Part shown: positions 1 to 64,000 of the stretch, piece by piece
How the letters are laid out: the number at the start of each line of letters is the position of its first letter
Numbering within the stretch: position 1 is the first letter of the stretch
Source of the DNA: Eledone cirrhosa
Taxonomy: Eukaryota
Assembly (NCBI GenBank): GCA_964016885.1
Contig: OZ024747.1
Span: 50,034,001-50,098,000, forward strand
Direction of reading: 5' to 3'
Length of the DNA stretch: 64,000 bases
The notes under the pieces: generated by a model
What the model was told of the DNA's origin: nothing
Seen by the model: the letters and a program-made list of their open reading frames with translations, nothing else
Databases searched by the model: none
Translations under genes and position numbers: made by a program

Positions 1-11949: not shown

Positions 11950-13110
11950 TAAACCTTTTGCTTATCTAGAGAAGCCTTTGACAGAGGACCAAGACTACCA
12001 TCTGGTGGCCCTTAAGGAAATTAGGGGTAAAAAAATTACTTGTAAGAACAATGACAGCCCTGTAGAAAGAAGCTGTCAGTAAAGTGAGAGTAGGAAGTGA
12101 GTTTAGTGAGGAATTCGAAATACATGTTGGAGTATATCAGGGCTCAGTTCTTAACCCACTTCCATCTACTATAGACCATAAGAGAGGTGTTTAAGACAGG
12201 TTATCCATGGGAACTTCTGTATGCTGATGATCTGGTCCTTATAGCTGAATTTGTGGAGGGACTACAGATGAAATTCCAGCGGTGGAAACAGAACTTAGAA
12301 GCAAAAAGGCTGAGAATAACCTTAACAAAAAACAAAGTGTTAGTAAGTAAAAAAGAAGATGGGGCCCTGATCCTATCAGGAAAGTGACTCTGCTTGATAT
12401 GTAGAAAAGAAGTTGATAGAAACTCTATACAATGTGCACAATGTAAATCTTGGATACACAAGAGGTGTAGTATGATAGCAGACTGACAGATGAGGTAGAC
12501 ATCGTATGTAACAGATAAACAGAGATAGTTGGTAGTGAGAGAATCAATGAAAAAAAAACTATTTCCAATCCCAGGAAGGTTCCATAGATGTGGTTGATAG
12601 CTTCTGTTGCATAGGTGATCAAATTAGCAATGGAGGAGGTAGCATTGCGAGCATAGTAGCAGGAAAAAGGATAGGTGGGAAAAAGTTTAGGGAGCTTCTA
12701 CTTCTGTTGACAACAAAAGGTTTCTCTCTATGAACAAAAGATTGGCTGTATGATGCCTGTGTATGGTGAGATACAGACAGTAAGTGCATGGCATATGAGG
12801 AAGGCTGGAAAGAAATGAAGTGAACATGCTTTGATGTATATGCATTGTTAATGCATGTGAATGACAAATCAATGATGAACTGAGAGAAAAACAGGATACA
12901 AGAAGAATAAGATGTAGTGAGCAAGAGAGAAAACTGTATTTGTATGGACATGTGGTGCATATGGGTGATGATAACTGGGTGAAGAAGTGCTAAGAAATCC
13001 CAGTTGGAAGGAAGACGCAGTAAAGGATGATCAAGAAAGACCTGCGCAGGGCAGATGGGGGTAAGGGCTGATCTCAAATCACTGAATCTCATGGAGGAGA
13101 TAATGAATGA
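11950..13110 (+). mobile_element. Degenerate RTE-clade LINE (RT fragment)
   Basis: LEKPLT, QGSVL, KTGYPWELLYADDLVLIAE, WKKFRELLLLLTTKGFSL; many stops. Confidence 0.88.
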
Positions 13111-13159
13111 ATATGATGTTGATGATGACGCTTTCTACACACACACACACACATATATA

Positions 13160-13334
13160 TGTGAGTCCCGGGTTCAATCGGGTGTAACCAAAGGAAGTAA
13201 GGTACTCAATACATAAGTAGAGTGTATATAACAAATCTAATATAGAAATGGCTTCTACAGGACTAGAACTGTTTCATTCAAATGAAACAATTCTAGTCTT
13301 TTAGAAGCCATTTCTATATTAGATTTGTTATATA
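13160..13334 (-). mobile_element. Penelope-like terminal-repeat fragment with 54-bp fold-back (13225-13334) and 3' half of a hammerhead
   Basis: Inverted arms with 3 mismatches; minus strand reads GAA-ACAG-ttctagtc-CTGT-A; shares gtactcaata...agtagagtg with 47800. Confidence 0.6.
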
Positions 13335-13342
13335 TATATAAC

Positions 13343-13692
13343 ATCATCATCATCATCATCATCATCATCACCGTTTTACGTCTGTTCTTCCACGCTAGCA
13401 TGGGTTAGATGGGTTGTCCTGTTGTGGGCAGTGTCCGGTCGGCTGACGTTGTCTTGCTCATACGGGAACTGATTCTGGCTTGATTTCTACAGCTGGATGC
13501 CCTTCCTAACACCAACCTCATTTACAGTGAGTGCTGGGTTCTTTTTTCCATGGCACCTCCACGACCACTTTGCAGTGGAATGATAGGGACCCCAGTCCTT
13601 ATCATCTCATTTCTACAGCTGAGTAAACTGGAGCAATGTGAAATAAAGTGTCTTGCTCAAGGAAACAACACATCACCTGGTCTGAGAATTGC
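13343..13692 (-). mobile_element. SINE family B, long-tail variant, 5'-truncated
   Basis: Family B core plus the longer RTE tail. Confidence 0.85.
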
Positions 13693-13954
13693 AAGCCCAA
13701 ATATATATATATATATATATTATAGTGTTTATTTATGTTCATACACAGAACACAGGTGCTACCCAAGGTTTCAAGGTTTAACCATACCTCCAGAATACAA
13801 GGGACATCTAATTAGTGACATTTCTTCAGGTGTATAAATTTAACATAAATAAATAATATAATATTTCTGCTCTCTTCTCGATTGAGCACTGTTTTCCTTT
13901 TCCCTTTTCATCTATGGATATTGTTACACACATTTTTTTGATATATATATATAT

Positions 13955-14335
13955 ATGGCTTAGTGGTTAGAGCATTGGGCTTGCAATCGAAAGGTTGTGA
14001 GTTCAATTCTCAGACTGGGTGATGTGTTGTTTCCTTGAGCAAGACACTTTATTTCACATTGTTCCAGTTTACTCAGCTGTAGAAATGAGATGATAGGGAC
14101 TGGGGTCCATATCATTCCACTGCAAAGAGGTCGTGGAGGTGCCACGGCAAAAAGGCACCCAGCACTCACTGTAAATGAGGTTGGTGTTAGGAAGGGCATC
14201 CAGCTGTAGAAATCAAGCCAGAATCAGTTCCCATATGAGCAAGACAAGGTCAGCCGACTGGACTTTGCCCACAACAGGAAAACCCGTCTAACACATGCTA
14301 GCGTGGAAGAACAGACGTAAAACGGTGATGATGAT
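13955..14335 (+). mobile_element. SINE family B, long-tail variant
   Basis: atggcttagtggttagagc head through to acgtaaaacggtgatgatga. Confidence 0.88.
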
Positions 14336-14744
14336 ATATATATATATCCACTCACACACACACATGTAAACACATATGCATAAGCAATTATATAATTAAA
14401 TGCGTGTATGTGTGTAATAAACAGTTACAATATTGAATATCAATCATATTGATGTTCTATGTTTGTAGATAATATATTTCAACAATTTGATTGAAAACAT
14501 TACATTTAAAACTATATGACATATACATGTGTACGTAAATATATGAGCATACGTGAGTGCCTGTATGTATATATTGCGGCTCAGTAGTTACCGATGATGT
14601 TGATCTTTTCTTCTTTTTGGGTTATAGCTACTGTCGCTCAGAGAGTGGGATTGGCTCAGTGCACAGTCTTTCTTCACTTTGAAAAATATCTTCACGCACA
14701 GGCATTGCATGATAGAATTAATTAATAATTATTAATAATGGTAA

Positions 14745-14786
14745 ATCGTTCAATGACCATACTCGATAACGAGGGGGCAGCCATCA
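14745..14786 (+). mobile_element. Short LINE (RTE/BovB-like) 3' terminus; second copy at 16470-16508
   Basis: aatgaccatactcgataacgagggggcagccatcat with a CTCG-ATAA-CGAG mini stem; duplicated in the window. Confidence 0.45.
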
Positions 14787-14799
14787 TATATATATATAT

Positions 14800-15095
14800 A
14801 TTTGTAGAGCGAGAGACTCCTAGTCTTCATTAAGACATCTCTCTAGGAGAAGGTCACTCTGATATAAAATCTACGACTTCATTTGCATCCAATGATGTAG
14901 ACCAGTTCATCTTTTTGGGTAAATGCATTCGCTGTTCAAGAGTCAGATTGGACCTATGCAAAAACAAGGTATCTCTTGATATGTGACAGCTTTTGCAATA
15001 TATGGTTTTTTTCAGCCATAAGAAAGTCCCTAGCAGGACTAAAAAGCCATATCCATAATGCTCATACTTAAGTATCAAGCAAAGGCATTACTCGA
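14800..15095 (-). mobile_element. Possible L1/Tx1-like ORF2 C-terminal remnant
   Basis: ORF 14854-15078 (FLWLKKTIYCK...LFLHRSNLTLEQRMHLPKK) weakly resembles the 36280 fragment. Confidence 0.3.
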
Positions 15096-15128
15096 AATCA
15101 AGCTGCAGCCATCATCATCATCATCATT

Positions 15129-15166
<38 letters not shown>

Positions 15167-15180
15167 CATCATCATCATCA

Positions 15181-15429
15181 CTTCGCAGTCATAATGTGAG
15201 ACCAGTGGTTGACTACCAGGCTGCTGTTGGAGATGCTACTCATCATGCCTGCCAAGCATCTGGTAGAGAATGTAAATCAGCAGGAGGGCTCAAACGACAT
15301 GCAAAAGTACATGAACTCCAACCACAGCCGGCTATTCCCAGTGAATGTTTTGGTTGCCAACATTTGGTTGCAAGACATTTTAGATCATTGGCTGGGCTAA
15401 AAAGCCACATTCGATCAGAGCGCTGTTAA
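15181..15429 (+). mobile_element. LINE C-terminal C2H2-like zinc-finger remnant (RTE/BovB-type)
   Basis: CQASGRECKSAGGLKRHAKVH and CQH...FRSLAGLKSHIR. Confidence 0.55.
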
Positions 15430-15544
15430 TTGCTATTGTGTGTGTATGTAGATATGTTTATGTGTGTGTGTGTGTATATATATATATGTATATCATTATT
15501 GTTGTTGTCGTTATTATTATTATTGTTATTATTATTATTATTAT

Positions 15545-16360
15545 AGTTGCATTTATCTTGCTTTATGTTCATACGAGTTATCACCAAGTCACAACCAGTG
15601 ACCTCAAGAGACAACAAGGTCCGCCATGTTCAAGAAAGAACATACATACACACACATGCATCTTTAGGTGTTTAGACTTGTGATGTACTTATATTGACAG
15701 AATCTTCCTTAGTATATGGACAGTTCCCATTAGTACTATCTTTTGTATTTCTCCTATACGCAGATTTCCTGGGATTTGCGATAAATAATCATTAGACCCC
15801 TTAGGTATCATTCCCAGAGCGCCTACAACCACTGGTATTGTTTTAGTTCTCAATTTCCACATTTTCCAATTTCTATCTCCAGGTCCTTATACTTGCTCAA
15901 TTTTTCAAATGTTTTTATAGATGCATTCTTGTCTATTGGAACGGACATACCAATTAGCAGGCATACCCTCTTTTTAAAGTCCTTCAATATTATATCAGGT
16001 CTATTTGCATCTATTTTTAGGTCTGTTTGGATGCTAAAGTTCCACAAGATTGAGATGTGATCTTTTTCAAGTATGGGAGGTGGTTGATGCTCCCACCAAT
16101 TCTTTTGATGGGGCAGGTCAAAAGGCTTACACATTATCCAATGTATGTATTGTGCAGCTCTGTCATGCCTGTTTAGGTATTCGGTTGGAGCTATAGGACT
16201 GCACATTGAAATTATATGGTCAATGGTCTCTGGTTGTTTTTTGCATACACGGCATAATAGGTTGCATCCATTTTTTATTATGTTGGCTTGGTAATTTTTT
16301 GTTGGCAGACACTGATCTTGTGCTGATATAATCAGTCCTTCAGTCTCCGATTTCAGTCCA
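15545..16360 (-). mobile_element. R4/Dong-like non-LTR retrotransposon 3' end with restriction-enzyme-like endonuclease
   Basis: CRVCKKQPETIDHIISMC zinc knuckle; RHDRAAQYIHW; ILWNFSIQTD..NRPDIILKD..LIGMSVP..KLSKYKDL; (TTA)n on both sides. Confidence 0.85.
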
Positions 16361-16377
16361 GTATTATTATTATTATT

Positions 16378-16440
16378 AAAATAAAGTACCAGTAATGCAC
16401 TGAGTAATTGCTGGCCTTGTGCCTAAAGTAGAAACAATTA
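16378..16440 (+). mobile_element. SINE family A 3' fragment
   Basis: aaataaagtaccagtaatgcactg...agtagaaacaatt. Confidence 0.8.
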
Positions 16441-16649
16441 TTATTATTATTATTATTATTTTTTTTTTGTGCAATGGCCATACGTGATAACAAGGGGGCA
16501 GCCATCATGTATGTATGTATGTATGTATGTATGTATGTATGTATGTATGTATGTATGTATGTATGTATGTATGTATGCATGTATATATACTCTTTCTCTC
16601 CATATCTATCTGTTTTTGACAATCTTTTCTCTCTTGCTCACTTCATCAT

Positions 16650-17890
16650 CCTTATAATCGTTTTAATGTCTGTTTTTCCGTGCTTGCATGGGTTGGATGG
16701 ATTCTTTTCACCACAGCATCTCTCCACACACCACATTCCTTTGTCTCAGCAATTTGAGATCAGCTCTCACCACCTTTGTCCATGTTTTTCTTGGTCTACC
16801 TCTACTGTGGCTTCCTGGCACTGGAATTTCCTGGTACTTCTTCACCTGGCAATCATCATCCATGCACATCATACACATCACATGTCCGTACCAATGCTGT
16901 ATTCTCTCTTGCACACTTCTTCAGATTCCTCTTAAGCCTGTTTCTCCCACAGTTCATCCAAGCTTTGCCCTTCTCTCATATATTTATTGTACTTCCAAAG
17001 CATGTTTACTTCATTTCTCTCCAGTCTACACATGTCCTCTGTAGTCACTACCTATATTTCTCTACCATGCAGCATTGCACTTTCCACACAAGCATCATAC
17101 AGTTGTCTTTTTGTACATAGGGAGAAATCTTTTGTTGTCAACAATGGGAGTAGCTCTCTAAGCTTCTTCCATCCTATCTTTATTCTAGCTCTTATACTCT
17201 CAGAGCACTCTCCTGCATTGCTAATTAAGTCACCTAGATAACAAAAGCTATCACCACGTCTATGGATCTGTGGTTGGAGAAGATTTATTTCATTGACACT
17301 CTTCTCCTTAATTTCTCCTGTGTATCTTTTACATACAAAGTCTTTCCTTCCTCTTAGTCTACCTGTTATCCCACTACATCTATTGTGTACCCTAGATTTA
17401 TATTGTGTACATTGTATGGAGTTTATGCCTACTCCTTTTCTACATATTAAGCAGGGCCACTTCCTTGAGAGAATTAGGGTCCTATCTTCTTTCCTACTTA
17501 CTAGCACTTTAGTTTTGGCTAACTTTTCTCTCAGTTCTTTTGATTTCAAATTTTGTTTCCATAGTCTGAACTTATTTTCTAGTTCTTTTGTGGATTCAGC
17601 TATAAGATCTTTCACATAGAAGAGTTCCCTTGGACAGCCAGTTTTCACACCTCTGTTATGGCTTGGAGGACAATGATGAATAGCAGTGGGCTGAGAACAG
17701 GAACCCAATGGACTACCTGCACCTTGAACTCAGTTCCTACTCTCACTGACAGCTCCTCTGAATATGGCTGGCACTGTTCTGATGCGCCATTCTTCTACAC
17801 CTAGTTTCTTTAACGACAACCAGATTATAGATTCAGTTACTCTGTCAAAGGCTTTTTCTAGCTCAACAAAAGCTAAATATAGTGGCATAT
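16650..17890 (-). mobile_element. Degenerate RTE LINE
   Basis: AFVELEKAFDRV; KWPCLICRKGVGINSIQC; FCYLGD; WKKLRELLPLLTTK; WYGHVMCM; RGRPRKTW. Confidence 0.9.
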
Positions 17891-17899
17891 TCTTGGATA

Positions 17900-18378
17900 T
17901 AACAGAAGAGTTTAAAACAGGATACCCTTGGGAACTCCTGTATACCAATGATCTAACTCTCATAGCTGAATCTATGACAGGACTAGAGAAAAAATTCCTG
18001 ATCTGGAATCATAACCTGGAATCAAAAGGTCTTAAAGTCAACTTGGTTAAGACTAAAGTCCTAGTAAGTAGTAACGAAAACAAGGCCCTGATCCCTTCTT
18101 GGAAATGGCCCTGCTCAGTGTGTAGGAAAGAGGTGGGTAGAAATTCCATTCTCTGTCCCAAATGCCAGCTGTTTGTAGCAGGATATTTTGTAGGCTAGCA
18201 AAGAACGTAGGTTTTACATGTGGGTGTTGCATAGGAGCAGTAAGCAGCAAACGCTCACAGGAAACAAGGAAATAAGGCCTGTATGAGTAAGACACTCATC
18301 TGATCAGGCTTGTCTCACGACAGGAGAAGTTGTTTAACCCATGCTAGCATGGAAAATGGACATTAAACAATGATGATA
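17900..18378 (+). mobile_element. RTE LINE fragment plus tail, opposite orientation to the adjacent copy
   Basis: ITEEFKTGYPWELLYTNDLTLIAES...WPCSVCRKEVGRNSILCPKC. Confidence 0.85.
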
Positions 18379-18482
18379 ATATATATATATATATATATAT
18401 ACAAACATGTATTTTACTATTGTAAGTCCAACCTCCTAATCACTAAGCTATGCACCTTTGTGTTTTTAAGGATGGACTATAT

Positions 18483-19855
18483 ATCATCATCATCATCGTT
18501 TAACGTCTCTCTTCCACACTAGCATAGGTTAGATGGGAATTGTCCCACTTGAGGCAAGATTGATCGGGTGACTGTGTCTCGCTTGTATAGGACTATATCT
18601 GATAGGTTTTCTGTGGTTGGATGCCCTTCCTAACACCAACCACATTTACAGTGTGGACTAAGAGCCTTTTTACCATGACTTCTACAAAACCACTATACAG
18701 TGTGGACTGGGTGTTTTTTTTTGTCGTGACACCTACACGACCTCTTTAGTTTGGACTGGATGTTGTGGTACCAACATAACTTTACGGAGAAAGGGTGGTG
18801 TTGGTTGGAGTGGGAGGATGGAGTAGGGGTAGTGGGTTGTGGTGTATATTTGGTTAAGAGGAGCCTACTGACTGTAGGTTAATTTTACACGTAGGGAAGG
18901 CAGGTCTTCTGTATTACTGCGTAGCACCAAAGATCTCGATCTAGTGACATTGTCTTAGAGAGGTGTAATTGTGCAAGGTCGGATTTTATCAAGTTGTCCC
19001 AGGTTTTTCTGGGTCTACATACTCCATAACTTCCATCAATTTTGATTGCCCTGCAATTTTTTATACAGCTGTCATCTTTCATGACCATACCAATGTAATC
19101 TTCTCTCAAGTAAACAGCATCTGATCCCTCTTATTCCTAATTTTTCACTTAGTTTGTTTATGTTTTGCCGCTCGTGTATATTACACATCCAACGGAGCAT
19201 GCATGCTTCGTTCCTTTCCAATCTGCGTAGATCCTCTGCACACAATGCCCATGTCTCACTGCTATGTAGCATTGCTGTTCATATATAAGCATCATACAAT
19301 CTGCCTTTCATTTTCAGAGAGAAACCTTTTGTGGTCAACAGTGGTATAAGCTCTCTGAACTTTTTCCATCTCATTCTAATTCTGGCTACTGTACTTTCAG
19401 AGTACCCTCCACCACTGCTGATTTTGTCACCCAGGTAACGGAAGGTGTCCATTATTTCTATAGAACCATCTGGGCAATAGAAGGAGCTAGTATCTTGTGA
19501 GCACTTGCTACTTATTGCACTTGAGCATTGGCCACATATAAAATCTACATTCTTAGATAGCTTGCCTGTGATCCCACTACAACTTTTATGTACCCATAGT
19601 TTGCATTTGGGGCACAGAATGGAATTTCTACCTACTCCTTTCCTACACACTGAGCAAGGTCATTTCCCAGAGGGCACCTGTGCCCTATTTTCCTTTCTAT
19701 ATACTAGAATTTCTTCTCTAGTTCAGCCATAGATTCAGCTATGAGAGTTAGATCATCTGCATATAGAAGTTACCATGGGCAGCTGGTCTTAAACTCCTTT
19801 GTTATAGCCTAAAGGGCAATAATAAACAGGAGGGGGCTCAGGACAGAGCCTTGAT
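18483..19855 (-). mobile_element. RTE LINE, 5'-truncated, with 3' UTR and (ATG)n tail
   Basis: ORFs 19279-19650, 19072-19272 and 18885-19109 carry RTE motifs (FRYLGD, HSSETW, WYGH). Confidence 0.92.
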
Positions 19856-19870
19856 ATATCTATCTATCTA

Positions 19871-19901
<31 letters not shown>

Positions 19902-19984
19902 CATCATCCTCATCATCATCATTATCATCATTTAACATCCATTTTCCACGCTTGCATAGGAAATGTTTGGAATGTGATGATCAA

Positions 19985-20360
19985 AGTTTTTGAATTGAAA
20001 TAGAAATAGCAGCTTCACTGAAACACTACATAACATAGTACAATAATTGTTTCTACTTTTGGAACAAGGCCAGCAATTATCCCAGTGTATTACTGGTACT
20101 TTATTTTATCGACCCCATAAGGATGAAAAGCAAAGTTAACCTCGGCGAGATTTGAACTCAGAATGGCAAGGGCCGTAACTCTATGCGTCAAAGCATAGCA
20201 TCCGACCCTCTACCGATACTGCCAATCCACCATACAATAATGAGGTGTATAAACCCACTGAACAGAAAAAGATAGGTATCAGCACACATGGCAGTCGAAC
20301 CCACACCTCTTATTTGCTGGACAAATGTGTTACCATTACACCAATGAACTCACCCAGTTT
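19985..20360 (-). mobile_element. Third tRNA-related repeat (tRNA-Ala-like head at 20281-20355), interrupted by SINE A; inverted partner copy at 20487-20628
   Basis: Minus strand TGGTGTAATGGTAACAC..CCAGCAA..GGTTCGACTGCC; plus copy ggtgtgggttcaactcccatgtgtgct..gttcagtgggttta..ctatttctatttcaatt. Confidence 0.55.
20046..20230 (-). mobile_element. SINE family A
   Basis: Family A sequence; TSD tacaataat. Confidence 0.9.
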
Positions 20361-20800
20361 TTTCTGTATATTTTAGAAGCTATACCTTAATTGTGATATG
20401 TAAACAAAGGAAATATGTTTGGAATACAGTGAACAAAGTTGTAGAATTGTTTACATATAAATAGTAAGTTTTAACTTCTAATTATAATGGGTGGATTCAT
20501 TAGTAACATGAGAGGTGTGGGTTCAACTCCCATGTGTGCTGTTCAGTGGGTTTAAAGCCCCATTATTGGACTATATTATTTAGTCAATGTTACGGCTATG
20601 CTTCTATTTCTATTTCAATTTTAAAACTATATATATAAATCTTACTCGGGAGGACCCCGTCTGTGTAATTTATGCTCAGAGGAAACGATCTAGATGGTGT
20701 TTGCAAAGGACCAACTGTTAAACAAAAAGGATGAACTTGTTACCTTCCATATACTGTACCGATTGTGTTGTTATTTCTGTTTATCTTTTACATATATATA

Positions 20801-20853
<53 letters not shown>

Positions 20854-20912
20854 AAACTTTCTAGGTGCAAAACCACGGTCATCCGTGACCGTGTGGGGCC
20901 AAAGCAAAAGCG

Positions 20913-20914
<2 letters not shown>

Positions 20915-20943
<29 letters not shown>

Positions 20944-22420
20944 GTCGTCGTTTAACGTCCATCTTCCACGCTTCCATGGGTTTGGACGGGAATTTTCCCA
21001 CTTGAGGCAAGATTGGTTGTCTTGCTCGTATAGGACTGTCTGGCGGGTTTTCTATGGCTGGATGCCCTTCCTAACACCAACCACGTTTACAGTGTGGAAC
21101 TGGGAACTTTTTACCATGTTACCTACACGGGGCCACATTACAGCGTGGACTGTGTGTTTTTTTTGTCGTGACACCTACACGACCTCATTTGTTTCGGACT
21201 GGATATTGTGGTGCCAACATAACTTTACATCGAAAGGGGTGGTGTGGATGGGGTGTGGGTAGTGGGACGGGGGTGTATATTTGGTTAAGAGGTGCCTACT
21301 GACTGTAGTAGGTTTCGCTTTGTACTTAGGCAAGGCGGGTCTTCTGTATTACTGCGTAGCGCCAAAGATCTCGGTCCAGTGACATTGTCTTGGAGAGGTG
21401 TAAGTGTGTAAGGTCGGAATTTATCAAGTCGTCCCAGGTTTTTCTGGGTCTTTATACTCTCTGGCTACCATCTATTTTTATCGGCCTGCACTTTTTTATA
21501 CAGCTGTCGTCTTTCATGCGCATCACGTGACCGTACCAACATAGTCTTCTCTCGAGTAAACAACATCTGATCCCTCTTATTCCTAATTTCTCCCTCAGTT
21601 CATTTATGCTTTGCCGTTCACATATATTACTATTTCACATCCAGCAGAGCATGCAAGCTTTGTTCCTCTCCAGTCTGCGTATATCCTCTGTACACAATGC
21701 CCAAGTCTCACTGCCATGTAACATTGCTGTTCGTATGCAGGCATCATACAGCCTGCCTTTCATTTTTAGAGAGAACCCTTTAGCAGCCAATAGTGTTATA
21801 AGCTCTCTGAACTTTTTCCATCCCGTTCTGACTCTAGCTACTGTACTTTCAGAGCACCCTCCACCACTGCTGATTTTGTCACCCAGGTAACGGAAGGTGT
21901 CCACTATTTCTATAGAACCATCTGTGCAATGGAATGAGCTAGTATTCTGTGGGCACTTGCTGCTACTTATTGCACCTGAGCACCGGCCACATATAAAATC
22001 TATATTCTTAGTTAGCTTATCTGTGATCTTTTAAGCACCCATACTTTTAAGCACCCATACTTTGCATTTGGGACATAAAATGGAGTTTCTGCTGACTCCT
22101 TTCCTACACACTGAGCATGGCCATTTCCCAGATGGGACCGCTGTTCTATTTTCCTTCCTACAAACTAGAACTTTAGTCTTAGACAGGTTAATTTTAAGGC
22201 CTTTTGATTCTAGGCCATGCTTCCATGTTTGGAGTTTCTTCTCTAGTTCAGCCATTGATTCAGCTATGAGCATTAGATCATCTGCGTATAGGAGTTCCCA
22301 TGGGCAGCCGGTCTTGAACTCTTCTGTTATAGCCTGAAGGGCAATAATAAATAGTAGGGGGCTAAGAACGGAGCCCTGATGAACACCAACTTTTACGCTA
22401 AACTCTTCACTATATTTGAA
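20915..22420 (-). mobile_element. RTE LINE, 5'-truncated
   Basis: VHQGSVLSPLLF, YADDL, PHD-like Cys cluster, FRYLGD, MLHGSETW, 3' UTR and (ATG)n tail. Confidence 0.93.
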
Positions 22421-22459
22421 TATATATAAAGAATATATATGTTTTCTTTTTGTTGATTT

Positions 22460-22676
22460 TTAACCCTTTCCTTACCATATTTCTAATAAAATGCTCTTTA
22501 TTTCAATTAATTAATAAAATATTTTGAACAATTTACTCTAATTATTAATTATTTGGTTGGTTCTTATATAAAATTATGTTGGAAGATTTTTAATGAAATA
22601 GGATCCCTTTAAAATTAATGGTTTTGTTTGATAGAACCAGAGTTGGTTTTGGCTGGGTTGGTATAACAAGTGTTAA
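22460..22676. mobile_element. TTAA-flanked MITE-like element (piggyBac-type ends); relatives near 34840-34930, 59890-60070, 60130-60300 and 63200-63415
   Basis: ttaaccctttc ... aagtgttaa; recurring internal tagaaccag...tttggta motif. Confidence 0.5.
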
Positions 22677-22820
22677 ACCAGGAATATAGTTCAGTATGAC
22701 TCTTTGATCAAATAGGTTAAACTGAAATTTATTGCCAAATAGATAGTAATATACATCAGCTATGAAAACAGGATAAGCCATTATATAAATATCTCACATA
22801 GTCACTTATACACATACAGC

Positions 22821-22858
<38 letters not shown>

Positions 22859-23422
22859 GACGCCCACACACACATCACTGAAACATGTTAAAGCTTATAT
22901 ATGTGTGTATTTGTGTATTTGTGTGTGTGTGTGTATTTGTATATTTATGTATTTGTGTATTTGTGTGTGTGTGTATTTGTATATTTGTGTGTGTGTATTT
23001 GTGTGTGTGTGTGTATTAGTATATTTTTGTGTGTGTGTGTGTGTATTTGTATATTTGTGTGCGTGTGTGTCTTTGTGTCACTATACATATTTTATTGATC
23101 TCTATGCGTTAGGCTAACCCTTGCTATCAGGAAAAAACTGACATTAAATGATGGTGATGATGATAGTGGTGGTTGTGATGTGAAATTTTATCATTTTGAC
23201 AACAGATAAAATATATAACCAAGGATAATATTGCATACATAATTTCACCCAGAAATTATGTATTTCTTTCTTTTGCTCCTCAGCCCCCCCCCCCCCCCAT
23301 ACTTCACGTTGGTGAGGAACAGTGCTGGGAAGGTAGACTATATTCACTCTAATATGTTTGATCATATTTAACTTTGTGATTTCAGAATTGATAAGGTTCG
23401 GTTAATATATATATATAAACCT

Positions 23423-23762
23423 ATCATCATCATTTTACGTCCCGTTTTTCCCTGCTTGCAAGGGTGGGACGGGAACTGATTCTGGCTTGATTTCTACAGC
23501 TGGATGCCCTTCCTAACACCAACCTCATTTACAGTGAGTGCTAGGTGCTTTTTTGCCGTGGCGCCTACACGTCCACTTTACAGTGTGGGCTGGGTATTTT
23601 TTTTTTGCCGTGGCACCTTCACGACCACTTTGCAGTGGAATGATAGGGACCCCAGCTGAGTAAAATGGAGCAATGTGAAATAAAGTGTCTTGCTCAAGGA
23701 AACAACACATCATCTGGTCTGAGAATTGAACTCACAACCTTTCGATTGCAAGGCCAATGCTC
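23423..23762 (-). mobile_element. SINE family B
   Basis: Family B sequence, head truncated. Confidence 0.85.
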
Positions 23763-23764
23763 CA

Positions 23765-23970
23765 ATGTTGGAGTCCAATATCAGCTTCTCCACACACTGG
23801 GAAATTGTCGGAGGGCAGCACCGTACAATTTCAAGAGGAAGTGCGACCTTTGCCTCATGGAACTTTACTATATCATAAGAGCACCCCTCGAGCTCATCAA
23901 CAGCAGAGCAAAATCGATGATATACCAATGAAATACCAATGAAGGCTGGAAGATCACTGATGAAGGACTA
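23765..23970 (+). mobile_element. Penelope-like GIY-YIG C-terminal fragment ending in a truncated hammerhead start (CTGATGAAGGACTA)
   Basis: RAAPYNFKRKCDLCLMELYYII...LINSR; CTGATGAAGGACTA is identical to the start of the 58434 motif. Confidence 0.7.
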
Positions 23971-24369
23971 ATTTTATATATATTATATTCATATATATAT
24001 ATATACACACACATAAACATATATAGACATATACACACACAAACATATATATGCATATCCACTCATAAACACATATACACATATACACACGAACATATGT
24101 ATATATATATATATACACTCATATGCATATATACACACAAACATATATACATATATACATATACACACACAAACACATATACATATACACACACAAACAT
24201 ATATATATATATATAAACAAACACATATATGCATATACAGACACAAACATATATATATATACACACACAAAAACAGATATATATACATATACACACACAA
24301 AGACATATATATACACATACACATATATACGTACATGTACACACACAAACACATATATACATATATAGG

Positions 24370-24663
24370 TATCACGAGAAAAAGCACCCACCCCACTCTG
24401 TAAAGTGGTCATGTAGGTGACACAACAAAAAGCACCCAGTCCACACTGTAAAGTGGTCATGTAGGTGACACAACAAAAAGCACCTAGCCCACACTGTAAA
24501 TGTGGTTGGCATTAGGAAGGGTATCCAGCTGTAGAAAACCAGCCAGAAACAGTCCTATACGAGTGAGACACTGTCACCTAACCCAACTTACCTCAAATGG
24601 GACAAACCCATCTAGCCCATGCTAGCATGGAAGATTGATGTTAAATGATGATGATGATGATGA
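24370..24663 (+). mobile_element. RTE 3' UTR/tail fragment
   Basis: 48-bp cacactgtaaagtggtc repeats, aggaagggtatccagctgtagaaa, (ATG)n. Confidence 0.8.
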
Positions 24664-24706
24664 TACACACATATATACATAGATGTATATATCATTAACA
24701 TTATTT

Positions 24707-24890
24707 GTTGGCAGTATCGGTAGAGAGTCGGACGCCATGCTTTGCAGCAAAGAGTTACGGCTCTTTATGATCTGAGTTCAAATCCCGCCGAGGTTAACTT
24801 TGCCTTTCATCCTTATGGGTTCGATAAAATAAAGTACCAGTAATACCCTGAGATAATTGCTGGCCTGTTGCCAAAAGTAGAAACAATTAT
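24707..24890 (+). mobile_element. SINE family A
   Basis: Family A sequence. Confidence 0.9.
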
Positions 24891-25009
24891 CTGTTCATGA
24901 AACCTATAAGATACAACTTAGTGGTAGACCAGCTAAACCTGCAGAAGTGGGTGCTGGAAATTATTATTTTGTTTCACATATAAACATATAGTAATGTAAA
25001 TACAAACAA

Positions 25010-25044
<35 letters not shown>

Positions 25045-26301
25045 TACACACAAATACATACACACACATATACACATACACACACATATACACACATATA
25101 TATACACTCACATACACACACACACACACATTCGCACATATACACACACATACATACACATACATACACACACACTCACAAAAACACACGTACATACATA
25201 TCTAACACACACACATACTCACATACACACACATATACACACATTCGCACACACACATATACACACACATTCGAACACATACACACACACACATATATAC
25301 ACACACACATATACACACTCACATACACACATATACACACATTCGCACACACACACACATACATACATACACACACACTCACAAAACACACACGTACATA
25401 CATATCTAACACACACACATACACACATACACACATATATACACATACACACACATATACACACACATATACACACTCACATACACACACACATTCGCAC
25501 TCATACACACACACCCCGTCTAACCCATGCTAGAAAATGGACGTTAAACGAAGATGATGATGATGATGACACTCACAAAACGCACACGTACATACATATC
25601 TAACACACACACACATACTCACATACACACACATATATACATATACACACACTCACATTTGCACACATACACACACATACATACACACACACACTCACAA
25701 AACGCACACGTACATACATATCTAACACACACACACACACACACATACACACACATGTACACACTCACATACACACATTCGCTCACATACACACACACTC
25801 ACAAAACACACACGTACATACATATCTAACAACAACAGGAACATGGCTATTTACTTAGCTAAAGCAGGGGTTAATCTGTGAACCCTGTGACAGGCTTTAT
25901 ACTCATCAATAGGGTTTGTTTTAGGGCAGTTGTATAGCCAGATGCTCTTCGTGTTGCCAAATCCTTTTAGTTTCCTCATGACATGTGGCGATACAGTGTA
26001 CCTATTCTAAACCTACATACATACCTAAGCACACACCTCCTTACACACCTCCACGCACCCAACTACACACCTCAATACATACATGATGGGGTCCCAAACA
26101 TTTTGTGCCTACCATAAGACACTGGTCTAATCTGTGGCTATGGTTGTGAAGCAAATTTCTTAACCACACAATACTTGTGACTATTTATAACCTAACTTCC
26201 ATTAAATCTAAACTATAATAAACGAAGTGTCTGCGGGACTGCGTACGGTTTTTTTTTTTTTATCCCGTTAGTAAAATAAGTTGGATTACTTTGAATAAAT
26301 A

Positions 26302-26487
26302 ATTGTTTCTACTTTAGGCACAAGGGCGGAAATTATTTCAGTATATTACTGGTACTTTATTTTATCAACCCCGTAAGGATGAAAGGTAAAGTTAACCTCG
26401 GGGGAATTTGAACTCAGAATGGAAAGGGCTGTAACTCTATGCGTCAAAGCATGGCGTCCGACCCTCTACTGATACTGCCAATCCACC
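26302..26487 (-). mobile_element. SINE family A with 18-bp TSD
   Basis: TSD ttactttgaataaataat at 26286-26303 and 26489-26506. Confidence 0.92.
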
Positions 26488-26748
26488 TTTACTTTGAATA
26501 AATAATGAATGACTATTACATAATTTATCTACTAAATTTCGTAAACAAAAATAATTTCGTAAAAATAAATAATTTAAAATTGACTTCTTTTCAAAGTTGC
26601 ACTTCCGGTATATCGTTGCCACCACCACTTCAACTACCATATATATATAGAAAGAGAGAGTGTGTGATGTCAACACTTCCGGTAGCGATCACTTAAATAA
26701 ACATACTAATTTTCTGTCACTAATTTTCTCCTAATGCAGTTTATATCT

Positions 26749-27826
26749 AACTAGCAGAGGTACCCGGCATTGCTCGGATATTAAATAGCAATTGTGTATA
26801 CCATTTATGTCAATACTTCAGTGCTGCTTCGAAAACTATACTTTTACAAAATCATCGGCTTTTTCCAAAAGGGGGGTTCCTGCCCCCAGGGGTCCCCTAC
26901 CCAATATGTGCCAATTCTGAGAGTTCACATTCATCTGTAGGACAAACGTAGCCCATGTGTCAAGTTTTGTGAAAATCGGTTGCGAACTCCAGAAGTTATG
27001 ACGTTTTGTTGTTTTGCACTGCAGTGCTTCAGTCGACTCCAAAGAAGTGGTTAAAGTGGTTAAAGGGGTTATCTACCCGGGGGGGGGGGCTATAATCAAT
27101 ATCTGGAAAAATGACAGTGCCCATGACCACCCGGAGTACATAAGTAACCTATGTCTTAAGTTTGGTGAAAATACTGTAGAAATGCATAAGGTTTATACAT
27201 ACGCGCGTGCGTTCGTGTGTGTGCGTGTGTGGGTGTGTATGTATTTGTGTGTGCGTATGTATGTGTATGTCCGTCGGGGCATACGTATGTACTGGCCTAA
27301 ATCTTCACTATTTACTTTTACTATTTTAATAATCTCTGTCATTTTCGTTTTCAATTTTATTTACATCATTCTTAAACTCCGGGGCTGGAAATCATTCTGT
27401 TATTTTAAATAGAATATTAGTCTAACGACTTCATTTATACCATAAACTTGGTCTTGTCTTTGCATGAAATTGTTCTTGACGCTCCACATAACGACGTATT
27501 ATCCTCGCTTTTTTCCCGTTCATTGCCAGGGAACGTCTTCACGAACCAAAATATCGTCTTCCTGTTTGCGTTCGGTTGCAACGTTTCTCGAAATAATTAC
27601 TTCTGCGTTCACAGATTACTCTCAGTTCAATTTGAATGGGAAATTCCTGTTTCATCGATTTTCTCCGTAACCATGGAAGATTGTAGCTTGAAAGTCGACC
27701 CAACGCCTCCTCGGGTCATTCTGCATAACTGTATACATTTTCGCTGCATTCCACCAAGCCATTTTGACGCTTATCCGACTACACCTACATATACAACGTC
27801 CGACCACTTCCAATTTATATAGTAGA
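26749..27826 (+). mobile_element. Non-autonomous Helitron/Helentron-like element
   Basis: Starts aactagcagaggtacccggcattgctcgg (short subterminal hairpin) and ends tttatatagtagat; internal CpG-rich non-coding sequence and microsatellite; family assignment from recall of HINE-type termini. Confidence 0.45.
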
Positions 27827-28379
27827 TATATATGAATGACAAAAAGAAAAGTACAAAACTATACATGAATTGTTTCTACTAACCCTTCAATTTAAGACAC
27901 AACCTACATATTTGATAGGACTCCAGCTCACTTCTTCTTCTTCTTTTGCTCCCCCTGGAACATTGGGCTGCGAGCCACCCCCACACAACGCCATGTTCTG
28001 AGTCTGCTTTTCAACTCCACCGTGATGCACGGTGCGTCATGGTGTATCTAACCAATTTTTTAGGTCTTACTGCACATTTCATTTTTTCAAAGCTAAAACT
28101 GCCGATCCAAAATCAGTAATTCAACTCCCTGAAAACTTTCAAATATATGCTGTTCTAGCATGAATATTATGCTAAGGATAAGCTGTCCACAGAGTAAGAT
28201 TTACTTGCATATCCCCGCTCATATAAACACATAAATACATGCATACATACATGACAGTTGATATTTTTTTTTCATTAAAGCGTTTTCATATTATATATAT
28301 ATATATAGTGACGAAACATAAGTCAATTGCATGAACTCATAATCCTTTATTTACTGCTTTATTTGTATGAAATTGTAAA

Positions 28380-28607
28380 TAAGACAAAAGTATTAGAACA
28401 GGGGGAAATAACTCACCGAACGCGATAGTTTTGGGGCCCCAGGGACCACATTTTTCAAGTTAGAGATTTGAAACCTCGTCTATTTGCTTCCTTGGCACTT
28501 TTTACATAGGTGTGTAAATTTTCATGTCAGTCCGACCACGTCTACTACCATTTAACCGTGCACATCTGAATTTCAACCAGCACCCATTTCACAAATATAT
28601 ATTAGAT
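28380..28607 (+). mobile_element. Short non-autonomous DNA element (HINE-like)
   Basis: aaattttcatgtcagtccgacc motif and tatatattagat end, similar in style to 26749-27826. Confidence 0.3.
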
Positions 28608-29164
28608 ATCGTCTTTTTTTAATGTATCATGGATTACGTTACAGATTACATAAGACAGTGTAACAATGTCTTCGTTCAATTTCTGTTTATTTTGTCAATT
28701 ACGATTTTATTTGATGTATCATATCTACATGTATATATACTTGCGTATAATATCAATATACACACTACACATGCTAGTATTAATAATAATATCTTTCACA
28801 GAATATAAAAACTTTCTAAGAACTTCATCTCCTGGACGTTACAACATATGGCTGTCCTTCGATTTTTCAGCTTTGCATCATGCTTCTCTGGTTCCAACAC
28901 TTTTCATAGTTATGGGCTGCTCTTGGGACCATATTCTATGCCAATGGTACTTTCATTCCTTGTCTATAATATTTGGAGAATTCTTCAATATTTCTTACTA
29001 AATATAATGTCTTTTATACCAATATTAAAGATGGCTCCATCTTTCAGATCTGAATATTATGTCTTTTACACCAATATTAAGTTCGTTCATTCCTATTTGT
29101 TTTCTATGTATTTCCATATCCCAGAGAACCACACCATTTTAAGTCTATTTTACTGAGACATTAT

Positions 29165-30078
29165 TGTCTGTTAGTAAAGTTATATGACTTAGTGGTTAGA
29201 ATGGTATCGTCTGTTAGTGAAGTTATATGACCTAGTAGTTAGAATGGTATCGTCTGTTAGTGAAGTTATATGACCTAGTAGTTAGAATGGTATCGTCTGT
29301 TAGTGAAGTTATATGACCTAGTAGTTAGAATGGTATCGTCTGTTAGTGAAGTTATATGACCTAGTGGTTATAATGGTATCGTCTGTTAGTGAAGTTATAT
29401 GACCTAGTAGTTAGAATGGTATCGTCTGTTAGTGAAGTTATATGACCTAGTAGTTAGAATGGTATCGTCTGTTAGTGAAGTTATATGACTTAGTGGTTAT
29501 AATGGTATCGTCTGTTAGTGAAGTTATATGACCAGTGGTTAGAATGGTATCGTCTGTTAGTAAAGTTATATGACCTAGTGGTTATAATGGTATCGTCTGT
29601 TAGTGAAGTTATATGACCTAGTGGTTATAATGGTATCATCTGTTACTGAAGTTATATGACCTAGTGGTTATAATGGTATCGTCTTTTAGTGAAGTTATAT
29701 GACCCAGTGGTTATAATGGTATCGTCTGTTAGTAAAGTTATATGACCTAGTGGTTATAATGGTATCGTCTGTTAGTGAAGTTATATGACCTAGTGGTTAT
29801 AATGGTATCATCTGTTACTGAAGTTATATAACCTAGTGGTTATAATGGTATCGTCTTTTAGTGAAGTTATATGACCCAGTGGTTAGAATGGTATCGTCTG
29901 TTAGTAAAGTTATATGACCTAGTGGTTATAATGGTATCGTCTGTTAGTGAAGTTATATGACCTAGTGGTTAGAATGGTATCGTCTGTTAGTAAAGTTATA
30001 TGACCTAGTGGTTATAATGGTATCGTCTGTTAGTGAAGTTATATGACCTAGTGGTTAGAACGGTATTGTCTGTTAGTG
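29165..30078. repeat. 43-bp minisatellite, about 21 copies, containing a SINE-B-like Pol III A-box
   Basis: tcgtctgttagtgaagttatatgacctagt(a/g)gttagaatggta. Confidence 0.95.
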
Positions 30079-30482
30079 ATTAGAATGTGGTTAGAATGCT
30101 TTTCCTTGGACTATATCGGGGAAGTGAAGTAGGGAGACTGTTCTTCCACAAAACACCTTTCCCAGGCTCAAGCCTTTGAGAATATCTTTCCAGGTCCAAA
30201 CCTATGGTCAGGCATGGTGGTTGTGGTGGTGGGAACTCACAGTGTTAATCAAACCATATCAATAAGTAGAATTGGAACAAATGAACATCTGATAAGTGGA
30301 GCCTACAATTTGTCCCACCCTTGCAAGCAGGGAAAAGCGGACGTAAAATGATGATGATGATTCTACACTGGAACCATTTCACTGCCACCATGTCTCTCAC
30401 TCTTCCCAACTCTTACTAAAAACAACAGAAGTAAGCTTTATTTCATTTTTCTGTTTTTCTTTTTTTTTCTGTTCAAGTTCTA

Positions 30483-30541
30483 GCTGTCTGATGAGGTCAT
30501 AGCTGTTGAATAATGGTTATCACTGAAATATATATAACAGC
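30483..30541 (+). ncRNA. Minimal type I hammerhead ribozyme motif (Penelope-LTR-type)
   Basis: Stem I GCTGT/ACAGC; core CTGATGA; stem II GGT-C-ATAGC/GTTAT-C-ACT; GAAA; palindromic stem III ATATATAT; cleavage triplet AUA (after 30536); AATAAA just downstream. Confidence 0.7.
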
Positions 30542-30709
30542 CACTATGAATAAACAAAGTGAATTATAACCTGTTGACTTATACTTCATGTTTATTAATA
30601 TACTCCGGAATAAACAGACCCACCTGCGCACTTTGTCGAGTGCTCTACCTTGCATGCTAATGTGTTGGGTATTAACCAACACATACTCGAATTAATTTAT
30701 ATCTATGTC

Positions 30710-30826
<117 letters not shown>

Positions 30827-31033
30827 TAGGACTTTCTTAGAGAGTTCTCTTCAACACGTTGGCTTCCGATCAAGGAGAAATGTTGTCTCTCATCCACTAA
30901 TTTCTATAAAAACTGATGTTGTGTACTACTTACACCTTTAATATAAATTTGATTTATTAATAAATTCAGTTTTAACCCTTGTAAAATATAAATTAATATT
31001 TAAACCATTCTTTTATTTTCTGCTATATTTTAG

Positions 31034-31095
31034 GAAATCTATTGAGGAGGAATTGTCATACTGAGCTTCTTATAGTTGGATAATGGGATTCCAAG
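31034..31095 (+). other. Candidate host-gene exon containing a start codon (5' UTR plus ATG GGA TTC CAA G)
   Basis: Pyrimidine-rich acceptor ttttattttctgctatattttAG, strong donor CAAG|GTAAGT, ataATGg Kozak context; stops in all three frames before the ATG; unique non-repeat sequence. Confidence 0.35.
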
Positions 31096-31546
31096 GTAAG
31101 TAAACTTGTATAGTATGCTAAGGAATATTTATACCATTATATTAAGCATAAATTGGTAGAGCTGGTGTCACAATAAAGCGTACCCAATATGCTCTTTAAA
31201 TTGGTAGTGCTGGTGTCACAATAAAATCTTTAAATTGGTAGTGATGGTTTCACAATAACATAGACCCACTATAGTCCTCCATGTAAAGTGGTTGTGCAGG
31301 TGTCATGACAAAAAGTACATTGCCCACACTGTAAATGTGGTTAGCATTAGGAAGGGCATCCAGTCATAGAAACAAAGCCAAAATCAGTTCTGTGTGACCT
31401 GGCTGTTTCACAATGGGACAACTCTTCTAATCCATGCTGGCATTAAATGATGATGATGATGATATACATATATATAAACACACATATATATATATATTAG
31501 GGATTATAATGTCAAGTCCCTGTAGTTTCATCAGAGTGAGCACTCG

Positions 31547-31849
31547 ATGCATAGTTTCAACAGATACAAGCGTTCCCAGACACAGCTAGCTGACATGATC
31601 TGGGACCTCAAGGATAGACACCTAACATACCAGATCAGATGGTCCATACAGAAATGCATGGATCAACATTCCATCGGAAGGAGCCACTGTAGATTGTGCC
31701 TGGTGGAATTAGCAGAAATCATTAAATTAAAATCACCAATTAATTTAAAATCAGGGATTATTGTGAACTGCCGCCATGTAAAAAAATATACATTCTCTGC
31801 CCTAGTATTCGGACCAAAACTGAGGACAGGCCCCGATTTAGCCACCTGA
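31547..31849 (+). mobile_element. Penelope-like GIY-YIG endonuclease C-terminal fragment
   Basis: HSFNRYKRSQTQLADMIWDLKD...RWSI...CRLCLVELAEII...NLKSGIIVNCRHVKKY. Confidence 0.8.
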
Positions 31850-31944
31850 ATACACACTTTGTACAACAACCATTCTCCTACACCACCAACATCTTCTTCA
31901 TTACCTCAATTATTATCATTGTTATTATTATTGGCAGTATCGGT

Positions 31945-32335
31945 AGAGCATCAGAGCCTCAGATTTTAGGTTGACCACGTTATCCTTTAATCTGACTATC
32001 TCCTTGACTTCTGTCAGACATAGTCTACAGCGTCCTTCACCGGCAGAATATGCAGCTGCACGTTGAACTACACTCCAGTAGAGATTGTATGTTGTACGGC
32101 TATCTTTGAAACCCCAGATTAAGTCCGCCAGCCTAGTGGAGTGTCTCTTAGCCCGGTCCTTGAAAGAATTTGTATGGTTGTACATCTTCGACTTAAAGGT
32201 CGTGGATGTTGCACCGATGTAGATGTGCTTTGTGTTGTGTGTCTCAACCACACATTTATACATGATGCTTTTCATTAGACAGCTCCCCTGTAGGGGGCAT
32301 TGTGTATTATTGCGGCAGTTACAAGTTCAGGTTTG
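31945..32335 (-). mobile_element. Penelope-like (Neptune-type) GIY-YIG endonuclease, inverted relative to the adjacent RT
   Basis: CNCRNNTQCPLQGSCLMKSIMYKC...HIYIGATSTTFKSKMYNHTNSF...CRLCLTEVKEI. Confidence 0.88.
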
Positions 32336-32344
32336 AAGTTGCCT

Positions 32345-33470
32345 GATTACTGGAAGACTTTGAAACTGAATCATTAATATGGTCCGAAACGTTAAATTCC
32401 GAAGGATTACTACATGTAACAACACTTACCTCACGGAACTCAGCTCCCAGATTAAATGCATACAGCATGCCCGGATTTACTTGTGCCATCGGATAAAACG
32501 GGTATCATATACAGGCTTGACCACAAAGAATATAATGACTGCATTAGTAAGGAAATTAGGAAAAATTATAGGACCACGGGACAAGACAACCTTAATAACA
32601 TTAACACAGCAACAAGAAATAGACGATAGGACTGAACCATATGTACCTAGGAAACCCAGGGTATCTATTAAGGACCACAAGACAGACTTTAGGACTAATC
32701 TCCCGGTTAGGTTAATAGCACCCTCTAAGTCGAATATAGGTAGAGTCAGTAAAAATATAATAGATAGGATATTACCCAAACTAAGGACTAGAACTAAACT
32801 TACCTTAAGGACCTCCACCTAGGAAGTGATAGACTGGTTCTCGCTATTAGGTAACAAACATCAAGTGATGTTCATACAGTTGGACATATAGCGATTATTA
32901 CGCGTCCATATCCCCATTAATTGTTAATAAGTCTCCCATGAATGCTATGAGTAAATCTAACCTCACGAGAAGAAAAGTAGACATTATTGTAGTAGCGAGA
33001 AAAACACTAATACGGTACAACGATAGACTACGGGAATGGAGAGATAGACCCGATAGTTTTGACATAACGATGGCGTTAATGACTCCGCGCAAGTGATAGA
33101 CCTAGTGGGAATTTTCCTCCTCCAATGGCTGCCGGAGGAGATCCCTGGGGTGGGGTGGACTATATAGAGATGAAACTCTCTTTACCTTCCGCTCACTAAA
33201 CCTTAGGATATGTGGAAACGCATTAGACATTAGACGGAATAACTATAGAGGTAGACCCTGGCACAAGGACGGTGAACTTCCTGGATGTAACCCTGGAGCT
33301 GGACACAGGCATTCACCAGCCCTATCATAAGCCTAACGAAAACTTACAATATGTAAGCAGGCATTCGAACCACTCTAAGTCAGTAATCAACTGTATAGTT
33401 AAGGGGGTTTCGAACCGGGTGTCTACCTTGTCGGTCAACGCAGATGTGTTCAGCTAGCACGCCGAATATT
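32345..33470 (+). mobile_element. Penelope-like reverse transcriptase remnant (frameshifted)
   Basis: SIKDHKTDFRTNLPVRLIAPSKSNIGRVSK; EVIDWF; FIQLDI; FDITM; NFLDVTLEL..YHKPNENLQYVSRHSNH. Confidence 0.88.
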
Positions 33471-33829
33471 ATATACATTTTAATTTATATACGCACCTCT
33501 ATAACTATATAACACACGCGTACAAATCCAAAGAGACCTGTTTCGCCAGGAAGTTGTTGACTGAAATGGAATAGCCTATGGTTCATCAGCGCAGGCAAGA
33601 CTATACATTCCAGACAACTCTAAGATAATCTAAAGTGACCGTCCAGCTACACGCGGCAGAGAGATGTCAGAGCGTGTTTAGGGCAGTGAACCAGTGGTAT
33701 CTGAGGGACAAGCTGCTAGAAAAAGCAGCCCCAAAATCACTCAAAGAAGTGTACTCAACCAAACAGAGAGAGAGGAAAGACTGTTATAAGGAGCGAAACT
33801 GTTTTAGCTGGACTGTATCTGTAATTCCT

Positions 33830-34605
33830 TTTCTTCTTGTTTCTCTATCAAGTAATATTACCCCAAAGACCCTTTGGAGGAACCCCATTTTGACCACTTG
33901 TATTCGCAATCATATTCTTTCGGTCATTACCCAAGATTCATGACAATAGGTAAAGGTTGGCATGAATACTGAATTGAAGATAGTGAGTTTGGCTTTTACA
34001 CCTACCTCCCTTCTGATTACCAAATGTTGAAGCTGGCGCATTACTGCACCAGCTTTTGTAATTCTTGCACTTAATTCGGCCACCTACCTTCCTTTACTCA
34101 TGAATACGGCCCATGATACTTGAACTTCTCTACCTCCTTGAGTGGAACTCCATTCACATGGAGAGTGCACTGTAAAGGCTTCCTTGAGAGGATCTTGTCT
34201 CAGTTTTTTCAGCACTGATTTTCGTTCCAGCCATGCAGCACTCAGCATCAAACCTATCAAGTGCAAATTGAAGATTATCTTCTGCCCAGTTAAGTAACAC
34301 CATGTCATCTGCAAATTCCAGTCGACTGAATTTGCACCCGCCAGTCATGATACCACTTCCAGCCCTGCTGCGCATGTCAATGCTGTTCATAAAGATTATG
34401 AACAGGAGAGGTGACAGTACGCACCCTTGGCAGAGTTCGAATGGTTTCAAAACACAATTACTAGGGCATTTGTATAGTGACATCAGGACCTGCGGAATGT
34501 CATCATATCCCTTCTCAAGGCCTACAAAGCAAGAATACACTTCTTGGCAGTAAAACCATGATTTCTCAAAGACCTGTCTCAGTGTGAGTATTTGGTCGGC
34601 TGTAT
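33830..34605 (-). mobile_element. Second RTE-type (Expander-like) LINE RT remnant
   Basis: QGCVLSPLLFIIFM, LEFADDMVLL, TYCHESWVMTERI. Confidence 0.8.
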
Positions 34606-35339
34606 TTGAAGCCTCTGCCAGACGACCCTCTCAGGAATAAGTGGGCAAAGAATAAGTGAAAGACTTGGCAGAATTTAATAGAATAGACATTTTTTTTCAA
34701 TATAGTTTAGTTTTAGTTTTCAACTAGCAATAACCACACCTTGGATAACCCTCACTGGTTATGGTACCGCTATCAATTTACTCGTTAGATTGTAACTGAT
34801 ATGAAAGTTTAAATTCAAATATGAACTTCTTATAACAAAAGGTTTTTGTATCACAAGATTTTAAATGGATGGTTTTGTTTTATAGAAGCAGAGCTGGTAT
34901 GGGCTGGATCGGTACAATCAGAGTTAAATTACCATTGTAATATGGTTGAAATTGTTATTCTAGCTATTTGTTGTGGTTGCTGTTGTTGAAGTCATTGACT
35001 AGTGTCCAGGTCCTCAGAGATAGCTAAAGCTATACAAAATTTACCATGGTTGTTGTCAGCTTAATGGAAGCTATTAGAAAAACAATGGATGTGACAAATT
35101 TGATACGGACACACACACGCACACATTTATATATATATACAAATACATATAGACACAGACTCAAACACACACATGGGTACCCCCCCACACACACTCACAA
35201 GCATACACAATCAACACCCACATATACATAGACAAATACATACAAACACACATATGGGTACACATCCACACACACACATATATATATATATATACAAATA
35301 CATATAGACACACACACAAACACACATATGGGTACACAT

Positions 35340-35404
<65 letters not shown>

Positions 35405-35450
35405 CAAATACGTATAGACACACACACAAACACACATATGGGTACACATC

Positions 35451-35494
<44 letters not shown>

Positions 35495-35948
35495 CATATA
35501 GACACACACACAAACACACATATGGGTACCTCCTACACACACACACACACACACATACAAATACATATAGACACACACATAGTTTTACAAATACATACAA
35601 ACACACAAACATGGGTACATAGTGACACCCACACAAACACATGTATACAAATACATACAGCCACACACACACACACACACAAACACACACATATGGGTAC
35701 ACAGCCCCCCACACACACACATACATTGAAATAGTGACAGACAAACAGACAGATGTCTAGAGAATGGAACTAAAGACAAAACTGAAATCATAACAATCAC
35801 TTAAATCTGCACTAAATAGTCTCTTTCTCCATCTTGTTTGTTTCCTCTGATATTCACTTGTTTGTATTTATATATGATGATGATGATGATGATGATGATT
35901 ATATATATATATTATACATATTATATATATTATATATATTATATATAT

Positions 35949-35979
<31 letters not shown>

Positions 35980-36086
35980 ATATATATATATATTATATAT
36001 ATATTATATATATATATATTATATATATATATTATATATATATATTATATATATATATTATATATATATATTATTATTATTATTCA

Positions 36087-36270
36087 GGGTGGTGGGTCAG
36101 TATCGGTAGAGGGTCAGACGCCATGCTTTCCAGCATAGTTACGTTCCTTTACAGTCTGAGTTCAAGTCCCATTGAGATTGACTTTGCCTTTCATCCTTAC
36201 GGGGTCGATAAAATAAAGTACCAGTAATGTACTGGGTAATTGCTGGCCTTGTGCCTAAAATAGAAACAAT
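36087..36270 (+). mobile_element. SINE family A
   Basis: Family A sequence. Confidence 0.88.
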
Positions 36271-36279
36271 TATTATTAT

Positions 36280-36702
36280 TCGGTGATACCCTGATTAACT
36301 TTTTCAAATTTCATTTGAAAAGGAAAATCAGGGTAGAGAGGGAAGTGCTCTCTTCCCAGCATTTTGTTGAAAGATGGGTGAGAGAGGCAAGCATGGCCTG
36401 AGTGAATGGGCCTGTAAATTGTACTCTGAGTATGTGCCTGTAAATTGAAGGTGGAAAACTGGGAGAGGGCACTTGCCCGGGTGGTCAGGGTCACCGTGGC
36501 TTTTTTTTTTAATGGGCTTTCTCCACAATGGCCCTCGGAGGTCTCCCTCCTATTGGGGAATCTTTCCTTGTTCCTTTTTTTGTTACATCCTCTGTTTTTG
36601 TTTTTTTTACATGCAGAAATGCCCATTTGTATCATCCTGTATTGTCCTGTACTGTCCTTAATGTCTACTTTGTGTAAACCCTTGTGGTTAATAAAGAAAG
36701 CA
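36280..36702 (+). mobile_element. L1/Tx1-like LINE 3' end
   Basis: LINFFKFHLKRKIRVEREVLSSQHFVERWV*, 3' UTR with AATAAA, flanked by (ATT)n. Confidence 0.6.
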
Positions 36703-36727
36703 TTATTATTATTATTATTATTATTAT

Positions 36728-36841
36728 AATTGTTTCTACTTTTGGAACAAGGCCAGCAATTACCCAGTACATTACTGATAAAATAAAGTAGCAGTAATTT
36801 ACTGGGTAATTGCTGTCCTTGTGCCAAAAGTAGAAACAATT
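36728..36841. repeat. Fold-back (inverted pair) of SINE family A 3' tails
   Basis: aattgtttctac...ccagtacattactg / cagtaatttactggg...gtagaaacaatt. Confidence 0.85.
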
Positions 36842-36861
36842 ATTATTATTATTATTATTAT

Positions 36862-37025
<164 letters not shown>

Positions 37026-37336
37026 GGGGGGGGGTTTAGAAATCCGTAGATGAAAGATCAAGGAAAACTGCTCAATCTGTTGGAAGAGAGCTTATTTTCT
37101 TATCTTTGTTCATGTGCCCAAATGAAGGGCCAGTTTAAAAGAGCTTCCTCCAATATACAGTGGTGGCCATGACTGGACACTGAAATAAATGGTAGCACAT
37201 TCATGTTAAGTATATGATACTTTGTTTATACTATATATATGTATGTTTATATATATATATATCATCATTCATCATCATCATCATCATTTCATTTTGCGTC
37301 CGCTTTTTCCCTGCTTGCAATATATATATATACATA

Positions 37337-37725
37337 TACAGGGTGCGGACGATATTTGTTTGCAAGATTACTTTGGATGAGAGACAGCGAGCTACCTGCC
37401 TTTGACAGAAATTGTCCTTTCCTCATCTTGTATGAAACGTAGCAAATCTCTTCATGTACCCCCAGCCTAATGAGCTTTTCATCCATGCCTTTCTCCCTTG
37501 CAATGGCACGCATCGACTTGCAAGGTTCATTGTTGATGATATCCTGAACTTCAGCGACAAGCTCGAGCATTCTGAAGGCGTCAGATCGTCGACCATGTGT
37601 TTTCCTCTCTGATGTTGCTTCGTAGTCGAATCCTGAATCTTCCAATTCCTTTCTGACCTTTTCCACCATTCTCTTGCTGACGCTGAGAAAGTCTGAAATT
37701 TCCTTATTTGTCCTCCCAGCGCGGA
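37337..37725 (-). mobile_element. Tc1/mariner-type transposon fragment (N-terminal DNA-binding region plus one TIR)
   Basis: KVRKELE...IINNEPCKSMRAIAREKGMDEKLIRLGVHEEICYVSYKMRKGQFLS; TA-CAGGGTGCGGAC end. Confidence 0.7.
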
Positions 37726-37727
37726 TT

Positions 37728-39685
37728 CCTTGCTCAGTATGTAGGAAAGGTGTAGGTAGAAATTCTATCCTCTATCCTAAATGCAAATTATGGGTACACA
37801 AGAGATGTAGTGGGATCTCAGGAAGTTTAGCTAAGAATGTAGGCTTTACATGTAGCTACTGTATCAGGACAGTAAGCAGCAGACAACCACAAGAAACAAG
37901 TGCTGCCAAATTCTGGGAGGGCTTGGTAGAAATAGTAGACAGCTTCTGCTACCTAGATGACTGAATTAGCAGCGGAGGTGGGTGTTCGGAAAGTACAGTA
38001 GCCAGAGTGAGAACAGGATGGAAGAAGTTCAGGGAGCTACTGCCACTGCTAGCTGTGAAATGCTTTACCCTTAAAATGAAAGACAGACTGTATGATGCAT
38101 GCATACGAACAGCAATGTTACATGGTAGTGAGACCTGGGAGTTGTGTGCAGAGGACTTGTCTAGTTTGGAAAGAAATAAAGCTTGCATGCTCCGATGGAT
38201 GTGTAATACATGAACAGCAAAGCATAAACGAACTGAAAGAGAAACTAGGCATAAGAGGAATAAAATGTTGTGTGCAGGAGAGGAGACTATGTTGGATGAC
38301 AGCTGCATAAAAAGGTGCAGAGCACTCAAAGTCGATGGGAACCTAGGATTGGGGAGACCCACGAAGACCTGGAATGAGGCGAACAAATCTAACCTTGCCC
38401 AACTGCACCTCTCAAAGGCGATGACACAGGACCGAGATCTGTGGCATTATGCAGTAATATAGAAGACCTGACTCCCCCACAGGCACACACCAAAACTGAA
38501 GCATATATATACAGTGTGTACCACCCCACCCCACCCTCCCATACATCTCCCATGAGGGCAGTATGAAGTATGCATCCAGTGAAGCCTACCAGCCCACACT
38601 GTAAAGTGGTCATGTTGGTGACACGACAATAAACACCTAGTTCACACTGTCAAGTGGTCGTGTTGGTGACATCACAAAAAGCACCCAGCCCACACTGTGA
38701 AGTGGTCATGTTGGTGCCACGACAATAAACACCTAGTTCACACTGTCAAGTGGTCGTGTTGGTGACATCACAAAAAGCACCCAGCCCACACTGTAAAGTG
38801 GTCATGTTGGTGACACGACAATAAACACCTAGTTCACACTGTCAAGTGGTCGTGTTGGTGACATCACAAAAAGCACCCAGCCCACACTGTGAAGTGGTCA
38901 TGTTGATGCCACGACAATAAACACCTAGTTCACACTGTCAAGTGGTCGTGTTGGTGACATCACAAAAAGCACCCAGCCCACACTGTGAAGTGGTCATGTT
39001 GGTGACACGACAATAAACACCTAGTTCACACTGTCAAGTGGTCGTGTTGGTGACATCACAAAAAGCACCCAGCCCACACTGTAAAGTGGTCATGTTGGTG
39101 CCACGACAATAAACACCTAGTTCACACTGTCAAGTGGTCGTGTTGGTGACATCACAAAAAGCATCCAGCCCACACTGTAAAGTGGTCATGTTGGTGCCAC
39201 GACAATAAACACCTAGTTCACACTGTCAAGTGGTCGTGTTGGTGACATCACAAAAAGCATCCAGCCCACACTGTAAAGTGGTCATGTTGGTGCCACGACA
39301 ATAAACACCCAGTTCACACTGTCAAGTGGTCGTGTTGGTGACATCACAAAAAGCATCCAGCCCACACTGTAAAGTGGTCATGTTGGTGACACGACAATAA
39401 ACACCTAGTTCACACTGTCAAGTGGTCGTGTTGGTGACATCACAAAAAGCATCCAGCCCACACTGTAAAGTGGTCATGTTTGTGACACGACAAAAAGCAC
39501 CCAGTACTCACTATAAATGAGGTTGGTGTTAGGAAGGGCATCCAGCTGTAGAAACAAAGCCAAAATCAGTTCTGTATGTGCAAGACATGGTCACCTCACC
39601 TAGCATTGCCCACAATGGGACAACCCATCTAACCCATGCTAGCATAGAAAAATTGACGTAAAACAGTGATGATGGGGATGATGAT
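37728..39685 (+). mobile_element. RTE LINE 3' part with an expanded 3' UTR repeat
   Basis: CSVCRKGVGRNSI, FCYLD, WKKFRELLPLL, MLHGSETW; standard tail at 39500-39685. Confidence 0.92.
38593..39505. repeat. 96-bp higher-order repeat (alternating 48-bp A/B monomers), about 9.5 dimers
   Basis: Period 38593 to 38689; monomer occurs 2-3 times in other RTE/SINE tails. Confidence 0.95.
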
Positions 39686-39687
39686 AC

Positions 39688-40030
39688 ATCATCATCATCA
39701 TTGTTTAATGTCTATCTTCCACGCTAGCATGAGTTAGATGGGTTTGTCCCATTTAGAGGCAAGTTGGGTCAGGTAACCATGTCTCGATCATAAAGGAGAG
39801 TTTCTGCCTGGTTTTCTATGGCTGGATGCCCTTCTTAATGCCAACCACATTGACAGTGTGTGCTGAGTGCTTTTTGCCATGTCTTTTACACGATCACTTT
39901 ACAGTGTGGGCTGGATGTTCTTTACAGTGTGGACTGGGCACCTTTGTCGTGTCACCGGCACAACCACTTTACAGTTGTGCCTGGGCATTTTGTCTGGTGA
40001 CTAGGGAGGGTGGAGGAGCTTGGTAAAAAC
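39688..40030 (-). mobile_element. RTE 3' UTR/tail fragment, tail-to-tail with the previous copy
   Basis: ggctggatgcccttc..ccaaccacat..acagtgtgggctgg. Confidence 0.75.
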
Positions 40031-40514
40031 TGTGGACAGGGTAGTAGGGGAGGTATGGTTACTGCTAAGGGAGGTGAATGAGAGGGGATAGCAGGTTGAG
40101 GAGGGTGTTGCCTACTAGGTATAAACCTCATCCTGAGAATAATAGAGGGAGGATATACATATATATAGTTCGGATCTAACTGTTTAAACAGCAGGAGCTC
40201 AGCCGAATTTTTCATATACATATATATATATATATATCCAAAATTAAATTAAGGGTGTCATGTCTGAGAGACATGCGCCATATTCACTGCAGAATAAACT
40301 CAAAGATTCCAATGAATAGATCCGAGCATTTTATATCAACTAGAAATAGATTGACACATATATATATAAAATAAACACATGAAACAATCTCAGGGAATAA
40401 TTTGTAAAGTGTGTAAGCACACATAGCTAGGTAGGTAACTAATTAAAGTTTAACTAGAACTTCAAATATAGATACCTTTTAAAATGATTAAATAAATATA
40501 TATATAAAAGGAAA

Positions 40515-40640
40515 AGAAATCGAAAATGCAACTGGAGTCTTTTTAAGAATAATAATTTCTTTCCTTTACCGATTTCACAGTTCTTATGCTTTTCAAAAGT
40601 AGAATCGAGATGGAGGGTTTGTGGTTTTTCTCACATCTGG
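40515..40640. repeat. Unclassified dispersed repeat; second copy at 58175-58307
   Basis: gaaatcgaaaatgcaactggagtc...gagatggaggg..tgtggtttttctcacatct in both places. Confidence 0.8.
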
Positions 40641-41027
40641 TCGGTGTTCGAGTGTTACTTCTGTTTTATGTGGAAAAAAGTAGCTCGAATTGCTAGGTTT
40701 TTAAAAAAACTAATTTGGTTGGTTGATGACTGTCACGTGAATAAGTACATTAAATTTCGCACCAGTCACATGATTTGTCATAGAGAGTTTTGTGCCAAAC
40801 AAAAGATAATGGTCAAGAAAAGAGATGGGGAGAAATCATTCTGTGAGTGTGGTTGATGTGCTGAGGTGTCAAAATTCAGACTTTCTATTGAAATAAATTG
40901 AATGTTTGTGTCAACAGTGGAGTAAGAGATGAAAGACAGAAATATATATATATATTTACACACACACACGCAAATATATATTTACACACATACATATATA
41001 TCATTATTTTATCTTCACACATACTAG

Positions 41028-41212
41028 CGGTGGATTGGCAGTATCGGTAGAGGGTTGGACGCCATGCTTTCCAGCATAGTTACGTCCCTTTACGATCTGA
41101 GTTCAAATCCCGCCGAGGTTGACTTTGCCTTTCATCCTTACGGGGTCGATAAAATAAAGTACCAGTAATGCACTGGGTAATTGCTGGCCTTGTGCCTAAA
41201 GTAGAAACAATT
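41028..41212 (+). mobile_element. SINE family A
   Basis: Near-consensus copy; attattttatctt on both flanks. Confidence 0.92.
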
Positions 41213-41583
41213 ATTTTATCTTTGGTGGTATGGGTTGAAATTGTCATTGCAGATATTCAGTGACTTAATCAGAGCTTTCATAGACATGCTGCTGGACCAT
41301 GTTCCATCCAATATAACCCATTTGTAGCATGGTTTCTTCAGCTTGATACCCTTCCTAACACCAATCACTTTACAGATTGTAATGAGTGTCTATTAATATG
41401 GTACCAATACTAGAGCGATATTCATGCCTATTATTTTGTTGAATGAAGCCCTCAACCCATCTACTTTACAGAGTATATGGGTGAAATTTATTGGGGTGTT
41501 AATGCTAGAGACTTTGTATTGTCCTAAATGTGAATGAAGGATTCTCTTAAACATTTTTGGCATAGTCTCTAAAACCAAGCACT

Positions 41584-41845
41584 TTAACTCTTAACATCCT
41601 GAAATGTTTCTGCAGAGAATATCTAAATGCCAGTTTGTTAATTCAAATGTTTATAGTACTTTTACAGATTGTTGTGAAAATTTGTAATATCAGGATAAAG
41701 ACTTCAATATTTAATATGATACAGTCATATTGATGTATTGTAATAAATGTTTATATTTCCTTTACTAGTGAACGGATCATTGTACAGCTTTATACTTTTC
41801 AAGAATATCTTGTAGTTTTGTACAGTAGAGGGTGTTAAGAGTTAA
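41584..41845. mobile_element. MITE with about 17-bp terminal inverted repeats (TTAA ends)
   Basis: ttaactcttaacatcct ... agggtgttaagagttaa (1 mismatch). Confidence 0.65.
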
Positions 41846-42164
41846 AGAGAGGACTGGGTACATTTTATTATTGTACCAGCACTAGAGAGGTTACCAGGTT
41901 ATTGAGTTCACGAAAGAGTCTTCCCTACTTTCTGTTGTTACTAGTATCAAACACTTCATGGAGAGTATTTAGTACATTTCATAGAGGTACTATGGAGGTT
42001 ACCTTGTTCTGAGGTAAACATGTTTACACATATAAACATATGAAACACATACACATACACAACACACACATAAACACATAGACAACACAGGAACATAAAG
42101 ATACAGTGATTTAGTTTCACCTGCTCCCTTCCTTTAAAGACATGGCTGTTGTTGTTTGTGTGTT

Positions 42165-42224
<60 letters not shown>

Positions 42225-42305
42225 AACACACAAATATAGTGTTTGTGGTGGTGGTGGTGGTGGTGGGGTTGTGGATTGCTGTGTGTGTGTGTGTATATAT
42301 ATATA

Positions 42306-43015
42306 TGAAGAATTAGAAATAGGACTATCCATCATCAGTGATCTACTAGCCATCGTAGGTATTAGGCGAAGAAATACCTATGATGGCTAGAAGACCACTG
42401 ATGATGGATAGTCCTATTTCTAATTCTTCATTTTAATTTGTATATCACATTTGCAACAACACAGCATGCCATTTTTCATTCCTATATGCTTTCCCCTTCG
42501 CTGTGACCTGTCTTTTTCTCCTCCCTTACTGCTATCCTCTTTCTCTCTCCTTCTTCCGCTTACTTTCATTCACCCCCTCTGCTAGTCACCCTCTTTCGGC
42601 TAGCCTCCTCCTCCCACTTTCACTCACCCTCTCTCTCACTTCCTCCATCGTCCCACACCGTGCGTAATTCTTTCCTCACTTACTTTCGCAAGGTTGGGAT
42701 GTGTCTTACGTCTTCTCGTCAATATTCGCAAGTTCTTATGTTCACTTGTATCACTGACTTGATTTTCTCATTTTTCTTCTCTTTACGTTGCCACACCATT
42801 CATGTTTGTTTACCTGTCTCTCTTTCTCCACCCAATTCTTTTTATCCCAACAACTTATTTTAGTTATTGTTCGCGCTAGCCTGAGCTATCTGGTCTTTAA
42901 TGTGAAGAAATACCTATGATGGCTAGTAGACCACTGATGATGGAGAGTCCTATTTCTAATTCTTCATTTTAATTTGTATATCATATTTGCAACAACACAG
43001 CACGCCATTTTTCAT
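42306..43015 (+). mobile_element. Non-autonomous Penelope-like/retrozyme-like element: inverted partial repeat, direct repeat, spacer, direct repeat
   Basis: About 112-bp direct repeats at 42368-42480 and 42904-43015; 42306-42363 is the reverse complement of the repeat's 5' half; CTGATGA in the repeat; pyrimidine-rich non-coding spacer. Confidence 0.65.
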
Positions 43016-43124
43016 TTATATATATATATATATGTTTGTGTGGGTGGGCAGATGTAGTGGACTGCTGTGTATATATTATACTGCCACTTGTAACCAGTTC
43101 AATCAAACTCCTGCCTATTGGACA

Positions 43125-43392
43125 TGTTGATAAAATAAAGTACCAGTAAAATACAGGGGTAGATTTGATAGACTTTCCACACTCCAAATTGCTGGCCTTG
43201 TGCCTTAACTAGAAATCATTATTATAATCCTGCCTAGGTTAGTTTTCCAGTATAGTTACGTCTCTTTACGATCTGAGTTCAAATCCTGCTGAGGTTAACT
43301 TTGCCTTTCATCCTTACGGGGTCGATAAAATAAAGTACCAGTAATGTACTGGGTATTTTTGTTGGCCTTGTGCCAAAGGTAGAAACAATTAT
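43125..43392 (+). mobile_element. Two truncated SINE family A copies
   Basis: gataaaataaagtaccagt...gctggccttgtgcc occurs twice. Confidence 0.8.
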
Positions 43393-43519
43393 GTAGGTAT
43401 TTGGAACATAACATATTGAAGGCAGGATTTTAGATAAAAATAAACAAGTTTGTTTCGTAGAACCAGTAATGTTATCAGGTAGTTTGCTATTAAAAGAATT
43501 ATATCTGGTAAATATATAT

Positions 43520-44910
<1,391 letters not shown>

Positions 44911-45498
44911 CTCTTTTACTCTTTTACCTATTCCAGCTAGCCGGCTACTATATTTTATTTTAATACATGTATTCTTAACCACCAAATCAACCAACCACAT
45001 TTTCTAAATAGATACTGAATGTCTGTGTAGTTATCTCCCCCTGTTGGTTGCACTCTCACCTGTTTCTTTATAAATATAAGATATATTTTCCATCAAGACA
45101 ACTTGCATTTATATACCTCTATACTCACTGATGTGTTCTTTATGTTTATTAACCAGTATTGATTTTTAAGACACACTGACCAACATAAAATACATTTACC
45201 TTAAAAGGATGCTTGTCTTTATTCTAGATTACAATCTTTTATGTTCCTGCAATTCTCTTTTGTTTTTATTTTATTTTTGGTTTTGGTTTCTCACTTCTTC
45301 TTCTTCTTCTCCTTCTTCTTCTTCTTCTTCCATGTAAACACTAAATGATTGCTTTTTGTTTCAACACACACACACACACACATACATATACACACCCACC
45401 CACATATACATATATATATATATACATATATATACATCATCATCATCATCACTGTTTAACGTCCATTTGTCCACACTGGCCTATATATATAAATATAT

Positions 45499-45567
<69 letters not shown>

Positions 45568-45570
45568 AAT

Positions 45571-45656
<86 letters not shown>

Positions 45657-45660
<4 letters not shown>

Positions 45661-47485
45661 TAACTATAGAGGCATTAAATTAATCGACCAGGTCATGAAG
45701 GTCACGGAAAAAGTAATAGCGCAACTAATCAGAGAGAGAATTGACCTAGATGAAATGCAGTTCGGGTTTGTGTCAGGCAAAAGTACCACAGACGCTCTTT
45801 TCATAGTACGACAACTACAGGAGAAGTACCTAGCTAAAGGTAAACCCCTCTACTTAGCTTTTGTCGACTTGGAGAAAGCCTTCGACAGAGTCCCCCCGCT
45901 CCATTATCTGGTGGGCTCTTAGAAAACTAGGCGTTGACGAATGGCTTGTGAGGGCTATGCAAGCCATGTATAAAGAAACAGTCAGCAAGGTTAGAATTAA
46001 CAACGAATATAGTGAAGAGTTTAGCGTAAAAGTTGGCGTCCATCAGGGCTCTGTTCTCAGCCCACTACTATTTATTATTGCCCTTCAGGCTATAACAGAG
46101 GAGTTCAAGACAGGCTGCCCATGGGAACTCCTATACGCAGACGACCTGACACTCATAGCGGAATCAATGGCCGAGCTAGAGAAGAAATTCCAAACATGGA
46201 AGCACGGCCTAGAGTCAAAAGGACTTAAAATTAACCTGGCTAAGACCAAAGTACTAGTTTGTAGGAAAGAAAACAAGGCGGCGGTCCCTTCTGGGAAATG
46301 GTCGTGCTCGGTGTGTAGGAAAGGCGTAGGTAGAAACTCCATTTTATGTCCTAAATGCAAAGTATGGGTGCATAAAAGATGTAGTGGGATCACAGGTAAG
46401 CTAACTAAGAACATAGATTTTACATGTGGCCGGTGCTCTGGTGCAATAAGTAGCAGCAAGTGCCCACAACTACTAGCTCTTTCAATTGCGCAGAGGGTTC
46501 TATAGAAATAGTGGACAGCTTCCGTTACCTGGGCGATAAAATCAGCAGTGGGGGAGGGTGCTCTGAAAGTACTGTAGCTAGAGTCAGAACTGGTTGGAAA
46601 AAGTTCAGAGAGCTTATACCACTATTAGCTGCTAAAGGGTTCTCACTAAAAATGAAAGGCAGGTTGTACGATGCCTGCATACGAACAGCAATGCTGCATG
46701 GCAGTGAGACCTGGGCATTGTGTGCAGAGGATATACGCAGACTAGAGAGGAACGAAGCTTGCATGCTCCGCTGGATGTGTAACAGTAATATACGTGAACG
46801 GCAAAGCATAAACGAACTAAGGAAAAAATTAGAGATAAGAGGGATCAGATGTTGTTTACTCGAGAGAAGGCTAGTTGGTATGGACACGTGATGCGCATGA
46901 AAGTCGATAGCTGTATAACAAAGTGCAGGGCAATAAAGATAGACGGTAGTCACGGAATAGGCAGACCTAGAAAAACCTGGGACGAGCTGATAAACTCCGA
47001 CATCACACACTTACACCTCTCCAAGACAATGTCACTGGACCGAGACCTTTGGCGGTACTCAGTAACAGAGAAGACCCGCCTTACCTAAATATATAGTAAA
47101 ACCTACTCCAGCCAGTAGGCATCCCTAACAAAATACACCCCGTCCCACCACCCCCACCCCTACCCCATCCACACCACCCCGTTCTATGTAAAGTTATGTT
47201 GGTGCCGCGCCATCGAGGCCGAAACAAATGAGATCGTGTAGGTGTCACGACAAAAAAACACACAGTCCACGCTGTAATGTGGCCGTGTAGGCAACACGGT
47301 AAAAACCTCCCAGACCCACACTGTAAATGTGGTTGGTGTTAGGAAGGGCATCCAACTGTAGAAAACCTGCCAGACAGTCCTATGCGAGCAAGACAATCAC
47401 TCTTGCCTCAAGTGGGACTACCCCCGTCCAAACCCATGCAAGCGTGGAACACGGACGTTAAACGTTGATGATGATGATGATGATA
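45657..47485 (+). mobile_element. Longest and best-preserved RTE LINE copy (RT domain through 3' UTR), 5'-truncated, with frameshifts
   Basis: NYRGIKL, QFGF, AFVDLEKAFDRVP, HQGSVLSPLLF, LLYADDL, FRYLGD, MLHGSETW, WYGHVMRM, GRPRKTW; frameshifts near 45895, 46470 and 46875. Confidence 0.96.
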
Positions 47486-47679
47486 TATGATAAATTTGTC
47501 AATTTACCTATTTGTTTATACTATTATTATTATTATATTTGGGAGCAAAGGAATTAAAGGAATTGCCTTTATTTATATTCAGCTTGTTATCTTTTCTTTT
47601 AGTCTTTTAGTAAATGTATTTGATAATAATAATAACAATATATATATATATGCATATATATGTATATATATATATATGC

Positions 47680-47711
<32 letters not shown>

Positions 47712-47716
47712 GTATA

Positions 47717-47756
<40 letters not shown>

Positions 47757-47757
<1 letters not shown>

Positions 47758-47917
47758 CAAAGGAAATGTGGTAAGGAACCAGGTGGACCATAACGCACCA
47801 AAGTACTCAATACTTGAGGTAGTAGAGTGGGTAATAGGAACCAGTAAGACCCCGACAGCTGAGCTCAAGCCGTTTCGACGGCTTGAGCTCAGCTGTCGGG
47901 GTCTTACTGGTTCCTAT
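47757..47917 (-). mobile_element. Penelope-like terminal fragment with a perfect 40-bp fold-back (47834-47917, TTCG loop) and 3' half of a hammerhead
   Basis: 47834-47873 is the exact reverse complement of 47878-47917; minus strand reads GAA-ACGGCT-tgagctc-AGCTGT-C. Confidence 0.65.
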
Positions 47918-49950
<2,033 letters not shown>

Positions 49951-50150
49951 NNNNNNNNNNNNNNNNNNNNNNNNNNNNNNNNNNNNNNNNNNNNNNNNNN
50001 NNNNNNNNNNNNNNNNNNNNNNNNNNNNNNNNNNNNNNNNNNNNNNNNNNNNNNNNNNNNNNNNNNNNNNNNNNNNNNNNNNNNNNNNNNNNNNNNNNNN
50101 NNNNNNNNNNNNNNNNNNNNNNNNNNNNNNNNNNNNNNNNNNNNNNNNNN
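49951..50150. other. Assembly gap (200 N)
   Basis: Run of N. Confidence 1.
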
Positions 50151-50752
50151 GAGCGCGTATGTATGTACATGAATACATGTGTGTATATATATGTGTATGC
50201 ATGTGTATATATATGTAAGTATGAATATGTGAATTGTGAGTATATGTATTTTGTAGAGGTGTGCAAATATATTTGTGTGTGAATGCGTGGGTGAAAGAAT
50301 ACGTACACTTGAAAGAAAAATTTAAGTCTGAATGTTAAGTGCAAACACAAAACCAACCACGCATATCTTTACTATCTCTAATCCTTCTATAGATTTAGAA
50401 AAATAACCAATAATATATTCTATAAAAAATGTCAAAACAACAGATGGGAATCTAATTACTCACTGCCACCAAGAATTCTCACTGCTATCGAAAAACCACT
50501 CCTTCAACTATTCTTCTAACAACTTCACCCCTCCCTCCTAATATTCTCTATAAAAACTAAATAGGTCCTCAGTAATATTATTCTGATTAAATGACAGTAA
50601 ATAATAACATTGAAATATTGAATGTCTGCATAACTAAAAGTTTGTAGATAGCTGTTTTAGGTTATGTAACTGTTATAGAAACACGTGTCAATAAATTCCT
50701 TTCAACTAAACTGTATCCATTCAAATCTTTCTATATATATATATATATATAT

Positions 50753-51442
50753 ATCATCATCATCACCGTTTTACGTCCGTTCTTCCACGCTAGGATGGGT
50801 TAGACGGGTTGTTCTGTTGTGGGCAGTGTCTGGTCGGCTGACCATGCCTTGCTCATACAGGAACTGATCTGGCTTGATTTCTACAGCTGGATGCCCTTCC
50901 TAACACCAACCTCATTTACAGTGAGTGCTGGGTACTTTTTCGTGGCGCCTACACGTCCACTTTACAGTGTGGTCTGGGTGCTTTTTTGCCGTGGCACCTC
51001 CACGATCACCTTGCGGTGGTGGGTGTGGGGGCATATTGTCTATATGCTTCAGCTTGTACCCATGGGAGGTCGCGTACTCTGTATTACTGCGTGACGCCAG
51101 AAGTCACGGTCGTGTGTCATTGCCTTTGAGAGGTGTAATTGGGTAAGGTCGGCTTTTATCACCTCATCCCAGGTCATCTTGGGTCTCCCCACTCCGCGGT
51201 TTCCATCAACTTCTAGTGCTCTGCACCTTTTTATGCAGCTGTCATCCTTCATACGCATCACATGTCCATACCAGTGCAACCGCCTCTCCTGCACACAGTA
51301 TTTGATTCCTCTTATGCTCAGTCTCTCTCTCAATTCATTTATGCTTTGTCGTTCACGTATATTACTGTTACACATCATTCGGAGCATGCAGGCTTCGTTT
51401 CTCTCTAATCTACGTAAGTCTTCCACCTTCAGCGCCCAGGTC

Positions 51443-51447
<5 letters not shown>
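50753..51447 (-). mobile_element. RTE LINE 3' fragment whose tail matches the SINE B long-tail variant
   Basis: ETWALKVEDLRRLERNEACMLR..WYGHVMRM..GRPKMTW; tail nearly identical to 13343-13545. Confidence 0.92.
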
Positions 51448-51520
<73 letters not shown>

Positions 51521-51668
51521 AAAATTAGCTCATATCACATTTACAAATGGAGGAGAGGGCGACGAATAATTTTGCGAGGAGGGGGGGATAAGGTTCCATA
51601 GCCCTACCCTCTGCCATGGCAATTGGGCTGCATGACCTGCTTTCCAAGTTACCCTTCGCCACTGATAT

Positions 51669-51706
<38 letters not shown>

Positions 51707-51741
51707 ATATATCTATATATATATATATATCTATATATATA

Positions 51742-51783
<42 letters not shown>

Positions 51784-52249
51784 TATACATATATATGTAT
51801 AGTGAAAGAGTGAAGACTAACATGGTCAACAGTACAAAGAGGGTTTTATTTACAGTATTAACAATTGTTTCATTGATTACGATGTCTAAAGGTTGCTAAT
51901 CACTCGAAGTTGTGTCACTCAACCTTAAATACAGAATATGCCTAATCAAATCATCGGAATAACTGAATTCGCAAATTTCAAACCAACATGAGTCGATCCA
52001 ACAATCCCATATTTCAAGCTGAACCACCCAGAGTCTATTATAATAACTACATACCAACCCACTGTTATTAACTGTCAACAGACCAACTAATCACTAAATC
52101 AACATCATAAACTTCCTAACCTTTCTTTCACTCTCTCTCCCTAAAGCTATTTCACCTCTTCCCTTGTATCCTATCCTGTATCTATTAACCTCTAACCTAA
52201 CTTCTAATTTATTAATTTATCTTTTATATGCTATTTATCATTATATTCA

Positions 52250-52435
52250 GTGGATTGGCAGTATCGGTAGAGGGTCGGACGCCATGCTTTGACGCATAGA
52301 GTTACGGCCCTTGCCATTCTGAGTTCAAATCCCGCCGAGGTTAACTTTGCCTTTCATCCTTATGGGGTCGATAAAATAAAGTACCAGTAATACACTGGGT
52401 AATTGCTGGCCTTGTGCCAAAAGTAGAAACAATTA
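52250..52435 (+). mobile_element. SINE family A
   Basis: Family A sequence; TSD attatattc. Confidence 0.92.
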
Positions 52436-52686
52436 TATTCTTTTTCCTACTCTAACCCTCTGTGATTTAACCAGTACATATGTATATATTTAACCCTTTA
52501 ATGTTCAAACCGGCTAAAACCGGCCAGAATTCTCTACCTCTTTGATAGATATAACTTGTTTATGTATACCTAGACGGTCCCCTGTGTCCACCTGTCATGA
52601 AATCTCTCTCATGTGCATGGTTGATGTGCAGGTTCTTACCCAGTCCCTTGGATCTTAAGTCCTTCTGTATCTTATATAACCTTATG

Positions 52687-52734
<48 letters not shown>

Positions 52735-53734
52735 TTTATGTCCACTTTTTCCTGCTTGCAAGGGTTGGATGGGTCCTATTCAGCACAGCATTTCTCCACC
52801 CGTCACGGTCCTTCGTCATCTCCTTGCCCCTCCATGTTATCTGTCATTAGCATGCGACTACTACGTAGCTATTGCATTTATGCATATTGTGCATGCACTT
52901 TCGGGCTTATATGGCCTCATGAATGTGTTGGGTTCCACGCCTCACGAATGTTTTCTCATACAGTATTTTATGCGCCATGTGCACAGTTGTGTGTGTGTGT
53001 GTGTGTGTGGATATGTAGGTATTCATCAAGTATGTGCTTTTAGAGATGTATAAGCATGCTCATGCGTGGGTACATGTATGTATGTGTATGAATATGTACA
53101 TGCATGTGTATGCATGTGTGTGTGTATGTGTATATACATGTACATGTCTGTGTAAGTGTATGCATATGTATGTGTAGATTTTCCGTTTTTTCATCTGTTT
53201 ATATGTGCATCCATATGTATTGTTTCAAGTATATGTGTCTTAAGTATAAATGCTCTCCTGAGTACAGTGTGTGTATGTGTATATATATATGTATGTATAT
53301 TTATCAAAAATACTTTTGTAAACAAATTTTTTTTGAGAGGCTCTTTGAAGCATTTTTTAAAATATTTTTTTTTAAAGGGTTTTTTTTTAAATGTGTTTTT
53401 TAAGGTATTTTGAGAGAGTGTTTTTCTGAAACGCTTTTTTAAAAATGTTTTTCCATTTAAAAAAATTCCTTCTAAGTATTCACTGCATATTTAATATTTA
53501 CTGCGATTTTCGTATATAATAAAGTTGTGAGTGCGTATGTGATTGTTATCTGCATATACGTGCCCATATGTATCACGCCTGCGTGAAACATGGACATGTG
53601 TGTGGGCGTCTATATATACGTGCGTTGTATTGAAGCGAATAACCATATGTCTACTCTGGGAGTTTATTTAACTTATTGAGTACACTGAGATACAACCGGT
53701 CCTAGCAGTGAAACCCATGCTAGTTCTGTCAACT

Positions 53735-53769
<35 letters not shown>

Positions 53770-53771
<2 letters not shown>

Positions 53772-54078
53772 CATCATCACCATCATTTTACGTTTATTTT
53801 TCCCTGCTTGCAAGGGTTGGACGGGAACTGATTCGGGCTTGATTTCTACAGCTGGATGCCCTTCCTAACACCAACCTCATTTCCAGTGAGTGCTGGGTGC
53901 TTTTTTGAGGTGGTGCCTACATGTCCACTTTACAATGGAATGATAGGGACCTCAGTCCCTACCATCTCATTTCTACAGCGGAGTAAACTGGAGCAATGTG
54001 AAATAAAGTGTCTTGCTCAAGGAAACAACACATCACCTGGTCTGAGAATTGAACTCACAACCACTAAGCCATGCACCT
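53770..54078 (-). mobile_element. SINE family B (deletion in head)
   Basis: Family B sequence. Confidence 0.85.
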
Positions 54079-54079
54079 A

Positions 54080-54205
54080 TATATATAATAGATATATAAT
54101 ATATATATATATAATATATATATATATATAATATATATATATAATATATATATAATATATATATATATATAATATATATATATATATAATATATATATAT
54201 AATAT

Positions 54206-54250
<45 letters not shown>

Positions 54251-55325
54251 TATATAATATATATATATAATATATATATATAATATATATATATAATATA
54301 TATATATAATATATATATATAATATATATATATAATATATATATATAATATATATATATAATATATATATATATATAATATATATATATAATATATATAT
54401 ATAATATATATATATATAATATATATATATATAATATATATATATAATATATATATATAATATATATATATAATATATATATAATATATAATATATATAT
54501 ATATATAATATATATATATAATATATATATATATAATATATATATATAATATATATATATATATAATATATATAATATATATAATATATATATATAATAT
54601 ATATATATATATAATATATATATATATATAATATATATATAATATATATATATATAATATATATATATATAATATATATATATATAATATATATATATAA
54701 TATATATATATAATATATATATATAATATATATATATAATATATATATATATTATATATATAATATATATATATAATATATATATATAATATATATATAT
54801 TATATATATATATAATATATATATATATATAATATATATATATAATATATATATATAATATATATATATATATAATATATATATATATAATATATATATA
54901 TAATATATATATATAATATATATATATAATATATATATATATATAATATATATATATATATAATATATATATATAATATATATATATATAATATATATAT
55001 ATAATATATATATATAATATATATAATATATATAATATATATATATAATATATATATATATAATATATATATATATATAATATATATATAATATATATAT
55101 ATAATATATATATAATATATATATATATAATATATATATATATAATATATATATATATAATATATATATATATAATATATATATATAATATATATATATA
55201 ATATATATATATATTATATATATAATATATATATATAATATATATATATAATATATATATATATTATATATATAATATATATATATAATATATATATATA
55301 ATATATATATGTATATTATATATAT
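54080..55325. repeat. (TA)n with periodic TAA interruptions
   Basis: Read directly. Confidence 0.97.
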
Positions 55326-55707
55326 CGACAGTCAACTGATAAGATCCCAGACCTCATTTGCTTAATGAGTGGGATGGAGCTTGTCAAATTGGTCCCATTG
55401 GTCTTTCCAATTGCTAATACTATCTATCGCTCACAAATCCAGGTTGAAGGAGCAATCCAGGACATAACGCATTGCTTGGTCCAGGAATCAAACTCACAAC
55501 CTCACATTTGTGAATGTAATTCTCTAACCACTCAGCCACGTGCCTTCACACACACACACATATATATATATAATTCTCGTTTACTTTTAGTGCTCGCTTG
55601 TGTTGCACTTTATATGCATTGAGCACACCGCCCTCTTCACTATCGGCTTATAATTCTCACGACTAATCTCCTATCTCTCCTTCTTGATTGGTTTTTACAC
55701 ATACTTT

Positions 55708-55747
<40 letters not shown>

Positions 55748-55809
55748 TCATAATAACCATCTTCATCATCAATTAACATCATGATTTCAGGTAGTAAGGT
55801 TTGTGTGGA

Positions 55810-56140
55810 TCATCATCATCATTTTACGTCGGCTTTTACCTGCTTGCAAGGGTGGGATGGGAACTGATTCTGGCTTGATTTCTACAGCTGGATGCCCTTC
55901 CTAACACCAACCTCATTTACAGTGAGTGCTGGGTGCTTTTTTTGCCGTGGCACCTCCACGACCACTTTGCAGTGGAATGATAGGGACCCCAGTCCTATCA
56001 TCTCATTTCTACAGCTGAGTAAACTGGAGCAATGTGAAATAAAGTGTCTTGCTCAAGGAAACAACACATCACCCGGTCTGAGAATTGAACTCACAACCTT
56101 TCGATTGCAAGGCCAATGCTCTAACCACTAAGCCATGTCC
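55810..56140 (-). mobile_element. SINE family B
   Basis: Family B sequence. Confidence 0.9.
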
Positions 56141-56934
56141 CGCCATCAGCTGATACCAATTAACTATGTAATTTGAGCTACCGCCCTCTCAAATGGGGCA
56201 GGATGCACATCTCCCTAACACAAATCTCCATAACTCTACGGGGTTGATTACATCCTGGCACCAACACTAAGGAGGTTCTCATGTTTCATCTGAAGAGCCC
56301 TTGCAACTGTCTGTTGGGCTGGGGATGTATAGTGATGGTGAGAATAGTTATTACAGTGCAATATTGAGGGAGGGAGAGTGTGGCATTGACATGATTGGGT
56401 CATGTTTTGTTGCTGGTAGGTTGTTGCACTTTGGCATGTATATATATTTACTACTACATATATAAATCCTATATACTCTAGTGATTGCTATTTTCTTTCA
56501 TTTTTACATACACATATGCATATACACATACACACACATACACTCACACACACATATATACACACACATATATATATATAGACATGTGTACATACACACC
56601 TATGTCTGTATGTATGCACATAATCTGCTTTTAATCTTAGCTAATCTATCTATGCTTTTAATGAGAGCCACCATTCTACAGCAGGTAGAGATTAAGGACC
56701 AACCAGCCAGCCAGCCAGCCAACCAAACAACCTACCTGCCATTTAACCAACCAACCATCCAACCTGCAACACTAATTAAATGACCAGGCTACTTAATATC
56801 TTATATCATCTTAAATCTCACGCAAACGAGATAACTTAATTGTTTGATCTTTTATAAGCAGCCATTGTTGGTTTTGTTAGTGAAATTGGATTTCAACTTC
56901 TTTACACATCCACAGACTCATGGACACAAAACCA

Positions 56935-57705
56935 CGGGCATATCATCAGTGTTGTATCGTAGAGTCACAGAGTGTGTCTGGTCTTACAACATAGCCACAC
57001 TCATCTAAGAGACCCAAACCTCGGACACATCATCAGTGTTGTATCGTAGAGTCACAGAGTGTGTCTGGTCTTACAACATAGCCACACTCATCTAAGAGAC
57101 CCAAACCTCGGACACATCATCAGTGTTGTATCGTAGAGTCACAGAGTGTGTCTGGTCTTACAACATAGCCACACTCATCTAAGAGACCCAAACCTCGGAC
57201 ACATCATCAGTGTTGTATCATAAAGTCACAGAGTGTGTCTGGTCTTACAACATAGCCACACTCATCTAAGAGACCCAAACCTCGGACACATCATCAGTAT
57301 TGTACAGTAGAGTCACAGAGTGTTTCTGGTCTTACAACATAGTCACCCTCATCTAAGAGACCCAAACCTCGGACACATCATCAGTGTTGTATCATGGAGT
57401 TATTGAGTGTTTCCGGTCTTACAACATAGCCACCCTCATCTAGGTGAACCAAACCTTGGACACATCATCAGTGTTGTATCATGGAGTCAATGAGTGTTTC
57501 CGGTCTTACAACATAGCCACCCTCATCTAGGTGAACCAAACCTTGGACACATCATCAGTGTTGTATCCTGGAGTCAATGAGTGTTTCCGGTCTTACAACA
57601 TAGCCACCTTCATCTAGGTGAACCAAACCTTGGACACATCAGTGTTGTATCATGGAGTCAATGAGTGTTTCCGGTCTTACAACATAGCCACCCTCTTTTA
57701 GGTGA
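56935..57705. repeat. 87-bp minisatellite, about 9 copies in two sequence variants
   Basis: Period 56944 to 57031; first 5 copies of type agagtcacagagtgtgtct, last 4 of type ggagtcaatgagtgtttcc. Confidence 0.95.
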
Positions 57706-58043
57706 TCTGCTGAGAGATATATTGAATATTTTTGGTGTATTCATTACCCACCTGTGTTATTATCTGTATCCACTACACTGTATAATCCATCATCATCATC
57801 ACCACCACCACGAATGTGTGACACTACTATAAGTAATGGTGGTCATGGTATGACTCTACAAACATACACACCAATGCAAGGACCCTGTTTGTTGCTCCTC
57901 TAAAAAACAAAAACAAAAAACAAACAACAAAAACAACAAATGGAAGGGATTTTAAGGAGTAAGTAACATTCTTCTTGTATGTTGATTTATGTCATCTTGT
58001 TGTTGGTGTTGTTCTACTTCTAAATTATATATATACACACACA

Positions 58044-58104
<61 letters not shown>

Positions 58105-58429
58105 GTGAGGTTTTTTTACAAAATGAAAAAAAAAACGAGGTGTCCTACACGAGTGAAAATATAAGGAAAAAAGATGAAATCGAAAATGCAACTGGAGTCT
58201 TTTTTTTTTTTTAAATATATATTTATTTGGTTCCTTTACCAGTTTCGCAGTTCTTCTGCTTTTCAAAAGTAGAGTTGAGATGGAGGGTCTGTGGTTTTTC
58301 TCACATCTATATCTATATATAGTTTTGCAAGAGATGTCAACATGAATGGACCTGTTATTTTTTATCTAAAGACATTTTTTTCCAATTCCATTCCGCCCGT
58401 CCCCTTAATCTATTTTATTTCTCATTCTT

Positions 58430-58465
58430 TCTTCTGATGAAGGACTAGCATCCGAAACGTTAAGA
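58430..58465 (+). ncRNA. Minimal type I hammerhead ribozyme motif (Penelope-LTR-type)
   Basis: Stem I TCTT/AAGA; CTGATGA plus extra A; stem II GGA-ctagca-TCC; GAAA; palindromic ACGT stem III; triplet GUU; downstream taccttccat..actgtaccgattgtgttgttatttctg shared with 20741-20790. Confidence 0.65.
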
Positions 58466-58551
58466 CCCTCTTCCTGCTATATCAAGCGTTAACATAATAT
58501 ATACCTTCCATATATACTGTACCGATTGTGTTGTTATTTCTGTTTACCTTT

Positions 58552-58599
<48 letters not shown>

Positions 58600-58794
58600 G
58601 AGAGATATTTATTACTATTTATTGTATCTCTATAATTGTACGGTGTTCCTACATAACACCGATTTTGGCACTGAATAATTCATTGCGTATGCTCTGATTT
58701 ACCAACTTGTACCTGGGAAATACAGGTTCTGTAAAATCATTGAGCGAGTGGAAAATTAAGCAGGCTAGCACAAATTCAATTTGTCTAGTTTGTT

Positions 58795-58839
<45 letters not shown>

Positions 58840-58863
58840 TTGTATTTTTATTTATCTGAGTAC

Positions 58864-58912
<49 letters not shown>

Positions 58913-58917
58913 TATAT

Positions 58918-59155
58918 CATCATCCTCATCATTGTTTAACGTCCATCTTCCACGCTAGCATGAGTAGGACAGGTTGATCCTTATGGAGAGAATCAGGTCA
59001 GAGGACCATGTTTAGACCACCCAGAGCCGATTTTGGCTTGGTTTCTACAGCTGGATGCCTTTCCTAATGCCAACCACATTTACAGTGTGTGTTGGGACCT
59101 TTTTATCGTGTCTCCTACACGACCACATTACAGTGTGGACTGGGTACTTTTTGGT
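58918..59155 (-). mobile_element. RTE 3' tail fragment
   Basis: tttaacgtccatcttccacgctagcatg...ctggatgcctttcctaatgccaacc. Confidence 0.8.
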
Positions 59156-59194
59156 GGGATGCATGTTTAACATAATCCTGCTCTTTACTGTTAT

Positions 59195-59850
59195 TGGGTG
59201 ACTATCTGGTAACTGTCTGGCAACTATTTGGTGACTGTCTAGTGACTGTCTGGTGACTATCTGATGACTGTCTGGTGACTATCTTGTAAGTGTTTGGTGA
59301 CTGTCTAGTGACTGTCTGGTGACTATCTGGTGACTGGTGACTGTCTGGTGATTATCTGGGGACTGACTGGTGACTATCTTGTAAGTGTCTGGTGACTGTC
59401 TAGTGATTATCTGGCGACTGACTGGTGACTATTTGGTGACTGTCTGATGATTATCTGGTGACTATTTGGTGACTGTCTAGTGACTGTCTGACTGGTGACT
59501 GTCTGGTGACTGACTGGTGACTGTTTGATGATTATCTGGTGACTATCTGATGACTGTCTGGTGACTATCTTGTAAGTGTCTGGTGACTGTCTAGTGATTA
59601 TCTGGTGACTGACTGGTGACTATTTGGTGACTCTCTGATGATTATCTGGTGACTATTTGGTGACTGTCTAGTGACTGTCTGGTGAAAATCTGGTGACTGG
59701 TGACTGTCTGGTGACTGACTGGTGACTATTTGGTGACTGTTTGATGATTATCTGGTGACTATCTGATGACTGTCTGGTGACTATCTTGTAAGTGTCTGGT
59801 GACTGTCTAGTGATTATCTGGTGACTGTCTGGTGACTTTCTCATGACTAT
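59195..59850. repeat. 11-bp minisatellite (ggtgactgtct/ggtgactatct) with higher-order blocks
   Basis: Read directly. Confidence 0.9.
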
Positions 59851-60482
59851 ATTCACAATGGAAGATACTTCCTATGATATTCCAGATGGAGGGGTTTAAT
59901 AAGATAACGTTCTTGTTATTTTTCTGGTGTTTGCAACAAAGTTAACAAAGGTTCTTTACATAGAATTATGATTGAAGGTTTCTAAATAAATATAAACATT
60001 TTCAAACAAAGTTTTGTATCATAGAACCAGCGGCAGTTTCAGGTGGTTTGGTAATGAAAGTGTTATCAAGATGTTTGTTTAATCTTAGATACTTTAGTAT
60101 AAGCAGTCTTAGGCAACTTGGTATTAAAATCTTAACACTTTTAGAACCATATTTCCATGGAAATATACTGGCTATATTTTAATTAAATTTAAAAGTAATC
60201 AAGTGCTTGGAGATATTTAGTAAAATAACTTTGTCATTATTAAACTGGTGTCTGAAAAAAGACAAACCATTCATACATAGAATTATTATTTACAGCTTTA
60301 ATTTAAATATTTTAACTAGAAACAATATTGGCAAACTGCCTGAAACTCTTGCTAGATGAATTATGCAAAACAGTTTATTTTTAAATGTTAATATTTATCT
60401 AAAAACCTTCCATCGTAATAGTTTTATCTAAAAATCTTTGTTGAGTTTGATTCATTTCTTTCACTCGTTCATCCATGCTCTG

Positions 60483-61570
60483 CATTCAATGTCTATGTCT
60501 CTCTACCATTCAATGTCCATGTATCACTGCCATTCAATGTCCATGTCTCACTACCATTCAATATCCATGTCTCACTACCATTCAATGTCCATGTCTCATT
60601 ACCATTCAATGTCCATGTCTCCCTACCATTCAATGTCCATGTCTCACTGCCATTCAATGTCCATGTCTCACTGCCATTCAATGTCCATGTCTCATTACCA
60701 TTCAATGTCCATGTCTCCCTACCATTCAATGTCCATGTCTCCCTACCATTCAATGTCCATGTCTCCCTACCATTCAATGTCCATGTCTCACTACCTTTCA
60801 ATGTCCATGTCTCACTACCATTCAATGTCCATGTCTCACTACCATTCAATGTCCATGTCTCACTACCATTCAATGTCCATGTCTCACTACCATTCAATGT
60901 CCGTGTCTCACTGCCATTCAATTTCCATGTCTCACTGCCATTCAATGTCCATGTCTCACTACCTTTCAATGTCCATGTCTCTCTACCATTCAATGTCCAT
61001 GTCTCCCTAACATTCAATATCCATGTCTCACTACCATTCAATGTCCATGTCTCCCTACCATTCATTCTCCATGTCTCACTACCATTCAATATCCATGTCT
61101 CACTACCATTCAATATACATGTCTCACTACCATTCATTCTCCATGTCTCCCTACGATTCAATATCCATGTCTCACTACCATTCAATGTCCATGTCTCACT
61201 GCCTTTCAATGTCCATGTCTCACTACCATTCAATGTCCATGTCTCCCTACCATTCAATGTCCATGTCTCACTACCATTCAATGTCCGTGTCTACCTACCA
61301 TTCAATGTCCATGTCTCCCTACCATTCAATGTCCATGTCTCACTACCATTCAATGTCCATGTCTCCCTACCATTCAATGTCCATGTCTCCCTACCATTCA
61401 ATGTCCATGTCTCACTACCATTCAATGTCCAAGTATCACTACCATTCAATGTCCATGTCTCCCTACCATTCAATGTCCATGCATCCCTGCCATTCAATGT
61501 CCATGTATCACTACCATTCAATGTCCATGTCTCCCTAGCATTCAATGTGCATGTATCCCTGCCATTCAAC
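60483..61570. repeat. 24-bp minisatellite, about 45 copies (ccattcaatgtccatgtctcacta; minus strand = LNGSETWT)
   Basis: Read directly; ORF 60493-61281. Confidence 0.96.
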
Positions 61571-61732
61571 ATTGTACTTCATACATCAGTATCGTACATT
61601 CTATTCTTTTGCTCAGGAAATCCTTTAATTGCCGGCAGAGTTAGTTACCCCCAAAACTTGTTACATCATCTTTTTATTCTGGCTGCTATGTTTTCAGATC
61701 ATGATTTTACATCCACTTTACTTGCTGGCATG

Positions 61733-62390
61733 GATAGGACTCCACTGCTATGTAGGTCACCTTGGTATTAGAAGCTATCAACTACTCCTAGATTGGACTC
61801 CACTGCTATGTAGGTCACCTTGGTATTAGAAGCTATCAACTACTCTTAGCTAAGGCTCCACTGCTATGTAAGCCACCTATGTGTTAGAAGCTATCAACTA
61901 CTCCTAGATAAGACTCCACTGCTATGTAAGCCACCTATGTGTTAGAAGCTATCAACTACTCCTAGATAAGACTCCACTGCTATGTAAGCCACCTATGTGT
62001 TAGAAGCTATCAACTACTCCTAGATAAGACTCCACTGCTATGTAAGCCACCTATGTGTTAGAAGCTATCAACTACTACTAGATAAGACTCCACTGCTATG
62101 TAAGCCACCTATGTGTTAGAAGCTATCAACTACTCCTAGATTGGACTCCACTGCTATGTAGGTCACCTTCATATTAGAAGCTATCAACTACTCCTAGATA
62201 GGACTCCACTGCTATGTAAGCCACCTATGTGTTAGAAGCTATCAACTACTCCTTGATAGGACTCCACTGATATGTAGGTCACCTATGTGTTAGAATCTGC
62301 CAACTACTCCTAGATAAGACTCCACTGCTATGTAGGTCACCTAGGTACCAGAAGTTATCAACTACTCCTAGATAGGACTCCACTGCTATG
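61733..62390. repeat. 58-bp minisatellite, about 11 copies (minus strand = LGVVDNFWYLGDLHSSG in the terminal copy)
   Basis: Period 61733 to 61791. Confidence 0.95.
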
Positions 62391-63819
62391 TACTACACTA
62401 TAAAGTGACTGTGCTGGAGCCACAATAAAATACACTCAGTACACTCTGTAAAGTGGTTGGTATTTGGAAGGGTATACAGTTGTAGAAACCATACCAAAAT
62501 ATGGAACACATGAGCAATACACAGTTAACTGCCCTTGTCTTTTCTTGAACTGTGACAACCCCCATCTAACCCATAACAGCATTGATAATTGATGTAGAAT
62601 TATGATAATGATGATGATGAGATCAAAACATCAATGCTGATGATAATGTTGATAATAAAGATGATGATAATGGTGATAACAGAGATGATTATAATGGTGA
62701 TAACAGAGATATACCAAGATAAAATGATATATTTTCACTGTTGAATGGGTTTTTTTAAATATTTTTTCTGTTTATCCCTCTTCTTCTTGGTACTAAAATC
62801 TTGAGATATCACCGATGCCATATCCATTAGCCATTTCATTGGCATTGCTTAGAACACTCATTGGCACTTTATTACCTCTAGTTGTTGTGTTTATCAAAGA
62901 TCTTTTTAAAAACAATATATCAGACATAGAGATTAGATAATTTCAAGAAATTTTTCAATTTTTGACATGGCTTTTGTAGAATTCTAGCAAAAAAATAACA
63001 ACAAAAAAACTATTCTAGTCATTATTGTTAATGTAAAAATAATTATAGGAGATGGATTTGATAATGGAATATTTTCTTCCTCTCTTCTTAAATACATTTA
63101 AGATTTATTAAAATAGCAGCAGCAGCAATAATAATAATAACAACAGCACCAACAACAGCAGCAAAGACATACCATATTTCTAATAAAAGACAATGTCTGT
63201 GATTTTCAAATAATTTGAAAAATAATCAAGAATTTGAAAGGATTTAGTAATATAACTTTCTTATTATTAAGCTGGCATTTGGAACATAACTTAACAAAGG
63301 TTCTAGCATGAAATTACGATGGAAGGTTTTTAGATAAATTAAACACTTTAAAATAAATAGCTTAGTATCATAGAACCAGGGGTAGTTTAAGGTGGTTTGG
63401 TATCAAAAGGATTAACTTATATAAAGGTAATTAAATTTATAACACTATTGGAATGGATCTCCATCAGTTTCGACGAGGAGTGTTCCAGTTGGTCAATAAA
63501 TGGAATAGACAGCTCATAAAATTACCATTCCATAAACATGTGTACCCTTGTACACATTTTGATTCAGCATGACCCTTTTAATTATAGGTACAGTCTGACA
63601 GGTTTCCAAGTAGTTTCTGTCTACCAACCTTCAATCACGAGGCATGTGTCCAATGCTATAGTAAATGATACTTGCACAAGATAGCATGCAGTGAGATTGA
63701 ACTGGAGCCCTAATGATTGTAAAGTGAACCTCTACATCCAATATGTAGTACTACTAACATAACCTATTCGGGATACTACAGGGATATATTTGATCTTAGC
63801 TTTCTGTAGTGCTAACTGG

Positions 63820-64000
63820 GACTAGGTGATAAAAGCTGACCTTGCACAATTGTACCTCACAAAGACAATGACACAGGATCTAGATCTTTGGTGTTATGCA
63901 GTAATACAGAAGACCTGCCTTCCATTGCACACAGAATCAAACAAACATCCAGTAGGCACTTCTTAACCCCTTAATACACTATAACCCCCTTCCAAACAGT
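63820..64000 (+). mobile_element. RTE LINE C-terminus and 3' UTR start
   Basis: VIKADLAQLYLTKTMTQDLDLWCYAVIQKTCL matches other RTE copies. Confidence 0.85.

Follow-up and report, generated by a model that had tools for sequence, protein, structure and literature searches.

A perfect inverted repeat between (TA)n tracts

The window, a 64-kb stretch of the Eledone cirrhosa genome (GCA_964016885.1, contig OZ024747.1), harbors a perfect inverted repeat with arms of 40 bp and a TTCG loop, which is the sole perfect repeat of at least 14 bp found in the window at loops of up to 10 nt and a GC content above 25%. Read on the minus strand from the apex, the sequence is C-GAA-ACGGCT-TGAGCTC-AGCTGT-C-GGGG. 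The hairpin belongs to a stub of about 160 bp inserted between (TA)n tracts, and its outermost 2-3 bp are common with the (TA)n flank. The features of the locus are given below, with parent positions counted from the G of GAAAC in the parent element L031 (L031:3567 = 0).

47638-47755: left (TA)n-rich target flank
47755-47883, minus strand: long arm, parent -7 to +121, containing the end of the stem II 3' strand, GAAA, stem III, GUC, the stem I 3' strand and a 79-nt tail
47755-47833, minus strand: tail (+43 to +121), between the two fixed outer ends and in one arm only
47834-47873 and 47878-47917: arms of the perfect hairpin
47854-47856, minus strand: long-arm GUC triplet, with the cut predicted between 47854 and 47853
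47874-47877, minus strand: loop TTCG (CGAA on the minus strand)
47878-47883: junction microhomology ACGGCT, 6 nt, common to both arms
47878-47916, plus strand: short arm, parent +3 to +41, ending in CCTA before (TA)n
47895-47897, plus strand: GUC triplet of the short arm
47915-49934: (TA)n-rich flank on the right, some 2 kb long, which stops close to a gap in the assembly

We take the loop CGAA to be C11.1, G12, A13 and A14 of the hammerhead core in the usual numbering. In this copy the core is incomplete in cis, the 5' core and the 5' strand of stem II being absent, and the GUC of the long arm would consequently undergo no cis cleavage. The 27-mer running from GAAAC to GGGG in the stub matched the 3.0-Gb genome 10,910 times against 0 in the control, which argues that the hairpin sequence is not a product of chance. 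A gap of 200 N bases lies at 49951-50150 of the window, about 2 kb from the hairpin and after a 2-kb (TA)n tract, and among the reads from four runs aligned to the stub none spans its apex.

Two other repeats were observed in the window. At 47200-47485, left of the target, lies a repeat ending in (GAT)n that also flanks locus L001. At 58430-58466, on the plus strand, there is a separate minimal hammerhead with a canonical core (TCTT CTGATGA A GGA-loop-TCC GAAAC GTT AAGA); the sequence upstream of it also flanks loci L278 and L287, and this hammerhead probably terminates a different repeat family.

The parent element and its hammerhead ribozyme

The window hairpin is the stub of a young Hydra-type Penelope-like element (PLE). 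The parent carries a single ORF of 719 aa between pLTRs, with a reverse transcriptase (RT; YRDD at 348) together with a GIY-YIG domain at the C-terminus (VIY...YIG at 591); both were assigned by motifs, and a Pfam search of the ORF returned no family at E 0.1. The ORF also bears the Hydra-clade motifs RWR (37), DKT (117), CNCPDRSIC (572), CNLC (670) and CKH, the family inserts into (TA)n, and L031 exhibits partial-tandem pLTRs, an adjacent inverted copy and a tail at one end. The proposed placement in Hydra is based on these motifs and on a by-eye comparison of the N-terminus with published sequences, and the parent departs from two descriptive traits of the clade, a canonical hammerhead and a length generally below 3 kb, its tandem spacing being about 3.5 kb. 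Many identical intact ORFs were found in the family.

L031 holds a whole hammerhead at 3495-3606. Stem I starts at -72 and the core UUGAGAA at -61; stem II starts at -54 and pairs with -8 to -1 across a loop II of 37 nt; stem III comprises 6 bp with a palindromic loop, and GUC occupies +20 to +22. The core is of the U3-A8 type, a pattern with 2,222 matches in the genome against 78 in the control; 99 of 100 among the matches listed belong to the parent family, and an older subfamily retains U3-A8. The minimum-energy fold of the parent is a three-way junction, which is not more stable than shuffles (z -0.11), and an Rfam search of the window region and the parent returned no hammerhead, only simple-repeat and hairpin noise. 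The initial annotation had read the locus as a perfect 40-bp inverted repeat carrying the 3' half of a type I hammerhead from a Penelope-like element, with the 5' half missing, and in all of this it was right. It had named the missing half as CUGANGA and had proposed to look for CTGANGA upstream in intact copies; so worded the search would fail, as the upstream core is UUGAGAA.

Several further arrangements were observed in the family. Three to five full units stand head to tail about 3.53-3.54 kb apart in arrays at G000:C1:91473193-91487428, C1:437200456-437211348 and C2:320551211-320558598, and in two arrays (L220-222 and L230-232) private variants are common to the units, a pattern that either rolling-circle copying or local duplication would produce. 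At G000:C3:214146643-214147885 (L244-L248), a tandem repeat of about 274 bp combines the tail and the ORF start with a portion of loop II; the 5' core is absent from it. A bulged hairpin motif lies 4-7 nt after each outer end of the stubs (L031:3616-3642 and 3693-3714), and folding recovered the one after the outer site 2 and not the one after site 1. Read sets of five other organisms contained at least half of the stub's words, with the same tail end in the three examined, which indicates that the family is common to relatives. We also considered the window copy as a non-LTR retrozyme, as defined in a preprint (bioRxiv 10.64898/2026.07.22.740005), and rejected this, as that definition needs tandem units each with a complete hammerhead and the window holds a single head-to-head stub.

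Outer and inner ends of the stub population

Head-to-head pairs number about 19,400 in the genome, distributed by the gap between the two GAAAC as 1,437 (0-19), 13,226 (20-40) and 4,749 (41-70), and the stub insertions of the parent total approximately 20,000; hairpins in the genome, as initially proposed, thus exist in thousands. Arm ends were analyzed in 105 arms from the first loci of contig C1 and the window stub, as maximal matches that include chance bases and with an anchor that favors arms keeping GAAAC. Outer ends fell at two positions, the short site (site 1, +41/42) in 48/105 arms and the long site (site 2, +121/122) in 44/105, and raw reads of two other samples had loose (TA)n ends at the same two sites. 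Inner ends were located at -22 to -11 in 76/105 arms and at -18/-17 in 26/105, with 10 arms reading through upstream. The expectation that breakpoints are non-random relative to the ribozyme was therefore borne out, whereas their proposed position at stem II was not, since the main turn lies 17-18 nt upstream of GAAA, within loop II and ten bases upstream of the stem II 3' strand.

The inner boundary recurred throughout the genome. Matches beginning at A(-18) with a base other than T before it numbered 10,886, some older read-through copies included. Among the matches listed, the templated part of long-gap pairs, rare exceptions aside, still stops at -18 to -22, and what remains is A/T runs or local duplications. 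Single-arm copies joined directly to (TA)n end at -18 in 709 cases versus 50 at -12, which demonstrates that the boundary needs no inversion. Opposite-strand joints at L031:3545-3562 were also present in raw reads of other samples. A pile of read ends at L031:3556 was dropped as evidence; these are RAD libraries whose reads start there at AATT, presumably a restriction cut.

The junctions themselves vary copy by copy and often contain untemplated bases. The exact junction of the window recurs as a secondary hotspot, with 535 copies drawn from several subfamilies, a minority relative to the about 19,400 pairs, and its ACGGCT overlap is the largest among 40 parsed pairs. In many junctions among the matches listed, an A-run faces a T-run, over as many as about 20 bases, the pattern expected had both ends of the cDNAs been extended by untemplated or reiterated A, which is of interest for a telomerase-related RT.

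One cDNA folded back or two cDNAs joined

A nascent cDNA that folds back and primes itself, as initially proposed, makes a clear prediction: when priming takes place at the tail end, the cDNA has only its own copied stretch to fold onto, so the short arm should in no case reach beyond the long arm on the 5' side. Starting from 50 short arms, we parsed 40 pairs, the other 10 being dropped because no long arm was found or because of read-through. The short arm reached further 5' in 20/40, the long arm in 16 and neither in 4, and in 3 pairs the arms did not overlap; apex deletion after insertion could blur this comparison. The exact junction of the window was used in both mirror forms, with the loop on the long arm in 45 copies and on the short arm in 38 (p 0.51). 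Together with the boundary that single-arm copies have in common, these counts indicate that the boundary is a property of the RNA template and that the join is symmetric.

For the window copy, the corresponding scenario is that a single tail-primed cDNA folded on the local hairpin AGCCGT-CGAA-ACGGCT (in cDNA), copied itself to +41 and then joined the target. Taken alone, the window copy is compatible with it: its geometry permits such a turn, the local hairpin is predicted in an RNA starting at -18, the junction is the hotspot of 535 copies, and templated duplications at junctions imply that cDNA ends do snap back locally. The hairpin at the junction pairs the stem II 3' strand with the stem III 5' strand and is not stem II, and a turn of this kind would require a separate explanation for the fixed end of the short arm. 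Given also the near-equal mirror counts, the short arms longer on the 5' side and the pairs without overlap, we regard this scenario as quite improbable, and fold-back as a general route is largely refuted. Long palindromes are unstable, and the window locus lies 2 kb from a gap with no read bridging its apex; these points would suit either a master palindromic mini-element that amplifies itself while apex deletions vary its junctions, or hairpins that are assembly artefacts. Both are very improbable indeed, as the junctions differ from copy to copy, often with untemplated bases, while one of them recurs in several subfamilies and in both orientations, and as the opposite-strand joints at 3545-3562 appear in the raw reads of other samples.

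Nature of the inner boundary

The motif that contains A(-18), which we take to fit the invertebrate initiator consensus, is TTAGTC, with TCAGTC in its place in the older subfamily. The TATA-like box TATTTAAATA begins 29 nt upstream of A(-18), presumably the spacing of a TATA-type box to a start site. Many arms reach -21/-22 with A-runs, and the start may accordingly be a small cluster. Loop II is different in a second family (4,613 matches), which keeps TTAGT at the same place and lacks the TATA-like box; 16/30 of its arms end at -18/-17, four reach further upstream and two read through.

A first cap test, with G in 75/80, was discarded as cap evidence because the control was equally G-rich (78/100). 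Copies joined to the flank had G before A(-18) in 92 of the first 100 of 195, and the extra G at -18 was about fourfold enriched over the control (about 179:514 versus 4:46, p 0.003). Where the two arms of a pair both ended at -18 (50 pairs), the base that followed, scored by eye, was A in 67, C in 18, G in 11 and T in 4, and a cap-type C was present on both arms in 6/50 pairs versus 1.6 expected. An extra G from a copied cap has been described at the 5' end of full-length L1 copies in the part of that work used here (PMC11702581). These DNA footprints point to A(-18) as a predicted capped transcription start.

Twin priming could also hold with -18 being an RT stall or an RNA processing site, produced by loop II structure, a splice acceptor or a nuclease cut. 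The surroundings of -18 do resemble a 3' splice site, as we judge from the pyrimidine tract and AG, and the second family without a TATA-like box and the G-rich control of the first cap test would agree with such a site. A splice-acceptor origin was rejected, since the arms retain the AG that is lost in spliced RNA, and the reads are without any spliced joint. With the fourfold excess of the extra G, and with TTAGT and the boundary both retained in two families whose loop II is otherwise different, a stall or processing site is unlikely.

Copies that bear the ORF behave differently from the stubs. None of 30 ORF-bearing loci begins at -18, and copies extending through the tail do so in 3 of the 25 inspected out of 30, alongside 151 that read through. 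Long copies thus need another template, with read-through or circular RNA as the putative source of ORF-bearing copies.

A footprint at the predicted ribozyme cut

Pairs joined further 3' numbered 502 (control 3). Among the first 50, examined by eye, 24 have the ends of both arms precisely at +23, the position that follows GUC; filler without a template, mainly A/T, is present in 19 of these 24, and the other 5 are joined bluntly and are ambiguous. This class, an indirect footprint, suggests that cut RNA exists and is copied, and the ribozyme may cleave in vivo. At G000:C1:98560527-98560885 (L197/L198), a single insertion was observed in which both arms run from the predicted cut with an ORF piece between them.

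A proposed model of twin priming at two fixed sites

The reading that we favor, at a probability of roughly 0.7, is that, once a (TA)n target had been cut, each of its two strands primed a cDNA of its own, at two fixed sites close to the 5' end of the RNA, and that these cDNAs ran off a predicted capped start in loop II and were trimmed and joined, in the window via ACGGCT. The endonuclease would cut both strands, and each target 3' end would prime at one of the two internal sites, on opposite strands; the long arm of the window copy, which differs from L031 by one mismatch (C to T at a CpG), is likely the cDNA primed at site 2, and the short arm likely that primed at site 1. Both would be first-strand copies that extend to the RNA 5' end, where the RT may add a few bases before end-joining repair trims the ends and joins them head to head, with annealing at ACGGCT in the window copy. 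Under this model ribozyme folding would not steer the turn, the turning points would mark the starts of template RNAs, and RNA from the element's own start would yield stubs only.

More tentatively, the position of the start within loop II may act as a built-in switch. RNA from the element's own promoter would lack the ribozyme 5' half, remain uncut, serve as mRNA and yield only stubs, whereas read-through RNA would carry the whole ribozyme, be cut in vivo, possibly be circularized, and template full-length or tandem copies. Stubs would then record RNA 5' ends, and twin priming at two sites might be a general source of PLE inverted ends.

Comparison with known elements

Judged by the parts of the published work used here, the parent lies close to the Hydra clade of EN+ PLEs (Craig et al. 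2021, PMC8557442), with which it has in common the RT and C-terminal GIY-YIG, RW[K/R], DKT, the CxCx5C linker, CxxC and CxH near the C-terminus around a conserved E and N, the (TA)n target and pLTR tandems with an inverted copy and a tail; the N-terminus of Hydra-1_Obim resembles that of the parent ORF by eye. In the same parts, Hydra elements are generally shorter than 3 kb versus a parent unit of about 3.5 kb, their tails measure 30-40 nt versus 79 nt, and the five hammerheads listed have C3 cores and loops of 4-9 nt, whereas in the parent the core is U3-A8, loop II spans 37 nt and stem III comprises 6 bp. The U3-A8 hammerhead is known in the Cercyon PLE of Schistosoma (Cervera and de la Pena 2014, PMC4209133), which is alike in being type I, lying in the pLTR, and having a palindromic loop III and motifs close together on opposite strands; in the portion of that paper considered, there is no description of a long loop II holding a predicted transcription start, as in the parent family.

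A biochemical counterpart is the Poseidon PAc element (Frangieh et al. 2024, PMC11167929), in which, in vitro, the tail is defined by two adjacent internal RT starts, and cutting and extension take place on both strands of the target. The two start sites bounding the tail, the use of both target strands, the AT-rich target and the predicted dimer are alike; as far as the sections used here go, head-to-head stubs and inner ends are left unexplained and no RNA reads were found to end at the ribozyme cut, whereas the parent family has an insertion class ending exactly there. In Adineta vaga, Penelope elements likewise have head-to-head inverted pLTRs, palindromic junctions, and TATA and Inr-like motifs in the pLTR, and in the passages considered (Arkhipova et al. 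2013, PMC3846280) the palindromes were attributed to an antisense template that primes itself. The counts in the parent family favor twin priming on sense RNA instead.

In L1 twin priming, the internal position at which the second primer anneals varies, and the resulting pieces have no overlap; here, the two priming positions are constant and the two copies would run to a common RNA end, which results in a palindrome. The two systems are alike, in the part of the L1 study used, in that both target ends prime cDNA, the internal junction has microhomology and an extra 5' G occurs (PMC11702581). Inverted pLTRs, tails, U3-A8 cores and pLTR promoters are already known (PMC8557442, PMC4209133, PMC3846280, PMC2377424). 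A literature search conducted mostly outside subscription papers and bioRxiv supplements retrieved no description of a start site inside a hammerhead loop, nor, in the same scope, of PLE stubs ending at RNA 5' ends.

Implications for Penelope-like elements

The origin of PLE inverted ends and hammerhead cutting in vivo are both named as open questions in the portions considered of two of these papers (PMC8557442, section 15; PMC11167929). The approximately 20,000 independent junctions of this family constitute a natural experiment on them: for this family, their counts oppose the published self-priming idea, and they predict a start site to the base and give a footprint at the predicted ribozyme cut. 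Owing to the many identical intact ORFs, each step is testable in vitro. For the genome of E. cirrhosa, the stubs amount to thousands of perfect hairpins, a putative source of dsRNA if they are transcribed.
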